From an uncultured Gammaproteobacteria bacterium (lineage in GTDB: Bacteria > Patescibacteriota > Patescibacteriia > Magasanikbacterales > GWA2-37-8), in the NCBI GenBank assembly GCA_964634875.1, contig CAZWKA010000005.1:27167-91166 (forward strand): a stretch of DNA of 64,000 nucleotides. Reading direction: 5' to 3'. The notes below the pieces were generated by a model. The model saw nothing but the letters and a program-made list of their open reading frames with translations, was not told where the DNA came from and searched no databases. Made by a program: the position numbers and the translations under genes. Positions 1-64,000 of the stretch are shown in pieces. Positions within the stretch are counted from its first letter, which is position 1, and the number at the start of each line of letters is the position of its first letter.

Positions 1-1
1 G

Positions 2-112
2 GCAACGAAAGAAGAAGTTATTGTGGAGGCTCGAGTGAATGCCGACAAACAGGTGAAGCAGCTCCTTAGGTATGTGTTTCCGGATAGGGAAGTGGTGGTA
101 AGTTTTAAATAA
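2..112 (+). CDS. 3' end of an upstream CDS of unknown function, truncated by the window edge
   Basis: Frame 2 reads ...ATKEEVIVEARVNADKQVKQLLRYVFPDREVVVSFK* with no stop before the window edge and a stop at ~110. Not in the ORF track because it is partial. Confidence 0.3.
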   Translation, partial: ATKEEVIVEARVNADKQVKQLLRYVFPDREVVVSFK

Positions 113-117
113 AAACT

Positions 118-1053
118 ATGTCCGAGAAAGAAGTCTCTTATTTTGAAAATAAGTCTAGTGTAGCATTGGAGCGTTTATTTAATGCGCCTGTAAAACTAGC
201 TTCGAGTTCGGCGTATCGCCGCGACCAACTTGTCGTCGTTGGTTTTAAACAAGAAAATATTTCAACTGTAGCGATGCCAGACGAAGAGGAGAACAAAGTG
301 CAGCAAAGATTAAAAGAAGAAAAGTATGGGCGTGGTATTTCCGCAGGAATTGCAGCAGCAAAAGTTGGCTACCTGGCTGAGCGCGCAGATCCTGGGGATA
401 TGGTGATTGGTATGGATACGCTGCCAGTGTTTTTTGCTCCCGAGCCGACTGATGAACGACTCTTTACACCAGGTTTTTTTAATAAGCCTGAAAATGCCGA
501 GGATGCCAAGCGCATGATACAGGAAGCCTTTACCAATATTGTTGCGGGGTATCGAAATTATATGACAATTACTGGTGGTAGTTGGGGGCAGGATGATTTT
601 TCTTATGACCCCCATAATGATTCTGAAAATGATGAAATGACGTCGAGTGAAAAACATTATACACTGATTGGAAATTATCGTTCTGCCACAGTACGCGTTG
701 AAACAGGTGTAGCGATTCGTTTTCCTCACGAATCTAAAGTCGATTCCTTTGTCAGTGCTGTGACGCTGTTGCCGCGAGCGCTGTATCGCATTGCTCAGAC
801 CAAAAACCTCGAAGAGCAACAGGGAGCGATTGACGCGCTGGTGGAAAAAGTTATGAACGAGCTTGGGTCCCAGTCGCTTAAAATTACAGGCGCAGTAAAT
901 TGGGGAAACAAAAAAGTGCGTACTATTTTAGATGTACAAGAGTATTTGCCGCACAGTGATGAGTCAGCGGTTGAGAAAGGCGTTTATTTAGGTGCCCCAG
1001 AAAAAGCAATTAAAGATTTTTTACTCAAAAAGTTTAAAACTCCATCACGTTAG
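118..1053 (+). CDS. hypothetical protein, 311 aa
   Basis: Long ORF directly upstream of dnaJ on the same strand. Codon usage resembles its neighbours. No motif I recognise; it is not GrpE or DnaK. Confidence 0.5.
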
Positions 1054-1058
1054 ATTGT

Positions 1059-2168
1059 ATGTCCAAAGATTATTACAAAATTCTCGGTATCGACAAAAAC
1101 GCTTCGACCGATGAAGTAAAGAAAGCGTTCAAAAAAGCCGCGATGCAGCATCACCCGGATAAACCGACCGGGAACGAGGCAAAGTTCAAGGAAGCCAATG
1201 AGGCCTATCAGATTTTGTCCGACAAAGAAAAGCGTGCCCGTTATGATCAGTTTGGTTCTGACTTTGAACAGCAGGGTGGTTTTGGTGGTGGCATGAGTTG
1301 GGAAGATTTGATGCGCGCTTCACGCGGCCAAGGTGGCCAGGGCGGCGGATTTGAATTTAATTTTGGCGGACAAGATTTTGGGGATATTTTTGGCGACCTG
1401 TTTGGTATGGGTGGTGGACGGAGTCGTGGCAGTGCTCGTCAGTCACGTGGCCGCGATATTCAGGTTGATGTCGAACTCGATTTCAAAGAAGCGGCGTTTG
1501 GCGTGGAGCGTGATGTGCGTTTGCGCAAGCAAGATACGTGTGACGTCTGTAAAGGAAATGGTGCTGAGCCGGGCACTAGCATGGAAAAGTGTGAAACATG
1601 TAAGGGTCAGGGGCAGGTGGTGCAAAACCAGCGCACGTTCTTGGGGAATATGCAGACAGTGGCGACTTGTCCGACGTGCCAAGGGCGCGGCGAACATTCG
1701 ACAAAGAAATGCAAGCATTGCGGTGGAGACGGTGTGCTGTCGAAGGAGTCGACAATTAAAGTAAAAATTCCAGCAGGTATTGATGAGGGGCAGTCGATTC
1801 GTATTACGGGTAAAGGCGAAGCCGCCCCGCATGGTGGCACGAGCGGTGACCTCTATGTGTTGACCCATGTTAAACCAAGCAAAGAATTCCATCGTGAGGA
1901 TTTTGATGTATATGTAGATAAAGAAATTTCGTATCCGCAAGCAGTGCTCGGCGACACGATCGAGGTGCCGACGCTTGAAGGAAGTGTAAAGATTTTGGTG
2001 CCCGAAGGAACCGAGTCTGGTCAGTTGATCCGTTTAAAAGGCAAGGGGATTACGCATCTTGGTAGCACGACTCGCGGAGACGAGTTTGTGCGGGTCAAAA
2101 TTCGGGTTCCAAAGAAAGTCAGTAAAACGGCTAAAAAGCTTCTGGAAGAACTCAAAACCGAAGTTTAA
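1059..2168 (+). CDS. dnaJ: molecular chaperone DnaJ
   Basis: N-terminal J-domain (DYYKILGI...HHPDK), a Gly/Phe-rich linker, and four CxxCxGxG zinc-finger repeats ([32 protein letters not shown]). Confidence 0.95.
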
Positions 2169-2197
2169 AATTGGCTATAATTAGCCAAAATAGTGCG

Positions 2198-2228
2198 AAA
2201 AGGCCTTGACAAAAGGCCTTTTTTGTGC
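2198..2228 (+). terminator. rho-independent terminator of dnaJ
   Basis: Stem AAAAGGCC / GGCCTTTT with loop ttgacaaaa, followed by a T-run. Confidence 0.6.
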
Positions 2229-2234
2229 TATACT
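2206..2234 (+). promoter_or_regulatory. consensus sigma-70-type promoter (TTGACA, 17 bp, TATACT) embedded in the dnaJ terminator and facing the GC-rich island
   Basis: TTGACA at 2206-2211, a 17-nt spacer, then TATACT at 2229-2234. The same -10 hexamer recurs upstream of several genes in this window. Confidence 0.5.
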
Positions 2235-2285
2235 ATTTTGTTCGTCAAACAGACGAATTTTTTGTTTATAAAGCTCTTTAATAAT

Positions 2286-2329
2286 TTCTTACGGTGGAAA
2301 CAGGGTATCCCTTGTTTCCACCGTAAGAA
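2286..2329. repeat. perfect 17-bp inverted repeat hairpin at the left edge of the GC-rich island
   Basis: ttcttacggtggaaaca ... tgtttccaccgtaagaa, with an inner GGG/CCC pairing. Lies 30 nt upstream of the GGAGGG RBS and the ATG at 2359. No T-run follows. Confidence 0.65.
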
Positions 2330-2358
2330 CCAAACCGTTCACTGGAGGGAATTTCGTC

Positions 2359-2910
2359 ATGAAGACTGAGTCTGTCCTCGAGAGTGCCCGCAACCTCGGC
2401 CACATCACGATCACGCTCGGCTTCGCCGCGTTCATCGCTGCGATGGTCGCGAGCGGGTGCGGCACAGAGCCGGTCGGACAGGGCGACGTCGAGGTCGCGA
2501 CCCCCGCGCCCGCGCCGGATCCGCGCTTCACAGCGCCGGGCAACCCCGATTCTCCGCCTTGCTTGGGCTGCGGTTACGCAGCCACGGCTGGCGAGAGCAA
2601 GTCTGTCGCGCCGCCTGCGTCCGTCACCGTTCCCAGCGGCTTCACGCTTCCGCTCGACCTCTCCGGCACGCCCCTCAAGGCCTACCCGGCCTACTCGGCG
2701 CTCTGCCGGGGTGGGGATGTGTCTATCCTCTCGGACTGCCGCAGCCAGGAGCGCGTCTGCACCGCTCCCGAGAACTCCAACGTGGCGGTCGGCTCGATCG
2801 ATCGTCTGTGGTGTTCCGACGGAACGCAGGTCCTCATCCTCATCTGCCCCCTGGACACGAGCGGGGACACGTTCACGGTTGGTACTGAGACCTTCGCTGG
2901 CTGCCGCTAG
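2359..2910 (+). CDS. GC-rich secreted lipoprotein (island gene 1), 183 aa
   Basis: RBS GGAGGG; signal peptide with lipobox (MVASGC); Cys-rich C-terminal half. G/C at most third codon positions, contrasting with flanking genes. The overlapping same-strand ORFs at 2384..2959 and 2457..2888 are GC artefacts. Confidence 0.6.
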   Translation: MKTESVLESARNLGHITITLGFAAFIAAMVASGCGTEPVGQGDVEVATPAPAPDPRFTAPGNPDSPPCLGCGYAATAGESKSVAPPASVTVPSGFTLPLDLSGTPLKAYPAYSALCRGGDVSILSDCRSQERVCTAPENSNVAVGSIDRLWCSDGTQVLILICPLDTSGDTFTVGTETFAGCR

Positions 2911-2946
2911 CCAGCCCCCCCCGAGTCTTCGGACACGGGAGCCCTA

Positions 2947-2971
2947 CGACCCGGATTAAAAACCCGGGTCG
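2947..2971 (+). terminator. GC hairpin after island gene 1
   Basis: cgacccgg attaaaaa ccgggtcg, immediately followed by the conserved AT-rich element. Confidence 0.4.
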
Positions 2972-2974
2972 CTC

Positions 2975-3010
2975 AAATAAATTTCTAAATTTTGTTTGGA
3001 AATTTTGAGA
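2975..3010. repeat. conserved AT-rich inter-gene element, copy 1 (AAATAAATTTCTAAATTTTGTTTGGAAATTTTGAGA)
   Basis: Near-identical to 4380..4414. Internal dyad AAATTTC / GAAATTT. Confidence 0.65.
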
Positions 3011-3119
3011 GTAAGTTCTTTACAACTTAAGGCTACTTACACTCCTGTGGTTAGAACAATGCTTAATGAGTCTTGTTTCAACCACGGGAGCAATCCCATT
3101 TCCTAGGGGGAAGAACACC

Positions 3120-4307
3120 ATGAATCAGACTTTTGCCTCTGCTTTCGCCATCGCCACCACTGTCCTCTTCGGCGCATGCGGCTCGTTGCCGCGGTGGGAG
3201 GATACAATCAAGGCGCCGGCCTTCCAGGCTGTGCGTGAGATCGTGGTCGCGAACGTCCAGCTGGACAGCGCCATTACTGGTACGGCCAACGGCCGTGTCG
3301 TGGTGGCCAAAGAGAAACTGTTCGACAAGACAGTGCTCCTCGGTGCACTCGAGAGCTATGACGTCGTGAGCGGCAGCAAAATCGCTGAGCGCATCCCGAC
3401 TGGTGACTGGCGCGAGACCTGGCACAGCGGCGCGCTCGTCGCTGGTGCGAAGGGTGAGGCTCTTATCGGCCTCGGCGGCGAGTTCCGGCAGATCAACAGC
3501 GATCTCGCGGACACGCAGCGCTTCGATCAGGCCTACACCTATGTGAATCCGGTCTGGACGCCCAGCGGCTGGCTCATCGGCGGGGCGGACAAGTTCGACG
3601 GTGGCGACTCGGTGAAGTACTACTTCAACGATCCGACTGGCGATTCGCCCCCGAGCTTCGCCTTCGACGGCTGTGGCTGGGTGCGGGGCATCGCGAAGCT
3701 GGGTCACACCACCTTCGCAGTTGTCTCGCGGCGCGATGGTAACGCCAAGAACTGGTTCGAGCTGCTCACCTTCACGAAGGGCGCACAGCACGTCTATCGG
3801 GCGCTCAAGACGGACACGGGACGAGTCGGAGGCTACTGCGGCGGTCTCCAGGGTCTGGAGCTTCTCGCTATCGAAGCGGATCGTGCTCGTGAAGAGGTTA
3901 TCGTCGTGTGGTCGTTCGATAAGGACGAGAACTACGAACTCCACGTTACGGCGTTCTCTGAGGACGGCCGGTTGCTGCGGGATCAGAAGCTTCTTTCCCG
4001 CTACGAGCGCGTGTATGCGGCCAAGATCTTCCGTGGGGGAGTCGCTGTCGTCGGGCTGAGCAAGCTCGGCGCTGGTGGCTTCACGCTCAAGCTGATCTCG
4101 ACCGACAGCACCATCAAGGAAGGCGAGGCAATCCCAAATAAGGATGTTGACTCGGTGAGTTCCTTCCGGATCGCCCAGGCTGACCCGAGTCACCTGGTGG
4201 TCGCCTACACCTCGCCGAGTCGGACGGCTGCCCAGGTTCGCTCCACGGTTCTCAAGGTCTACGACCTTGGACCGGGCCCGGGAGACGAGCCGCTCCACCT
4301 CGAGTAG
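3120..4307 (+). CDS. GC-rich secreted lipoprotein (island gene 2), ~395 aa
   Basis: RBS AGGGGG then ATG at 3120 (MNQTFASAFAIATTVLFGACGS; lipobox LFGAC). The track ORF starts further upstream at 3066. The antisense ORF 3078..4298 is a typical high-GC artefact. Confidence 0.6.
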   Translation: MNQTFASAFAIATTVLFGACGSLPRWEDTIKAPAFQAVREIVVANVQLDSAITGTANGRVVVAKEKLFDKTVLLGALESYDVVSGSKIAERIPTGDWRETWHSGALVAGAKGEALIGLGGEFRQINSDLADTQRFDQAYTYVNPVWTPSGWLIGGADKFDGGDSVKYYFNDPTGDSPPSFAFDGCGWVRGIAKLGHTTFAVVSRRDGNAKNWFELLTFTKGAQHVYRALKTDTGRVGGYCGGLQGLELLAIEADRAREEVIVVWSFDKDENYELHVTAFSEDGRLLRDQKLLSRYERVYAAKIFRGGVAVVGLSKLGAGGFTLKLISTDSTIKEGEAIPNKDVDSVSSFRIAQADPSHLVVAYTSPSRTAAQVRSTVLKVYDLGPGPGDEPLHLE

Positions 4308-4350
4308 CCTTCCCCCTCATCTCTTCCGCGCTTCGGCGCGCTCGAGACCA

Positions 4351-4375
4351 ACGCCCGCGATTCACTCGCGGGCGT
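4351..4375 (+). terminator. GC hairpin after island gene 2
   Basis: acgcccgcg attcact cgcgggcgt, followed by copy 2 of the AT-rich element. Confidence 0.4.
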
Positions 4376-4379
4376 CTTC

Positions 4380-4414
4380 AATTAAATTTCTAAATTTTAT
4401 TGGAAATTTTGAGA
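4380..4414. repeat. conserved AT-rich inter-gene element, copy 2 (AATTAAATTTCTAAATTTTATTGGAAATTTTGAGA)
   Basis: Roughly 31 of 35 positions match copy 1, with the same position relative to the preceding GC hairpin. Confidence 0.65.
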
Positions 4415-4428
4415 AGCATTATAACGCT

Positions 4429-4455
4429 AACACCTTTACAAAAGGTGTTTTTTGT
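4429..4455 (+). terminator. rho-independent terminator
   Basis: aacaccttt aca aaaggtgtt followed by TTTTTT. Confidence 0.5.
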
Positions 4456-4513
4456 TATCTACTACTTTAGTCTTTAAGTCTCTGCAACGCCCACTTGTCG
4501 GAGGAAATGCAAC

Positions 4514-5701
4514 ATGCATGTTTTTCGAATCATTGGTTGGTTACTGCCCGCGTGTCTTTCTGCGTGTGGCGAACCGGGTATGACCCCAGGTGCTGCTGAC
4601 CTGCCTCCCTCGGGCGATGAGCGTGGGTGTCAGTCCTTTGGTAATGAGGTTGTTGTCCGGGATGTGCCCCTCGGCGAGACGTATCGTATCGCTGCCTTGG
4701 CGAACAGCTACCTGGTCGCCTGGCACACGAATACCCGCGATGTTCCGAGGGAAGTTAACTTCCACCTGTTTGGTCTTGGCGGAGAGGCTGTCACCACGAA
4801 CCCAGTCACGATCCCGCATGGTGAGGTTGATCTCAATTTCGTGATCGCCGGCAAGGACGGGCGTTACTACGTCCAGACGGTCGAGTCGGTGGCCGGCCGG
4901 CCGTTGTATTGGCTGCATGCGTTATCGCCCGAAGACACTACCTCCATCGTTTCGGCACCGCTCACTGAGAACATGAATGTCTCGGGGATGGCTGTTAGTC
5001 CCTGGGGCCTCCTGGCTGTTTCTGGTAGTTCGACGGCGGAAGAGAGTAGCTACGCCGTTTCGACGGTGGATGAAAAAGCTACCCTGACTCATTTCGCTGA
5101 GATCCGTGAGGCGGGCACGACGTGTCCGGTCGTATCTGCGGTTGCCGCGAGCCATAATCAGCTTGCGATCGCTGCGGTGCGTGAAACGACGAGGGGTACG
5201 AGGAAGCTGAGCGTCATCATCCGTTCGGCAGACGGTTCGGTGAACGATGTTCTTATCGAGGAGCACCAGCGGGTAGCGCTCGAAGAGGCGTTCTACTGCG
5301 CGTCGTACGCTGTTTACATCAAGAAGCTCTTCGCCCTGCCCGACGGTTCGTTTGGTGTGTGGTGGTGGGACTATCGCGTCGCTGGCTACTACCTGACCGT
5401 TGTGTCGAACACTGGCGTTGCTGGTCCGGCGCGTCGAATCAAGCCGGTTCAGTTCCCGGGCATCTCTGATTTGGCTTGGGTGGAAGGTGATTTCGTTGCC
5501 AGCGTCTACCAGTACAACGGTCGGCCCGATGAAGTCGGTATTCTGCGTCTGCAGCTTGACCTGGAGGTTGAGACGAGCGACTACCTGAAGCTGGGCATCG
5601 ATAGTTGGGAGGCACCAAAGATCGCTTCCACAGGGCGACACTTGGCCGTCGTGCGCAATTCGCTTGAGTCACCCGCGGTCTACTTTCTCGCCTGCCGTTA
5701 G
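4514..5701 (+). CDS. GC-rich secreted lipoprotein (island gene 3), 395 aa
   Basis: RBS GGAGG; signal peptide with lipobox (LSACG); GC-rich codons; the antisense ORFs here are artefacts. Confidence 0.6.
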   Translation: MHVFRIIGWLLPACLSACGEPGMTPGAADLPPSGDERGCQSFGNEVVVRDVPLGETYRIAALANSYLVAWHTNTRDVPREVNFHLFGLGGEAVTTNPVTIPHGEVDLNFVIAGKDGRYYVQTVESVAGRPLYWLHALSPEDTTSIVSAPLTENMNVSGMAVSPWGLLAVSGSSTAEESSYAVSTVDEKATLTHFAEIREAGTTCPVVSAVAASHNQLAIAAVRETTRGTRKLSVIIRSADGSVNDVLIEEHQRVALEEAFYCASYAVYIKKLFALPDGSFGVWWWDYRVAGYYLTVVSNTGVAGPARRIKPVQFPGISDLAWVEGDFVASVYQYNGRPDEVGILRLQLDLEVETSDYLKLGIDSWEAPKIASTGRHLAVVRNSLESPAVYFLACR

Positions 5702-5769
5702 GCGATTTTGGCAATTTAGTGCCATCCCCAATCTATATTGGGCATGCGTGCGGACATGTTGCCCTCCGC

Positions 5770-5810
5770 TTTTCTCTTGAGCGCTTACGTATTAAGCTCT
5801 CAAGAGAAAA
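5770..5810 (+). promoter_or_regulatory. long hairpin between island gene 3 and the ECF sigma promoter
   Basis: ttttctcttga gcgcttacgtattaagc tcaagagaaaa forms an 11-bp perfect outer stem plus inner pairing. It may terminate the island transcript or act as an operator for the sigma gene. Confidence 0.4.
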
Positions 5811-5850
5811 ATTGTTTACCCTGATATTTTTTGGTAAACTACAGATTGTT

Positions 5851-6363
5851 ATGGCTTTTACTAAAAATGATTTTGAAAAGTTTTATAACGATCACTTTGA
5901 TAAAGTGTATCGTTTTATTTTCTTTCGGATTGGCAGCAACAAAGATGTGGCCGAGGATTTGGTATCCGAGATTTTTATGAAAGCGCTCAAAGCGTTCGAA
6001 ACGTATGACCCGAAGGTCAGCCAGTCAGCATGGATCATGACGATCGCAAAACATCATCTCCTTAATTACTGGAGGGATCGTAAAAATGCGGTGCCACTGC
6101 CCGGAAGCGAGATGTCCCAAGAAAATGGTGTGTTGGATAGTTTTTGGCTTAAAAGCGCTCTGTTACAGTTTGGTGTCCAAAAGGAGAAATGGCACGTAAC
6201 CGAACTTTTATTAAAATTAGAAACAAACGAGCGGGAAATTGTAACTTTTCACTACCTTTTGGGGTATAGTTATTTAGAGATTGCTGAACTGCGGGGTCAA
6301 AGCGAAGGGGCGGTAAAAGTTGCAGCCCACCGAGCGATTAAAAAAATGCGTGATTGGTTATGA
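5851..6363 (+). CDS. ECF-type RNA polymerase sigma factor
   Basis: Sigma-70 region 2 (YDPKVSQSAWIMTIAKHHLLNYWRDRKN) and region 4 HTH (EREIVTFHYLLGYSYLEIAELRGQSEGAVKVAAHRAIKKM). The ATG at 5851 follows a TTGTTT...TAAACT promoter. The track ORF start at 5719 is a GTG extension. Confidence 0.8.
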   Translation: MAFTKNDFEKFYNDHFDKVYRFIFFRIGSNKDVAEDLVSEIFMKALKAFETYDPKVSQSAWIMTIAKHHLLNYWRDRKNAVPLPGSEMSQENGVLDSFWLKSALLQFGVQKEKWHVTELLLKLETNEREIVTFHYLLGYSYLEIAELRGQSEGAVKVAAHRAIKKMRDWL

Positions 6364-7109
6364 AATTTTTACTAAAATACAATTTAAGAAAAATGGGTAA
6401 AGCCCTGAAGGCCGAGCCTGCTTTTAAGCAAATGCTGTGGGCGGTGCTCGAAAAATCTTTGGATACTTCCCGTGCGCCGAGAGTTTTGTGGTACCAAGGA
6501 TATGTTTTTCGGGTGGCAACTGCTTTTGTGCTTGCTGCTGTAGTTGTTGGTGCAACAGGCGCCTATGCTTATGCGAGTCCCACAGTTACCGAGGGTACTG
6601 TTTTGTACCCAGTAAAAAAGACACTGGAGAAAGTGGGGGAGAAATTACAGGTCACGCCCGAGAAGAAAGCGGTCTTTTTGTTAAAACAGATCGATCGCCG
6701 CGAGGCTGAGAAAAAAGTTCTGGAGACGAAGCATCAGCCCATCCAAAACATTGAGACAGCGATTGGGAGTACTGAACAAAAGCTCGAGACAGCGAGCGCG
6801 GCACTTAAGGCGACGCCAAAGAAAAATCCGGCTTTACTTAAAAAAGTTGAGAAACGTTTGACGGAGCGCCAAGAACGGCTTGAAAAAGCCAAACGTGAAT
6901 TGGAAAAACGCCTAGAAAAACGGGAAGAACGTGATGAGGATGATAGTGAGGGGAAGGAAGAAAAGAAAAGGGAAGAGAGTGGTGTTATAGAGCAGCTCGG
7001 TGAGAAATTGTTACAAGATAAACCTGTGGAGTCACGCGAGCAGAAAAAAGACTTGGAAGACGTGGTGCAGGAGAGTGTTGAGGAAAGGCTTATGGATCGG
7101 CTCAGATGA
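6360..7109 (+). CDS. putative membrane-spanning anti-sigma factor
   Basis: Its ATG overlaps the sigma TGA (ATGA). Short cytoplasmic N-terminus, one TM helix (VATAFVLAAVVVGATGAYAYA), and a charged coiled-coil ectodomain. Confidence 0.5.
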   Translation: MKFLLKYNLRKMGKALKAEPAFKQMLWAVLEKSLDTSRAPRVLWYQGYVFRVATAFVLAAVVVGATGAYAYASPTVTEGTVLYPVKKTLEKVGEKLQVTPEKKAVFLLKQIDRREAEKKVLETKHQPIQNIETAIGSTEQKLETASAALKATPKKNPALLKKVEKRLTERQERLEKAKRELEKRLEKREERDEDDSEGKEEKKREESGVIEQLGEKLLQDKPVESREQKKDLEDVVQESVEERLMDRLR

Positions 7110-7115
7110 TAGTTC

Positions 7116-7155
7116 TAAAAAAGAATGCCTCTTAGTTTAAGAGGCATTCTTTTTG
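7116..7155. terminator. bidirectional rho-independent terminator
   Basis: An A-run, the stem agaatgcctctta gtt taagaggcattct, then a T-run. It serves the convergent anti-sigma and rnhA genes. Confidence 0.65.
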
Positions 7156-7156
7156 T

Positions 7157-7564
7157 CTATCTTTTGACTGCTGCATCAAGTATTTTGTTAACCTCGGCAT
7201 CGGCTTCTTTGTTGCCCGCGCGCAGCGTGTGGCGATAGGTAACTTTTTTGAATTTGGTGGAGAGGTTATAAGCTGCGAGCCATAATTTTTGGAGCGTCGG
7301 TTCTTTGACGCGGTATTCACGACGCATCTGTTTGACAGCAAGCTCGCTGTCGAGAATGCAGTCGACTTCAGTGGCGCCGAGCTCGAGCGCTTTTTCGAGG
7401 GCGAGAATGAGTGCGGTGTATTCGGCAAAGTTGTTGGTCTGTGTGCCTAGGTATTTACCAAAGGCTGCAACGACTTCCTGATGCTCGTTTTTGACCACAA
7501 CTCCAGCCGCCGAAGGTCCAGGGTTTCCACGTGAGCCGCCATCGGTAAAAGTAATAAGTTTCAT
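7157..7564 (-). CDS. rnhA: ribonuclease HI
   Basis: ITFTDGGSRGNPGP... matches the RNase H catalytic fold pattern (DGS.GNPGP, downstream E, D..D). The likely start is M at 7564 (MKLITFTDGG). Confidence 0.8.
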   Translation of the reverse strand: MKLITFTDGGSRGNPGPSAAGVVVKNEHQEVVAAFGKYLGTQTNNFAEYTALILALEKALELGATEVDCILDSELAVKQMRREYRVKEPTLQKLWLAAYNLSTKFKKVTYRHTLRAGNKEADAEVNKILDAAVKR

Positions 7565-7707
7565 AAAAATTAGAGTTGCCATTTCCGTACAGGCTTGCCA
7601 GTACGGTAGACGGGCGGGAAGGTAAGAAGGTAGGTTGCGTGTACCAAACCCCGGATTCCCATCTGCGTGTGAATGACAGTATTAAAAATAAAAAGAGTTT
7701 TTATTTT

Positions 7708-9072
7708 TTAGTATTCCATCCGCCAGAGTCCTTCTTTTCCACTAACAGCTCCAGAAAAATAGAGGAGGCGGTTTTCGCTATCAGCCCCCAGCCCGGTGAG
7801 TTGGCTATTGCTCAAAATATCTTGAGTGACGAGGTAGTAGGGGAATAGGACGGAAATCTTGTTATCGGCACGCAGGGCGACAGTATTATACTCATCAATA
7901 AAAACCGCTTGCCGGAGTGCAATACCCGAGCGGTTGAGGAGGTATGGGTCACTGCCACCTAAAGATGACCATAATTCCCAGGGGTTCCACAGCAGCCACC
8001 AACCGCTGGCAGAAGCGGTAAAATTTTCGGTGGGCACAACAAAAGATCTTGTAGGATTAACGAGCAGCATGCGCGATCCTTGCTCTTCGCTGATAAGGAC
8101 GGTGTTATTCTGGATGAGGCGCAACCGGAGGTTGGTGCGTGTTGTTTCTTCAAGTGATTGGCTGGTAATGGTCGCGAAGGTGTTGATGAAGCCGAGTGTG
8201 TCGCGTTTGATCGTAATTTCGTTGGTGCTCGTAGTAAGATTCATTGTCCACAATTGTCCACCGTTAAAATACCAGTCAAGATACGTGTTGGTCGTGAGTG
8301 TGGTGGTCTCTTCAAGGTTGGTGTCGGCGGCGCGGATTTGGGCCGTGGTACTATAATACAGGGTATGGTCGTTTTCAGAGTCCCAGAGAAATTTGTTAAT
8401 CGGACTTTTTTCGAGTGCTGCAAGATCCCATTTTTTTTCGGGGTTGGCGGTTTTTACCACGATGAGTTGGGTATACGGCGCGAGGGTGGTGTGGATGCTG
8501 AAAAAAACATTATTTTTCGACCAACTTACTGCTGTAGAGGTCGTATAGCTAAGTCCGGTGAGGATAGTTTCTTCCTGGCTGAGTGTATTTTTTAGGACAA
8601 GATCTGGGGTAGTTTTTTTACTGTATATGAGGTAGTTTCCGTCGGGGCTGGTTGAAAGGAGTGTCGCAGCGTCTTCGGTAAGTAGTATCGGTTCGGCTTT
8701 TTTGATGAGTGTAACGTCTTTTATGTAAATAGTCTGTTTGCTTTTAACGGTGATTTCTTGTTGCCAGTCGTAATAGCCGCTTCGCTCAATGCGCAGGTTA
8801 TATGATGAGGGGGCGACATTTTTGAGGCGGACAGGGATTTTTTCGTTAATTTCTTCGCCATTTAAAAATACCGTAGCGTCTTGAGGGAGCACGTCGATGC
8901 TGAGTGCGCCAATTTCTTTGATGAGTCCGCTCTGCCAATCGTAGCGGTAACCAACGGTGTAGAGAACCAAAAGCGGAGTAATGATTAAAAAAAGACCTAA
9001 AAACAGCGCCAGCAATAATTGGCGCCGACGTTTTGTTAGGGTGCTTCCGGGGTATTCCATACAGGAACTCAA
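7708..9072 (-). CDS. membrane-anchored PEGA-domain protein with a large beta-rich C-terminal region
   Basis: N-terminal TM helix, then a PEGA-like unit (DVLPQDATVFLNGEEINEKIPVRLKNVAPSSYNLRIERSGYYDWQQEI), then ~330 aa rich in Ser/Thr/Trp/Tyr. Confidence 0.55.
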   Translation of the reverse strand: MSSCMEYPGSTLTKRRRQLLLALFLGLFLIITPLLVLYTVGYRYDWQSGLIKEIGALSIDVLPQDATVFLNGEEINEKIPVRLKNVAPSSYNLRIERSGYYDWQQEITVKSKQTIYIKDVTLIKKAEPILLTEDAATLLSTSPDGNYLIYSKKTTPDLVLKNTLSQEETILTGLSYTTSTAVSWSKNNVFFSIHTTLAPYTQLIVVKTANPEKKWDLAALEKSPINKFLWDSENDHTLYYSTTAQIRAADTNLEETTTLTTNTYLDWYFNGGQLWTMNLTTSTNEITIKRDTLGFINTFATITSQSLEETTRTNLRLRLIQNNTVLISEEQGSRMLLVNPTRSFVVPTENFTASASGWWLLWNPWELWSSLGGSDPYLLNRSGIALRQAVFIDEYNTVALRADNKISVLFPYYLVTQDILSNSQLTGLGADSENRLLYFSGAVSGKEGLWRMEY

Positions 9073-9208
9073 AAGTCTGGGAGCCTAAAGTTAAAAGTCG
9101 CACGTTGCCTTATAAAATCGGTGCCTGGGGGACTTTTGAGCTTTTGACTTTATAGTCTATTAAAGGTATAGTTAATCATAAGCTAAAAAGACTTTTCAGT
9201 CAAAACCT

Positions 9209-10516
9209 ATGCCTTATTTAGTAATACAGGGCGGTAAAAAATTACACGGCGAAATCGTTAACCAGTCTAACAAGAACTCGGCAATTTCGATTTTGTGTGC
9301 GACTCTTATGGTGCGCGGCAAGACGACTTTGACCGATGTCCCCGAAATTCAAGAGGTGGAGCGGATGGTAGAGCTCCTGACCAGTATTGGGGTGGTTGTT
9401 ACTAGGCCCAAATCCCACACGATCGTGGTCGATGCGAGCCGCGACCTCACCATGGAAACGATTGACCGTAAGATCTGCGAAAAGGTTCGAGCGTCGCTGT
9501 TGTTATGCGGGGCGTTAGCGGCGCGTGAGAAAAGTTATAAATTATACAAATCAGGTGGTTGTCGGCTTGGCGAACGCACGGTCAGGCCGCATTGGTATGC
9601 TCTTAAAAAATTGGGCGTTTCAGTTATTTCTCGCGACGCGTATTATGAAGTCGAGCGCACAAGGCCGCTCGCAGCTGCACGTATTGTTATGTACGAGTCG
9701 GGGGATGCCGCTACGGAAAATACGATCATGGCCGCCGTCCTTGCACCGGGCACAACAGTGATCACAATGGCATCGGCCAATTATATGGTGCAGGATCTGT
9801 GTTATTTTTTGGTGAAGGCCGGGGCAAAAATTAAGGGTATCGGATCGACCACACTCACGATTACCGGTGTCAAGGAATTGCGGCCGGTCAAGGAATATCC
9901 GATCATGCCAGATCCTATTGTGGCCATGACTTTTTTATCAGCGGCAATTGCAACCGGATCGACACTGACGGTCAAAAATTGTCCACTGGAGTTTTTGGAA
10001 TTAGAGCTGTGCAAACTTGAGATAATGGGGCAAAAGTTTAAGGTTGATCACGAACGGACATCTAAGAACGGACATTTTATCATTGTTGACGTTACCGTTG
10101 AACCGAGTAAGCTTACAGCGTTACCCGATAAAATTTACGGGCGTCCATTCCCGGGTTTAAACATCGATAACCTACCGTTGTTCGTACCGATTCTGACCCA
10201 AGCAAGGGGTCGTACGCTCGTTCATGACTGGGCGTATGAGAATCGGGCGATCTACAGTTTGGAGCTTCAGAAGCTGGGTGCGCAAATTACGCTCTTAGAC
10301 CCACACCGGATGTGGGTAGAAGGTCCGGTTAAATTATTGCCGAACGAAGTGATATGTCCGCCCGCCCTTCGCCCTGCAGTGAATGTGCTCATTTGTATGT
10401 TAGCTGCCAAAGGGAAATCTATTTTGCGCAACACTGCTATGATCGACCGGGGCTATGAAAATTTGTATGAAGTATTGAATAAAGCAGGAGCGGATATTAC
10501 TCTTGTGAAAGAATAG
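9209..10516 (+). CDS. murA: UDP-N-acetylglucosamine 1-carboxyvinyltransferase
   Basis: Colinear with MurA: KNSAISILCATLM matches KNAALPIL; the catalytic-Cys loop KSGGCRLGERTVRPH is present; C-terminal IDRGYENLYEVLNKAGADI. Confidence 0.9.
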   Translation: MPYLVIQGGKKLHGEIVNQSNKNSAISILCATLMVRGKTTLTDVPEIQEVERMVELLTSIGVVVTRPKSHTIVVDASRDLTMETIDRKICEKVRASLLLCGALAAREKSYKLYKSGGCRLGERTVRPHWYALKKLGVSVISRDAYYEVERTRPLAAARIVMYESGDAATENTIMAAVLAPGTTVITMASANYMVQDLCYFLVKAGAKIKGIGSTTLTITGVKELRPVKEYPIMPDPIVAMTFLSAAIATGSTLTVKNCPLEFLELELCKLEIMGQKFKVDHERTSKNGHFIIVDVTVEPSKLTALPDKIYGRPFPGLNIDNLPLFVPILTQARGRTLVHDWAYENRAIYSLELQKLGAQITLLDPHRMWVEGPVKLLPNEVICPPALRPAVNVLICMLAAKGKSILRNTAMIDRGYENLYEVLNKAGADITLVKE

Positions 10517-10519
10517 TAT

Positions 10520-11191
10520 ATGGAAGGAAATAAATTTAGGCCACGTGAAACAGTAACGCAAGGTGAGCAAGCGAGGGAATTTGTCAATCAGGCTCGAGAA
10601 AAACTTTCTGAGCTTGAAACACTTGTGGCACACCTGGAGACTATGTCTGCGGGAGATGCTGCTATGCCTGCCAAGCAAGCAGTGCGCGAAACTGATCTAG
10701 GCAAACGACTTGCTAAACTTCTTTTGACACTCGACACTTTGGCTGGTCCAGAAAAAGGGGAGCGTGAAAAATGGATGCAGGCATGTTTAACAAAGACAGC
10801 GGATGTCTTTGAAGGTAATGATTCTGTTTTGCGCATTCTTGGAAAAGATAAACATAGTTTTAGTACCTTTGAAAGGGATTTCTGGCACCGAGATAACCGT
10901 CGTTTCCCCATTCATTTTTTAGGACAACTGCTTCTCGAGGCTGAAACATTGTTTGAAAATAAGGGTATTGGACCAAAAGTGCAAGAGGTGATTGAGCTTG
11001 GTTTAGCGTCCCGAGGTTTGTCGGTGAAAACAAAATTACCTGAGGATTTTAAGCATGATTTAGTTGCTAAACTTTCTCCTTTAATAAAAGCGGAATTGCA
11101 GAAAGAAGGGTATAGCAGATATTACCAAGATCCGCGTGAAAAACCCCTAACTGTTGATGCATATTTGTCAAAACTTATTGAACCTAAATAA
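10520..11191 (+). CDS. hypothetical protein, 223 aa
   Basis: ORF tightly following murA; no recognisable motif. Confidence 0.5.
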   Translation: MEGNKFRPRETVTQGEQAREFVNQAREKLSELETLVAHLETMSAGDAAMPAKQAVRETDLGKRLAKLLLTLDTLAGPEKGEREKWMQACLTKTADVFEGNDSVLRILGKDKHSFSTFERDFWHRDNRRFPIHFLGQLLLEAETLFENKGIGPKVQEVIELGLASRGLSVKTKLPEDFKHDLVAKLSPLIKAELQKEGYSRYYQDPREKPLTVDAYLSKLIEPK

Positions 11192-11197
11192 AATTTT

Positions 11198-12454
11198 ATG
11201 GAACCTACTGTGTCACCGATCCAAGCTAAAGCAAACAAATATTTTGGCACGTACTTGGCTATTATTTTGTTTGTCGTTGCTTTTGGTCTCGGCCTTTTGG
11301 CGGGGCGCAACTTATATTTTAAAAAATACGTTACCAATGCCGAAGGTATCGTTACGACTGATAACGTTTTGGTTAACGGTACTGCTCTCCATGCAACTGA
11401 TGTTGATTTTAATCAGTTTTGGAAAGTATGGGATCAAATCAAAGCAAAGTATGTTAAGCAGCCAGTGTCAGACAAAGATTTGCTGACTGGCGCCATGCAG
11501 GGGTTGGTCGCATCGCTTAACGACCCCTATTCTTTGTTTCTTCCGCCACAAGAAGCAACGGATTTCACCAAAGACCTGGCTGGTGAACTCGAAGGTATCG
11601 GGGCTGAGATCGGGGTAAAAAATAGCCAGCTCATGATTATTTCGCCTATCCCAGAAACACCCGCAGAAAAGGCAGGGCTTCAGCCAGGGGACAAGATTCT
11701 GCTTATTAATAAAGAATCAACGGTAGGGATGGACGCGGGGACGGCGGTAAAAAAGATCCGTGGTAAAGCAGGTACGCAAGTCGTTTTGAATATTATGCGC
11801 GATAGCTGGTCGGCGCCACGGGATATTACTATCACGCGCCAGAAAATTGTCGTGCCTTCGGTTGTATTTACAATGAAACCGGGAAATATCGCGTATATCC
11901 AAGTGTTGCAGTTTAACGATACCACGATGGGTAAGTTTGGACAGGCGATTGATCAGGCCAAGAAAAATAAGGCTGTCGGGATTGTGCTCGACCTTCGCAA
12001 TAATCCTGGTGGGTACCTAGATACGGCGATTGAAATGGCGAGTGAATGGATACCGGACGGCGGGGTGATTGTGAGTGAAAAAGGGTTAAGCGCTCTCAAC
12101 AATACCCACGAAAGTATTGGTCGACACCGTTTGGTTGGTATTAAAACCGTTGTCCTTATCAACAAAGGCTCAGCTTCAGCCTCCGAGATTGTAGCTGGTG
12201 CGCTCCAAGATAATAAAGCCGCCACCTTGGTTGGTGAAAAATCTTTTGGTAAAGGATCGGTTCAGGATTACGAGAATTTCCCTGATGGATCGGCGCTAAA
12301 ATTAACCGTTGCCGAATGGTTCACGCCGAACGGTAAGAATATTAATAAAGAAGGTATCTTACCAGATGTGGAAGTAAAGGAGGATTTTGAGAAAGATAAG
12401 ATTGGGCAGGATAAGCCGCTCGATAAGGCGCTGGAGCTTTTGAAGAAAAAATAA
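11198..12454 (+). CDS. carboxyl-terminal processing protease (S41 family) with a PDZ domain
   Basis: N-terminal TM, a PDZ-like segment, and the S41 core (GIVLDLRNNPGGYLDTAIE; SASASEIVAGALQD). Confidence 0.85.
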   Translation: MEPTVSPIQAKANKYFGTYLAIILFVVAFGLGLLAGRNLYFKKYVTNAEGIVTTDNVLVNGTALHATDVDFNQFWKVWDQIKAKYVKQPVSDKDLLTGAMQGLVASLNDPYSLFLPPQEATDFTKDLAGELEGIGAEIGVKNSQLMIISPIPETPAEKAGLQPGDKILLINKESTVGMDAGTAVKKIRGKAGTQVVLNIMRDSWSAPRDITITRQKIVVPSVVFTMKPGNIAYIQVLQFNDTTMGKFGQAIDQAKKNKAVGIVLDLRNNPGGYLDTAIEMASEWIPDGGVIVSEKGLSALNNTHESIGRHRLVGIKTVVLINKGSASASEIVAGALQDNKAATLVGEKSFGKGSVQDYENFPDGSALKLTVAEWFTPNGKNINKEGILPDVEVKEDFEKDKIGQDKPLDKALELLKKK

Positions 12455-12461
12455 ACCAAAT

Positions 12462-12488
12462 AAAAAACCGCCTTTAGGGCGGTTTTTT
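12462..12488. terminator. bidirectional rho-independent terminator
   Basis: AAAAAACCGCC TTTAG GGCGGTTTTTT between the convergent ctp-like and era genes. Confidence 0.65.
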
Positions 12489-12490
12489 AT

Positions 12491-13387
12491 TTACAAGCGT
12501 TCTTCCCAACGTTTGTCGTACTCAACGTCGAGTTCGAGGAAGACTTTTTTGTTGATGGCTTGCTCAAGTTCTTTGCGAGCCGCGATGCCGATTTCTTTGA
12601 TGGCCCGGCCGCCAGCGCCGACGATCATGCCTTTATATTTTTTATTGTAGGTGTAGACAAAAGCTTTGATAACTAAGACGTCTGGCTTTTCTTCGATGGA
12701 GTCAATTTCGACGTGGGTCGAGTAGGGGATTTCTTTGCGCAGGGCTAAGAACACTTTCTCGCGGATAATTTCGGAGATCCAGAAATTTTTATCAACGTTC
12801 GTCAGTTGGTCTGGTGGGTAGAGTGGCTCTCCAATAGGTAGTAGTTCGAACACGCGTTTAACGAGTGGTTGGATGTGGCGGTTCATGAGAGCAGAGAGCT
12901 CATAGACGCCGTCAAAGTCATCGGCGAGCGCAAGGTACTCTTCTAGGTATTTTTTTTCAGTAGCAGGGAGGTCGGATTTATTAATGACCATGAGTTTTGG
13001 TACTTGCAAATGCCGGAGCAGTGATAGGATCGAGCGTTCTTCCGCGCCAATTGATTTGGTAGGGTCAGCGACATAGACGACGACGTCAATATCTTTGACA
13101 GCTTCGTGAACGGTTTTCGTGAGTTTGCTCGAAAGAATAGTGTGGCGTTCTTTGAAGACGCCGGGGGTGTCAACAAACACAATCTGTCCTTCGGCGCCAT
13201 TTAAGACACCGTGGATATTGTTGCGGGTGGTTTGAGGTTTATCGGTTACAGCCGAGATCTTGGTACCAACCAGGGTGTTGATGAGGGTTGATTTACCGGC
13301 ATTGGAACGGCCAATAATCGAGACAATGCCCGATTTTAGGTTGGTGGTTGGTTCGGCTGCCGGAGGCGGCGTAGTCTTTTTAGCCAT
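12491..13387 (-). CDS. era: GTPase Era
   Basis: G1 GRSNAGKST, G3 DTPG, G4 NKSD, and a C-terminal KH domain; ~300 aa. Confidence 0.9.
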   Translation of the reverse strand: MAKKTTPPPAAEPTTNLKSGIVSIIGRSNAGKSTLINTLVGTKISAVTDKPQTTRNNIHGVLNGAEGQIVFVDTPGVFKERHTILSSKLTKTVHEAVKDIDVVVYVADPTKSIGAEERSILSLLRHLQVPKLMVINKSDLPATEKKYLEEYLALADDFDGVYELSALMNRHIQPLVKRVFELLPIGEPLYPPDQLTNVDKNFWISEIIREKVFLALRKEIPYSTHVEIDSIEEKPDVLVIKAFVYTYNKKYKGMIVGAGGRAIKEIGIAARKELEQAINKKVFLELDVEYDKRWEERL

Positions 13388-13466
13388 AAGGTTAGAAGCT
13401 TGTCTTTTTAACGTGGGTATACTATACTACCTCTTGGAATTAAGCAAGAAATAGCCTGTTTTTGTT

Positions 13467-13931
13467 ATGAAAGTCATTCTTCTTGAGAACGTCAAAGGAT
13501 TAGGTAAAATGGACGACATTAAAGATGTTACTGATGGGTATGCCCGTAATTTTCTGTTCCCTAACCATTTAGCGGTACAGGCATCGACCCAGGCTGTTAG
13601 TGTTGTTGCGGGAAGAAAGAAAAAAGCCGCTGGCGAAGCCGAAAGTGAGCTGCAACAGACCCAACATTTGGCTGAGGCGGTCGATGGGTTTGAACTCGAT
13701 GTGCGGGCTAAGGCCAATGAAAACGACCATTTGTATGCTGCTTTAACCCCTGCCAAAATTGCTGAGTTACTTCAGGGTCAAGGGTTCAAAGTTGTTAAAG
13801 CCCATATCGTGACCGAACCGATCAAAACGACAGGTACCCACCGCGTTAAAATTAAATTGAAACACGGACTTGAAGCCGAGGTCAAAATCATTGTCTCCGC
13901 TGTACAACATAAAGAAGAAGGAACAAAGTAA
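13467..13931 (+). CDS. rplI: 50S ribosomal protein L9
   Basis: [32 protein letters not shown] matches the L9 N-domain consensus. Confidence 0.9.
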
Positions 13932-13978
13932 TACTTTGTTCCTTCTTCTTTGTTTTATGCTTTTTTTAATACGTTCGT

Positions 13979-15607
13979 ATGGCCAAAACGAAATATATCT
14001 TCGTGGTAGGCGGAGTTTTGAGTGGAGTGGGGAAAGGCGTGGCGGCTGCTTCGATTGGAAGGATTTTAAAGAATCGCGGCTTAAATGTTTCGGCCATCAA
14101 GATTGATCCCTACATCAACGTCGATGCTGGTACAATGAACCCAACTGAACACGGGGAAGTATTCGTGACAGAGGATGCGGATGAAACTGATCAGGATTTG
14201 GGTAATTATGAGCGTTTTTTGGATACCAATATCATGTCGGTAAATTACATGACAACCGGCCGTGTGTACCAAAGTGTGATCGAAAAAGAGCGAAGCATGT
14301 TTTATAAAGGGAAATGTGTAGAAGTTGTGCCCCATATTCCCATGGAAGTCGTTGATCGGATCCAGGCGGCGGCCAAAGCTTGCAAAGCCGATGTTATGAT
14401 GATTGAGATTGGTGGGACGGTTGGTGAGTACCAGAATATTTTGTTTTTGGAGGCCGGGCGTATGATGAAGCTGAAAGATCCGGACAGTGTGTTGTTTGTC
14501 CTGGTTAGTTATTTACCAGTGCCGGGGCATTTGGGTGAAATGAAAACCAAACCCACCCAATACGCAGCAAGGACATTAAATGCGAGCGGTATCCAGGCCG
14601 ATATAATTCTAGCTCGCGGACGCGAAGAGTTGGACAAGCCGCGCAAAGAAAAGTTGGCGATTTTTTGTGGTCTTCGGAGTGAAGATGAAATTATTTCGGC
14701 ACCAGACGTGGAAAGTATTTATGACGTACCGGCGGTGCTCGAGCGGCAACATCTGAGCGATTTGATTGGTAAAAAATTGAAACTTCGTTTCAAACAGGAT
14801 CGCAGCAGCGAGTGGAATGCTTTTATTAAAAAAATGAAAAATACGAACGGCTCGGTAAAAATCGCTGTCGTGGGCAAATATTTTGCAACCGGGGACTATA
14901 CCTTGTCTGATTCGTACATTTCGGTTATTGAAGCGATAAAACATGCTGCTTGGGCCGAAGGGGTTAAACCTGAGTTGACCTGGATCGATGCTGAAAAATA
15001 TGAGAGTAATCCAGGGGTGGTAAGCGAGCTCGCTAATTTTGACGCGCTGTTAGTACCGGGTGGATTTGGTACTCGTGGTATTGAAGGAATTATCAGCGCC
15101 ATCCGATACGCACGTGAAAATAATTTGCCATACCTTGGTTTGTGTTATGGGATGCAGTTGGCTTCGATCGAATTTGTACGTAATGTGCTGAGCAAGAAAA
15201 CGGCCCATACAGTAGAAGTGAATGCCAAAACAACTGATCCAGTGATTCATATTAACCCCAATCAGGCAGAAAATGTTCGTAAAGAACGGTATGGTGGCAC
15301 AATGCGTCTGGGTGCATATGATTGCACGCTCAAAGCAGGAAGCCGCGCGCGCAAATTGTATGGCACGGAAGTTATCAGCGAGCGCCATCGCCACCGATAT
15401 GAATTTAATAATAACTACCGCGAAGCGATGCAGGCAGCTGGGATGGAGTTTGTGGGTATAAACCCGGAATCCGATTTGGTAGAAATTATTGAGCTTAAAG
15501 ACCACCCTTATTTTATTGGTACGCAATTCCACCCTGAATTCAAGTCGCGGCCACTACACCCACATCCTTTATTTGTTGGTCTGGTAAGGGCAGCGTTTAA
15601 AAAATAG
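13979..15607 (+). CDS. pyrG: CTP synthase
   Basis: N-terminal YIFVVGGVLSGVGKG synthase domain and a C-terminal class-I glutamine amidotransferase domain (GLCYGMQ...HPEF). Confidence 0.95.
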   Translation: MAKTKYIFVVGGVLSGVGKGVAAASIGRILKNRGLNVSAIKIDPYINVDAGTMNPTEHGEVFVTEDADETDQDLGNYERFLDTNIMSVNYMTTGRVYQSVIEKERSMFYKGKCVEVVPHIPMEVVDRIQAAAKACKADVMMIEIGGTVGEYQNILFLEAGRMMKLKDPDSVLFVLVSYLPVPGHLGEMKTKPTQYAARTLNASGIQADIILARGREELDKPRKEKLAIFCGLRSEDEIISAPDVESIYDVPAVLERQHLSDLIGKKLKLRFKQDRSSEWNAFIKKMKNTNGSVKIAVVGKYFATGDYTLSDSYISVIEAIKHAAWAEGVKPELTWIDAEKYESNPGVVSELANFDALLVPGGFGTRGIEGIISAIRYARENNLPYLGLCYGMQLASIEFVRNVLSKKTAHTVEVNAKTTDPVIHINPNQAENVRKERYGGTMRLGAYDCTLKAGSRARKLYGTEVISERHRHRYEFNNNYREAMQAAGMEFVGINPESDLVEIIELKDHPYFIGTQFHPEFKSRPLHPHPLFVGLVRAAFKK

Positions 15608-15610
15608 ACG

Positions 15611-15641
15611 AAAAAACAACCTCTGCAGAGGTTGTTTTTTT
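15611..15641. terminator. bidirectional rho-independent terminator
   Basis: AAAAAACAACCTCTG CAGAGGTTGTTTTTTT between pyrG and the convergent sugar-transferase gene. Confidence 0.65.
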
Positions 15642-17019
15642 ATCGTCCAATCATTCTGACCAATATATTAATCGTCCGGAGCATGATAGCGAGGTCGAGC
15701 AAAGGTCCGCGATTTTTGATATAGAAGAGATCGTATTCAAGTTTTTGTAAGTTTTCATCAATAGTGCCGTAGTATCCTTTGTGGATTTGTGCCCAGCCGG
15801 TGAGGCCTGGCTTTATCAGGTGCCGGAGGCTGTAGAAAGGCATGGCGGCAGTAAGTTGCTTAACAAATTCCGGGCGTTCCGGGCGAGGGCCGATGAACGA
15901 CATTTCGCCGCGCAGGATATTAATAACCTGGGGGATTTCATCAAGACGGGTTTTGCGAAGCAATTTACCAATTGGTGTGATGCGGACATCATTTTCGCTG
16001 GCATACTGGGCTCCAGCAATTTCAGCGCTACCGTTGCCGGATAACGCTTTCATGGTGCGGTATTTGTACATCCTAAAACGTTGCCCGCGCTGTCCGATCC
16101 GTTCCTGGTGGAAAAAAATAGGACCAGACGATGTTGTTTTGATGGCTAAAGCAATGAGGGGGAAGGTGATAAGTCCGATAAAGCTGAGGAAAAGTGCAAT
16201 AAGATAATCAGTCAGTATTCGAAAGCGGTCGTACATTTTTTTCTCTTGTTCGCGTAGATTAGTTAAAAACCATGATTCTGAAAACGTAAACGGCGGAATC
16301 CGTTCCATGAGATGTTCGTAGAATTCAGCGAGGGTGATCAGCTCTACTTGATTAAAAAGATTTTCATAAATAATCCCCAACAGAGTGTTCTGCTCGGATA
16401 GTGCGGGAGCAATGACAACGAGTTCCACGCTGTTGGCAGTTATTTTGACAGATAAATCTTTGTTGGTGGTAATCAGGTGTTTTTCTAGCTCAGCTGGCAG
16501 AGCCTGGGACGAGCGTGGGTTAAAAATCCCCGCTACTTGGTAGCCGCGCTCAGGTTCGTTTTCTAATTTTTTAATTAATTCATGAGCCTCGGGTGTGGTG
16601 CCTAAAAAAATAACATTGGTTTTTTTGATAATCTCGGAGATGTAGTGGGCGTGGAAATATCGCCAGAGGGCAATAAAACTAAAGCCGGCGACGCTCGTGA
16701 GGAGCAGAATAGTTTTGGGGGTGATTTTCAGTTCGGGGTTGAGGTAAAAATACAGCGCGCCGGTAATAAGCCAGACGAGGCCGGAAATAAGGATTTTTTT
16801 ATAAAATTTCCAGGTGTTTTTTATTTTTACCAAATCATAGGCGCCGCTGATAAACAGGATGATCGGGGAAATAATCAAAAGACCATTCATGGGACCCAGG
16901 ATTTTGTATAATTCGGTGGTTGGTAATTCTTGGTAACGGATAACCAGGGCTACGTAGAGTCCTAAGTAAAGGAGGGCCATGTCCCCGATAGCGAGAATAA
17001 TTTGTTTGAGCCGGTACAT
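15640..17019 (-). CDS. polyprenyl-phosphate sugar-1-phosphate transferase (bacterial sugar transferase, WbaP/WcaJ-like)
   Basis: Four N-terminal TM helices and a C-terminal bacterial sugar transferase domain (FRMYKYRTM...GEMSFIGPRPERPEF...DLFYIKNRGPLLD). Confidence 0.8.
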   Translation of the reverse strand: MYRLKQIILAIGDMALLYLGLYVALVIRYQELPTTELYKILGPMNGLLIISPIILFISGAYDLVKIKNTWKFYKKILISGLVWLITGALYFYLNPELKITPKTILLLTSVAGFSFIALWRYFHAHYISEIIKKTNVIFLGTTPEAHELIKKLENEPERGYQVAGIFNPRSSQALPAELEKHLITTNKDLSVKITANSVELVVIAPALSEQNTLLGIIYENLFNQVELITLAEFYEHLMERIPPFTFSESWFLTNLREQEKKMYDRFRILTDYLIALFLSFIGLITFPLIALAIKTTSSGPIFFHQERIGQRGQRFRMYKYRTMKALSGNGSAEIAGAQYASENDVRITPIGKLLRKTRLDEIPQVINILRGEMSFIGPRPERPEFVKQLTAAMPFYSLRHLIKPGLTGWAQIHKGYYGTIDENLQKLEYDLFYIKNRGPLLDLAIMLRTINILVRMIGR

Positions 17020-17067
17020 ACGTAGACCTTTATCCCGAAACAGGATATACTAGAAAAATAGCTTTAT

Positions 17068-19131
17068 TTGGAATGTATGGGCAAATTTTATCACATCTTA
17101 GCTCAAAAAGCAATGATTTTTGGATTGTTGGTTTTTTTGCTGCTTCCAACCCTGGTGGCTGCTAAAACAAGCGGAGATCCCGAATACTTGGCGCAACAAT
17201 CGGTCTTTGACCAGATCAATGCCCCAAACGCCTGGGACCTGACGACCGGATCGGGTGCGGTAGTCGTTGCGGTGATCGACACGGGTATTGATACTGCCCA
17301 CCCTGATCTGCAGCTTAATACCTGGACTAATACTCGAGAAATACCAGGTAATAGCGTTGATGATGATCGGAATGGTTTCGTTGATGACATCCATGGCTGG
17401 AATTTTGTGGAAAATAACAATAATGTACAAACACCGGTTACTACTACTAATGACAATGTGGAGGCAGTTAACCACGGGAGCTTGGTTGCCGGACTGATCG
17501 GTGCGGTTGGAGATAATGGAACGTATGGAACTGGTCTCAGCTGGCGCGTGTCGCTCATGCCTCTACGTGCTATTAGTAACTCGGGCAATGGTACGACGGG
17601 TAGTGTTATTGATGCTATTAATTATGCAATCGCTAATGGTGCCGATATTATTAACATGAGTTTTGTTGGGGATTTAAATGATACTGCTTTGAAGCAGAGT
17701 TTTTTTCGTGCGTACGAAAAAGGGATATTAGTTGTGGCCGCAGCGGGCAATGACCGGGCGAAAGGCAAGGGGGATCTGGATCAGTTTCCAGCGTTTCCAG
17801 CTTGTTATGATCGTGGGGACACGGTTAATTGGATTTTAGGTGTCAGTTCAATCAATGCCCAGAATGAATTAAGTCGTTTTGCTGATTACGGTAGTTGTGT
17901 TGATCTGGTTGCCCCTGGCGAGCGGATTTTCAGTACAACGCGGTTTGCACCGGAGTTTGGGTTTACATCTCAGTTTAAGGGAAGTTTCAACGGTACTTCA
18001 TTTTCTGCACCCTTGGTCGCGGGTGCGGCAGCGCTCATTAAGTCGATTCGACCCGAATGGAAAGCTCCGGAAATAATTAAAACACTTTTGAATACTGCTG
18101 ACTCGGTAGATGCGGCAAACCCGTCGTTCGTGGGAAAACTGGGTTATGGCCGATTAAATGTTGGTCGGGCGGTTCAGGTCGCAGTGTCGAGCGCGCCTGT
18201 TGTGATCCCTCTTCAGCCGCTGGCGACATCGACATCGGATAAGCCGGTTGTGCCGACGTTTGTGCCGCTTCCTTCTCCAAGTGCTGTACAAAAATTTTAC
18301 TATAGTAGTGGTAGGCAAATGTTTAGTTTGGAAATAGAAACGGGGAAGAAATTATTTTTAGGCACAACTGTCGACGCCCCGCTTGATTTTACTTCGCGTT
18401 TTGACGCTGTTTCCGGTCAAACAACTTTGGCAACGCTTGCGAAAAAAGGTCTGGGATATGAGGTCGCGCTCTTTAATGAACAAGGGGTTCTGCTTGAGAC
18501 GTTTTCAGTTGGTACAAAACTCTTAAGTAAGAATAAAAACCTTCGCTTTGAGGGTGTCGAACTTTTGGCTATGGATGATATTTCGCAAAAGGTACTTCTC
18601 CGCGTGTACGATCCTTTGAAAAAAACGACCCAGCTTGTTGTTCAAAAACTTGGCTCAAGTGATACTGTAAGTATCGTTGGTGGCGGTGTGGTAGTGGGTT
18701 TGGATGTGTCTGAGGATGGTAGTTTGGTGATGGTGGCCGAATTAAAAAATAAAAAATTAACTCTTACCCAAATTAATCTGGCTACTCTCGATCGTCAGAG
18801 TTGGTCCTTCGTTGGTGTTGATGAAGTCCGTGATCTGAGGCTGGGGCATTTTTTTAGCGCCCTCACCTATGAAGCGGCGCTGGTGGTAAGACAGAAAAAT
18901 CAAAATTATCGCCTGGTGGTGGATGTCAACAGCAGGAGCTCTCGCCGTGAGACGCTGGGCGCGCTTAAGGCGGGGGAGGTCTGGCGAGTCTTGGCACAGG
19001 ATTTTAGCGGGGATAATATCGATGAGGTGCTTTTTTGGAAAAGTACAGGTGGCGTTTTTGCGCTGACTGACGCGAAAGGAAATAGGATTAAGGATCTCGC
19101 GCTGCCAAGCCTTAAGGCAATTATATACTAG
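17068..19131 (+). CDS. secreted subtilisin-like serine protease (S8) with a ~330-aa C-terminal extension
   Basis: Signal peptide; catalytic triad motifs VAVIDTGID, NHGSLVAG and GTSFSAPLVAG; then a long non-catalytic tail. Confidence 0.8.
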   Translation: MECMGKFYHILAQKAMIFGLLVFLLLPTLVAAKTSGDPEYLAQQSVFDQINAPNAWDLTTGSGAVVVAVIDTGIDTAHPDLQLNTWTNTREIPGNSVDDDRNGFVDDIHGWNFVENNNNVQTPVTTTNDNVEAVNHGSLVAGLIGAVGDNGTYGTGLSWRVSLMPLRAISNSGNGTTGSVIDAINYAIANGADIINMSFVGDLNDTALKQSFFRAYEKGILVVAAAGNDRAKGKGDLDQFPAFPACYDRGDTVNWILGVSSINAQNELSRFADYGSCVDLVAPGERIFSTTRFAPEFGFTSQFKGSFNGTSFSAPLVAGAAALIKSIRPEWKAPEIIKTLLNTADSVDAANPSFVGKLGYGRLNVGRAVQVAVSSAPVVIPLQPLATSTSDKPVVPTFVPLPSPSAVQKFYYSSGRQMFSLEIETGKKLFLGTTVDAPLDFTSRFDAVSGQTTLATLAKKGLGYEVALFNEQGVLLETFSVGTKLLSKNKNLRFEGVELLAMDDISQKVLLRVYDPLKKTTQLVVQKLGSSDTVSIVGGGVVVGLDVSEDGSLVMVAELKNKKLTLTQINLATLDRQSWSFVGVDEVRDLRLGHFFSALTYEAALVVRQKNQNYRLVVDVNSRSSRRETLGALKAGEVWRVLAQDFSGDNIDEVLFWKSTGGVFALTDAKGNRIKDLALPSLKAIIY

Positions 19132-19188
19132 GGTCTGGCTTTTTGGTATACTATAGCTGTTAAAGACGTACATTTTTAAGTTAATGTT

Positions 19189-20223
19189 ATGGATAGTCCT
19201 ATTTTTGAGAAGAAAAATGTCTTAGTGACCGGGGGGGCAGGTTTTATAGGCTCACATTTGTGCGAAAAGCTCCTTCGTGAGGCAAATGTTATTTGTGTTG
19301 ACGATTTTTCTAATTCCAGCCCCGAAAACATCAATCATTTGTTGCAGTACCCAGATTTTGAGTTTATTAATTTGGATGTCAACCAGCCGATCGACCTGAC
19401 CCAATTTGCCGAATTAGATAAGTTTAAGATTAAATTCCAAGGGATCCAGGAAATTTACCACCTCGCTTGCCCGACAAGTCCAGCTGATTTTGAAAAATTA
19501 AAAATGAAATCACTGCTCGCAAATTCTTCGGGTATGCTCAGTACGCTTGATTTGGCAGTAAAATACCGGGCGAAATATGTTTTTACCTCAAGTGCAGTTA
19601 TCTACGGTTCGGCAACACCAGAGAAATTTGTTTTTAAAGAGGAAGACCAGGGGATCGTTAATCACCTGTCACCGCGAGCATGTTATGACGAAGGGAAGCG
19701 TTTTGCAGAAACATGTGTGGCTACGTATAATCAAGTCTATGGACTTGATGCGAAGATCGCTCGTGTTTTTACGTCGTACGGTCCGTACATGAAATTGTTT
19801 GAAGGCCAGCCAGTAATAGATTTTATTGTTAATGCGCTCGAAGGTAAGGATGTGGTGGTGCCGGGCGGGGACAAAGACCTAACAACACTCTGCTATGTAT
19901 CAGATATGGTTGATGGTTTGATAGGCCTTATGGCAACGGATGCTACGGTAAAGGTAGTTAATTTGGGCGGGGATACGGTTATAAAGACGATGGATGTTGC
20001 TAAGAAAATCGTGGCCATGACCGAGTCTGCTTCCGCAATCGTGGCGGGTGCGGAATTATCGTTTGTAACCCATCCAGGAGTGCCTGACCTGTTTTACACC
20101 AAAAATATGCTGGGCTGGTTTCCACTGGTAACGCTGGAACAAGGGCTCACCAAAACCATTGAATACGCTGTTGCGAACAAACAATCTCTCTTGTATACTC
20201 ATTTTGATAAGCTGGGTATGTAA
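19189..20223 (+). CDS. NAD-dependent sugar-nucleotide dehydratase/epimerase, UDP-glucuronate decarboxylase (UXS)-like
   Basis: Rossmann motif VLVTGGAGFIGSHL. PRACYDEGKRFAET closely matches the UXS signature PRACYDEGKR.AET. Confidence 0.8.
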   Translation: MDSPIFEKKNVLVTGGAGFIGSHLCEKLLREANVICVDDFSNSSPENINHLLQYPDFEFINLDVNQPIDLTQFAELDKFKIKFQGIQEIYHLACPTSPADFEKLKMKSLLANSSGMLSTLDLAVKYRAKYVFTSSAVIYGSATPEKFVFKEEDQGIVNHLSPRACYDEGKRFAETCVATYNQVYGLDAKIARVFTSYGPYMKLFEGQPVIDFIVNALEGKDVVVPGGDKDLTTLCYVSDMVDGLIGLMATDATVKVVNLGGDTVIKTMDVAKKIVAMTESASAIVAGAELSFVTHPGVPDLFYTKNMLGWFPLVTLEQGLTKTIEYAVANKQSLLYTHFDKLGM

Positions 20224-20225
20224 AT

Positions 20226-20891
20226 ATGGTGTTCGTTGTCATTCCTGCGTTTAATGAAGCAAAGAATATTGGCCGCGTTATTAGCGGCCTTTTTGAACAT
20301 GGTTTCACCAAGATAGTCGTGGTTGATGATGGGTCAAGCGACACAACAGCCGAGGTGGCACTAGGGCAAGGCGCGATCGTTCTGCGGCATTTGATTAATC
20401 GGGGCCAAGGGGCGACGCTGCAAACAGGGAATGATTATGCCCTTAAAAAAGGAGCTCAGGTAGTTGTGCATTTTGACGCGGATGGTCAATTCAACCCCCT
20501 CGACATAGATGGAGCGGTGCAGTTGGTTGAAACAGGTGCCGCAGATATTGTTTTGGGCTCACGGTTTATGGATCGCCGGTCAAAATTGCCCTTTACCAAG
20601 CAGTATGTTCTGTTCCCGCTGACCCGTTTTTTGAACCGTTTGTTTACCGGCCTCAACTTAACGGATGGACAAAACGGTTTTCGTGTCCTCTCGCGCCAAG
20701 CACTTGAAAAAATTGTTATCACGCACGATGGTATGGCGCACAACTCCGAGATCATCCGTGAAGTTAATCGCTTGGCTTTGGTGTATCAAGAATATCCGGT
20801 CGAGGTAACATACCACCGGTATGGCCAAGGGCTAGGCGGTGGAATTAAGATTGTTGGCAACATTCTCCTTAGGTTTTTATACTCCGAATAA
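20226..20891 (+). CDS. family-2 glycosyltransferase (polyprenyl-phosphate sugar synthase-like)
   Basis: VVIPAFNEAKNI...VVVDDGSSD is a GT-A DxD pattern. Starts 3 nt after the epimerase stop. Confidence 0.75.
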   Translation: MVFVVIPAFNEAKNIGRVISGLFEHGFTKIVVVDDGSSDTTAEVALGQGAIVLRHLINRGQGATLQTGNDYALKKGAQVVVHFDADGQFNPLDIDGAVQLVETGAADIVLGSRFMDRRSKLPFTKQYVLFPLTRFLNRLFTGLNLTDGQNGFRVLSRQALEKIVITHDGMAHNSEIIREVNRLALVYQEYPVEVTYHRYGQGLGGGIKIVGNILLRFLYSE

Positions 20892-20897
20892 TCATAT

Positions 20898-21248
20898 ATG
20901 CTCATCATTCAATTTTTACTTAGTCTTTTTTTTCTGGTTGCCATCGTTAAGGTTGTGGTGCGATACCAGAAGAAAGAACTTTCGCTGCGCGCGGTGTTTT
21001 TGTGGGTTTTCTTTTGGCTAGCAGCAGCAGTGGCAGTGATACAGCCGAATAGTACAGCCTACTTTGCCGAGCGGGTTGGTATTGGTCGTGGAGCGGACCT
21101 TGTGGTGTATTGTTCAGTTGCGCTTATCTTCTTCATTATTTTTAGGCTCATGATTAAAATTGACCGGCTAGAACGGCAGACCACTATTTTAACGCGGGCG
21201 CTCGCATTACAAGAACCGCCTGTTAAGAAGGATGTACCGCTCACATGA
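20898..21248 (+). CDS. small 3-4 TM membrane protein, DUF2304-like GT2 partner
   Basis: 116-aa hydrophobic protein immediately after the GT2 gene, a common pairing. Confidence 0.45.
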   Translation: MLIIQFLLSLFFLVAIVKVVVRYQKKELSLRAVFLWVFFWLAAAVAVIQPNSTAYFAERVGIGRGADLVVYCSVALIFFIIFRLMIKIDRLERQTTILTRALALQEPPVKKDVPLT

Positions 21249-22384
21249 AAATAGCCCACATTATCAGCACGTTTCCGCCGCATATTGGAGGTATGGGGAT
21301 TGTCGCGGTAAATGAAGCAAAACAGCAAGTCGCCCACGGGAATACGGTGACGGTTTTTACCATGAGGTATCCGGATACTATTTACCGTGATGAACAGTAC
21401 GCTTTTCGAATTATCCGTTTGCGTCCGCTTTTTAGATTAGGTAATGCTGGTTTTTTACCGCAATTACTATCGGCATTAAAGGGTTTTGATATAGTGCATC
21501 TCCATTATCCTTTTTATGGAGGAGCAGAATGGGTTTGGCTCTTTAGTCTTATGTACCACCGACCTTTTGTTCTAACGTACCATATGGATGCGGAACCGAG
21601 TGGGCGAGGCAGACTAGTGCTCCAAAAAATATACGACCTTATTTTTCCCCGGCTTATTTTGCATCGGGCAATAAAAATAATTGCAGTTGACGCGCTCCAT
21701 GCGAATGAAACGCGTTTCCGTAAGTTTTTAACTCACGAAAAATTACGAGTTATTCATAATGGAGTAAACACAGCTATTTTCAAACCTGAGACTGTGTATT
21801 TGGGGTCAATGGATTTGGAGCATTGGGGTATGAAAAAAATTATTTTGTTTGTCGGAAACCCTATCCCAGGGAAGCGTTTAGATATATTTCTCAAGGCATT
21901 AGCAGAAATTCGGGACGAAAACATAGTGGGGCTTGTAGTAGGCGGTGGGTATTTTATTGACCGTTATAAGCGGTTGGCATCAGAACTTGGTCTTGATAAG
22001 CGGGTGCTTTTTGTAGGGGCGCTTCATAATCGGGAGCGGTTGGCACATTATTATAAGGTGGCCGCATGCTTGGCTGTACCTTCAACAGCGGAGTCTTTTT
22101 CTTTGGTTGTTATTGAGGCAATGGCCAGCGGATGCCCGGTTGTGGCCACTGATTTGCCCGGTGTGCGCGAGCGTATTATTCCAAATGTCGATGGTTTTTT
22201 GGTTGCGCCTGGTTCAGTAGATGCGCTGGTTGCCGGTATTCATAAATGTTTATCACTAACACCAGAGGAGCGTTCATTGTTGACTGATCGGGCACGGCAG
22301 AAAATGATCGAAAAATATAGTTGGGAAGAACATGCTAAAAAGTTAGAGGCAGTTTATAAAGAAATTTTATCGCAAGCGTTATGA
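21245..22384 (+). CDS. family-4 glycosyltransferase (GT-B)
   Basis: ATGA overlap with the previous gene; C-terminal EAMASGCPVVATDLPGVRE motif. Confidence 0.8.
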   Translation: MKIAHIISTFPPHIGGMGIVAVNEAKQQVAHGNTVTVFTMRYPDTIYRDEQYAFRIIRLRPLFRLGNAGFLPQLLSALKGFDIVHLHYPFYGGAEWVWLFSLMYHRPFVLTYHMDAEPSGRGRLVLQKIYDLIFPRLILHRAIKIIAVDALHANETRFRKFLTHEKLRVIHNGVNTAIFKPETVYLGSMDLEHWGMKKIILFVGNPIPGKRLDIFLKALAEIRDENIVGLVVGGGYFIDRYKRLASELGLDKRVLFVGALHNRERLAHYYKVAACLAVPSTAESFSLVVIEAMASGCPVVATDLPGVRERIIPNVDGFLVAPGSVDALVAGIHKCLSLTPEERSLLTDRARQKMIEKYSWEEHAKKLEAVYKEILSQAL

Positions 22385-23205
22385 TCGAGTTTGACTATGA
22401 AGCCTCGATTTGGGGGGCGGGGGAGGCGAGTGAGGCTTGGTCTGACCCGACCAGTTTTCGGCTCCGCCAATCATTTTCTTTGGTTGCTGGTTTGCCGGCG
22501 GGGTCTGTCGTTCTTGAAGTAGGCGCTGGTGCGGGACAGTTTATTCGGGCGGTCAAAAAAAGGTTCCCCCAGCTTAAGTGTCATGGTTCTGATATTAGCC
22601 AACAAGCCCTAGAACTGGCACGGGCAACTGACGACGGTGTTGATTACGACCTGTCGACGCCGGAACTTTTGCCCTATGCAGATGCATCAATCGATGCGGT
22701 GTTGATTTTAGATGTCGTGGAGCATGTGGAAGATCCGCTGGGCCTGCTGAGGGAAGTCGGCCGCGTTTTGAAACCAGGCGGAAAATTTTATTGTTTTGTG
22801 CCGTGCGAAGGTGATTGGTTATCGTTGTGGAATTTTCTCAATCATATCGGGTTAAAAGGAAACCTGACAAAACGCTTTGCAGGACATATAAATTATTTTT
22901 CCCGTCATAGTTTGTTTGAGTTATATGCAAAAGCCGGATTGAAACGGGTGCGGACCCGGTACAGTGAGCATTTTCTTGGTCAGGTATTGGGAGTTGTTGC
23001 TTTTAATTTAATGGCTCGAGCAGCACGCCTGACACCAGCCGGCCAGCTTAATAATGAGGCGTATTTCCAGACTCTTAATAAGAAAAATGGTCGTTTAACA
23101 CTGTTTAGCATTCTTAAGAAAATAGTAAATAGTTTGGTGTATATAGAGTCAGCCGTGCTGCAACGCCTACCTTCACCCAATGTCCATTCATTTTTGACGA
23201 AGTAG
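22381..23205 (+). CDS. class I SAM-dependent methyltransferase
   Basis: VLEVGAGAGQF (motif I) and LKPGGKFYCFVP; ATGA overlap with the GT4 gene. Confidence 0.7.
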   Translation: MIEFDYEASIWGAGEASEAWSDPTSFRLRQSFSLVAGLPAGSVVLEVGAGAGQFIRAVKKRFPQLKCHGSDISQQALELARATDDGVDYDLSTPELLPYADASIDAVLILDVVEHVEDPLGLLREVGRVLKPGGKFYCFVPCEGDWLSLWNFLNHIGLKGNLTKRFAGHINYFSRHSLFELYAKAGLKRVRTRYSEHFLGQVLGVVAFNLMARAARLTPAGQLNNEAYFQTLNKKNGRLTLFSILKKIVNSLVYIESAVLQRLPSPNVHSFLTK

Positions 23206-23208
23206 GAT

Positions 23209-23817
23209 ATGCATGCCCTCCATATCATCCCGGCAGCTTTGGGTTATTTTGAAGACATTGCAGCTGCGGCTTTTTTATTTGCTGAACGTTTGCAGGGAAG
23301 CGGTATCGACGTAGAACCGTTTACGCTCCAAACAGGGCAACCAAGCCGAGGACTGCGTCGTTCAGTAGAATCAAAAACCATTGTTTCTGGGCAGGGGTTT
23401 GCGTATAGCAACACTCTTGGGTTCAAGGGGTTAAGTCGGGCGCTCGCTGCAGCTGATATTGTTCATCTCCACGCTCCTTTTTTAGGTTTTGGCAAAGAAC
23501 TGCTTCGTTTTAAACAAGAATATCCGGAGCGCCCACTAGTCATTACTTATTACGGCAAACTTGAATACCAAGATTTTTTTAGTTTATGTATTCGCGGGTA
23601 TAACGCTTGGTATTTGCCCAAACTTATGGCCGTCACCCAGGCTGTGGTTGAACCGTGCGGCGGTGCATTTAAAAAAACATTGCCGCGCCAAAATGGCGAT
23701 GAAATTGTGACCTTGACGAATGCGGTGAGTGGGGTACAATTAAGGTACCGACAAAAGGTACAAAATTCTTTTTTTATTCATTATCTAGAGCTGCTTAAGC
23801 AGCATAGCTATTTTTAA
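23209..23817 (+). CDS. standalone GT4 N-terminal-like domain protein, 202 aa
   Basis: Resembles only the N-terminal acceptor half of a GT-B glycosyltransferase (ADIVHLHAPF...). No C-terminal donor domain. Confidence 0.35.
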   Translation: MHALHIIPAALGYFEDIAAAAFLFAERLQGSGIDVEPFTLQTGQPSRGLRRSVESKTIVSGQGFAYSNTLGFKGLSRALAAADIVHLHAPFLGFGKELLRFKQEYPERPLVITYYGKLEYQDFFSLCIRGYNAWYLPKLMAVTQAVVEPCGGAFKKTLPRQNGDEIVTLTNAVSGVQLRYRQKVQNSFFIHYLELLKQHSYF

Positions 23818-23822
23818 TTCCT

Positions 23823-24695
23823 ATGGAAGAACGACAATCACCCTCTTTATTTAATTCACTTGACCCTAAAAGCGCCCTTATGATGGGTTTGGTCGGCGGA
23901 GTCCTCACGCTCTGTACGGTCGGGTTTCTTATTTTTCTCGGTCTTTTGCTTGGTGGAAAATTAGAGCTTGCTTCGAGCGCTGGTGGTGCTAATCTGAATG
24001 ACCAGTATGCAGCGCTTGCAGGGGCAGGCACTGGCAACGAATTGCCTTCGACGCCGCCAGCAAATATTCCTAAATCTGATCGGCCGCAAGTAGAATTATT
24101 TGTCATGTCCGACTGTCCATATGGTCTCCAGATGGAAAAGGCCTATATCCCAGCATGGGATCTTTTAAAGAAAAAAGCTGATATTGATGTGAAGTTTGTT
24201 TCTTATGCAATGCATGGCAAAAAAGAGATTGATGAGAACACAGCTCAGTATTGTATCCAAAAAGAACAATCTGATAAGTACCTTTCGTATTTACAGTGTT
24301 ATACCGCTAATGGAAATTCAGCTAGCTGTTTAGCTTCCGCTGGGGTTAATGAAAAGAAATTGCAATCATGCGTTGATGGTGCCAACAAAGAGTTTGGTAT
24401 TTTGGATGAATACAATAATCAGGCTAATTGGCTGAGCGGACAGTTCCCAGTGTACCCAATCCACAAAGATTTGAACGAAAAGTACGGTGTCCAAGGATCA
24501 CCGACGCTTGTTATCAATGGCGTGCAAGCCGAAGTGAGCCGTACGCCTGAAGCCATCAAACAAGCGATTTGTGCAGCGTTCAATACTGCTCCTGAAGAAT
24601 GCTCTAAATCACTCAGTGCTTTAGCCTTAGGGGCTGGTTTTGGCACAGCACCGGCAGCGCAAGGTGGTGCTCAGGCAGCAGGTTGCGGGACTTAA
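23823..24695 (+). CDS. membrane-anchored DsbA-like thiol:disulfide oxidoreductase
   Basis: N-terminal TM, then a thioredoxin fold with a CPYG active site (FVMSDCPYGLQ), plus extra Cys pairs. Confidence 0.65.
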   Translation: MEERQSPSLFNSLDPKSALMMGLVGGVLTLCTVGFLIFLGLLLGGKLELASSAGGANLNDQYAALAGAGTGNELPSTPPANIPKSDRPQVELFVMSDCPYGLQMEKAYIPAWDLLKKKADIDVKFVSYAMHGKKEIDENTAQYCIQKEQSDKYLSYLQCYTANGNSASCLASAGVNEKKLQSCVDGANKEFGILDEYNNQANWLSGQFPVYPIHKDLNEKYGVQGSPTLVINGVQAEVSRTPEAIKQAICAAFNTAPEECSKSLSALALGAGFGTAPAAQGGAQAAGCGT

Positions 24696-24734
24696 ACTGT
24701 TTTTCAGTAAGGATTTAGCTTTAAATGTATCTGT

Positions 24735-25043
24735 ATGGGAAAGTTCAACAAGGGTTTAGTCCTTGGTGGTATGCTTGGTGCGGCACTAGTTTGGCTGAAC
24801 GTTTCACCGAAAGGCAAGGAATTGCGGGCTAAAGCTGCTCAGCATTTGGAGCCTTTGTTTGTTCAGTTGAAAGAAAGCTTGGGTCAGCTCGAAGGCCCGA
24901 CTCGCGAGATGTATGATGCCTTGGTTGAGCGGGCGGTCGAAGAATACGCGGCTAAAAAAGAGATGGCTCTTGATCTAAAGACGGCCTTAGTTCGTGAGCT
25001 TAAGAAGCGTTGGAAAGAGGTTGAGGCGGAGCTTAAACAATAA
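24735..25043 (+). CDS. YtxH-like small membrane-associated protein
   Basis: N-terminal GLVLGGMLGAALVWL helix followed by a charged helical tail. Confidence 0.45.
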   Translation: MGKFNKGLVLGGMLGAALVWLNVSPKGKELRAKAAQHLEPLFVQLKESLGQLEGPTREMYDALVERAVEEYAAKKEMALDLKTALVRELKKRWKEVEAELKQ

Positions 25044-25124
25044 ATGCTTTTCGTAGCTTACCCCAGTTGGGTTGACAAAAACCCTAATTTAGGGTAAACT
25101 AAGCGGTTATTTATTCTTAACTCT

Positions 25125-27233
25125 ATGCATGTGTTATTTTCCAAAAAAACCTTAGTAACAGCCTTTCTGGTACTGGTTGGGGTAGCGGCCGTTGCTTTTG
25201 GTGCACCGGCTCGGGCGGCCACTACCCAGACTCAGGTAGAGACAGTCATTCGAGTCTATAACGCGGCTGGAATTATTACGATCCCCGAGGTAACACTCGT
25301 TTCTGATCCAAAGAACCTGACCCAGGCTGGATTTGATTATCGCAGCGGGGAAGTTGTCCCAGCAGCGCGGGGCTCGTTTTATGTAGGTGTGCGCGGCAAG
25401 ACACCGTACCTTATTGGAAATTCTACTGGACAAGGCGGTTTATACCGTTTAAAGAAAGTCGGAACTACAACCCCGCTTCGCCGTCTCGGTAACATTAACC
25501 GGAGCGGTGTATCGTATACACGTAGCGGTCTTACCTTTGGTAAAGACACAATTTTTGCAGTGTACGATGAAAATGATGCTACCTATTTTAAAATTCGCGT
25601 CCTGAGTGTCAAATTAGTTAATGTAGTAAAACTAGAAGGAACACCTACCATTACCGCTCCAGCTAACGACGCGGCAGTTAATTCCTCGGCTACGAGCGTT
25701 CGGGTGGCCTGGAACGGTGTCACAGGAGCTACGTCGTATACGCTTGCCTTGTACTGCACTTCTTGTGAAGCTGAATGGGAGCCGCGTACCTATGGGCTAA
25801 CGGGAGCTTCCCGCAGCTTTGTGCTTCCGCTTAATAATCTTCCGTCCGGAAAACAGTACTATTACTTAACCGTTAAAGCTTCAACAGGTAGAGAGACTAC
25901 GCCGGCTTCCTTCCCGGTGTACTTCACCTATACTAATGACACTATTTCAACTGTGGGTACACCGACGATCACTTCTCCGTCAAAGGATCAGGTGTTCACA
26001 ACCTCTCCGCGTACAATCACGGTTCAGTGGAGCAATAGCACTTCCGCTGTTCGGTATGAACTGGCTGTTGATTGTGATTCCTGTGCAGGCATGACCGGAT
26101 GGAAACGGTACCAGACCTATTCAGCACTCCCGGCTAATATGACAAGCCAGGCTGTTACGCTGCCTCAGGATGGCTCCTACAGTGTTTCTGTGCGTGCTTT
26201 TGATCTGCAAGGCGTGGCGAGTGATTGGTCAGAAAAAATTATGTTCCGCTTTGGTGCCGGGATAACTCCGGGAACATCAACTATTGTTCCACCTACTATT
26301 GTCGGCCCAACAGCTGGACAAGTCTTGACGTATTATCCCCGTGCTATCCGTGCTTCCTGGTGGAAGGTGGCTGGCGCGAGCGCGTATGAATTGAGCCTGG
26401 AGTGCCAGTCGTGTGAAGCTGGGACAGCGGGCTGGAAGGAATTGAGCCAATATACCATTAATAATATGGCTGGTAACGCTAACACACTCGATATACCAGC
26501 TGTTTCGATCGATTCTGAGTACCGCCTGCGCATGCGGTCACTCGATGGGGCTAGTAAGAAAGGCCCTTGGTCAGAGTATACGTATTTCCGTTTTTCCACT
26601 ATTAATGTCGGTGTACCGGTCATTTCTTCTCCAACCATGAATCAGACGCTTACCAACAACCCCCGCACGTTTGGGGTGATGTGGAACGCAGTCAACCAGG
26701 CAGTCAGTTATGTGGTTGAGGTAAGTTGCAAGAACTGCGCTACAACAGCCTGGGGTAAGGTTGATTATTACCCAACGATTGATACTAATCCCTGGCTCGC
26801 AATTACTGCCCCCGGTGATGACATGTACCGTGTCCGTGTGCAGGCCGTGGATCAATACAATAACCATACGGCTTGGTCTGAATATGTGAATTTCTCTTTT
26901 GTGACGACGGCGGGTATGCAGATTGCAGCTCCACGTATTACTGGCCCAGCGGCTGGTGGCGAAGTAAGTAATAGCACCAAACAGGTTTCACTTTCCTGGA
27001 ATTCTGTAGGCAGCCAGTATCGTTATGAAATTTTGGTAGAATGTAATTCATGCGGTACATCCAGTGGATGGCAGTATTGGAGAGCTTATCGCACTCCGGA
27101 CGCTTCGAATTCATACATTATTACCGTGCCTCAGAATGCGTTGTATCGGTTCCAGGTTCGAGCAGTTGATGTTGATGCGAATCGGACAGGACAGTGGTCT
27201 GAATTGACGACCTTTAGCTACCGAATGAACTAA
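25125..27233 (+). CDS. secreted protein with five tandem ~100-aa Ig/FN3-like repeats, each carrying a CxxC motif
   Basis: Signal peptide and an N-terminal ~170-aa domain. Five repeats follow, each opening (T/A/V)P.I..P, then W(N/S), Y.L, C.SC (CTSCEA, CDSCAG, CQSCEAG, CKNCATT, CNSCGTS), W, and a closing R..D...W(S). Confidence 0.6.
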   Translation: MHVLFSKKTLVTAFLVLVGVAAVAFGAPARAATTQTQVETVIRVYNAAGIITIPEVTLVSDPKNLTQAGFDYRSGEVVPAARGSFYVGVRGKTPYLIGNSTGQGGLYRLKKVGTTTPLRRLGNINRSGVSYTRSGLTFGKDTIFAVYDENDATYFKIRVLSVKLVNVVKLEGTPTITAPANDAAVNSSATSVRVAWNGVTGATSYTLALYCTSCEAEWEPRTYGLTGASRSFVLPLNNLPSGKQYYYLTVKASTGRETTPASFPVYFTYTNDTISTVGTPTITSPSKDQVFTTSPRTITVQWSNSTSAVRYELAVDCDSCAGMTGWKRYQTYSALPANMTSQAVTLPQDGSYSVSVRAFDLQGVASDWSEKIMFRFGAGITPGTSTIVPPTIVGPTAGQVLTYYPRAIRASWWKVAGASAYELSLECQSCEAGTAGWKELSQYTINNMAGNANTLDIPAVSIDSEYRLRMRSLDGASKKGPWSEYTYFRFSTINVGVPVISSPTMNQTLTNNPRTFGVMWNAVNQAVSYVVEVSCKNCATTAWGKVDYYPTIDTNPWLAITAPGDDMYRVRVQAVDQYNNHTAWSEYVNFSFVTTAGMQIAAPRITGPAAGGEVSNSTKQVSLSWNSVGSQYRYEILVECNSCGTSSGWQYWRAYRTPDASNSYIITVPQNALYRFQVRAVDVDANRTGQWSELTTFSYRMN

Positions 27234-27245
27234 AATACTTTAATT

Positions 27246-27279
27246 AAAAAACAGCTTCGCATTTTGCGGAGCTGTTTTT
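27246..27279. terminator. bidirectional rho-independent terminator
   Basis: AAAAAACAGCTTCGCA ttt TGCGGAGCTGTTTTT between the repeat protein and the convergent recJ. Confidence 0.55.
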
Positions 27280-27282
27280 AGT

Positions 27283-29061
27283 TTATACTTGGCTTGGCCG
27301 GATATCTTCGATCATCATCTGGAGTTCCCGATTGCCGTTCCATTCGTTGACGCCAATCGTGAATACCATATCAATCTTATCGCCGGGATGCAGATTTTCT
27401 TTCCAGTTCTCAGGGTGACGACCTGGGTCGCCGAAACCAAAACCAATGGTTTTTTTTGCAACTTCAGAGTTGTGCTTGAGTGTAACACGAAGGTGTTTGC
27501 CCTCTGCTCCAAGCGCATCCACAGCTGCGACAGTCAGGCCGTAAGCAGCGTATTTTGGTTCTTCGTTGGCTTGGCCAAAAGGTTGGAACTGCTGTAAGAG
27601 GTCGTAGAGCTTCCAGTTGATTTCTGCCAGGTCAACTTCGGCATCAATTGTAATTTGGGGAACAAGCTCAACCCCTTTTAAGAGTTGAGTTACTGTAGCC
27701 AAGAGGGTTGTTTTAAATTTTTCTAATTGCTCTTTATCTTTAAGTGAGAAACCGCAAGCTTGTGGATGGCCGCCAAATTTATAGAAAAATTCAGGCATTG
27801 TTTTAAGAGCTTCAATCAGGTTGAGCTCTTTGACACTTCGTCCTGAACCAGTGATTTGTCCATTACTGAGCCCCATGACTAAAATTGGGCGGTAGAATTC
27901 GTCTTTGAGGCGGCTAGCAATAAGTCCGAGAATACCTGTAGCCCAGCCTTCACCCACGGCAAAGAGGATGGAGTTATTTTCTTGATTGGTAGCTTTAATT
28001 TGGGCGCGGGCTTCAGCGACTAATTGTTCGGTTAATTTTTGGCGGTCAGTATTGTTGATTCCAAGTTGAGTGGCCAATTCTTCGGCTTCAGCCTCGCTTT
28101 CGGACATAAGAAGTAAAAAGGCCACGTTGGCATGGTCCATCCGTCCAGCGGCATTGATGCGTGGGGCGATTTGAAACCCGATCGTGTGCGCGTCGTAGCT
28201 GCCACGCTTTGGTTTTCCGTTTTCATCACAAGCGCCGGCATTGATGAGAAGTTTTTGTAAGCCAATATTGCGTGTTTTATTGAGTACTGTCAGGCCATAA
28301 CGGACAAGTGCGCGGGATTCGCCTACTAAAGGAACCATGTCACCAACAGTAGAAATAGAAACCATGTCGAGTAGCCATTTTTCAAAGCCTTCGTGTGTTT
28401 CGCCGTTAGGTAAAAATTCGTTATTTTTCTGGTGGTGTTTGAGAAGTGCTTGGGCTAATTTGAAAGCTACGCCGCCTCCAGCCAGAGTTTTGTCGGGGTA
28501 TTTTTCGTCGGGTACGAGCGGATGAATGATGGCGTCGGCCGGTGGAAAAACAGCTGGCATCGCATGGTGGTCGGTAACGATTGTCTGCATGCCAAGGGCT
28601 TTGGCTTCGGTAATTTCGACGGTATTGCTGATGCCGCAATCGCACGTGATGATCAGGCTGGTGCCGTTTTCTTTAAGAAAAGTAACGGTACGGCTATTGA
28701 GTCCGTAACCGTCAGTTTCGCGGTGTGGAAGGAAGATGCCGACGTCCTTTGCACCTAACTTTTTTAAAGTTGAAACGAGTACAACCGAAGCGCAGACGCC
28801 GTCCGCATCGTAATCACCGTGGACTGTAATTTTTTTGTTATTTTGTATGCAGTCAAAAATAAGCGCAACGGCTTTTTCCATGTCATTAAACAAATAAGGG
28901 TCATGGATGTCGCTGCTATAATCGGGGTTCAGGAATTCGTCGATCTTTTCTTGGGTTCGCAAATTACGGTTCCAGAGCAGGCGCGTAACGATTGGTGGAA
29001 GCTCGGGGTGCAGAGCGGTAAATTCTGGTGGTGGCGGGGGAAGGGTTATCCATTTTTTCAT
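27283..29061 (-). CDS. recJ: single-stranded-DNA-specific exonuclease RecJ
   Basis: DHH motifs (VHGDYDADGVCAS, DHH) and a DHHA1 domain (GGHPQACG). The N-terminus aligns from MKKWITLPP (ATG at 29061). The track ORF extends to 29169. Confidence 0.85.
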   Translation of the reverse strand: MKKWITLPPPPPEFTALHPELPPIVTRLLWNRNLRTQEKIDEFLNPDYSSDIHDPYLFNDMEKAVALIFDCIQNNKKITVHGDYDADGVCASVVLVSTLKKLGAKDVGIFLPHRETDGYGLNSRTVTFLKENGTSLIITCDCGISNTVEITEAKALGMQTIVTDHHAMPAVFPPADAIIHPLVPDEKYPDKTLAGGGVAFKLAQALLKHHQKNNEFLPNGETHEGFEKWLLDMVSISTVGDMVPLVGESRALVRYGLTVLNKTRNIGLQKLLINAGACDENGKPKRGSYDAHTIGFQIAPRINAAGRMDHANVAFLLLMSESEAEAEELATQLGINNTDRQKLTEQLVAEARAQIKATNQENNSILFAVGEGWATGILGLIASRLKDEFYRPILVMGLSNGQITGSGRSVKELNLIEALKTMPEFFYKFGGHPQACGFSLKDKEQLEKFKTTLLATVTQLLKGVELVPQITIDAEVDLAEINWKLYDLLQQFQPFGQANEEPKYAAYGLTVAAVDALGAEGKHLRVTLKHNSEVAKKTIGFGFGDPGRHPENWKENLHPGDKIDMVFTIGVNEWNGNRELQMMIEDIRPSQV

Positions 29062-29214
29062 ATTTTTAGTGTCATTGCGAGGAGCAAAGCGACCTGACTG
29101 CTGACAGGTGGTGCGGTAATCCCCTGGATTTAAGTAATACTTTTTAGAACATTTTATTCTTTTACTCAACGAGATTACTTTGTTATTCGTTCATCACTTA
29201 TCGCAATGATAAAA

Positions 29215-29613
29215 TTATGCCTCCCGATTAAGTAAATTTTCAAAAGTTAGTTTCTTAAAATCCCAATATGAATCGGCCAGGTGCAGGGTAAAAATTATAA
29301 ACAGCAGATCAAACGACCAGAACCGGGCAGCGGGAAGTGGTGCTTGGTAACTGGCAAAAAGGATGGAGCCGAGGGCGATCCAGTAGATGAGGGTTTTGGT
29401 GGTGACTTCCCGGCGGTCAGCGGCACGGATATTGCGGCGAATATGCCAGAGGTGCAGGGTGTAGTAGACGATGACCGGCCCGCCGAGATACCATTGGTAG
29501 CGATCGGGGCTGAGACCGAGCCGCCCTAAACCGTATAAACTGAGCCAAAGTAGTACTCCCAGCGCAAAAAAGAGAAAAATAATGTCGAGCTGGTAGTGGC
29601 GAAGGGGGCGCAT
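29215..29613 (-). CDS. hypothetical 4-TM membrane protein, 132 aa
   Basis: Hydrophobic ORF sitting in the operon between lepA and recJ. Confidence 0.45.
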   Translation of the reverse strand: MRPLRHYQLDIIFLFFALGVLLWLSLYGLGRLGLSPDRYQWYLGGPVIVYYTLHLWHIRRNIRAADRREVTTKTLIYWIALGSILFASYQAPLPAARFWSFDLLFIIFTLHLADSYWDFKKLTFENLLNREA

Positions 29614-29640
29614 GTCATTAAAAGCTAGAATGGAAGCGTA

Positions 29641-29739
29641 TTAGTATTGAAATAATGGTAAGATAGTCAACATCAGCATGGCGAATATAGCAACTACCGC
29701 GAGTACCATGCCAAGGCGTTTAGAAGTTTTTTCTTTCAT
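29641..29739 (-). CDS. candidate 32-aa single-TM micropeptide (MKEKTSKRLGMVLAVVAIFAMLMLTILPLFQY)
   Basis: Manual translation. The ATG lies 4 nt downstream of the lepA stop. Below the ORF-track length cutoff. Confidence 0.25.
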   Translation of the reverse strand: MKEKTSKRLGMVLAVVAIFAMLMLTILPLFQY

Positions 29740-29743
29740 AAGA

Positions 29744-31558
<1,815 letters not shown>

Positions 31559-31563
31559 AGATT

Positions 31564-33174
31564 TTACAGTCCAGTCATTCCTTCTTTAAGGGGTCTCAGT
31601 TTAAGCCAGCGTTTTTTGAGGCTGCCTGCTAAAAGCCTCATTTCATCTACTTTTAGGATGTAACAAATAAGCCCGTACAGGAGAAGCCCCACTGTACCAG
31701 AAACAGTGCCGTGAATCAATATGCCCCAAAAACGGTCCATATCAACCAGGCTAGCGAGTGGGGCTTTGAGGAATTGGATGATGAGCGCCATAGGGATTGC
31801 GGCAAGAGAGAGTTTGAATAAGAGATGGGTAATTTTTTCGCCTTCAATCGGAATCATTTTGGCGCGGAGGAAGATGGTTAGCAGGGTTACGTTAATAATT
31901 GCCCCCACAGAGGTGGCTAAGGCCAGTCCGGCAACGCCGTAGGGCCGCATAAGGAGTAGGGCAAAAATAATACTAATTAGCTCGCTGATGATGCCGAGGG
32001 CAAAGGGTGTGCGGGTATCAGTGAGCGCATAAAAGCCCCGTACAATAAGCGGGATGAGCGATTGAGCGAAAAGACTAAAAGCAAAAAAAGCGAGGGCGTT
32101 AGCAGTAGTAATGGTTGCGGACCAGTCAAAGGAACCGGTACCGAGAATAATGCGTACAATTTGAGCCCGCAAGAGCAGAACGATGATCGAGGCGGGAATA
32201 ATCAAAAAAAGGATTTGGCGGGCAGTGAGAGAAATGTTTTTACTGAATTCGGCCTGGTTTCCTTCGGCTGCTGCAGCAGAAAGTACCGGAAAAACAGCCA
32301 GCGCAAAAGGGATGCCGATCAAACCGGTTGCCACACCTTGTAAGTTGTTGGCGTAGTTATAGACAGCTACACTGCCGATAGGAAGCAGTGAGGCCAAAAC
32401 GGTGATGATAACAGAATTAAATTGTGTAACGGCAAGTCCGAGTGTTCGAGGCACCATAAGGCGCCCAATCAGTCGGGTGTTGGCGTCGGTGAGATTAAAT
32501 TGGGGCCGCCAGTTAAAACCAGCTTGCCAGGCCCCGAGGGTTTGGATAAAACAATGTAAAAATGCCCCCAATACTACGCCCCAGGCAAGTCCGGGAAGGC
32601 CTAAAACGGGTACAAGCAGGGTTGCCCCAATGATAATGCCGATGTTATAGAAAACCGGTGCGAATGAGTAAAGGAGGAAATGTTTAAGCGATTGCAAGAT
32701 GCCGCCCATGACCATTGAAATACCAAGAAAGACAGGTGAGAGAAAGAGGATGCGGGTAAAAGTAATGACCAGATCCTGGTTTTGGGGTGGAAATCCAGGG
32801 GCAATGATTTTGGCGATCCAGGGTGATAGGACGATACCAATGATGGCGAGGGTGCTAATGCATACGCCAATAATGTTGAGTACGTTGCTCGCTAAGCGCC
32901 ACGCAGTTGATTTTCCATTTTCCTGGTAAAAAAGTTTGGTAAAAGTAGGGATGAATCCGGCCGTGAGTGCGCCGATAATCAGAAGGTTATAAATAAGATC
33001 AGGAATTTTAAACGCTGCATAATAAGCATCCATAACTGGTCCCGCGCCATAGTAATGGGCTAAAATACGGTCACGGACAATACCAACGACGCGGCTGAGA
33101 AGTGTCGCAAGTGAAATGATCACGGCTGCGCCAGTGATCGACTTAGAGGGTGTCGTTAAAAATTTAGGGAGCAC
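31564..33174 (-). CDS. murJ: lipid II flippase MurJ
   Basis: 14-TM MOP-family protein with a MurJ N-terminal signature (RDRILAHYYGAGPVMDAYYAAFKIPDLIYNLL). Confidence 0.9.
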   Translation of the reverse strand: MLPKFLTTPSKSITGAAVIISLATLLSRVVGIVRDRILAHYYGAGPVMDAYYAAFKIPDLIYNLLIIGALTAGFIPTFTKLFYQENGKSTAWRLASNVLNIIGVCISTLAIIGIVLSPWIAKIIAPGFPPQNQDLVITFTRILFLSPVFLGISMVMGGILQSLKHFLLYSFAPVFYNIGIIIGATLLVPVLGLPGLAWGVVLGAFLHCFIQTLGAWQAGFNWRPQFNLTDANTRLIGRLMVPRTLGLAVTQFNSVIITVLASLLPIGSVAVYNYANNLQGVATGLIGIPFALAVFPVLSAAAAEGNQAEFSKNISLTARQILFLIIPASIIVLLLRAQIVRIILGTGSFDWSATITTANALAFFAFSLFAQSLIPLIVRGFYALTDTRTPFALGIISELISIIFALLLMRPYGVAGLALATSVGAIINVTLLTIFLRAKMIPIEGEKITHLLFKLSLAAIPMALIIQFLKAPLASLVDMDRFWGILIHGTVSGTVGLLLYGLICYILKVDEMRLLAGSLKKRWLKLRPLKEGMTGL

Positions 33175-33175
33175 A

Positions 33176-33844
33176 TTATTGTTGTGGGCTTGGTAAGTTT
33201 ACTGTGAGCAGGGCATAATCAGTGCCCGGACGATTTTCTTCATCTCCCTCAGCCTCGAGGGTACCTGTTGCCCCATCCGGACCGCTAAAGGTGATTTGGC
33301 GAGAAGTTTTGCCGATAGTTTCTTCTTCAATGCTATAGCTTTGTTTGAGCAGTTCGTTTTTATAGTAGGAAATAACGAAGGACGGTTCCGCGTCCATATT
33401 GCGCCATTCTATTTGGACAGTATCATGTGCATCGCTAACTGGGGTGGTGATAAGCTGCCACATTTTTTTGGCAATGGCTCCGCTGTCTTCGTCAGCAGTG
33501 CTATTTTTATCCATTGCAAAAATAAGCGGTGAAAGGATTAACTTGGGAAACAGGGCGGCAACTTCGACGCCTCGGCTTTTATACTTACCCGAGATAAACG
33601 TGATGCGTTCGATGGCGTCGCGGTCGTAAATGGGGATGGCGGTAGGGAAGTTGGCTGGTACGGTGCTTAATGCTTCCGGACCCTTGCCGGCGGCAAAACG
33701 GAGGGCAATAATACCAAGGACAATAAAAATAATAATCGAAAAACAGCCAATCAAGCAGCCGCGTTTGAGGCTGCCATGGCCTTTGGTAAGTTCGCCAATT
33801 GGCGGATCGACAATTTCAACGTTTTGGATAAGATCGTCCCGCAT
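33176..33844 (-). CDS. hypothetical membrane-anchored protein
   Basis: One TM helix (CLIGCFSIIIFIVLGIIAL) then a soluble domain. Ends 2 nt before the murJ start. Likely start MRDDL; the track ORF extends to 33895. Confidence 0.45.
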   Translation of the reverse strand: MRDDLIQNVEIVDPPIGELTKGHGSLKRGCLIGCFSIIIFIVLGIIALRFAAGKGPEALSTVPANFPTAIPIYDRDAIERITFISGKYKSRGVEVAALFPKLILSPLIFAMDKNSTADEDSGAIAKKMWQLITTPVSDAHDTVQIEWRNMDAEPSFVISYYKNELLKQSYSIEEETIGKTSRQITFSGPDGATGTLEAEGDEENRPGTDYALLTVNLPSPQQ

Positions 33845-34035
33845 AGATGCTCTGAAGTATATACCAAAAAGCACCGAGTATGCAATTTTTAACACTCTTG
33901 CTTGGTCAGGCTAAAAAATAAGCAGGCTTCCTTCTGTGAACTTAGTAGTATGGTGGGCGATATCTAGTTTTTTTTATTATGAAGATATGCTATTCTAGTC
34001 CTTAAACCTCGTTAAATAAGGTATTTAAGTTATAT

Positions 34036-35322
34036 ATGGGTGAAAAATATCGTGGAACTGACGATTCCCAAGTTTTTCGGCCTAATGTGGAAGCCAACAG
34101 CCCTGAGGAAGTCCTCGATGTGGGGAGTTCTGCTCGCTTACGCCTTCAAGAGCGCTTAAGGGCCTCAAGGGTAGAGCCTTCTCAGGAATTTAGTATCCCG
34201 AGTCCTCTTGAAGGGCGTGATGAGTTTTTGCAAAAGTGCCAGCAGGTTTGTGGCGGTTTAAACCATTTATTGGAACGATTTTACCGGCACGATGTTAACG
34301 TCCGGCTCGCGGAAGACCGCGAATTAGTGCGCCAACAACGAAACCGTTTAGCGGTTAGGGGGCCAGTGGTCAAATCCGAACTTCTGGAGTGCTATGAAGA
34401 GCTCAGTAATCTGTTTGATAATTTTTCATCTGTTGATTTTCCAGTGCGTGACTCGAGTCGAGCGTTGGTGGAAGAAGGTTTAGCTCGTTTGCCGGAGTTA
34501 ACAAAGGAAGTTGATCGGCTTATTGGGCGAGGGCAGTCGATGGCTGAACCGTCTATGATTACTGGGAGTATTGAGCGTCCACTGGAAGTAATGGAAGAAA
34601 AAAACCAAGAACGCGGACGTCTGAAAAAGTCAGGCCAAAGTGAAGCTGGTGCAAAACTTGCCCAAGCCGTCGCGCCGGTTTTTGATAGCCAGTTCGAAAA
34701 AGCAATGCCTACGATTGAATTTGAAGTTCCTGCTCAGCTTGGTGCTAAAGTTCCCTCGCCTGTTTCAACCCCTGCACCAGCTCGTTGGTGGAAACGGGCA
34801 GGTATTCGCTCCTTGGTGGCTGGGACCGCCCTCCTTGGAGCTGATGTTGGGGTGCCATTGTCTGACACTTTAGGTGGTAGGAAGGATATGCAGCAACCAA
34901 CACCTCTGCATATTCCAAGCGAAGTGCCACCAAAAGAGCCTCGCCCTGAATATGGTATTTTTTGGGAACTTGAAGGTGTGAAAGTAGGTGAAAAAAAAAT
35001 TACTTTGCCGCTTAAAAACTTGGAACGTTCACTATACTGGGTTTTTTTGGATTCAGCCAAAGAGCGTAATATTACTAATCGTTCTTGGGTTGATAAAGAG
35101 CAGATGGAAGATCATTGTAATTGGGCGGCAAAAAAAGCTGTTGCCCTGCTGGTTGAAGGAAAAAGCACTAAGCGGCTCCGTCAGCTGGTCAACATCAAGG
35201 TCTTGAATGAGGCAACCGATCAGGACGCTGACCATTTTACTATTAAGGATCGAGCTGTTTTTTACGACGTACTTATTAAACCACTCCTCAGTTTTGAGCG
35301 AAATAATGAGCGAGTTAATTAG
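34036..35322 (+). CDS. hypothetical protein, 428 aa, with a possible central TM segment
   Basis: Long ORF with coherent codon usage; no known motif. Hydrophobic stretch RSLVAGTALLGADVGVPL near residue 260. Confidence 0.5.
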   Translation: MGEKYRGTDDSQVFRPNVEANSPEEVLDVGSSARLRLQERLRASRVEPSQEFSIPSPLEGRDEFLQKCQQVCGGLNHLLERFYRHDVNVRLAEDRELVRQQRNRLAVRGPVVKSELLECYEELSNLFDNFSSVDFPVRDSSRALVEEGLARLPELTKEVDRLIGRGQSMAEPSMITGSIERPLEVMEEKNQERGRLKKSGQSEAGAKLAQAVAPVFDSQFEKAMPTIEFEVPAQLGAKVPSPVSTPAPARWWKRAGIRSLVAGTALLGADVGVPLSDTLGGRKDMQQPTPLHIPSEVPPKEPRPEYGIFWELEGVKVGEKKITLPLKNLERSLYWVFLDSAKERNITNRSWVDKEQMEDHCNWAAKKAVALLVEGKSTKRLRQLVNIKVLNEATDQDADHFTIKDRAVFYDVLIKPLLSFERNNERVN

Positions 35323-35328
35323 TTTTGT

Positions 35329-36699
35329 ATGGAAATTACTTTTGTGGGAGCAGCAGGAGAAGTCACCGGGTCGTGCAGCCTTGTCGAAGCAGCCGGCCAG
35401 AAAATACTCATCGATTGTGGCATGTTTCAGGGTAGTGATTTTAACGAGGCTAAAAATCATGATCCGCTACCGTTCGATCCACGGGAATTGAGTGCGGTAT
35501 TGATAACCCACGCTCATTTGGATCATGTCGGCCGCCTACCGTTGCTTGTTAAAGGTGGTTTTAGTCATACTATCTACGCTACCGCTCCGACCTGTGACTT
35601 AATCGAACTTATTTTGAATGATGCCTACGCCGTCATGGAGTATAACTTTCGAAAATTGGGTGCGCCGCTGCTGTATAATGAAACCGATATCGCGCGTGTA
35701 ATGGAGTTGATTAAGCCAGTTGAATATCATGCGGGAGTAAGGCTTAAAAAAGTAGGCAGTAGTGATGAGATTGTGGCTACCTGGTTTGATTCCGGCCATA
35801 TTTTTGGGGCAGGGTTTATTCAGCTCGAAGCAGATGGCAAGAAGGTTGTCTTTACCGGAGACGTTGGCAATGCCAACATGCCGATTTTGCGTGAAACAGA
35901 AAGTTTACCCGAGGGTTTGGATTTGTTGGTGTGCGAATCAACGTATGGTAATCGCCAGCATGAGATACCCGAGGTGCGACAGCGGATAATTCAGAAAATG
36001 GTTTCCGAAGCGATTGCGCGTGGAGGTGTCCTTATGATACCGTCATTTTCGCTTGAACGTACGCAGGAGTTGATTTATGATCTTAACGACCTGGTCGATC
36101 GCAGCCATGCCTTGCCGCGAGTGCCGATTTTTTTAGATAGCCCGCTCGCTATAGGCGCGTTAAAAGTGTATCGTAAATACCCTAAGTATTATGATGAGAA
36201 GGCTTCGGCGCTGTATAAAGCAGGGGATGATCTATTCCAATTTCCCGGGCTGACCATGTGCGAAACACGAGAGGAATCAAAAAAAATTAATAATACTCCA
36301 GGTGCTAAGATAATTATTGCAGGAGCCGGAATGATGAATGGCGGGCGTATTGTTCACCACGCGTTGCGGTATTTGTCGGATGAACGCAACACCTTGTTAA
36401 TTATTGGTTACCAAGCCCAGGGTACGCTCGGGCGGCAAATTTTGGATGGCGAATCGCCGGTTAGGGTAATGAAAGAATGGGTGCAAGTAAAGTGCCAGGT
36501 AAAAGCGATCGGCGCCCTGTCTGCCCATGCTGACCAAAATAAGCTGGTAAAGTGGGTTCACGCACTCAAAGATAGACCTAAGCAGATTGTGCTTAACCAT
36601 GGTGAGCACTCGACCTCGGAGGTGCTTGCAGAACGCTTGCGAACTGAGATACATGAAAAAGTAGTGCTGGCAAAACCGCTTATGAAAATAATGGTTTAA
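35329..36699 (+). CDS. beta-CASP family metallo-beta-lactamase-fold ribonuclease (RNase J / CPSF-like)
   Basis: MBL motif HAHLDHVGRLP; beta-CASP motifs downstream (ESTYG, SAHAD). 456 aa. Confidence 0.8.
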   Translation: MEITFVGAAGEVTGSCSLVEAAGQKILIDCGMFQGSDFNEAKNHDPLPFDPRELSAVLITHAHLDHVGRLPLLVKGGFSHTIYATAPTCDLIELILNDAYAVMEYNFRKLGAPLLYNETDIARVMELIKPVEYHAGVRLKKVGSSDEIVATWFDSGHIFGAGFIQLEADGKKVVFTGDVGNANMPILRETESLPEGLDLLVCESTYGNRQHEIPEVRQRIIQKMVSEAIARGGVLMIPSFSLERTQELIYDLNDLVDRSHALPRVPIFLDSPLAIGALKVYRKYPKYYDEKASALYKAGDDLFQFPGLTMCETREESKKINNTPGAKIIIAGAGMMNGGRIVHHALRYLSDERNTLLIIGYQAQGTLGRQILDGESPVRVMKEWVQVKCQVKAIGALSAHADQNKLVKWVHALKDRPKQIVLNHGEHSTSEVLAERLRTEIHEKVVLAKPLMKIMV

Positions 36700-36722
36700 A
36701 ATCGTACTTATCCACATTTTGC

Positions 36723-36752
36723 GCACGGGCCCCTCGGTCCGTGTTTTTTTAT
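36723..36752 (+). terminator. rho-independent terminator
   Basis: cacgggcccc tcg ggtccgtg followed by TTTTTTT. Confidence 0.5.
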
Positions 36753-36797
36753 TATAAAAATGGGCTAAAAATGACTTTTTAATTTTGGGCTAAAGTG

Positions 36798-36826
36798 TTG
36801 ACCTGTGCAGCGGGGTGGTGTAAAAT
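36798..36826 (+). promoter_or_regulatory. mraZ promoter (TTGACC, 17 bp, TAAAAT)
   Basis: Near-consensus hexamers with a 17-nt spacer, ~80 nt upstream of mraZ. Confidence 0.5.
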
Positions 36827-36850
36827 GGATGTACGTGGGGAAAAGTGGTG
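36813..36850 (+). promoter_or_regulatory. three GTGG(G/T)G direct repeats on a 10-bp register (putative MraZ operator)
   Basis: GTGGTG at 36815, GTGGGG at 36835, GTGGTG at 36845. Spacings of 20 and 10 bp. They overlap the -10 region and lie downstream of it. Confidence 0.45.
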
Positions 36851-36907
36851 AAGCAGGTTTTAAGGCAATGCTTGTCTTTTAGAACTTCCACCACCTAAAA
36901 AATACTT

Positions 36908-37339
36908 ATGTTTATCGGCGAATATTCCCACTCACTCGACGACAAAGGACGAGTCGCGATTCCGGTTAAGTTCCGTGCCGAACTCAAAAAGGGCGGTGTG
37001 GTTACTCGGGGTCTTGATAACTGTTTGTTTTTTTACACTAAAACAGAGTGGGAAAAACTGGCAGAAAAACTAGCGACACTACCAATCAGCCAGTCTAACA
37101 GCCGAGCTTTTGCTCGTCTGATGCTTGCGGGAGCGATGGATGTAGAGGTCGATAAACAAGGACGCGTGATCATTCCTGAGTACCTGCGTGATTTCGCTGG
37201 TTTCAAGAAGGATGTCGTAATCGCTGGCCTCTATAGCCGACTCGAACTCTGGGATGCTGAAAAATGGTCGGCCTATAAGAAGCAGACTGAAAGTGAAAGT
37301 AGTGTTATCGCAGAGCGGATGGGGGAATTGGGGGTGTAG
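36908..37339 (+). CDS. mraZ: transcriptional regulator MraZ
   Basis: MFIGEYSHSLDDKGRVAIPVKFR... shows duplicated MraZ DXXXR half-domains; 143 aa. Confidence 0.9.
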   Translation: MFIGEYSHSLDDKGRVAIPVKFRAELKKGGVVTRGLDNCLFFYTKTEWEKLAEKLATLPISQSNSRAFARLMLAGAMDVEVDKQGRVIIPEYLRDFAGFKKDVVIAGLYSRLELWDAEKWSAYKKQTESESSVIAERMGELGV

Positions 37340-37366
37340 GAAGGTTAGTCATTAGCCTGTGGTTGT

Positions 37367-38281
37367 ATGAGCCGACATGTACCAGTTTTATTGCAAGAAG
37401 TTCTCGTAACGCTCGAGTTAAAAAAAGGGATGCGTGTTATTGACTGTACGCTCGGTGACGGTGGGCATAGCGAGGCAATTTTAGAAAAGATCGGGCCAAA
37501 TGGCAGACTCCTTGGAATTGATGCTGATACCGAGTCGCTCCTTAGGGCTAAACGGAATTTGTACCGGTTTGAAGCGCAAACGTTGTTTGTCCACAGTAAT
37601 TTTGCTGAGTTAGAAAAAAATATTGCGACCAACAGTTTCGCCCCTGTTGACCGGATCCTGATGGATCTGGGTTGGTCAACGCCACAATTTGCCGAACGGG
37701 GGAGAGGATTTAGTTTCGAAGGCAATGAACCCTTGGATATGCGCTATGGCAGCACCTTTGCCACAGCAAACCAAACAGCGTCAGATATCCTCAATGAAAG
37801 TTCAGCAGAAGAGCTGGTAAATATTTTCAAAAAGTACGGTGAAGAAGCGCTTGCGACAGAAATAGCTTTGGCTATAGTCGAAGAAAGAAAAAATAAACCG
37901 ATTACTGAAACACAGGTATTGGTTGCGCTTATTCTCGAAGTATACCGGACAAAGTTAAGAAGTACGAAAGAGATCCCGTGGATTGGCGGGCTGCATCCGG
38001 CCACAAAGGTTTTCCAGGCTTTACGTATCGCCGTTAATCATGAGCTTGAGGTGTTACAACAAGCATTGCCTCAAGCAATTGCGGCTCTGGCTCCAGGCGG
38101 GCGGTTGGCAGTAATTTCCTTCCACTCTCTTGAAGACAGGATCGTAAAACATTTTTTTCAGAGTTTGCCGGGGCAGCAGTTTAAAATCATTACCAAAAAA
38201 CCAGTGGTGGCAAGTGAAGCCGAAGTGGCTGCTAACCCACCGTCACGAAGTGCTAAACTTCGGGTCATTCAAAAAATTTAG
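37367..38281 (+). CDS. rsmH: 16S rRNA (cytosine1402-N4)-methyltransferase RsmH
   Basis: HVPVLLQEVL...DCTLGDGGHS and the C-terminal SFHSLEDRIVK motif. Confidence 0.9.
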   Translation: MSRHVPVLLQEVLVTLELKKGMRVIDCTLGDGGHSEAILEKIGPNGRLLGIDADTESLLRAKRNLYRFEAQTLFVHSNFAELEKNIATNSFAPVDRILMDLGWSTPQFAERGRGFSFEGNEPLDMRYGSTFATANQTASDILNESSAEELVNIFKKYGEEALATEIALAIVEERKNKPITETQVLVALILEVYRTKLRSTKEIPWIGGLHPATKVFQALRIAVNHELEVLQQALPQAIAALAPGGRLAVISFHSLEDRIVKHFFQSLPGQQFKIITKKPVVASEAEVAANPPSRSAKLRVIQKI

Positions 38282-38303
38282 TTTAGTTTAAACACTAAGG
38301 AGT

Positions 38304-38672
38304 ATGTCCCTTCAACGTCAGTTACGTTCACAATATGGTCAGGTCATTCATTTTTTTAATGCGCTTACCCTTCCAGCCTGGATGACAGGAGGTGGAATGC
38401 GGGCGGGTTTACTCGTTATTTTGATCGTCAGCAGTGTTGCCTACGTGCTTAAAACAAGTTCTTCAGTAGCTTTGGGATACCAAATTAAAGGTCTGGAAAC
38501 GACTATTGAAACATTGGCATTAGAACAACAAAAAATGGCGGTCGAGGTTGCTTCGTACCGTTCAATGGCGAGTATTGAGGCACGCCTGGCTGAATTACAG
38601 ATGGTACCGGTCGCAACGATTAAACATTTAGGTTCCTCTGCGGCAACCGACGTAGTGATTGCAAAGAAATAA
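38304..38672 (+). CDS. FtsL-like cell-division protein (single TM plus coiled coil)
   Basis: Position after rsmH in a dcw-type cluster. TM helix (GLLVILIVSSVAYVL) followed by a short helical domain. Confidence 0.45.
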   Translation: MSLQRQLRSQYGQVIHFFNALTLPAWMTGGGMRAGLLVILIVSSVAYVLKTSSSVALGYQIKGLETTIETLALEQQKMAVEVASYRSMASIEARLAELQMVPVATIKHLGSSAATDVVIAKK

Positions 38673-38757
38673 CGGTTTTGAAATTTTTTACTTCTATGAT
38701 ACTCTAAAATCGCACAAACTTTGTGCGATTTTTGGCAGAAAAAACTTTTGAATTACT

Positions 38758-39804
38758 ATGGCCGCGTATTTTTTTGTTTCGTGTATCCTTTCGGTTGTTT
38801 TAACATTCATTGTTCGAAAGATTGCTTTGCGCCTGGAAATTGTTGATGTGCCCGATGGCCAGCGGCACTTGCACGCTGTGCAAACTCCTCTCCTCGGTGG
38901 TGTGGCAATTTACACTACGTTTTGGTTAGCAGTGGGATATGCGGCACGTTTCACAACGCTCCTCGAGCCCCATATTACCCAGCGGCAATTATGGGGAATT
39001 TTTTTAGCCACAACGATTATTTTGATTGTTGGTGTTATTGATGAGCGGCAGTCGGTGTCGCCGTGGATTCGTTTGTTGGTAACTGCAGCAGCGGTAGTGG
39101 TGGTAATCGGTAGCGGTATTACTCTCGACGGCGTAACTAATCCTTGGGGTGGTATTTTGAGCATAGATTTTTGGAATATCCAAGTGGGTGCCCGCGAGTT
39201 TAGTATTGCCGGTGGAGTGGTAGTTTTTGCTTGGCTGATGGGCATGATGTATACCACCAAGATTTTGGACGGCCTCGACGGTCTATCTGCCGGTATTACC
39301 GGGGTTGGTTTTTTGATGATTTTTTTGTTGACTAAGACCCAGAAATTTTCCCAGCCTGATGTCGGACTGGTCGCCTTGATTGCTCTGGGTGCAATTGTAG
39401 GGTTTTTAGTTTTTAATTTTCATCCGGCAAAAATTTTTTTAGGGGAGAGTGGAAGCCTGTTGATTGGTTTTCTTCTGGGTGTCTTGGCTATTATTTCTGG
39501 AGGGAAGATAGCGACAGCGCTCTTGGTTATGGCGGTACCCATGCTTGATTTGCTTCGGGTTATCTATGTCCGTCTTAATCAGCGCCAACCCCTTTTTAAG
39601 GGTGACCGAGAACATCTCCATTTTCGTTTGCGTGATGCGGGTTTTAGTGAACGGACGACGGTACTGTTTTTATATTTGGTGGCCTTTTTGTTCGGTTTGA
39701 TCACCTTGACGCTCCAAAGCCGCATTAAGCTCGCCGCCCTTGGCTTGCTTGCTTTTGCCATGATTTTAGTGGGGGTCTGGCTTAATAAGCGTAAAAAAAA
39801 ATAG
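38758..39804 (+). CDS. MraY/WecA-family polyprenyl-phosphate N-acetylhexosamine-1-phosphate transferase
   Basis: 10-TM protein with KILDGLDGLSAG, LGESGSLLIGF and HLHFRL motifs characteristic of the family. Its dcw context suggests MraY, but WecA-like cannot be excluded. Confidence 0.7.
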   Translation: MAAYFFVSCILSVVLTFIVRKIALRLEIVDVPDGQRHLHAVQTPLLGGVAIYTTFWLAVGYAARFTTLLEPHITQRQLWGIFLATTIILIVGVIDERQSVSPWIRLLVTAAAVVVVIGSGITLDGVTNPWGGILSIDFWNIQVGAREFSIAGGVVVFAWLMGMMYTTKILDGLDGLSAGITGVGFLMIFLLTKTQKFSQPDVGLVALIALGAIVGFLVFNFHPAKIFLGESGSLLIGFLLGVLAIISGGKIATALLVMAVPMLDLLRVIYVRLNQRQPLFKGDREHLHFRLRDAGFSERTTVLFLYLVAFLFGLITLTLQSRIKLAALGLLAFAMILVGVWLNKRKKK

Positions 39805-39805
39805 T

Positions 39806-40288
39806 ATGTTTGGATTCTCAGAAAAAAAATTCCGCGCTTTTAAACCATGGCACGGTATCTTGGTTGGCGTCATTGCTCTTTTGACTTTAGGGGTATGGCT
39901 GAGATCACTGCACTGGCCCACTGCTTGGATCAGAATTAAGGATCAGGAGTATCGTGTTCTGGTCGCAGATACGCCTAAACACTGGTTTAAGGGTTTGAGT
40001 GACCGTAAGGATCTGACTGGGTATGACGGCATGATCTTTATTTTTCCAGCCCTTGAACAGCACGCCATGGTCATGCGTGATATGCATTTTCCACTCGATA
40101 TTCTCTGGATTCAAGGGGATACGATCGTCGATATGGCGCCCAACCTCGAGCCGGATCTTTCTCAAACTGAAGCTGAACTACGGGTATACCAGGGGCGCTT
40201 GCCTTCAGACAAGGTTTTGGAGCTGCCTGCGGGGTTTATCCAGGAACATGACCTGAGGGTAGGGGATGAAATTGTGGTTGCTCGGTAG
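39806..40288 (+). CDS. DUF192-domain protein
   Basis: Signal-anchor N-terminus; YDGMIFIF...MVMRDMHFPLDILWIQGDTIVDM matches the DUF192 core. Confidence 0.65.
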   Translation: MFGFSEKKFRAFKPWHGILVGVIALLTLGVWLRSLHWPTAWIRIKDQEYRVLVADTPKHWFKGLSDRKDLTGYDGMIFIFPALEQHAMVMRDMHFPLDILWIQGDTIVDMAPNLEPDLSQTEAELRVYQGRLPSDKVLELPAGFIQEHDLRVGDEIVVAR

Positions 40289-40366
40289 GACTTGACGGGA
40301 TCGCGGGTTTTATGTATACTAAGGGCACTTTTACACTTAGCATTGTTATACTTTTAAGCACTCAGT

Positions 40367-40672
40367 ATGCTCGCAGTTATTGCTACCGGTGGAAAACAAT
40401 ATTTGGTTAAGACCGGTGAACTTCTCAAAATTGAAAAATTAGCCCTTAATGAAGGCGATACAGCAACCTTTGAACAGGTTCTTTTGACCGCCGACGATTC
40501 GGGTGAAAATGTCCAAGTTGGCGCACCATACCTTTCTGGTGTCACCGTCAAGGCAAAAGTCTTAAAGCAAGGTAAGAATCGGACTGTACGCGTTGGTAAG
40601 TTTAAGAATAAGACTCGTTACCACAAAGTACATGGCCACCGACAACGCTTTACACAAGTAGAGATCCAATAA
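40367..40672 (+). CDS. rplU: 50S ribosomal protein L21
   Basis: MLAVIATGGKQYLVKTGELL matches the L21 N-terminal consensus; 101 aa. Confidence 0.9.
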   Translation: MLAVIATGGKQYLVKTGELLKIEKLALNEGDTATFEQVLLTADDSGENVQVGAPYLSGVTVKAKVLKQGKNRTVRVGKFKNKTRYHKVHGHRQRFTQVEIQ

Positions 40673-40689
40673 AAATTTTAAAAACTCCT

Positions 40690-40726
40690 CTGACCTGGGT
40701 CAGAGGAGTTTTTTTATCGTGAGTTT
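40690..40726. terminator. bidirectional rho-independent terminator
   Basis: AAAACTCCTCTGACC tg GGTCAGAGGAGTTTTTTT between rplU and the convergent recR. Confidence 0.65.
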
Positions 40727-40729
40727 TTA

Positions 40730-41329
40730 TTACCTTTCAGTTCTCCCTTTAAGCGCATTGCTGAGTGTAATTTCATCTGCGTATTGAAGGTCGCTACCCA
40801 TGGGGAGTCCGCGAGCAAGACGGGTAATGCGGATAGTTGGTTTTAGTTTTTTAATAGCCCGCTCGAGGTACAGGGTGGTTGTTTCACCGGGTAGATTTGG
40901 ATTGAGCGCAAAAATTATTTCTGCAGGAGGTTCGTTTTGAATGCGTTTGAGAAGCTCGGCTATCTTTGTCCTCCCCAAACTCGTATCGTCGCTGGAATCA
41001 AGCAGGCTGCGTAGGATATGATAAACGCCTTTGTATTCGCTGGTATTCTCAATCGCTTGCAAGTCTTGCGGATCCGTAACAACGAGAATTGTTGAGTGGT
41101 CGCGTTTTACATTACTACAAATGCTACAGGGGCTAGTATCGCTAAAATCAAAACATATTTCACAGCTTTTGACGTTTTCGATTAATTCTTTGAGGGCGAG
41201 CATGAGTTCGGTCACATCCTTTTTGCCGGATTTGAGCCAATAAAAAACATACCGTTCGGCAGTGTGCTGGCCGACTGACGGTAATTTTTTAAGTTCGGTA
41301 ATCAGGTTGTTAATGGAAGGGGAGTACAT
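40730..41329 (-). CDS. recR: recombination protein RecR
   Basis: HhH, a C4 zinc finger (CEICFDFSDTSPCSIC) and a Toprim domain; 199 aa. Confidence 0.9.
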   Translation of the reverse strand: MYSPSINNLITELKKLPSVGQHTAERYVFYWLKSGKKDVTELMLALKELIENVKSCEICFDFSDTSPCSICSNVKRDHSTILVVTDPQDLQAIENTSEYKGVYHILRSLLDSSDDTSLGRTKIAELLKRIQNEPPAEIIFALNPNLPGETTTLYLERAIKKLKPTIRITRLARGLPMGSDLQYADEITLSNALKGRTER

Positions 41330-41371
41330 GCGTGAAGCAGTGTAAGTGCTTATTTTGCTTAGAACTTCAAA

Positions 41372-41680
41372 TTACTTTCCCATCCCTGGCAAATCAAAGC
41401 CGCCCATTTCTTGCATCTTGGTTGCGATAGTACGTTGCATTTTTTTGAGGGCATCAGCGTGGGCGTCTTTGATGCCGTTCTGAAGTTTTTCTTTTTGGGC
41501 TGGGTTCAAGAGTTCATCGTCGATCGCGAGAGCAGTGATTTCAAGGTTTCCATTGAGTGAGAGGACTACCTTGTCGCCTGCGGCGCTGGTGGTAATGCTT
41601 TCACCACCCAATGCTTCCTGAAGTTTTTTGCCTTGGTCGCGGAGGTCTTTGAATTCTTTGAGCTTGGAGAACATCGACAT
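41372..41680 (-). CDS. ybaB: nucleoid-associated protein YbaB/EbfC
   Basis: ~100-aa YbaB family protein in the conserved ybaB-recR pairing. Confidence 0.9.
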   Translation of the reverse strand: MSMFSKLKEFKDLRDQGKKLQEALGGESITTSAAGDKVVLSLNGNLEITALAIDDELLNPAQKEKLQNGIKDAHADALKKMQRTIATKMQEMGGFDLPGMGK

Positions 41681-41735
41681 AGTGTATTTAAATTAAGCTT
41701 AAGTTAAAGGATGTTTTTGTTTATTATGTTTTTTT

Positions 41736-41790
41736 CACATAACACGTATCACGTAACACAATCAATATGTTACGTGATACGTGTTATGTG
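41736..41790. repeat. perfect 23-bp inverted repeat, CACATAACACGTATCACGTAACA (9-nt loop) TGTTACGTGATACGTGTTATGTG
   Basis: Checked base by base. Sits between the dnaB stop and the ybaB start. Contains tandem ACGT cores. Confidence 0.7.
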
Positions 41791-41800
41791 CTATGTGTTT

Positions 41801-43249
41801 TTAAAATTCAGGATCGCCACCATCCTGCTTGCGGAAAGCGGACTTTGGTTTAAGTTCCTGGACCATGTTGGATTGTGGTACAAAATTGGTATCAAGGTTC
41901 CGGAAAGAAGCCATTGCATCGACAAAAACCATTTTTACTATCCCAGTCGGGCCATTGCGGTGTTTCGCGATATGGATTTCAGCCAAATTGCGTTCGTCGG
42001 GCGGAATTTCTTCGGGTCGGTAGTTGCGGTCGGCAGATTTGCGGTAAATAAACATGACGATGTCGGCGTCCTGTTCGATAGACCCGGATTCACGGAGGTG
42101 GGATAGCTTAGGGATAGCGGGTTTGCTTTGTTCGACGGTACGCGAAAGCTGGGAGAGGGCGATAACAGGCACATTCAATTCGCGGGCGATACTCTTGAGG
42201 CCGCGGGTAATTTCTGCGACTTCTTGAACACGGTTTTCAATATTACCTCGTGATTGCATGAGTTGTAAGTAGTCGATGACAATGAGTCCGAGGCCATGTT
42301 CGGCTTGGAGACGGCGCGCCTTGGTTCTGATTTGCATGATGTTAACATCAGCTGAGTCGTCAATGAAAATAGGCGCTTCAGAGAGAGTACCGATGGCGTG
42401 ACCGATGCGCGGAAAGTCGTCGTCTTCTGGCCTGTCGGACAAGCGTCCCGTGCGTAGTTTCCACAGGTCAATATTCGCTTCGGAACAAAGCATTTTATCT
42501 ACCATCTGTTCCTTGCTCATTTCGAGTGAAAATAGGCCGACTGGTACTTTTTGGCGCGTGCCAATATACCGGACGATATCAAGCGCCAGCGAAGATTTTC
42601 CCACACTCGGACGGGCGGCGATAATAATAAGGTCGGATTTTTGAAGGCCAGCCATGAGATTATCAAGTCCGGTAAAACCAGTCGGTACACCGCGTAATTG
42701 TCCTTTGTTTTTATGCAATTCGTCAATACGGTCAAAAGCGTCGGCGAGAACGCCGCGGATAGGAGTAAAGGCTTGTTTAAAATAAATCTGAGAAACACCA
42801 AACAGATGCTGCTGCGCCTGATCAAGGATTTGTTCGATATCTTCTTGATCTTCCTGGAAGGACAGGCGGGTAATCTCTTGTGAAGCCGCCAAGAGTCGCC
42901 GTCTGGTCGCTTTGCGGTGGATAATATGGGCGTAGTGTACGATGTTCGAAGCGGTCGGCACGGCGTTGGTAAGCGCCGCTAAGTAGCTACGCCCCCCGAC
43001 GCGTTCAAGTTCGCCTTTTTCTTCGAGTCGGTTGCTGAGCGTCAAGAGGTCGAGCGGCTCATTTTTATCGTAGAGTTCAAGGATGGATTCAAAAATCCGG
43101 CTGTGCGCATCTTTATAAAAATCCTCCGCCCGTACAATATCAGCAATTTTAAGCATTGCTTCTTTGTCAATCAAAATAGAGCCGAGGAGCGACATTTCAG
43201 CTTCCAGGCTCTGTGGTGGTATGCGGTCAACATTTTCACTCGATGACAT
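41801..43249 (-). CDS. dnaB: replicative DNA helicase DnaB
   Basis: N-terminal DnaB domain; Walker A RPSVGKSS; RecA-like C-terminal domain; 482 aa. Confidence 0.95.
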   Translation of the reverse strand: MSSSENVDRIPPQSLEAEMSLLGSILIDKEAMLKIADIVRAEDFYKDAHSRIFESILELYDKNEPLDLLTLSNRLEEKGELERVGGRSYLAALTNAVPTASNIVHYAHIIHRKATRRRLLAASQEITRLSFQEDQEDIEQILDQAQQHLFGVSQIYFKQAFTPIRGVLADAFDRIDELHKNKGQLRGVPTGFTGLDNLMAGLQKSDLIIIAARPSVGKSSLALDIVRYIGTRQKVPVGLFSLEMSKEQMVDKMLCSEANIDLWKLRTGRLSDRPEDDDFPRIGHAIGTLSEAPIFIDDSADVNIMQIRTKARRLQAEHGLGLIVIDYLQLMQSRGNIENRVQEVAEITRGLKSIARELNVPVIALSQLSRTVEQSKPAIPKLSHLRESGSIEQDADIVMFIYRKSADRNYRPEEIPPDERNLAEIHIAKHRNGPTGIVKMVFVDAMASFRNLDTNFVPQSNMVQELKPKSAFRKQDGGDPEF

Positions 43250-43376
43250 ATGAACGATAAAAGAAGTGTCCGTATGGTAGCCTACTTAGGGCCTTAGGGG
43301 CAAGGCCGGGGTGGGGAAGGAATGGGGGTAAGTCGGTGGATAGCTAAGCAATAAAGGTGGTATACTCGATTATACT

Positions 43377-45536
43377 ATGCAAAAACTTTATTTTTTACTC
43401 CTTTGCCTCTTGCTTGCGGCGCTCGGTGCCAATAGCATTTGGTGGCAAAGTTGGGCTGTGGGCGCGCTGGGACTTGTTTTTTACTTTTGGTTGACTGCCC
43501 GGCCTGCTGGCAGGTGGTTGCAGCATTTTTTTTGTTATACAGAGAATATCCCGCAGCGTTTTTGGGGGGTGTTTGGAAGTTTTTTATTAGTGAGCAGCTT
43601 GTCCGGAGGATTAGTTGTGACCGGTTTTTTTTCAAGTTCAGCGGTGATCGTTGTTTTAGCTCTTAATGCTTGTTTTTGGCCGTTAGTGTGTCGAATGCTC
43701 CCAATCAAAAAAAATGAAATTGAGTTTTATGCTGCTCAGGAAAAATTTTTTATACATGCAAAATTAAGCTGGGGACTTGGTTTGGCATATGCTGTTTTGG
43801 TGCTGCTAGGGCTGGGACTGCTGCTTAGTTCCCGTTCTTCCGGTGTGATTAGTGCGCCCTGGCAAGTAATTCATCCGATTTTTATCTATGTTTTTGCGGC
43901 AGCAACCTTTATTTTGGGGCTACTTATTTTTTCCCGGCTAGGAAGTCGTTTGCTTTTAGTTTTGTTCATGGTGCATGGGCTCCTCATGCATAGCTACCTG
44001 CCGTTGACGCATACGCTCTTGTATGGCGCAGATAGCTGGCGACACCTCGCGACAGAAGAGCGCTTAGTCAGAGGCGAGGGCACCTTTAAGCCGGAAATTA
44101 GCGACACGGTAAGTGCACCTAACCAAGATATTGATTTAGGGCTCGTTTCGTATAGCCAGTTGTGGGGGATAACAAGTGTTTTAGCTGGTTTAACGGGAGC
44201 GTCGCTTTTGTGGCTCAATCAGTGGCTTGTGCCAATCCTGTGGGCATTGGTACTACCACTTCTCCTCTATGAGTTTGCCTGCACGCTTCGTTGGAGCCGG
44301 GAGCTTACCTTTGGGCTTATTTTCTTAAGTTTTTTGCCGTTTGCCTTAACGAGCGCTGGTTCGTTTACTTTGCCGGTTAGTTTTGGTTTTTTAAGTTGGC
44401 TTTTTTTTATTCTGCTGCTTGTTAAGCGCCTGGTGAAACCTGAGACCGGTCAACGAATTGTGCTCGGATTTTTATGTATTCAGTTATGCGGTGGGTATGC
44501 ACTCTATGCGCTTTTGGCCGTTATCTTTTTTATCGTGGCAGAATTATTTTTGCAGCTTCAGAATAAAGCGCAACGACATTTTAACGGATTTTTTGCGGTA
44601 ATAGTTGGATTGAGTATTGTTGGAATCACTGTGTTCATTCCGCTGTTAGAATATTTTGCCGGCTATAACACGCTTGTGCCAACTACTCTATGGTTTGGCC
44701 AGCTGAAGCAGTTCGTGGGTAATTTTACAGCTGCGTATGTGGCTGCCGGTCCTCGTCCACACGATATTGCCACAGGTAATATTATTTTTAACCAAGTTCC
44801 GTTGGCTAGTTTTGTGACCAACCTTTTTACCTGGACACGCTGGCCGCTGGTTGGGTTTATGCTGGCATGGTGGGGTTTATGTATTCGTGGCTGGTATTAT
44901 TTGTTGCAGCAGCGAGGGGCGGTATCGCATTGGTTCGCTGTGGTGAGTGGTGGAGTGTTCGGTGCTTATGTCCTGGGGCGTTATTTTTTTCAGGGTGAGC
45001 AAGTGCTAACGCGTCGGCTTGAAGTGGTTGTGGCTTTAGCGGCTATTTTTTTAGTGTGCAGCGCAGTTCTTGGTTTGTCGGATCGGTATAAGTTGCGCTA
45101 TAGTAAAAATTGGCTGTTGGTTGTGTTGGGGGTGGTTAGCCTGGCCACGAGTGCTTCGTTCACGCTTGGACCAGATACGCTGACGGTTAGTAATGATCAA
45201 TACCAGGCCATGAAATGGGTACATGAGCGAGTTGGGCAAAATCAGGCGAAGTGTGTGCTTGCCGAGACGTTTCCGCTCCTAGCGCTCGAAGCCCTCAGCC
45301 GTAAGGAAATTATTGGAGGAGGTTTTCCAATCTCGCATGATTTTGAGCAGCCGGAACAGCAAAAGTTGTATACCCGATTAGCCGCCGACCCGCTTGATAA
45401 CGTGGCAGTCGGTGAAGCATTGCAGCTAACGGATGCCGAACACTGTTTCTTGGTTGCGCCGCTGAATGAGGAGGTGGTCGCTGTAGAGCCGGCTGCAAAG
45501 TTTGGCACTGTGGCGGTTTGGGAATACGGTAAATAA
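43377..45536 (+). CDS. large polytopic membrane protein (at least 12 TM) with a ~190-aa C-terminal soluble domain; possible GT-C-type glycosyltransferase
   Basis: Highly hydrophobic N-terminal 520 aa; a loop with YGADSWRH near residue 220. Family not recognised. Preceded by a TATACT -10 and a G-rich tract. Confidence 0.5.
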   Translation: MQKLYFLLLCLLLAALGANSIWWQSWAVGALGLVFYFWLTARPAGRWLQHFFCYTENIPQRFWGVFGSFLLVSSLSGGLVVTGFFSSSAVIVVLALNACFWPLVCRMLPIKKNEIEFYAAQEKFFIHAKLSWGLGLAYAVLVLLGLGLLLSSRSSGVISAPWQVIHPIFIYVFAAATFILGLLIFSRLGSRLLLVLFMVHGLLMHSYLPLTHTLLYGADSWRHLATEERLVRGEGTFKPEISDTVSAPNQDIDLGLVSYSQLWGITSVLAGLTGASLLWLNQWLVPILWALVLPLLLYEFACTLRWSRELTFGLIFLSFLPFALTSAGSFTLPVSFGFLSWLFFILLLVKRLVKPETGQRIVLGFLCIQLCGGYALYALLAVIFFIVAELFLQLQNKAQRHFNGFFAVIVGLSIVGITVFIPLLEYFAGYNTLVPTTLWFGQLKQFVGNFTAAYVAAGPRPHDIATGNIIFNQVPLASFVTNLFTWTRWPLVGFMLAWWGLCIRGWYYLLQQRGAVSHWFAVVSGGVFGAYVLGRYFFQGEQVLTRRLEVVVALAAIFLVCSAVLGLSDRYKLRYSKNWLLVVLGVVSLATSASFTLGPDTLTVSNDQYQAMKWVHERVGQNQAKCVLAETFPLLALEALSRKEIIGGGFPISHDFEQPEQQKLYTRLAADPLDNVAVGEALQLTDAEHCFLVAPLNEEVVAVEPAAKFGTVAVWEYGK

Positions 45537-45557
45537 AATAATTTTTTAATATTTTTT

Positions 45558-45965
45558 ATGGACTGCATTTTTTGTAAAATTATTGCTAAAGAAATTCCAA
45601 GCCACCTAGTTTATGAAGATGATTTTGTGGTTGCGTTTTTAGACAAGTTCCCTTGCGCCAAAGGCCATACGGTCGTCATACCTAAGCAGCATTTTGCTTC
45701 ACTGTGGGAAATGAATAGTGAGGATTCAACCCGTATGGGGGCTGCACTATGGACTGTGGCTGGCAGGGTTCAAACAAAACTCAAGCCCGATGGTATGAAT
45801 ATTGGGCTTAATAATGGTAAGGCTGCTGGGCAAGCTGTACCACATTTGCATTGGCATATACTTCCGCGTTACGAGGGGGATGGAGGGGGAAGTATACATT
45901 CAATAGTTAAGAACCCGGGTGAAACAGAGGTGAAGGAGTTGGCAAAACTTTTTAGTACACCCTAA
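45558..45965 (+). CDS. HIT-family nucleotide hydrolase
   Basis: Histidine triad VPHLHWHILPR. Confidence 0.85.
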   Translation: MDCIFCKIIAKEIPSHLVYEDDFVVAFLDKFPCAKGHTVVIPKQHFASLWEMNSEDSTRMGAALWTVAGRVQTKLKPDGMNIGLNNGKAAGQAVPHLHWHILPRYEGDGGGSIHSIVKNPGETEVKELAKLFSTP

Positions 45966-46151
45966 GATTTATGGACGACTCAACTCGAAAAGTGCTGCTC
46001 AGATTTTCATAAGAAAAGTCTGCTGGAAAAGTTGAAATGGTATTTGCAACTCCAGCTGAGTTTGACGCAATGGTGCGGTGCGGTGAAATTTGGGATGGTC
46101 AGACATTGGCTGCTTGGGCGCTGTGTCGTCATTATTGTATGAATTAATTTT

Positions 46152-46739
46152 GTGAAAAATATATTTAAAAGTAAAAAGTCAATTTGGGCACTGATTAATG
46201 CAATTGTTTTTATTATTTTGTCTGTTATTTTGTATCTGCGGCAAGGTAGCTTCGAATCGCCTTTGTCGAGTTCACGCTTGGATGTTGTCCAGGACGACAG
46301 CGAGACGCCCGGGCAAAGCGTACAAACGATTGAGACGACTACTACGAGTGTGGCTGTTGTGGTGCGGGTAATTGATGGGGACACTGTCGAACTATCAACG
46401 GGCGCACGCGTCCGGTATATCGGCATTAATACTCCCGAGACTGTTGATCCACGCAAATCGGTTGAATGTTTTGGCAAAGAGTCGTCGGCCTACAACAAGC
46501 AGTTGGTGCTGGGTCAAGAGGTTCGTCTTGAAAAAGATGTTTCCGATACTGACCGTTACCATCGACTGCTCCGGTATGTCTATTTGGAAGACGGGACTTT
46601 TTTGAATTTGAAACTTATTGAAGACGGCTATGCGGATGCGGCTACGTATCCACCAGATACCAAATACAGCGAGCAATTTGTTACAGCTGCCAAGGTCGCG
46701 CGTGAAACCGGCAAAGGGCTCTGGGGGAAATGTAAATAA
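46152..46739 (+). CDS. membrane-anchored staphylococcal-nuclease-like (SNase) thermonuclease
   Basis: N-terminal TM helix; SNase core RVIDGDTVEL...RYIGINTPE...DRYHRLLRYVY. The opposite-strand ORF 46007..46477 is rejected. Confidence 0.8.
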   Translation: MKNIFKSKKSIWALINAIVFIILSVILYLRQGSFESPLSSSRLDVVQDDSETPGQSVQTIETTTTSVAVVVRVIDGDTVELSTGARVRYIGINTPETVDPRKSVECFGKESSAYNKQLVLGQEVRLEKDVSDTDRYHRLLRYVYLEDGTFLNLKLIEDGYADAATYPPDTKYSEQFVTAAKVARETGKGLWGKCK

Positions 46740-46992
46740 TGTCCAAATATTCACAGTGAAGACTTTTATTCGCTCGACAAGACGAAACAGCCCCCGATGA
46801 AGCTCAGGGTTGAAAAAATCGCCAAGAATGAAGAAGAATATGAAAGTGATGTAGATGACATTAAAAGCGGATTTGGTTTTCGCCCTTTACTATTTAGGGT
46901 ACATAAAAGACTCTCCCAAGGTTTGAGCACGTTCGAATGACATTTCCTGAGCGTTTTCCAGATGAAGCCCTAGAATAAGGCAGCGGTTTACC

Positions 46993-47021
46993 TTGTTAAT
47001 TTTGGCTAATAGCTGTATACT
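46993..47021 (+). promoter_or_regulatory. promoter TTGTTA, 17 bp, TATACT
   Basis: Ends 10 nt upstream of the ATG at 47032. Its -35 is the TTG alternative start of the over-extended track ORF. Confidence 0.45.
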
Positions 47022-47031
47022 AGGGGTAAAT

Positions 47032-49254
47032 ATGGATAGTATCGACCAAACAGAAAACGAAAAGCTGGCTGCCTCAATTGATCCGACAATCAATTTTTTT
47101 GGCATGACTAATTACCGGAACCAGAACCGGCGTTTTGGTATTAAGATTGATGACCGGCGCCGTCATATGTATTTGGTGGGGAAGACAGGTATGGGTAAAA
47201 CCACCATTCTTGAGAACATGGTTATTAACGATATTTATTCCGGCCACGGTATTGGGCTGGTAGATCCGCATGGCGACTTTGCCGAAAAGGTGCTTAACTT
47301 TGTTCCCGCTAACCGTATTAACGATATTGTCTATTTCAATCCTTCGGATATTGATTATCCGATTGGGTTTAATATTTTGGAATCAATTAACCCCGATTAC
47401 AAACACTTAGTGACCTCGGGTCTGATGGGTGTCTTTAAAAAGATTTGGCCAGACGTCTGGAGTGCCCGTATGGAATATATTTTGAATAATACGATTTTGG
47501 CGCTGTTAGATTTTCCAGGTACGACACTCTTGGGTATTAACCGTCTACTTGCTGATAACGAGTACCGCAAGCGAGTGGTTGCCAACCTAAAAGATCCGGT
47601 GGTCAAAGCTTTTTGGCAAACTGAGTTTGCGGGATACAGCGATAAATATAAGCAAGAAGCCGTTGCGCCTATCCAAAACAAGATTGGTCAATTTTTGTCA
47701 GCATCAATTATCCGCAACATTGTGGCTCAGGTCAAATCGCGTATCGATATCCGCGAGATTATGGACAGCAAGAAAATTTTTATTATGAACTTGTCCAAAG
47801 GGCGCATTGGTGAAGATAACTCGCGCCTCCTGGGCGGTATGCTTATTACCAAGATCCAGCTTTCGGCCATGGAGCGTGTCGATATAATTGAAAAAGACCG
47901 TAAAGATTTCTTTTTGTATGTTGACGAGTTCCAAAACTTTGCCACGGAAAGTTTTGCGAATATTTTGTCCGAAGCCCGTAAGTACCGCCTTGATTTGATT
48001 ATGGCACACCAGTACATGGAACAGCTTGATGAAAAGGTGTTGGCGGCGGTTATTGGTAACGTTGGTACTATGGTTACCTTCCGAGTAGGATCGAGTGATG
48101 CCGAAATTTTGGCTAAAGAATTTATTCCAACATTTGTGGAAGAAGATTTAGTTAACTTGCCCAAGTACCATGTTTATTTAAAACTCATGATTGACGGTGT
48201 TGCGTCGCGACCATTTAGCGCAATGACCTTGCCGCCTATTGGCAGTCCAACCGGAAGCTTGGAGAAAGTAATACGCGTTTCGCGTGAACGCTATGCAGTT
48301 AATCGCAATACCATTGAAGATAAGATTGCAAAATGGAGTGGTATGCTTATAAATGCCGAAGACGTTGAGGCAGAAATGGCGCTTGGTCCCGATGTAGTTA
48401 CTTTTAAAGAAGATTTACCTCCGAAGCCAGCGGTTGTGCCTCCACCTCTGGCTAATGTCTCAACTCCACTTCCTGTCGTACCGCCCGCTCCGGCTAGTGT
48501 CCCAAAACCGGCTGAAAACCGTACTCCAGCTGCCCCAGCATCGCCGGTTCCGCCGAGTTTGGTAAGTGCTCAGCAGCAACGTGCCGTGTATGTTAATCGG
48601 ACTACTCCTTTGCCAGCATCTTCGCCTGCTGTAAGGTCGCCGCAATTACAGCCAATGCGTGAGCCGCAGCGGGATACTTTTCAGCGTCCGCCGCAGCTTC
48701 GTGATCAATCTGCCGCTGGTTTAGGCTCTGCAATGGGTGCAGATGGCGAGCGAAGAAAAAAGCGGCGGCGCAAAAAGAAAGGTTCTGGTTCGGGCTCCTT
48801 GCCCTCACAAGGGGAACAAGTGCTCTTGGTTGATCCGGCACAACAGGGGATATCGCTTAGCGCCATGCTTCCTAAAAACGCGCCGCAGAATGACCGGTCG
48901 CGAGACATTCGTCCGCCTCGGCAGCCGCAGGCACCACAACAGCCAACGAGCATGCCCGAACAACGCCAGGGTGAGCGCCGCGAGCAGTCGGGTGCACCTG
49001 AGCCAATTAATTTGGGTAGCCCGGTACAGCCTCGTGAACAACCGCCAGTACAACCACCTGCGCCTGCTGCACCCCGTCCAGCGCCAGTTGCACCACCGAC
49101 ATCAGCTGTTCCGACGGCTCCGCCACCACCTGCTCCAATGGCACCGCCACCGCAGCCTCGGCCCGAACCGCCACCAACACCGCCAGCTCTTCGTCCCGAA
49201 CAGCAACCAACCCAATTACAGCCGGGGCAAGTCGTAAAGCTTGATATACATTAA
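47032..49254 (+). CDS. orphan VirD4/TraD/TrwB-like (FtsK-HerA superfamily) P-loop ATPase with a ~300-aa Pro/Gln/Ala-rich disordered C-terminal tail
   Basis: Walker A LVGKTGMGKTT and Walker B FFLYVDEFQNF, ~430-aa core. The tail (from ~aa 450) is low-complexity PPAPA-type with an RKKRRRKKK cluster. Confidence 0.65.
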   Translation: MDSIDQTENEKLAASIDPTINFFGMTNYRNQNRRFGIKIDDRRRHMYLVGKTGMGKTTILENMVINDIYSGHGIGLVDPHGDFAEKVLNFVPANRINDIVYFNPSDIDYPIGFNILESINPDYKHLVTSGLMGVFKKIWPDVWSARMEYILNNTILALLDFPGTTLLGINRLLADNEYRKRVVANLKDPVVKAFWQTEFAGYSDKYKQEAVAPIQNKIGQFLSASIIRNIVAQVKSRIDIREIMDSKKIFIMNLSKGRIGEDNSRLLGGMLITKIQLSAMERVDIIEKDRKDFFLYVDEFQNFATESFANILSEARKYRLDLIMAHQYMEQLDEKVLAAVIGNVGTMVTFRVGSSDAEILAKEFIPTFVEEDLVNLPKYHVYLKLMIDGVASRPFSAMTLPPIGSPTGSLEKVIRVSRERYAVNRNTIEDKIAKWSGMLINAEDVEAEMALGPDVVTFKEDLPPKPAVVPPPLANVSTPLPVVPPAPASVPKPAENRTPAAPASPVPPSLVSAQQQRAVYVNRTTPLPASSPAVRSPQLQPMREPQRDTFQRPPQLRDQSAAGLGSAMGADGERRKKRRRKKKGSGSGSLPSQGEQVLLVDPAQQGISLSAMLPKNAPQNDRSRDIRPPRQPQAPQQPTSMPEQRQGERREQSGAPEPINLGSPVQPREQPPVQPPAPAAPRPAPVAPPTSAVPTAPPPPAPMAPPPQPRPEPPPTPPALRPEQQPTQLQPGQVVKLDIH

Positions 49255-49283
49255 TTTTTCTTACCTTTTCTGTTATTCGTGAT

Positions 49284-50534
49284 ATGCGTTATTCACATCT
49301 GTTTGGAAAAACCAGTAAAACAGCTCCGGCTGACGCCGAGAGTCGGAATGCACAACTCTTGACCCAAGGTGGATTTATTTCTAAGCAAATGGCAGGGGTC
49401 TATAATTATTTGCCGCTCGGTTTGAAGGTGCTTAGTAAAATCCAAAATATTATTCGTGAGGAATTGTCTGTGATTGGTGCGCAAGAAATTTTGATGCCGG
49501 CAATGAGTCAGGAAGAAAGTTACGTTACTACTGGCAGGCAGGGGATGGATGTTTTGTTCCACATGCTTGGTCAGGGTGATACACAACTTGTTTTGAACCC
49601 GACGCACGAAGAAGTGGTGACGCCGCTCGTTCAGAAATATACTTTTTCATATCAAGATCTGCCAACTGCGGTGTACCAGATCCAGAATAAATTCCGTAAT
49701 GAAGCGCGGGCGAAGTCTGGGTTGTTGCGTGGTCGGGAGTTTAATATGAAAGACCTGTATTCATTCCATACTTCAAATGAAGATCTGGATGCCTATTATG
49801 AAAAAGTACAGCAGGCTTATCATAAAATTTACCAACGCCTCGGTATTGGAGAGCGAACACTTTTAACCTACGCTTCAGGCGGGGATTTTAGTAAGTATTC
49901 GCACGAGTTCCAAACCCTTTCGGAGATTGGTGAGGACACAGTACATGTGTGTGAAAAGTGCCGAGTAGCTATTAACCAAGAAATTATTGCTGAACAACCA
50001 GGCTGTTCTTTGTGTGGCAACACCGAACTGGTTCCCCAGAAAGCAATTGAAGTAGGGAACATATTTAAATTACACCAGCGTTATTCAAATGCCTTTGGTT
50101 TTACATTTCAAGATAACGCTGGGGAGCAGAAGCCGGTCGAGATGGGGTGCTATGGTATTGGGCCCTCGCGCATTATGGGTACCTTGGTAGAAGTATTTAA
50201 TGATGAAAAGGGAATTGTTTGGCCGGCAGCCGTCGCTCCCTACCAGGTGCATGCGGTGGTGCTCGGTCCGGACGAGGCCGTCTTTGCGGCCGGTGAAACG
50301 TTATACCAAACACTCCTTGAAAAAGGTGTTGAAGTCCTTTTGGACGATCGGCCTGATGTTTCGGCTGGGGCAAAATTTGCCGACGCAGATTTAATTGGTA
50401 TTCCGCTCAGGATTGTTATTTCTAAAAAAACTTTGGCTCAGAATTCATTTGAGCTTAAAAAGCGTTCAGAAAAAGAAGCGCGTTGTATACCGCTCGAAGA
50501 AGTAGCGGGCGCAGTTATTTCCGCTATCGTATAA
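49284..50534 (+). CDS. proS: prolyl-tRNA synthetase (short bacterial type lacking the insertion/editing domain)
   Basis: Its N-terminus aligns with ProRS (TSKTAPADAESRNAQLL...YNYLPLGLKVLSKIQNIIREE), plus class II motifs and a C-terminal anticodon-binding domain. Confidence 0.85.
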   Translation: MRYSHLFGKTSKTAPADAESRNAQLLTQGGFISKQMAGVYNYLPLGLKVLSKIQNIIREELSVIGAQEILMPAMSQEESYVTTGRQGMDVLFHMLGQGDTQLVLNPTHEEVVTPLVQKYTFSYQDLPTAVYQIQNKFRNEARAKSGLLRGREFNMKDLYSFHTSNEDLDAYYEKVQQAYHKIYQRLGIGERTLLTYASGGDFSKYSHEFQTLSEIGEDTVHVCEKCRVAINQEIIAEQPGCSLCGNTELVPQKAIEVGNIFKLHQRYSNAFGFTFQDNAGEQKPVEMGCYGIGPSRIMGTLVEVFNDEKGIVWPAAVAPYQVHAVVLGPDEAVFAAGETLYQTLLEKGVEVLLDDRPDVSAGAKFADADLIGIPLRIVISKKTLAQNSFELKKRSEKEARCIPLEEVAGAVISAIV

Positions 50535-50537
50535 ACT

Positions 50538-50771
50538 ATGAATACTGTTACCATATACTCCACGCCGTCATGTGGTTTTTGCCATCAGGCTAAAGACTAT
50601 TTAACCGAAAAAGGGGTGGCTTTCACGGACATTGATGTCGCCGACGATCAAGTGAAAGCTGAAGAGATGGTCCAAAAATCTGGTCAGATGGGTGTGCCGG
50701 TGATCGACATCAATGGTCAGATCATTGTTGGTTTTGACAAGCAAAAAATTAATGCGTTGCTCCACCTATGA
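50538..50771 (+). CDS. glutaredoxin/NrdH-like redoxin
   Basis: 77 aa; CGFC active site (TIYSTPSCGFCHQAKDYL). Confidence 0.75.
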   Translation: MNTVTIYSTPSCGFCHQAKDYLTEKGVAFTDIDVADDQVKAEEMVQKSGQMGVPVIDINGQIIVGFDKQKINALLHL

Positions 50772-51361
50772 AGAATCAGATTGTCTTTGATATTGAAACC
50801 CAAAATACGTTTGCTGATGTTGAGAATGACTTCAAGAAATTGCGTGTTTCGGTAGTGTCGCTCTATTATTATGCCACTGACAAGTACGAAAGTTTTACCG
50901 AAGATGAGTTACCAAAGCTGTGGCCGATTTTTGAACATGCCGATTTGTTAATTGGGTATAACAGCGAGCATTTTGATTTGCCGGTTTTGAATAATTATTA
51001 CTTGGGTGATTTGCTGCAGTTTCCTAACTTGGATTTACTTAGAAAAATCAAAGAAAGTCTGGGTATTCGGCTTAAGCTTGACGATGTAGCACAAGCGACG
51101 CTTGATAATGTCAAGAAAAGCGCTGAGGGTCTACAGGCAATCCGGTGGTGGAAAGAAGGAAAAATTGATGAGATTAAAAAGTATTGCGAACAAGACGTTT
51201 TAGTAACCAAAGAAGTGTACGACTTTGGGCGTAAGAATAAGCAGTTATTTTACAAGTCGTTGACGAATGAGGTGCTGCCGTTTGCGGTTGATTTTTCTTT
51301 CCCCAAGCAGCATGCGGAGGCACAAACAAAGAAAAGTATTAATTTAACCCTGCCTTTTTAA
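50768..51361 (+). CDS. DEDDy-type 3'-5' exonuclease-fold protein
   Basis: Exo I FDIETQ, Exo II YNSEHFDLPVL, Exo III YCEQDVLVTKEVY. ATGA overlap with the glutaredoxin gene. Confidence 0.55.
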   Translation: MKNQIVFDIETQNTFADVENDFKKLRVSVVSLYYYATDKYESFTEDELPKLWPIFEHADLLIGYNSEHFDLPVLNNYYLGDLLQFPNLDLLRKIKESLGIRLKLDDVAQATLDNVKKSAEGLQAIRWWKEGKIDEIKKYCEQDVLVTKEVYDFGRKNKQLFYKSLTNEVLPFAVDFSFPKQHAEAQTKKSINLTLPF

Positions 51362-51367
51362 CCAGGT

Positions 51368-52549
51368 ATGGAAAAAAAAGCTGTTTACTTGGACCATGCA
51401 GCAGCAACACCGCTTCTTCCCGAAGTGTTGAAAAAAATGATGCCGTTTTTAACGGATCAGTTTGGTAATCCGTCAGCGCTCTACGGCCTCGGGGTAGCTG
51501 CCCACGACGCAGTTGAAAACAGCCGTGAAAAAGTTGCGCAAGTACTAGGGGCAGTTCCGGAAAACATTATTTTTACAAGCGGAGGAACGGAAAGTAATAA
51601 TTTAGCTATCCTTGGTGTGGCACGGGCACACGCAGGAAGCGGCAACCATGTTATTGCCATTGGTATTGAACATTCGTCAGTGCTTGAGCCGCTCAAAGAA
51701 TTGACGAAGCAGGGTTTTGAAATTACGTATGTACCTGTCGATCGCAGCGGGCTAGTCTCGGCGGAAGCTGTTTTGGCTGCATTAAAACCGGAAACGATTT
51801 TGGTAACTGTACTGTATGCCAATAACGAAATTGGTTCGATCGAACCGATCGCTGACATTGGTCGGGTGATTCTTAAATACCGACAGCATAATAAAACACA
51901 CTATCCGTATTTCCACACCGATGCCTGCCAGGCGGGTAATTATTTGGACTTGAATGTCGAGCGACTACATGTCGACCTGATGACGCTTAATGGTAGCAAG
52001 ATCTATGGACCTAAAGGGAGTGGGTGTTTGTATGTACGCCGCGGAGTGAAATTAGAAAAACTCGTGCATGGTGGAGGGCAGGAGCGTAATTTTCGTTCTG
52101 GCACAGAGAACGTAGCCGGAATAGTTGGTTTTGCCGAGGCGTTGTCCAAGGTACAATCAGAACGAGAAAAAGAAACAGAGCGTTTGCAAAAATTGAGCGC
52201 CTATTTTTGGGAAGAGCTATATCGATTACTCCCAGAAGCTGTGCTAAACGGCCCCATGTTTGGGATAAACCGTTTACCTAATAACGTTCATGTTACTTTG
52301 CCCGGTGTTGAGGGTGAGCGATTAGTGCTCTACTTAGGTGAAACAGGAGTCAGCTGTTCAGCCGCATCAGCATGTGCCAGCGAAAAGGGAGAAACCTCGC
52401 ATGTTTTACAAGCTATTGGAATTAGTGAAACGAATGCGAATCAAAGTGTTCGCTTTACCTTGGGGCGCGGCACGACGAAATCCGTTGTTGAGCATGTAGT
52501 AGGAGTAATTGCTCGGTTGCATAAAAAATTATTCAATCATGCTTTTTAA
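51368..52549 (+). CDS. cysteine desulfurase (class V aminotransferase, NifS/IscS-like)
   Basis: PLP-lysine region and the active-site loop GSGCLYVRR; 393 aa. Confidence 0.9.
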   Translation: MEKKAVYLDHAAATPLLPEVLKKMMPFLTDQFGNPSALYGLGVAAHDAVENSREKVAQVLGAVPENIIFTSGGTESNNLAILGVARAHAGSGNHVIAIGIEHSSVLEPLKELTKQGFEITYVPVDRSGLVSAEAVLAALKPETILVTVLYANNEIGSIEPIADIGRVILKYRQHNKTHYPYFHTDACQAGNYLDLNVERLHVDLMTLNGSKIYGPKGSGCLYVRRGVKLEKLVHGGGQERNFRSGTENVAGIVGFAEALSKVQSEREKETERLQKLSAYFWEELYRLLPEAVLNGPMFGINRLPNNVHVTLPGVEGERLVLYLGETGVSCSAASACASEKGETSHVLQAIGISETNANQSVRFTLGRGTTKSVVEHVVGVIARLHKKLFNHAF

Positions 52550-52566
52550 TTAGTTTACATTTTTGT

Positions 52567-53385
52567 ATGCAAGAAGCGTATGCAATGCGTCATGAGCCTC
52601 CGCAGGAAAGTGTTGATCGGCACTTTCCGTTTACCCGCTTTAAGGATTTTTTGCACGGTACATTATATAGCTTAAAACTTGATCCGAATTTAGCAGAACG
52701 GCACGCTAGCATTATTTACGGTATTAAAGGTGTAAAAAATATACTTGAGTATGTAAAGCGTAACTTTGGTCTGGATCGACTACAGGCCGAAGAATTTGCC
52801 CGTAAAATTATTCGTGAAGAGTTTAAGATTTTTTTAACTAAACCCCTTATGGGTTTTAGTGAGGATTTTGCTGATACATTTGGTGATGATTTGTATCAAG
52901 CGCCCAGCGTACAAGAAATTGAGCGCATACTTCGAGAAAATTTGCCTGTAAAGTTACGAAGTGATAGTAAGCGAAAGGCTTTGACTATTGCCCTGGCTGT
53001 TAAGGCGCAAGTGGCTGAGGCCTTGCCATCTTCGCCCAATGATTTGGATATAGGCGGTTCTGGCTCTCCGCTTAATGAAGATGAGTTAAAGAATGCTGGT
53101 CTGCAAATGGGCGCTATAGTGCCGGAACCTTATTTGGCTACCGAAACAATAGCGCAATCAAACCGCGAGCGAAGAATGACTATGCAGGCTGCCGGACGTA
53201 TTAAAACTCAGCCAAGTTATAGGCAAGATTTTGGTGATCAGGTGACTGCTGTAAAAACCGTGCAACTTGATTCAGGGCTTTTTGTAGACGAAGATACAGA
53301 CGTGCCGCGTTTAACTAATGACCACGAGGACACGACAATGCGGACTTTCGACCCCGCAAATCGGAAAAAAAAGAAAAAGAAGTAG
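52567..53385 (+). CDS. hypothetical protein, 272 aa, with a C-terminal poly-Lys tail
   Basis: Coherent ORF between the desulfurase and dnaG genes. No known motif. Ends in KKKKKK. Confidence 0.45.
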   Translation: MQEAYAMRHEPPQESVDRHFPFTRFKDFLHGTLYSLKLDPNLAERHASIIYGIKGVKNILEYVKRNFGLDRLQAEEFARKIIREEFKIFLTKPLMGFSEDFADTFGDDLYQAPSVQEIERILRENLPVKLRSDSKRKALTIALAVKAQVAEALPSSPNDLDIGGSGSPLNEDELKNAGLQMGAIVPEPYLATETIAQSNRERRMTMQAAGRIKTQPSYRQDFGDQVTAVKTVQLDSGLFVDEDTDVPRLTNDHEDTTMRTFDPANRKKKKKK

Positions 53386-53440
53386 TCCTTTCGTTCCGTA
53401 TTGACAGAACTGCCTGTAATAGTACTATTGACGTACCTCT

Positions 53441-55237
53441 ATGACTGATACGCAAGCGATAAAAGACCGGGTGAGCGTTGTCCAATTAATCCAGGAGTAT
53501 GTGCCTCTTAAGAAATCCGGGGCCAACTGGAAGGGGCGCTGTCCGTTTCACAACGAAAAATCTCCCTCATTCATGGTGCATGAAGAAAAGCAAATGTGGC
53601 ATTGCTTTGGCTGCAGCAAAGGTGGGGATATTTTTGCATTTATCCAAGAAATTGAAGGGATAGAATTTCCGGAAGCGCTCAAACTTTTGGCAACACGCGC
53701 AGGGGTACAGCTCGATACTTTTAAAAGTGAGATCAACGCGAGTCAGCGCAATCGCTTGCTGGATATCCAGGCTAAAGCAACACATTTTTTCCATCGTATT
53801 TTGCTTGATTTGCCACAAGCTAAACCAGCTCGGGATTATTTGGAAAAAAGAGGATTGACGCGGAGCGTCATTGAATTATGGAATATTGGTTTTGCGCCGG
53901 AGCAGTGGGATTTGCTAACTAAATATTTACGAGGCAAGGGTTTTACTTTAGACGATTTGGTTGCCAGCGGCCTCGTTATTCGCCGCGAAGACGCCGATCC
54001 TGCTAGTGGTCGGGGATTTTATGACCGTTTCCGCGGAAGGATCATGTTCCCTTTGGCTGATGTGCAGGGGGCAGTAGTCGGTTTTACCGGGCGGGTATTG
54101 GTTGAAACTGAGCGCTCCGGAGGAAAATATGTCAACAGCCCGCAAACACTCGTGTATGATAAGTCGCGTTTATTGTTTGGGCTGAACAAGGCAAAAACAG
54201 CTATTAAGGCCCAAGGTTTTGCGGTCGTTGTGGAAGGCCAGATGGACGTGATCGCTTGCCACCAAGCTGGGATGCAAAATGTGATTGCCGCTTCCGGAAC
54301 AGCTCTGACGGCTGAACAATTAAAGTTGTTGAAACGGTACACGACGACCCTGTGTATTTCTTTTGATGCAGACAGCGCTGGTTTAGCGGCAGACAAGCGA
54401 GGGATCGATGCGGCGCTTGAAGCTGGTGTGGCAGTAAAAATTGTCACTATTCCTGAGGGTGCAGGTAAAGATGCGGATGAATGCCTTAAAAAAGATAAGG
54501 CAGTTTGGTTTAAAGCGGTCGAAGAGGCTAAAGGGGTTATGGAATGGTACTTTGAGATTGCTTTTAAGGGTAAAAATATCGCTTCACCAGCAGGAAAACA
54601 GGGGGTTGCAAGCATTCTGTTGCCTCAAATTAATCGTATTGCGTACCCGGTAGAGCGGGATCACTGGCTGCAGGAATTAGCCTCGCGGCTTCAAGTTGAG
54701 CCACGAGTTTTGGTGGAAGAAGGGAAGCGGCTTAAGGAGCCGGTGGTTAAAAATCGTTTTGTGGGCTCTCGGGCTCCTGAGCCACCTAAAACCATCACTT
54801 TACGCCAGGAACGGCTAGAATTGCTGCTCAGAGCGCTATGGTCGCTCCTGAGTGCCTATCCGGAACATTTTACCGCTTTAAAAAATAAAGGGTTACGGCG
54901 GGTATTTGTGGCTGGTTCAGCGTTTGAAGCCCTTTACGATTTATATGAAAAGCACTATACTATGAGCCAAGGAAGCCCTTCTGACTGGCTTTTGTCCTAT
55001 GTTCCGCCTATTCCGGAAGCGTCACTGACTGTTTTGCAACTTAATAGTGAACGCGAGTACCCGAGCACAACTGCGGATAGTGCTTTGAAAGAACTTGAGA
55101 GTTTAGTTGTAGTAGTAGGTGAGGAATGGCGTAAACGCCGCCGCCGCGACCTTCAATTTCAGATTGAGCAGGCTGAAAAGGAGAAGAATGACCGTCTCCT
55201 CAAGGAACTCCTGAGTGAAATCCAGAGTTTGGCTTAA
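53441..55237 (+). CDS. dnaG: DNA primase DnaG
   Basis: CHC2 zinc finger (CPFHNEKSPSFMV...HCFGC) and a Toprim domain (VVVEGQMDV...DAD). Confidence 0.95.
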   Translation: MTDTQAIKDRVSVVQLIQEYVPLKKSGANWKGRCPFHNEKSPSFMVHEEKQMWHCFGCSKGGDIFAFIQEIEGIEFPEALKLLATRAGVQLDTFKSEINASQRNRLLDIQAKATHFFHRILLDLPQAKPARDYLEKRGLTRSVIELWNIGFAPEQWDLLTKYLRGKGFTLDDLVASGLVIRREDADPASGRGFYDRFRGRIMFPLADVQGAVVGFTGRVLVETERSGGKYVNSPQTLVYDKSRLLFGLNKAKTAIKAQGFAVVVEGQMDVIACHQAGMQNVIAASGTALTAEQLKLLKRYTTTLCISFDADSAGLAADKRGIDAALEAGVAVKIVTIPEGAGKDADECLKKDKAVWFKAVEEAKGVMEWYFEIAFKGKNIASPAGKQGVASILLPQINRIAYPVERDHWLQELASRLQVEPRVLVEEGKRLKEPVVKNRFVGSRAPEPPKTITLRQERLELLLRALWSLLSAYPEHFTALKNKGLRRVFVAGSAFEALYDLYEKHYTMSQGSPSDWLLSYVPPIPEASLTVLQLNSEREYPSTTADSALKELESLVVVVGEEWRKRRRRDLQFQIEQAEKEKNDRLLKELLSEIQSLA

Positions 55238-55268
55238 CTTTTAGTATCTTATATCTAATTTTACAAAC

Positions 55269-56630
55269 ATGACTGCCAAGGCCAATCTTTCTTCGCTGGC
55301 TCGTCCTAAAAAGAAGGGCAAGCCCGTCGTTTCCAAACCAAAGGCAGTTTCGATCAAAAAGAATGCCTCAAAACCCGCCAAAAAACTTTTAGTCCGCAAA
55401 GCTGTCTCCAAAATAGCAAAAAAAGTTATTAAGAAAATTGCCAAGCCGGTGCCTAAAAAGGTTTTAGCAAAGGCGGTAAAAGAAGCGGTAAAAGGCCCAA
55501 TAAAAAAGTTTATCCCGCCGCCACCGGAAGTCGTCGTTGAGCCTACCATGGAGCAGGTGTGGGAGATTTTGCTCAAAGGCCGTAACCGTGGGTTTGTGAC
55601 CGAAATTGAACTGGGCAGAGTTATGCCCCGGCCTGAATATTACCTCGATTTGTATGAGGGCTTTTTGGATTTGACTGATAAGAATGGGGTAACGATTGTG
55701 GAAACTGCTACCAACCTCTTGGGTGTTTCGGGTGAGCAAAAGATAACGCTCAAACAATTTCAGGGTGCTCAGCCTGACATGGATGTGCCGTTTGACCTCG
55801 GTCAAATTTCTTCAGACTCGATCCAGATGTATTTGCGTGAAATTGGTAAGATCCCGCTCTTAAATACTGAAGATGAAGTATCGCTCGCAAAACGCAAGGA
55901 ACGCGGTGACAAAGCGGCAGAACGTAAACTTATCGAAGCGAACTTGCGTTTGGTTGTTTCGATTGCGAAAAAATTTGTCGGTAAAAGCTTGTCGCTCCTT
56001 GATTTGATCCAAGAAGGCAATATTGGTTTGTTCCGTGCAGTTAAGAAATTTGATCACCGCAAGGGTTATAAATTTTCAACCTACGCCACGTGGTGGATCC
56101 GTCAGGCGATTACGCGTGCGCTCGCTGATCAGTCGCGTACCATCCGTATTCCGGTGCATATGGTGGAAACCATCAACCGGTTCCAACAAGTCCGTCGCCG
56201 TCTTTTGCAAGATTTAGGCCGTGATCCGACTGTCGAAGAATTAGCTGCTGAAATGGGTGAAGAGGTGGAAAAGATCCAGCATATTATCAAAATTTCACAG
56301 GACATGGTGTCGCTCGAAGTATCGGTTGGTGACGACGATGACGATACGCAGCTGAGTGACTTTATTGAAGATGTTAAAAATATTTCTCCCGACCGCGCTG
56401 CCGCACTCCAGATTTTGCGTGACTATGTTCAGTCCGCGGTCAAAGATTTAGTGCCTCGCGAGCAGAAAATCTTGGAAATGCGTTTTGGTTTGACCGATGG
56501 CGTTACCCATACACTTGAAGAAGTGGGGCAGGAATTTGGTGTTACCCGTGAACGTATCCGCCAGATCGAAGCTAAAGCGCTTGAACGTATTCAGCAATCG
56601 GATATTATTACGAAACTTCGGGATTATTAA
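55269..56630 (+). CDS. rpoD: primary RNA polymerase sigma factor (sigma-70) with a Lys/Ala/Pro-rich N-terminal extension
   Basis: Region 2 ([18 protein letters not shown]...[13 protein letters not shown]), regions 3 and 4. Sits in the conserved dnaG-rpoD arrangement. Confidence 0.95.
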
Positions 56631-56637
56631 AAACACA

Positions 56638-56665
56638 CGAGCCCGCCTGGAGGCGGGCTTGTTTA
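56638..56665. terminator. terminator hairpin after rpoD
   Basis: AGCCCGCCT gg AGGCGGGCT followed by TTGTTT. Confidence 0.5.
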
Positions 56666-56962
56666 GATGCTCGAATCTTTCGGGCTGAACCAGCGGCCTG
56701 GATCCTGAAGCACGAAGACGAGCAGAAAGAAGATGTGGCAGGACACAAGCAGTCCAATCCCAATGACCCAGCTCAGCGTGACGTTGCTTGTGGAGGGTGG
56801 GTAGACTATTGGAAAGGTGGTAGCACCCGTAATCAGAAAAATTTTTGCCCAGACAATCAGGCAGAATTTTCGATCGAAGAGTCGGTTGATGAGGGTGATC
56901 CAGCCGACCGCTGTGTAGCAAAAGGCTGTGAAAATAAGGGCACAGAGCGCTTGAGTCATCAT
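56663..56962 (-). CDS. possible small 3-TM membrane protein, 99 aa
   Basis: Hydrophobic ORF divergent from murG. Preferred over the overlapping plus-strand ORF 56735..57100, which runs into the murG start. Confidence 0.3.
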   Translation of the reverse strand: MMTQALCALIFTAFCYTAVGWITLINRLFDRKFCLIVWAKIFLITGATTFPIVYPPSTSNVTLSWVIGIGLLVSCHIFFLLVFVLQDPGRWFSPKDSSI

Positions 56963-57026
56963 GGCAGCTCCTCCAAATCTTGTTCGTATTTAATAGCACT
57001 TAGCCAAATAAAGCAAGCCCAAGCCT

Positions 57027-58106
57027 ATGAAAATTATTTTTTCCGGCGGAGGAACACTGGGGCCGGTGACTCCACTTTTGGCAGTCGCTGCCGCCTATAA
57101 ACAAGCGCACCCCGATGCTGAATTTGTTTGGGTGGGAACCAAATTTGGCCCGGAACGCCAGGTTGTGGAAGAAGCGGGGATGACATTTTATCCGCTCAAC
57201 GGTGGCAAGTGGCGGCGGTATTTGTCGTTTTGGAATATTGTCGACATGATTAAAATAGCTATTGCTTTTTTTCAGGCGATGATTTTTATTTGGTATGAAA
57301 AGCCGGACTTGCTGGTTTCCGCGGGTGGGTTCGTAAGCGTGCCCTTGCATTGGGCGGGGGCATTCTTGGGGATACCAACTTGGGTGCATCAGCAGGATTT
57401 ACGGGTTGGTTTGGCGAATAAATTGATGTTTCCTGTGGCAACAAAAATTACAGCGACTTTAGAGCAGACTGCTCGTCAGTTACCTGCTAAAAAAACTGAA
57501 TGGATCGGAAACCCGTCGCGTGAATTGTTGTGCCAAAATGCCAACCAGGCCTGTACACATTTTAATATTCCGCCCAACAGTGTAGTTATATTTGCCGTTG
57601 GTGGGGGAACAGGTTCAAACGCTATAAACCGCATGATTGTGGAAGCGTTGGGGAATTGGCCCAAAGATTGGCATGTTATCCATTTGACAGGGAAGGAGCG
57701 GTCGAGTGAATTAGCTGAACGGGTGGCAGCAGTTTTCCCGAATTACCATGCGTTTAAATTTTTTACCGGTGAAATGGCCTGTGCGTATGCCTTGGCAACA
57801 GTAGTAGTAGCGCGGGCTGGATTCGCGACGCTTACCGAGTTGGCAGCGCTTTCAAAGCCCGCAATTATTTTGCCAATGGCGGGTACCCACCAAGAAGAAA
57901 ATGCTTCGTTTTTTGCCACGCATAACGGTGTTATTCAATTCCACGAAACCATGGATAACGGTCTCAAGTTGGCACAGGTGATTAAAGATTTGGTTGAACA
58001 CCCCGAGCGGCGGCAGATGCTTGGGTCAAATCTGCACGAACTCTTGCCTCAGACAGAAAGTAAAAAGATCGTGGAGATTATCGATACTCTTATTAGTAAT
58101 TCCTAA
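57027..58106 (+). CDS. murG: undecaprenyldiphospho-muramoylpentapeptide beta-N-acetylglucosaminyltransferase MurG
   Basis: MKIIFSGGGTLGPVTPLLAVA, a GT28 N-terminal motif, and a C-terminal GT-B domain; 359 aa. Confidence 0.9.
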   Translation: MKIIFSGGGTLGPVTPLLAVAAAYKQAHPDAEFVWVGTKFGPERQVVEEAGMTFYPLNGGKWRRYLSFWNIVDMIKIAIAFFQAMIFIWYEKPDLLVSAGGFVSVPLHWAGAFLGIPTWVHQQDLRVGLANKLMFPVATKITATLEQTARQLPAKKTEWIGNPSRELLCQNANQACTHFNIPPNSVVIFAVGGGTGSNAINRMIVEALGNWPKDWHVIHLTGKERSSELAERVAAVFPNYHAFKFFTGEMACAYALATVVVARAGFATLTELAALSKPAIILPMAGTHQEENASFFATHNGVIQFHETMDNGLKLAQVIKDLVEHPERRQMLGSNLHELLPQTESKKIVEIIDTLISNS

Positions 58107-58116
58107 ATATATTTGT

Positions 58117-58656
58117 ATGGCAGAGTCGATTGTATTTGGTGGTGGGTGTTTTTGGTGCACCGAAGCAGTATTTCAAATGCTTGAAGGTGTTACAGGTGTT
58201 TCGTCTGGGTATACGGGCGGCACAGTACCAAATCCGACATATGAACAGGTCTGTAGTGGGCGTACGGGTCATGCTGAGGCAATTAAGATAGAGTATGATC
58301 CAAGCAAAGTAAAAGTATCAGACCTGCTTGCAGTATTTTTTTCGAGCCATGATCCGACAACTTTAAATCGGCAAGGAAATGATGTGGGTACGCAGTACCG
58401 TTCGGCGATTTTTTATTCGACGCCTGAACAAAAAACAGCTGCTGAAGCTTTTATTGCCGAGCTTGTGGCTGAAAAAACATTTGTTGATCCAATTGTTACG
58501 ACCCTTGAACCGGCAGCAGAATTTTTTCCAGCTGAGCAGTACCATCAAAACTATTACCAGAATAACCAAAGCCAGCCGTATTGCCAGTTTATGATTGATC
58601 CTAAAATTGCTAAGCTCCGGCAGAAATACGCGCATTTACTCAAAAAATCCATGTAA
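58117..58656 (+). CDS. msrA: peptide methionine sulfoxide reductase MsrA
   Basis: MAESIVFGGGCFWCTEAVF is the active-site GCFWC. The true start is M at 58117; the track ORF is extended upstream into murG. Confidence 0.9.
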   Translation: MAESIVFGGGCFWCTEAVFQMLEGVTGVSSGYTGGTVPNPTYEQVCSGRTGHAEAIKIEYDPSKVKVSDLLAVFFSSHDPTTLNRQGNDVGTQYRSAIFYSTPEQKTAAEAFIAELVAEKTFVDPIVTTLEPAAEFFPAEQYHQNYYQNNQSQPYCQFMIDPKIAKLRQKYAHLLKKSM

Positions 58657-58658
58657 GG

Positions 58659-58687
58659 TTGCCTGGTTTTCATTTTTCCGCTATACT
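58659..58687 (+). promoter_or_regulatory. promoter TTGCCT, 17 bp, TATACT
   Basis: Lies between msrA and the ATG at 58740. Confidence 0.4.
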
Positions 58688-58739
58688 AATTAAATGTGTA
58701 TCGGTTCCTGCCGAGATTAATTACGTAACTTTTGTTCCT

Positions 58740-59309
58740 ATGAGTCAAAAAAATATTTATAAGGCCTTTCTTCTTTTTACCCTTATGGTCGTGGCCATGG
58801 GTGCTGGTTGTAGTCCTGCGACTGACCAACAGCCGACTGACACCATGCCCGGTGCAATGACACCTTCAGATTCAAGCCCGTCAGGCGTCATGACACCTGG
58901 GGAAGGAGCGATGGTCGCCCCACCGGCTACTGAGCCGACGCCAACCACGCCAGCACCAACAACTCCGCCGGCAACAGAGCCTGCAGCAGTGACGCCTCCG
59001 GCAAAGAGTTCATTTAAGGATGGTACCTATTCTGCCGATGGCACATATATGTCCCCGGGTGGCCAGGAAGCAATTGGTATAACAATAACCCTTAAGAATG
59101 ATGTTGTAACTGCGGTGAGTGCCGTTTCTAAGACGTCCCGCCCAATGTCACAGCGTTACCAGGGAATGTTTATTGGTGGCTTAGAGGAAGTGGTTGTTGG
59201 TAAGAAAATTACCGAGGTTAGTTTGACGAAAGTTTCCGGTTCTTCATTGACTCCGGCCGGTTTTAATGACGCTGTAGTTAAAATCCAAGCCCAGGCAAAA
59301 AATTCATAG
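58740..59309 (+). CDS. secreted lipoprotein with a putative FMN-binding (NqrC/RnfG-type FMN_bind) domain
   Basis: Signal peptide with lipobox (MGAGCS); a Pro/Thr-rich linker; then a ~100-aa domain with the character of FMN_bind domains (DGTYSADGTY...GITITLKNDVVTAVSAV). The canonical D..SGAT flavinylation motif is not exact here. Confidence 0.45.
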   Translation: MSQKNIYKAFLLFTLMVVAMGAGCSPATDQQPTDTMPGAMTPSDSSPSGVMTPGEGAMVAPPATEPTPTTPAPTTPPATEPAAVTPPAKSSFKDGTYSADGTYMSPGGQEAIGITITLKNDVVTAVSAVSKTSRPMSQRYQGMFIGGLEEVVVGKKITEVSLTKVSGSSLTPAGFNDAVVKIQAQAKNS

Positions 59310-59320
59310 CTATCCGCGGT

Positions 59321-60190
59321 ATGTCTTCGGCAGTTTTTGAAGCAATAGGGACGCACTGGCAAATTGATATTTTTGATCCCTTGGCAGAAGACGTGCAGCA
59401 AAGAATTATTGAGAGCATTAAAGCCCGTATCGATGCGTTCGATCGGGCTTATTCTCGTTTTAGGCCAGATTCATTAGTTACTGAAATGTCGCTTAAAGCA
59501 GGGGAGTACACTTTACCGCCTGATGCGGAGCCGCTCCTCGACCTCTATAAAGAGCTCTACGACCGCCTGGGAGGGTCGTTTACACCCTTGATCGGGCAAA
59601 CGTTAGTTGAGGCCGGGTATGATGCTGTATATTCACTAGAGCCTAAAATACTGAGTCGGTTGCCAACGTGGGAAGAGGCGCTTGATTATCGGTATCCAAA
59701 GCTGGCGCTTAAAAGGCCGGCTGTGCTCGATTTTGGAGCTGCTGGTAAGGGGTACTTAATTGATATTGTTGCTCAAATTCTCTATACTGAAGGTGTCCAG
59801 TCATTTTGTGTGGATGCGGGCGGCGACATGTTTTATGCGCATCCACAAAATAAGCTGCTCGATGTCGGGTTAGAAAATCCGCTCGATACCACCGAAGTAA
59901 TTGGGATTGCGACTATTGCGAATGAAAGTATTTGTGGATCAGCGGGAAATAGACGGACGTGGAAGAATTTTAATCATATTATCAATCCGTTCACGCAGGA
60001 GTCACCAAAAAATATTTTGGCAGTTTGGACTATTGCAGATACCACGCTCCTCGCGGATGCCCTGTCGACCTGTTTATTTTTTGTCCCGGGCAAGACGCTG
60101 ACGCCACATTATGATTTTGAGTACGTAATTTTGTATCAAGATTTTTCGATTGAGAAGTCCCAGTACTTTCCAGCGACATTTTTTAAATAA
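59321..60190 (+). CDS. apbE: FAD:protein FMN transferase ApbE
   Basis: ApbE-family signature blocks (FGAAGKGYLID, VDAGGDM); no signal peptide. Confidence 0.8.
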   Translation: MSSAVFEAIGTHWQIDIFDPLAEDVQQRIIESIKARIDAFDRAYSRFRPDSLVTEMSLKAGEYTLPPDAEPLLDLYKELYDRLGGSFTPLIGQTLVEAGYDAVYSLEPKILSRLPTWEEALDYRYPKLALKRPAVLDFGAAGKGYLIDIVAQILYTEGVQSFCVDAGGDMFYAHPQNKLLDVGLENPLDTTEVIGIATIANESICGSAGNRRTWKNFNHIINPFTQESPKNILAVWTIADTTLLADALSTCLFFVPGKTLTPHYDFEYVILYQDFSIEKSQYFPATFFK

Positions 60191-60210
60191 ATTTTATTTG
60201 TATAGCAGCG

Positions 60211-60290
60211 TAGGCAGAGTAAGTACTAAGCAGAGTAAGTAATTTTTCGCAACTTAATCTGCCTACTCTGCGTAATCTGCCTAGTACTAT
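60211..60290. repeat. repeat/dyad cluster: direct repeat GCAGAGTAAGTA twice (16-bp register) and TAATCTGCCT twice (18-bp register) in inverted orientation
   Basis: Checked by eye. agtactaagcag (60222-60233) is a one-mismatch reverse complement of ctgcctagtact (60279-60290). Lies between apbE and the oxidoreductase gene. Confidence 0.45.
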
Positions 60291-60293
60291 TTT

Positions 60294-61814
60294 ATGCACT
60301 TTATCGATAATCTGCTCAATAAATTTACGATGTATCGCGTGGTATTGTACGGACTAACGCTTCTCGCGGCCTGCGCATTTATTCTCAGCGCCTTCAAACT
60401 AATTTTTTTTACACCTCTTGAACTCGCTGCTTCGCTCGTAACACTCCTCGTTACCTGTGGTTTGGTTAATTGGGTTTTTGCTAAATTATTTAAAATTCCT
60501 GCCAACGTTGAGTCAGTTTTTATTACGGCGTGGATTTTGTTTTTGGTGTTAGCGCCAAGCACTGCTCGGGCAGATATCTTATGGATAGCTGCAGCCGGTG
60601 CGATTGCCATGGCTTCCAAATATGTTTTAGTTTTTCGTAAACATCATATTTTTAATCCGGCAGCTATCGGCGTGCTTATTCCGGGGCTTTTGGGTAGTGG
60701 CCTCGCTATCTGGTGGGTGGCGACACCGCTTATGTTCCCGCTTGTCCTCGTGGTTGGGTTTTTAGTGGTTCGAAAAGTACATCACTTTAATTCAGTTATC
60801 GCCTTTTTAGCAGTTAGTCTTGGCTATCTGATGCTGACCGGAATTATGGCTGACCGAAGCGTGTGGCCGCTTTTTAAAGAACTGATGCTTTCGTGGCCGA
60901 TTATCTTTTTTGCTTCAGTTATGTTTACCGAACCTCTGACAATGCCTGCTCGGAAGCATCTGCAGATTGTGTACGGAGCGTTGATCGGTTTCTTATTTTC
61001 CATCCAGTTTCATGTGGGGCCGGTGTATTCTTCGCCAGAACTCGCCCTCGTGCTCGGTAATATTTTTTCGTTCATCGTGAGTCCTAAGCAGCGTCTTATT
61101 TTGAAGTTTAAAGAAAAGACGCAGCTGGCGGCGAATATGTTTGAATTTATTTTTACTGCTCCTCAGCGGCTACAGTTTTTGCCAGGGCAATATTCGGAAT
61201 GGACCCTCTTTCATGAAAAACCAGACACCCGTGGGAATCGGCGTTACTTTACGATTGCCTCTGCACCCGAAAGTAACGATATTGCGATTGGTATTCGTTT
61301 ATCTGACCCGTCGAGTAGTTTTAAACAGCAGCTGGCGAATTTAAAAACAGGGGATGCTATTATGGCTTCTTCAGCAGCCGGGGATTTTGTGCTACCAAAA
61401 AATAAAGAGAAAAAAATAGTCTTCATTGCCGGTGGCATTGGGGTAACACCGTTTGCCAGCATGCTTCGTCATCTTTTAGAAACTAAAGAAAAACGTACAG
61501 CAACTATGCTGTACTCAGTGCGTACGTGTGCGGATATTGCTTATCAATCGGTTTTTGACCAGGCCGAAAAGGAGCTGGGTATTAAAACTCATTATATTGT
61601 CACTGATGTTTCGTGTTTACCACCAGGTTGGACAACACCAACGGGCTATATCTCTGACCCAACAATTCGCCAGCTCGTGCCAGATTTTAAAGAACGCCTC
61701 TTTTATATTTCTGGGCCATTTGTAATGGTCGATGCAACGGAAAAGTTACTCAAAAAAATGGGTGTACCAAGCAGTCAGATTAAGACCGATTTCTTCCCAG
61801 GGTTTGCCGGGTAA
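60294..61814 (+). CDS. polytopic membrane domain fused to a C-terminal FNR-like FAD/NAD(P)H-binding oxidoreductase domain
   Basis: N-terminal ~270 aa with at least 7 TM helices and a duplicated RK.HHFN(P/S) motif (RKHHIFNPAA; RKVHHFNSV), possibly RnfD/NqrB-like. C-terminal FNR motifs RRYFTIAS (FAD) and GGIGVTPF (NAD). No Fe-S cysteine cluster seen. Confidence 0.7.
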   Translation: MHFIDNLLNKFTMYRVVLYGLTLLAACAFILSAFKLIFFTPLELAASLVTLLVTCGLVNWVFAKLFKIPANVESVFITAWILFLVLAPSTARADILWIAAAGAIAMASKYVLVFRKHHIFNPAAIGVLIPGLLGSGLAIWWVATPLMFPLVLVVGFLVVRKVHHFNSVIAFLAVSLGYLMLTGIMADRSVWPLFKELMLSWPIIFFASVMFTEPLTMPARKHLQIVYGALIGFLFSIQFHVGPVYSSPELALVLGNIFSFIVSPKQRLILKFKEKTQLAANMFEFIFTAPQRLQFLPGQYSEWTLFHEKPDTRGNRRYFTIASAPESNDIAIGIRLSDPSSSFKQQLANLKTGDAIMASSAAGDFVLPKNKEKKIVFIAGGIGVTPFASMLRHLLETKEKRTATMLYSVRTCADIAYQSVFDQAEKELGIKTHYIVTDVSCLPPGWTTPTGYISDPTIRQLVPDFKERLFYISGPFVMVDATEKLLKKMGVPSSQIKTDFFPGFAG

Positions 61815-61834
61815 ACTTATAGTGTCTCCAAAAT

Positions 61835-61868
61835 AAAAACAACCTTATTCGAGGTTGTTTTTATTTTC
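61835..61868 (+). terminator. rho-independent terminator
   Basis: aacaacct tattcg aggttgtt followed by TTTTATTTT. Confidence 0.55.
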
Positions 61869-62005
61869 AAGGCTGCTCTCGCTCAATGTTATAGCGTGTA
61901 AAACACTGAGCGAGGTCGAGCAGTCTTGGGAGTTTTTTGCAGCGAGAGGGAGTGGCCAACTTGGTTTTCGGCCGCTCCCTCGTTGTATGAGGGGGTGAAA
62001 TTTGT

Positions 62006-63112
62006 CTAGGCTGGGGGTCCGAGCTCAGCCGTCTCCACGCGCGAGCTGAGGAACGCGCCCAGGTGTCGCCGGAGCGTTGTGATACCCGGCTTGATCAGCT
62101 CGGCATAGTCAACGAGGGCGCTGCCGATCATCGCATACTCCTTGGTCATTCCCGAGAGCTGATAGGTGGAACGCCCAAGCTTGAGCGGGTACTCGATCTG
62201 CTTCTTGTTGGTCGAGTGCCGAGCGACGTTCGGCTTGAAGCCTAGGTTGTTTCTCAAAAAGCCGAGCCCGCGGCTCGGGCGCTGCGAGATGTCATGCTCG
62301 TTGTACAGCGAGAGCTTGGCCGAGGTGAGCTCGCCATCTTTCAGAACCGTCTCAATGGCGTAGCGCTCTGTATAGACGATCTCCGGCAGAAGCGAAGGGT
62401 TGTTCATGAGCTCGTGGAACTCGGGCGGCAGAACAGCACGAACGCAATTCTCATAGAGATCGAGGTCCAGCAGCTCAGGACCGTCGAGCGGCTCTTCACC
62501 CCGCCAGATCGGCCGACCGAGCGGGATGCCGGTCAGGCGCTTGATCGTCTTCAGGATCGACTTGCGCTCCTCGTCGAGCAGGTGGCTCACGTTCGCCGTG
62601 AAGAAGGTGCGACCACGCTCTACCCTTCGCTTGAGCGCACCCCACTGCTGGATGATCCAGAGCGCGCCGTGGTCCGGCGAGATCGGGCGACCGTCATCGA
62701 AGGTCCAGCTGCAGGTTACGTAGTTTTCGGACTTTCTCTGCTTTAGGCTGAACCCGACGCGAAAACTCTTCGGGCCGATACCTACCTGATTCATGCCGCT
62801 GTAGCTCAGTTCCACCGGACCGTAGGTGACCGTGTCGCGCTGCCCCGAGAACGCGGAGTTTCCGACCCCCTCTCGGATAGTGTAAGGAGCGAGGTGATCA
62901 CCCGGCCGATACTCAAGGAGCCAGCTGGTCGGCAGGAGTGCGCTCGAAGGCTCCACCCACACGTGATCGCCCATGTTGTGGATCATCAGGTGCCGAGAGC
63001 CTGTCTCGTGGTGGTCCTCCGGCCGCAGCTGCCACTCACCCCGTATACGTAGGAGCGGCGTTGGGCTCGGGAACCGGACCTGGTTTGCGAAAAAATAGTT
63101 CTGACCATTCAT
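62006..63112 (-). CDS. GC-rich orphan hypothetical protein, ~368 aa
   Basis: Visibly GC-rich ORF with GC at third codon positions in an AT-richer genome. RBS GAGGAAAAG upstream of the ATG at 63112. The track ORF extends to 63211. The plus-strand ORFs inside it are artefacts. Confidence 0.55.
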   Translation of the reverse strand: MNGQNYFFANQVRFPSPTPLLRIRGEWQLRPEDHHETGSRHLMIHNMGDHVWVEPSSALLPTSWLLEYRPGDHLAPYTIREGVGNSAFSGQRDTVTYGPVELSYSGMNQVGIGPKSFRVGFSLKQRKSENYVTCSWTFDDGRPISPDHGALWIIQQWGALKRRVERGRTFFTANVSHLLDEERKSILKTIKRLTGIPLGRPIWRGEEPLDGPELLDLDLYENCVRAVLPPEFHELMNNPSLLPEIVYTERYAIETVLKDGELTSAKLSLYNEHDISQRPSRGLGFLRNNLGFKPNVARHSTNKKQIEYPLKLGRSTYQLSGMTKEYAMIGSALVDYAELIKPGITTLRRHLGAFLSSRVETAELGPPA

Positions 63113-63291
63113 GAACTTTTCCTCTGCTCTCCCTTTCCATTCAAGGCTCCGGTCAGGGCACTGCCTGACATGCGGAGGAGTCTTGGTAACTCTCAGGAGT
63201 AGCTCGCGCATAACAAATTTATTGTGCTCGAGCTCATCCGGAAAACTCTTAAGAGTATACTTTTTAGATCATTTTGTCAATATACTGGGGT

Positions 63292-63324
63292 AAAAAACAC
63301 GACGTCGATTGACGTCGTGTTTTA
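63292..63324. terminator. bidirectional rho-independent terminator
   Basis: AAAAAACACGACGTC gatt GACGTCGTGTTTT, a perfect 13-bp stem, downstream of gpmA on the minus strand. Confidence 0.65.
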
Positions 63325-63341
63325 GACTTAGACCATGCGCA

Positions 63342-63947
63342 TCAAAGAATTTTTTTAATTGGTTTTTGATTTTTGTCATTGAAATAATAGACCCACGGAA
63401 TTCCCGTTGGAATCTCAAGCGTAATTATTTCTTCGGGCGTCAGTCCTTCTAATTTCATGACAAGTGCACGCAGACTATTATGGTGAGCAGTAACTAAAAT
63501 ATTTTTTCCTTGCGCTAGCTCTACTGTTATTTTTTCTTCAAAGTGTGTGTGGACGCGAGTAGCAGTATCGGCCAGGCTTTCACCTTCGGGCGGGCGTGTG
63601 TGATAGCTTCTGCGCCATAATTTAACTTGCTCCTCGCCGTGCAGGGCAATAGTCTCAGCATGGGTTTTGCCCTGAAGCGCTCCGTAATGGCGTTCGTTGA
63701 GTGCTCTGTATGATTGTAGGGGTAAATGACTTTTATTGCTCGATTCCAAGGCGATTTTTGCTGTTTCTATGGCGCGAGTCAGTAGGGAAGTGTGCACGAG
63801 TGAAATATCAAAATCAGCTAACTTTTCGCCGGCCCGGCGAGCCTGGAGTTCGCCTTCCGGAGAGAGGGGGATATCGGTTTGGCCGGTAAAGCGACCCTCG
63901 GCGTTCCAAAGGGTTTTACCATGACGTAGGAGGATGAGAGTAGACAT
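63342..63947 (-). CDS. gpmA: histidine-phosphatase-family phosphoglycerate mutase
   Basis: LILLRHGKTLWNAEGRFTGQTDIPLSPEGE contains the catalytic RHG motif; 201 aa. Confidence 0.8.
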   Translation of the reverse strand: MSTLILLRHGKTLWNAEGRFTGQTDIPLSPEGELQARRAGEKLADFDISLVHTSLLTRAIETAKIALESSNKSHLPLQSYRALNERHYGALQGKTHAETIALHGEEQVKLWRRSYHTRPPEGESLADTATRVHTHFEEKITVELAQGKNILVTAHHNSLRALVMKLEGLTPEEIITLEIPTGIPWVYYFNDKNQKPIKKIL

Positions 63948-64000
63948 AGAAAGTTGTTAAAGTATTCAATACAGTGTACCACGGGTTAAAAATAAAAACA

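Follow-up and report, generated by a model that had tools for sequence, protein, structure and literature searches.

The window analysed here is the whole stretch of DNA under study, 64 kb in length. The neighbourhood of interest within it consists of chromosomal housekeeping genes, namely MurG, MsrA, ApbE, gpmA, RpoD and DnaG; the RpoD, judged by its length and best full-length match, looks more Gram-positive or CPR-like. Between gpmA and an oxidoreductase gene lies a GC-rich gene on the minus strand that encodes a 368-aa orphan protein, accompanied by the following features:

61830..61867, no strand assigned: AT-rich bidirectional terminator hairpin with 16-nt perfect arms, an A-run and a T-run
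61873..61923, minus strand: 3' hairpin 2, a 51-nt imperfect palindrome with the ends CTGCTC...GAGAGCAG
61946..61981, minus strand: 3' hairpin 1, a GC-rich stem-loop about 25 nt past the stop codon, with no U-run
62006..63112, minus strand: coding sequence, 368 aa, GC 0.61, GC3 0.78
63113..63125, minus strand: Shine-Dalgarno region AGAGGAAAAGTTC, with GAGGA about 7 nt from the ATG
63126..63203, minus strand: core of the leader RNA, a conserved four-helix junction
63204..63250, minus strand: leader, 5' part, made up of a long variable hairpin plus a UUYUCC segment at the 5' terminus
63254..63280, minus strand: sigma-70-type promoter, TTGACA-N15/17-TATACT/TACTCT
63294..63323, no strand assigned: bidirectional terminator hairpin with 13-nt perfect arms, between gpmA and the cassette promoter

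Read along the minus strand, these features would make up a complete expression unit, in which an insulating terminator is followed by a strong sigma-70-type promoter, a structured leader of about 140 nt, the gene for a 368-aa cytoplasmic protein, two GC-rich 3' stem-loops and a bidirectional terminator. The promoter is at consensus level and is conserved with that of a related cassette in a sister genome, L003 (TATTGACAAAAT...). It predicts a transcription start at about 63250, and the promoter and the terminators are presumably in use. Both are AT-rich and host-like in composition and may have been recruited locally instead of being transferred together with the gene. A longer ORF of 401 aa reaching 63211 was considered and rejected, as an in-frame stop (TAA) lies 10 codons ahead of the start in the homologous L003 leader; the start at 63112, as given in an earlier sequence-only reading of this DNA, is therefore right.

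The 3' flank is highly structured, with a predicted folding energy of -75.4 kcal/mol compared to -35.4 +/- 4.0 for shuffled sequences (z = -10). Both pairs of inverted repeats that the sequence-only reading reported there are present, at 61873-61923 and at 61946-61957/61970-61981. The L003 cassette has a GC-rich hairpin at the matching relative position, about 20 nt past its stop codon, and the differences between its stem and that of 3' hairpin 1 are paired substitutions. A second copy of 3' hairpin 2, with the same ends and length, lies just past the end of the window behind an unrelated GC-rich ORF (positions 601-651 of the contig L001). The same reading described the gene as bracketed by native terminators. 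The bracketing itself stands, in the form of the perfect hairpins at 61830-61867 and 63294-63323, but the word native is not demonstrable. The hairpin at 61830-61867, which separates the cassette from the oxidoreductase gene, is absent from the empty, 2-nt interval of L003, and a third genome has different hairpins there.

The composition of the gene sets it apart from its surroundings. The GC content reaches 0.608 in the 1-kb bin 62001-63000, compared to about 0.42-0.51 elsewhere in the window outside a first GC-rich island (island 1), and in 100-nt bins it steps up at about 61900 and down at about 63200. The ORF has a GC of 0.608 and a GC3 of 0.783, while the 54 native ORFs average 0.464 +/- 0.023 (maximum 0.511) and 0.454 +/- 0.055 (maximum 0.586), which corresponds to z = 6.2 for GC and z = 6.0 for GC3. 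The earlier description of the gene as GC-rich with a GC3 bias is thus accurate, and its GC3 falls six standard deviations outside the spread of the genome. Relative synonymous codon usage is essentially uncorrelated with that of the native genes (r = 0.08), yet it correlates strongly with island-1 genes (r = 0.87), therefore the comparison with the first island was also correct, and with a genome of 0.62 GC in which a family member sits in native composition (r = 0.83). The GC-rich ORFs of island 1, L001, L003, L007 and L002 show no homology among them, which indicates that the islands are alike in composition and not in gene content. These values suggest a transfer of the orphan gene out of a GC-rich donor. 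We saw neither an integrase nor terminal inverted repeats or a target duplication at the cassette, and a comparison among the cassettes revealed no transposon-like ends or target duplications; the only resemblance, between their AACC...GGTT terminators, is weak.

Presence or absence across relatives had been proposed as a check, and we found four states of the gpmA-oxidoreductase interval in four related genomes. In the window the two genes are 1.5 kb apart and enclose the 368-aa orphan gene; in L003 the interval is empty, with the two genes convergent, 2 nt apart and without a hairpin; in L007 it holds an ORF for a 156-aa secreted protein; and in L091 it holds a 75-aa lipoprotein-like ORF. 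The closest homologue of the orphan protein, and the only close one, is P0002 (43% identity, GC 0.61). It is encoded in L003 on the opposite side of gpmA from the window gene, between tRNA-Lys and gpmA, so vertical conservation with housekeeping-like synteny was not what we observed. The promoter, the leader and the 3' hairpin are kept with the gene at this different location. A hotspot with four states, together with a homologue across gpmA, supports the view that the gene is foreign and not vertically syntenic. We therefore consider it probable that 61830-63323 (about 1.5 kb) is a horizontally acquired, self-contained single-gene expression cassette in a hypervariable intergenic hotspot flanking gpmA.

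The orphan protein belongs to a very small family, with about seven members among 15 billion proteins; a search of 1.84 billion representatives returned 10 proteins at E <= 0.001, about seven of which are true members. A word-index homology search recovered only the protein itself, or itself and P0006 when the family profile was used, and protein-pattern scans of IMG/VR and JGI metagenomes gave no further members. No signal peptide was found in the 368-aa protein, and it is cytoplasmic. The AlphaFold model, built with only seven sequences as input (pLDDT 75.9, pTM 0.70), shows a beta-rich domain at the N terminus (residues 28-143), then a helical hairpin (150-194) and a small alpha/beta region, and closes with a C-terminal helix of 43 residues. 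A Foldseek search of the PDB and BFVD with this model gave no match, and a profile search of PDB sequences gave only noise (E >= 0.3). None of the seven members matches a Pfam, PADLOC or PHROGs profile. In PADLOC-DB v2 this amounts to zero families at E <= 10 for the orphan and at E <= 1 for all seven members, and in NCBIfam, searched with the orphan only, there was one chance-level match (MamR, E 0.18). Searches of phage and plasmid collections by tblastn also found nothing. Over residues 97-142 (..C.WTFDDG) the protein has a weak similarity to PKD repeats, limited to their first half, of two large proteins that carry many of them; the pairwise E-values are inflated by this repetition. A PKD (Ig-like) domain was rejected, as Pfam PKD and PKD_4 do not match even at E = 10 and W.F.DG is not conserved across the family.

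The sequence-only reading had guessed at a restriction endonuclease, an Abi protein or a HEPN or PD-(D/E)xK nuclease. The invariant residues of the family are M1, D216, L217, P229, F285, L286, L290, P294, Y336 and F354, with D216 as the sole polar residue; no catalytic residues are conserved across the family, whether as an acidic, His or Lys constellation. The possible R.4H pair in GSRHLMIH does not hold up, since the 43% homologue has TPFLLLH in place of RHLMIH and no aligned R...H occurs in the other members, and the E.K-type patches correspond to no conserved E/D-x-K in the family alignment. We found neither an all-alpha HEPN fold nor a HEPN profile match, and for PD-(D/E)xK the D...(D/E)xK constellation is not conserved and no profile or fold matches. 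Since the family has no relative that is annotated or recognisable by structure, and its catalytic residues, if any, are not conserved, the orphan protein more likely has a binding, structural or regulatory role than that of a nuclease, and it is probably not an enzyme.

The idea behind this guess, that the gene acts on its own as an effector of anti-phage defence or as a toxin, of Abi-like or nuclease type, is in our view unlikely. It would fit a foreign single gene with a strong promoter in a variable hotspot, orphans are common among defence genes, and in the relative L091 a restriction-modification/Shedu-type cluster (HsdM, HsdS, SduA_C, PDDEXK_1) lies 5-9 kb away. However, two of the checks that had been proposed for such an effector, a search for defence genes with PADLOC and a structure search for a nuclease or NTase fold (here of the PDB and BFVD), came back empty, as did every other profile and motif comparison described above apart from the chance match to MamR. 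Furthermore, none of the seven contexts in which family members occur is inside a defence island, their neighbours being gpmA, LepA, DnaE and ThrRS. The likeness to Abi-type HEPN and PD-(D/E)xK effectors is thus one of genomic style only, that of an isolated foreign gene, and does not extend to motif, profile or fold.

Could the gene instead be a native, fast-evolving one that was inherited vertically and moved by local rearrangement around gpmA, with its high GC kept by selection, for example on mRNA structure? A family member does adjoin gpmA in both sister genomes and the promoter is host-like. However, GC3 is 0.75-0.78 in both genomes while the flanking genes, at 12-28% protein divergence, have host-like GC3, and the two orphan proteins are only 43% identical compared to 88% for gpmA and MurG, 76% for ApbE and 72% for the oxidoreductase. 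The family is also absent from L007 at the gpmA-oxidoreductase site and from L091 at both sites, and its other members are found in unrelated contexts with GC backgrounds of 0.39-0.62. Vertical inheritance with local rearrangement is quite improbable.

The most distinctive part of the cassette is its leader. The whole leader is about 140 nt long, with a conserved core at the Shine-Dalgarno end: a four-helix junction of about 80 nt that abuts the ribosome-binding site and is kept in five divergent members. Helix P1 is formed by GCUaCUCCN and SGGAGAGC, with six of its eight pairs invariant and the N:S pair being U.G, C-G or G-C, and it encloses P3, P4 and P5, which are linked by GA and AAA. The 3' strand of P1 lies directly 5' of an AAGGAG-type Shine-Dalgarno sequence; the distance from its end to the start codon is 13 nt in four members and 14 nt in L087. 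Between the window and L003 the nucleotide identity of the core is 80%, compared to 58% for the coding sequence. The shared structure has 20 pairs, with 94% of cells paired and double changes at seven of the 20, and its covariation score of 0.425 exceeds the 0.23 of shuffled alignments (0 of 500 as high), figures that derive from five distinct sequences. Slid controls of the alignment were 33-60% paired, a control that is partly circular because the structure came from the same five sequences.

Single-sequence folds of the leader gave z-scores of -3.6 and -4.9, and the minimum-energy folds favour an alternative closure by the 5'-terminal UUYUCC segment. This segment has the potential to pair alternatively with the purine-rich 3' block. 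Across about 690 kb of loci, the hits of a covariance model of the leader were all family leaders, and one family member, P0004 (L086), is without the leader. No Rfam family (of 4227) matched the core and Shine-Dalgarno region (63113-63203) at E <= 10, a DNA pattern search found no further case in JGI metagenomes or IMG/VR, and the motif is absent upstream of the island-1 genes. An 18-mer scan of IMG/VR gave five chance matches, which the covariance model rejected.

These properties make the leader a candidate new cis-regulatory RNA, which from its position would regulate the expression of the orphan gene. Translation initiation is the step that it would most likely control, and it would do so by sensing either a small ligand or the orphan protein itself. 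A more far-reaching and tentative possibility is that the leader belongs to a class of cis-regulatory RNAs that is truly new, acting as a riboswitch or as an element that the protein binds to regulate itself, that it serves only a hitherto unrecognised family of proteins with a new fold, and that the two move as one promiscuous single-gene cassette among bacteria whose GC content is very different. In its extreme version the RNA may be more than a regulator and act as a functional partner of the protein in an RNP. A related proposal, that RNA and protein form a mobile module in which the leader is the non-coding RNA partner, comparable to the bridge RNA of IS110 or the omega-RNA of IscB, and in which both together would mobilise the cassette, is very doubtful. 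In its favour, RNA and protein have been conserved together over deep divergence, the cassette is found at different intergenic sites, including one beside a tRNA gene, and the 1267-bp contig that holds one member has ends that overlap by 29 nt. However, neither the sequence nor the fold of the protein resembles a recombinase, RuvC, HNH or a transposase, we saw no target duplications and no element ends that are conserved, and the near-fixed spacing of 13-14 nt at which the RNA abuts the Shine-Dalgarno sequence is what a translational regulator would be expected to show.

It is extremely improbable that GC-rich reads of another organism were mis-joined into the contig, as a metagenome-assembled source and a sharp composition change might suggest, since L001, a separate Logan assembly contig that may derive from the same reads as the window contig, is 100% identical over 2241 nt across both cassette junctions, and the L003 version likewise joins a homologous AT-rich promoter to a GC-rich leader and coding sequence (two assemblies).

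By itself, a variable hotspot that holds a foreign orphan gene is nothing unusual. What is notable about this family is that it is extremely rare and has no recognisable fold relative, yet has a confident predicted structure, and that its leader is kept with the gene across hosts of GC about 0.44 to 0.62, better than the coding sequence itself. Unknown genes offer few routes to a functional assignment, of which orphan riboswitch-like motifs are one, and if the leader does sense a ligand, that ligand would directly suggest the role of the protein. In this uncultured lineage the surroundings of gpmA act as a landing pad for GC-rich genes that are unrelated to one another and individually promoted, which raises the question of how cassettes insert there with no visible recombinase.

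The cassette can be compared with three known systems. With riboswitches and protein-binding 5' leaders it shares a conserved multi-helix junction in the 5' UTR beside the Shine-Dalgarno sequence, retention of the leader with the gene across hosts, compensatory substitutions, and a leader better conserved than the coding sequence. The leader differs from the cis-regulatory RNAs in Rfam in that it matches none of them up to E = 10, is known from only five instances, and lies upstream of a gene that gives no functional clue. Integron cassettes likewise consist of a foreign single ORF followed by an imperfect inverted repeat, and the repeat seen here keeps its ends and varies in its centre, and is found again behind an unrelated cassette nearby. 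However, the core sites of integron attC are RYYYAAC/GTTRRRY, whereas this hairpin ends in CTGCTC/GAGAGCAG; the cassette has its own predicted promoter; the cassettes here are scattered around a housekeeping gene and not arrayed at attI; and no integrase or tyrosine recombinase was seen among the inspected ORFs of the window.

Phage morons are extra units, transcribed independently, that have been added in between conserved genes (Cumby, Davidson and Maxwell 2012, PMC3594210). The orphan unit differs from them in lying in a bacterial housekeeping region and not in a phage or prophage, in having no PHROG or phage match, and in carrying a conserved structured leader. The two are alike in that the orphan gene separates two genes that adjoin each other in L003 (2 nt), its GC of 0.61 stands against 0.46 for its neighbours, and it is a single accessory gene of unpredictable function. 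The predicted consensus-level promoter (TTGACA-N15/17-TATACT) and the strong hairpins on both sides would also give it a promoter and a terminator of its own. The best reading of the orphan unit is that of a moron-like autonomous cassette.

The orphan segment is best read as a horizontally acquired, self-contained expression cassette, whose features lie in the window as follows:
61830-61867: perfect hairpin on one flank
61873-61923: inverted repeat, a 51-nt hairpin with ends CTGCTC...GAGAGCAG
61946-61981: inverted repeat
62006..63112, minus strand: orphan ORF
63126..63203, minus strand: core of the leader, the predicted 5' RNA of the orphan gene
63294-63323: perfect hairpin on the other flank

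Against an overall GC of ~46%, the window has two conspicuous GC-rich stretches, 2001-6000 (GC 0.53-0.60) and 62001-63000 (GC 0.61), and in 100-nt bins around the second of these GC goes up at ~61900 and down at ~63200. The orphan ORF has a GC of 0.608 (GC1/2/3 of 0.61/0.44/0.78), which makes it a 6-sd outlier in both GC and GC3 compared to 54 native ORFs (GC 0.464 +/- 0.023, GC3 0.454 +/- 0.055). In relative synonymous codon usage it shows a correlation of r = 0.08 with native genes and of r = 0.87 with the genes of island 1, the other GC-rich stretch near the window's start, bearing out the sequence-only reading of a GC-rich gene with a GC3 bias like that of the first island. Antisense to the gene is a 150-aa ORF (62294-62746, plus strand), most likely a by-product of high GC, because it is on the minus strand that the family is conserved.

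Three GC-rich ORFs unrelated to each other (2359-2910, 3066-4307 and 4514-5701) form the array of island 1 (2170-5720), and the N-termini of all three are lipoprotein-like or secretion-type; behind each of the first two come a GC hairpin and, after it, an AT-rich direct repeat, AAATTTCTAAATTTTRTTTGGAAATTTTGAGA, identical in both places (~2975-3012 and ~4380-4417). A promoter, TTGACAAAAG...TATACT, lies upstream of the first ORF at 2206-2236, and the same strong type, TTGACAAAA-N-TAAACT (25072-25100), precedes a 702-aa ORF at 25125-27233 that has no NCBIfam match.

The neighbourhood of gpmA in related genomes shows how variable this site is. The related MAG GCA_964540825.1 (locus L003) encodes P0002, the closest homologue of the orphan protein, and shares with the window the order of the MurG, gpmA, ApbE and membrane FNR-type oxidoreductase genes, whose proteins are 88%, 88%, 76% and 72% identical, respectively. 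There, gpmA and the oxidoreductase gene are convergent and 2 nt apart, and the P0002 gene (GC 0.61 and GC3 0.75 against a 0.47-GC background) stands on gpmA's opposite side, directly after a tRNA-Lys(UUU) gene. A second relative, L007 (gpmA 82% identical over the part retained on the contig), has, at the site between gpmA and the oxidoreductase gene, a different ORF of 156 aa that encodes a signal peptide and comes with a promoter and terminator of its own, and a third, L091 (gpmA 71% identical), has a 75-aa lipoprotein-like ORF there, tRNA-Lys directly upstream of gpmA, and no member of the orphan family at either gpmA-side site. In the window's own genome, the overlapping Logan contig L001 (positions 1-700, reaching 684 nt past the window's right end) places an unrelated membrane ORF of 170/182 aa and ~0.6 GC directly upstream of gpmA, so that foreign-looking genes occupy both sides. 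As these contents differ among the four genomes, the gpmA neighbourhood is a hotspot holding different, individually promoted genes in each. The claim of a foreign gene therefore stands, with neither a normal GC3 nor vertical, housekeeping-like synteny found, yet the bracketing terminators, previously called native, belong to the variable region and are not demonstrably so. Vertical inheritance, with a rearrangement accounting for the homologue on the other side of gpmA in L003, is unlikely. It is also unlikely that the segment is an assembly chimera; among 5.8 billion proteins a word-indexed search returned as its sole match an identical copy, encoded on the same contig L001 (2.9 kb), which equals the window at 100% over 2241 nt but may stem from the same reads.

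Several further observations concern this locus and lineage. A Translin-family protein (PF01997), of a kind unusual in bacteria, is conserved beside tRNA-Lys/gpmA (L003 8970-9545; L091 9175-9750). Some 5-9 kb from gpmA, past tRNA-Gly(CCC) and a conserved PDDEXK_1 gene, lies what looks like a second variable hotspot, of defence type (L003 1-5300; L091 1-5600), with MazG-like, HsdM, DUF4145, SduA_C (Shedu) and HsdS genes in L091, and a PIF1-type helicase and a 0.66-GC stretch (3501-4000) in L003. The lineage is poorly sampled: 185,579 GTDB species representatives include only two close relatives (L006/L007), and the next-best gpmA matches, spread over many phyla, reach only ~55% identity. The label 'uncultured Gammaproteobacteria bacterium' of these two relatives looks doubtful; the window's RpoD (55269-56630, 453 aa) aligns over its full length to the short RpoD model PRK09210 (370 positions). 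L007 derives from SRP286056, from Polish wastewater and river water (PMC9405806).

The orphan protein represents a rare family and is outside any known one or any recognisable fold; Pfam, PADLOC and PHROGs gave no match, and NCBIfam gave a single hit, to MamR, no better than chance (E 0.18). An exhaustive phmmer scan over 1.84 billion cluster representatives gave ten proteins at E <= 0.001: P0002 is a full-length homologue (43% identity, E 1e-91), P0003, P0004, P0005, P0006 and P0008 are more distant homologues (26-30% identity), and P0007, P0009 and P0010 are large repeat proteins. P0007 and P0010 are PKD-repeat proteins matching only over a 'C.W.F.DG'-like stretch, and P0009 has no Pfam match; we discounted a PKD domain in the orphan because Pfam PKD models miss it and the motif is not conserved across the family. 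The seven true members can be aligned over their entire length, sharing among other blocks FPxLxPLxLL, LPxxW, W..L..RV..R, DL......LR..LPP, RGxAFL..LLG..P and AL..YA.L, and have a near-neutral pI throughout; no signal peptide was found in the orphan protein. An AlphaFold2 model from the seven-sequence alignment (pLDDT 75.9, pTM 0.70), in which a beta-rich N-terminal domain is followed by a helical hairpin, a small alpha/beta region and, at the C-terminus, a helix of 43 residues, indicates a real, folded protein. The suggestion that the gene encodes a defence or toxin nuclease, made from its being a single foreign gene, is unsupported, every test run having been negative: the possible R.4H pair is not conserved in the seven-member alignment, the invariant residues are nearly all hydrophobic or proline (D216 is the sole polar one), and since no catalytic constellation is conserved the protein is probably neither a nuclease nor another enzyme.

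Elsewhere, family members adjoin LepA (L090) or DnaE, ThrRS and PaaX-like genes (L087), and the remaining ones are on short contigs; none turned up in phage collections, plasmid collections or IMG/VR, or in pattern scans of JGI metagenomes. The L087 member (GC 0.65) is in line with its 0.60-0.62-GC surroundings and the partial L090 member (GC 0.41) with its 0.39-GC genome, and the genes of the window, L003 and L005 lie far above their flanks in GC. Codon usage in the orphan gene parallels that of L087 housekeeping genes (r = 0.83), which is compatible with, though not proof of, transfer from a GC-rich lineage carrying the family natively. The P0006 gene is preceded by a 249-aa ORF (L002 211-960, GC 0.65, no Pfam match), and its entire 2.5-kb contig is GC-rich, so the host background cannot be read from it. 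The P0004 contig (L086, Logan SRR7658145, 1267 bp) has the same 29-nt palindromic sequence, GGAACCCCTGCACCCCACGTGGTGCAGGG, at both ends; it might be a small circle or a tandem repeat, or two copies of a REP-like element may flank a gene there.

In aligned upstream regions conservation is higher for the leader than for the coding sequence: the window and L003 share 80% identity in its core (coding sequence 58%), with 61-68% for more distant members (50-52%). It is non-coding, as the L003 leader has an in-frame TAA. The leaders share the blocks GCURYUCCNGARRGU and GGAAASGGAGAGC, the latter immediately upstream of a Shine-Dalgarno sequence of the AAGGAG type; from its end to the start codon there are 13 nt in four members and 14 nt in L087, and P0004 lacks the motif. 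The structure obtained with RNAalifold and from an alignment checked by hand is a four-helix junction of P1 (GCU(bulge)YUCCN paired with SGGAGAGC), a GA joiner, hairpins P3 and P4, a short P5 and an AAA joiner. Over five distinct sequences 94% of cells pair (slid controls, 33-60%) and both sides have changed in 7/20 pairs, with several double substitutions in P3 and P4, most P1 pairs invariant, and the closing N:S pair of P1 varying as U.G, C-G or G-C. The covariation score, which rests on the same five sequences from which the structure was derived, is 0.425 compared to 0.23 +/- 0.04 in shuffles, none of 500 scoring as high. A covariance model based on the five sequences matches solely family leaders across assorted loci totalling ~690 kb, with no second match in the window, and Rfam has no match at E <= 10 to the core plus Shine-Dalgarno region (63113-63203). 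Single-sequence minimum-energy folds of four members preferentially close the junction with the 5'-terminal UUYUCC segment, which could be an alternative conformer or simply ambiguity. This new structured leader would probably regulate the orphan gene at translation initiation.

Both inverted repeats noted in the 3' flank are present, and taken together with the AT-rich hairpin beside them their folding energy is -75 kcal/mol (shuffles -35 +/- 4, z = -10). In both the window and L003 a GC-rich hairpin without a U-run lies ~20-25 nt past the stop codon, followed by an AT-rich terminator; the two are similar in sequence, their stems differing by paired substitutions (AGGGAGCGGCC/GGCCACUCCCU compared to GGGCGGGGCGGCC/GGCUGCCCCGCCC). 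The window's additional 51-nt hairpin recurs in its ends, length and short flanks at L001 601-651, 3' of the unrelated 170-aa cassette upstream of gpmA.

Beyond a foreign orphan, the analysis adds the leader RNA and the hotspot behaviour; the newest components are the candidate cis-regulatory RNA and a protein family without a recognisable fold. The recurring hairpin is reminiscent of shared cassette-end elements, but lacks the core sequences of integron attC sites, and no integrase was seen. An autonomous, horizontally acquired cassette is of a kind already known: phage 'morons' differ in GC from their neighbours, carry a promoter and a terminator of their own and are inserted between otherwise adjacent genes (PMC3594210). 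With its predicted promoter and terminators, the orphan cassette is like them in every respect but its location, a bacterial chromosome.
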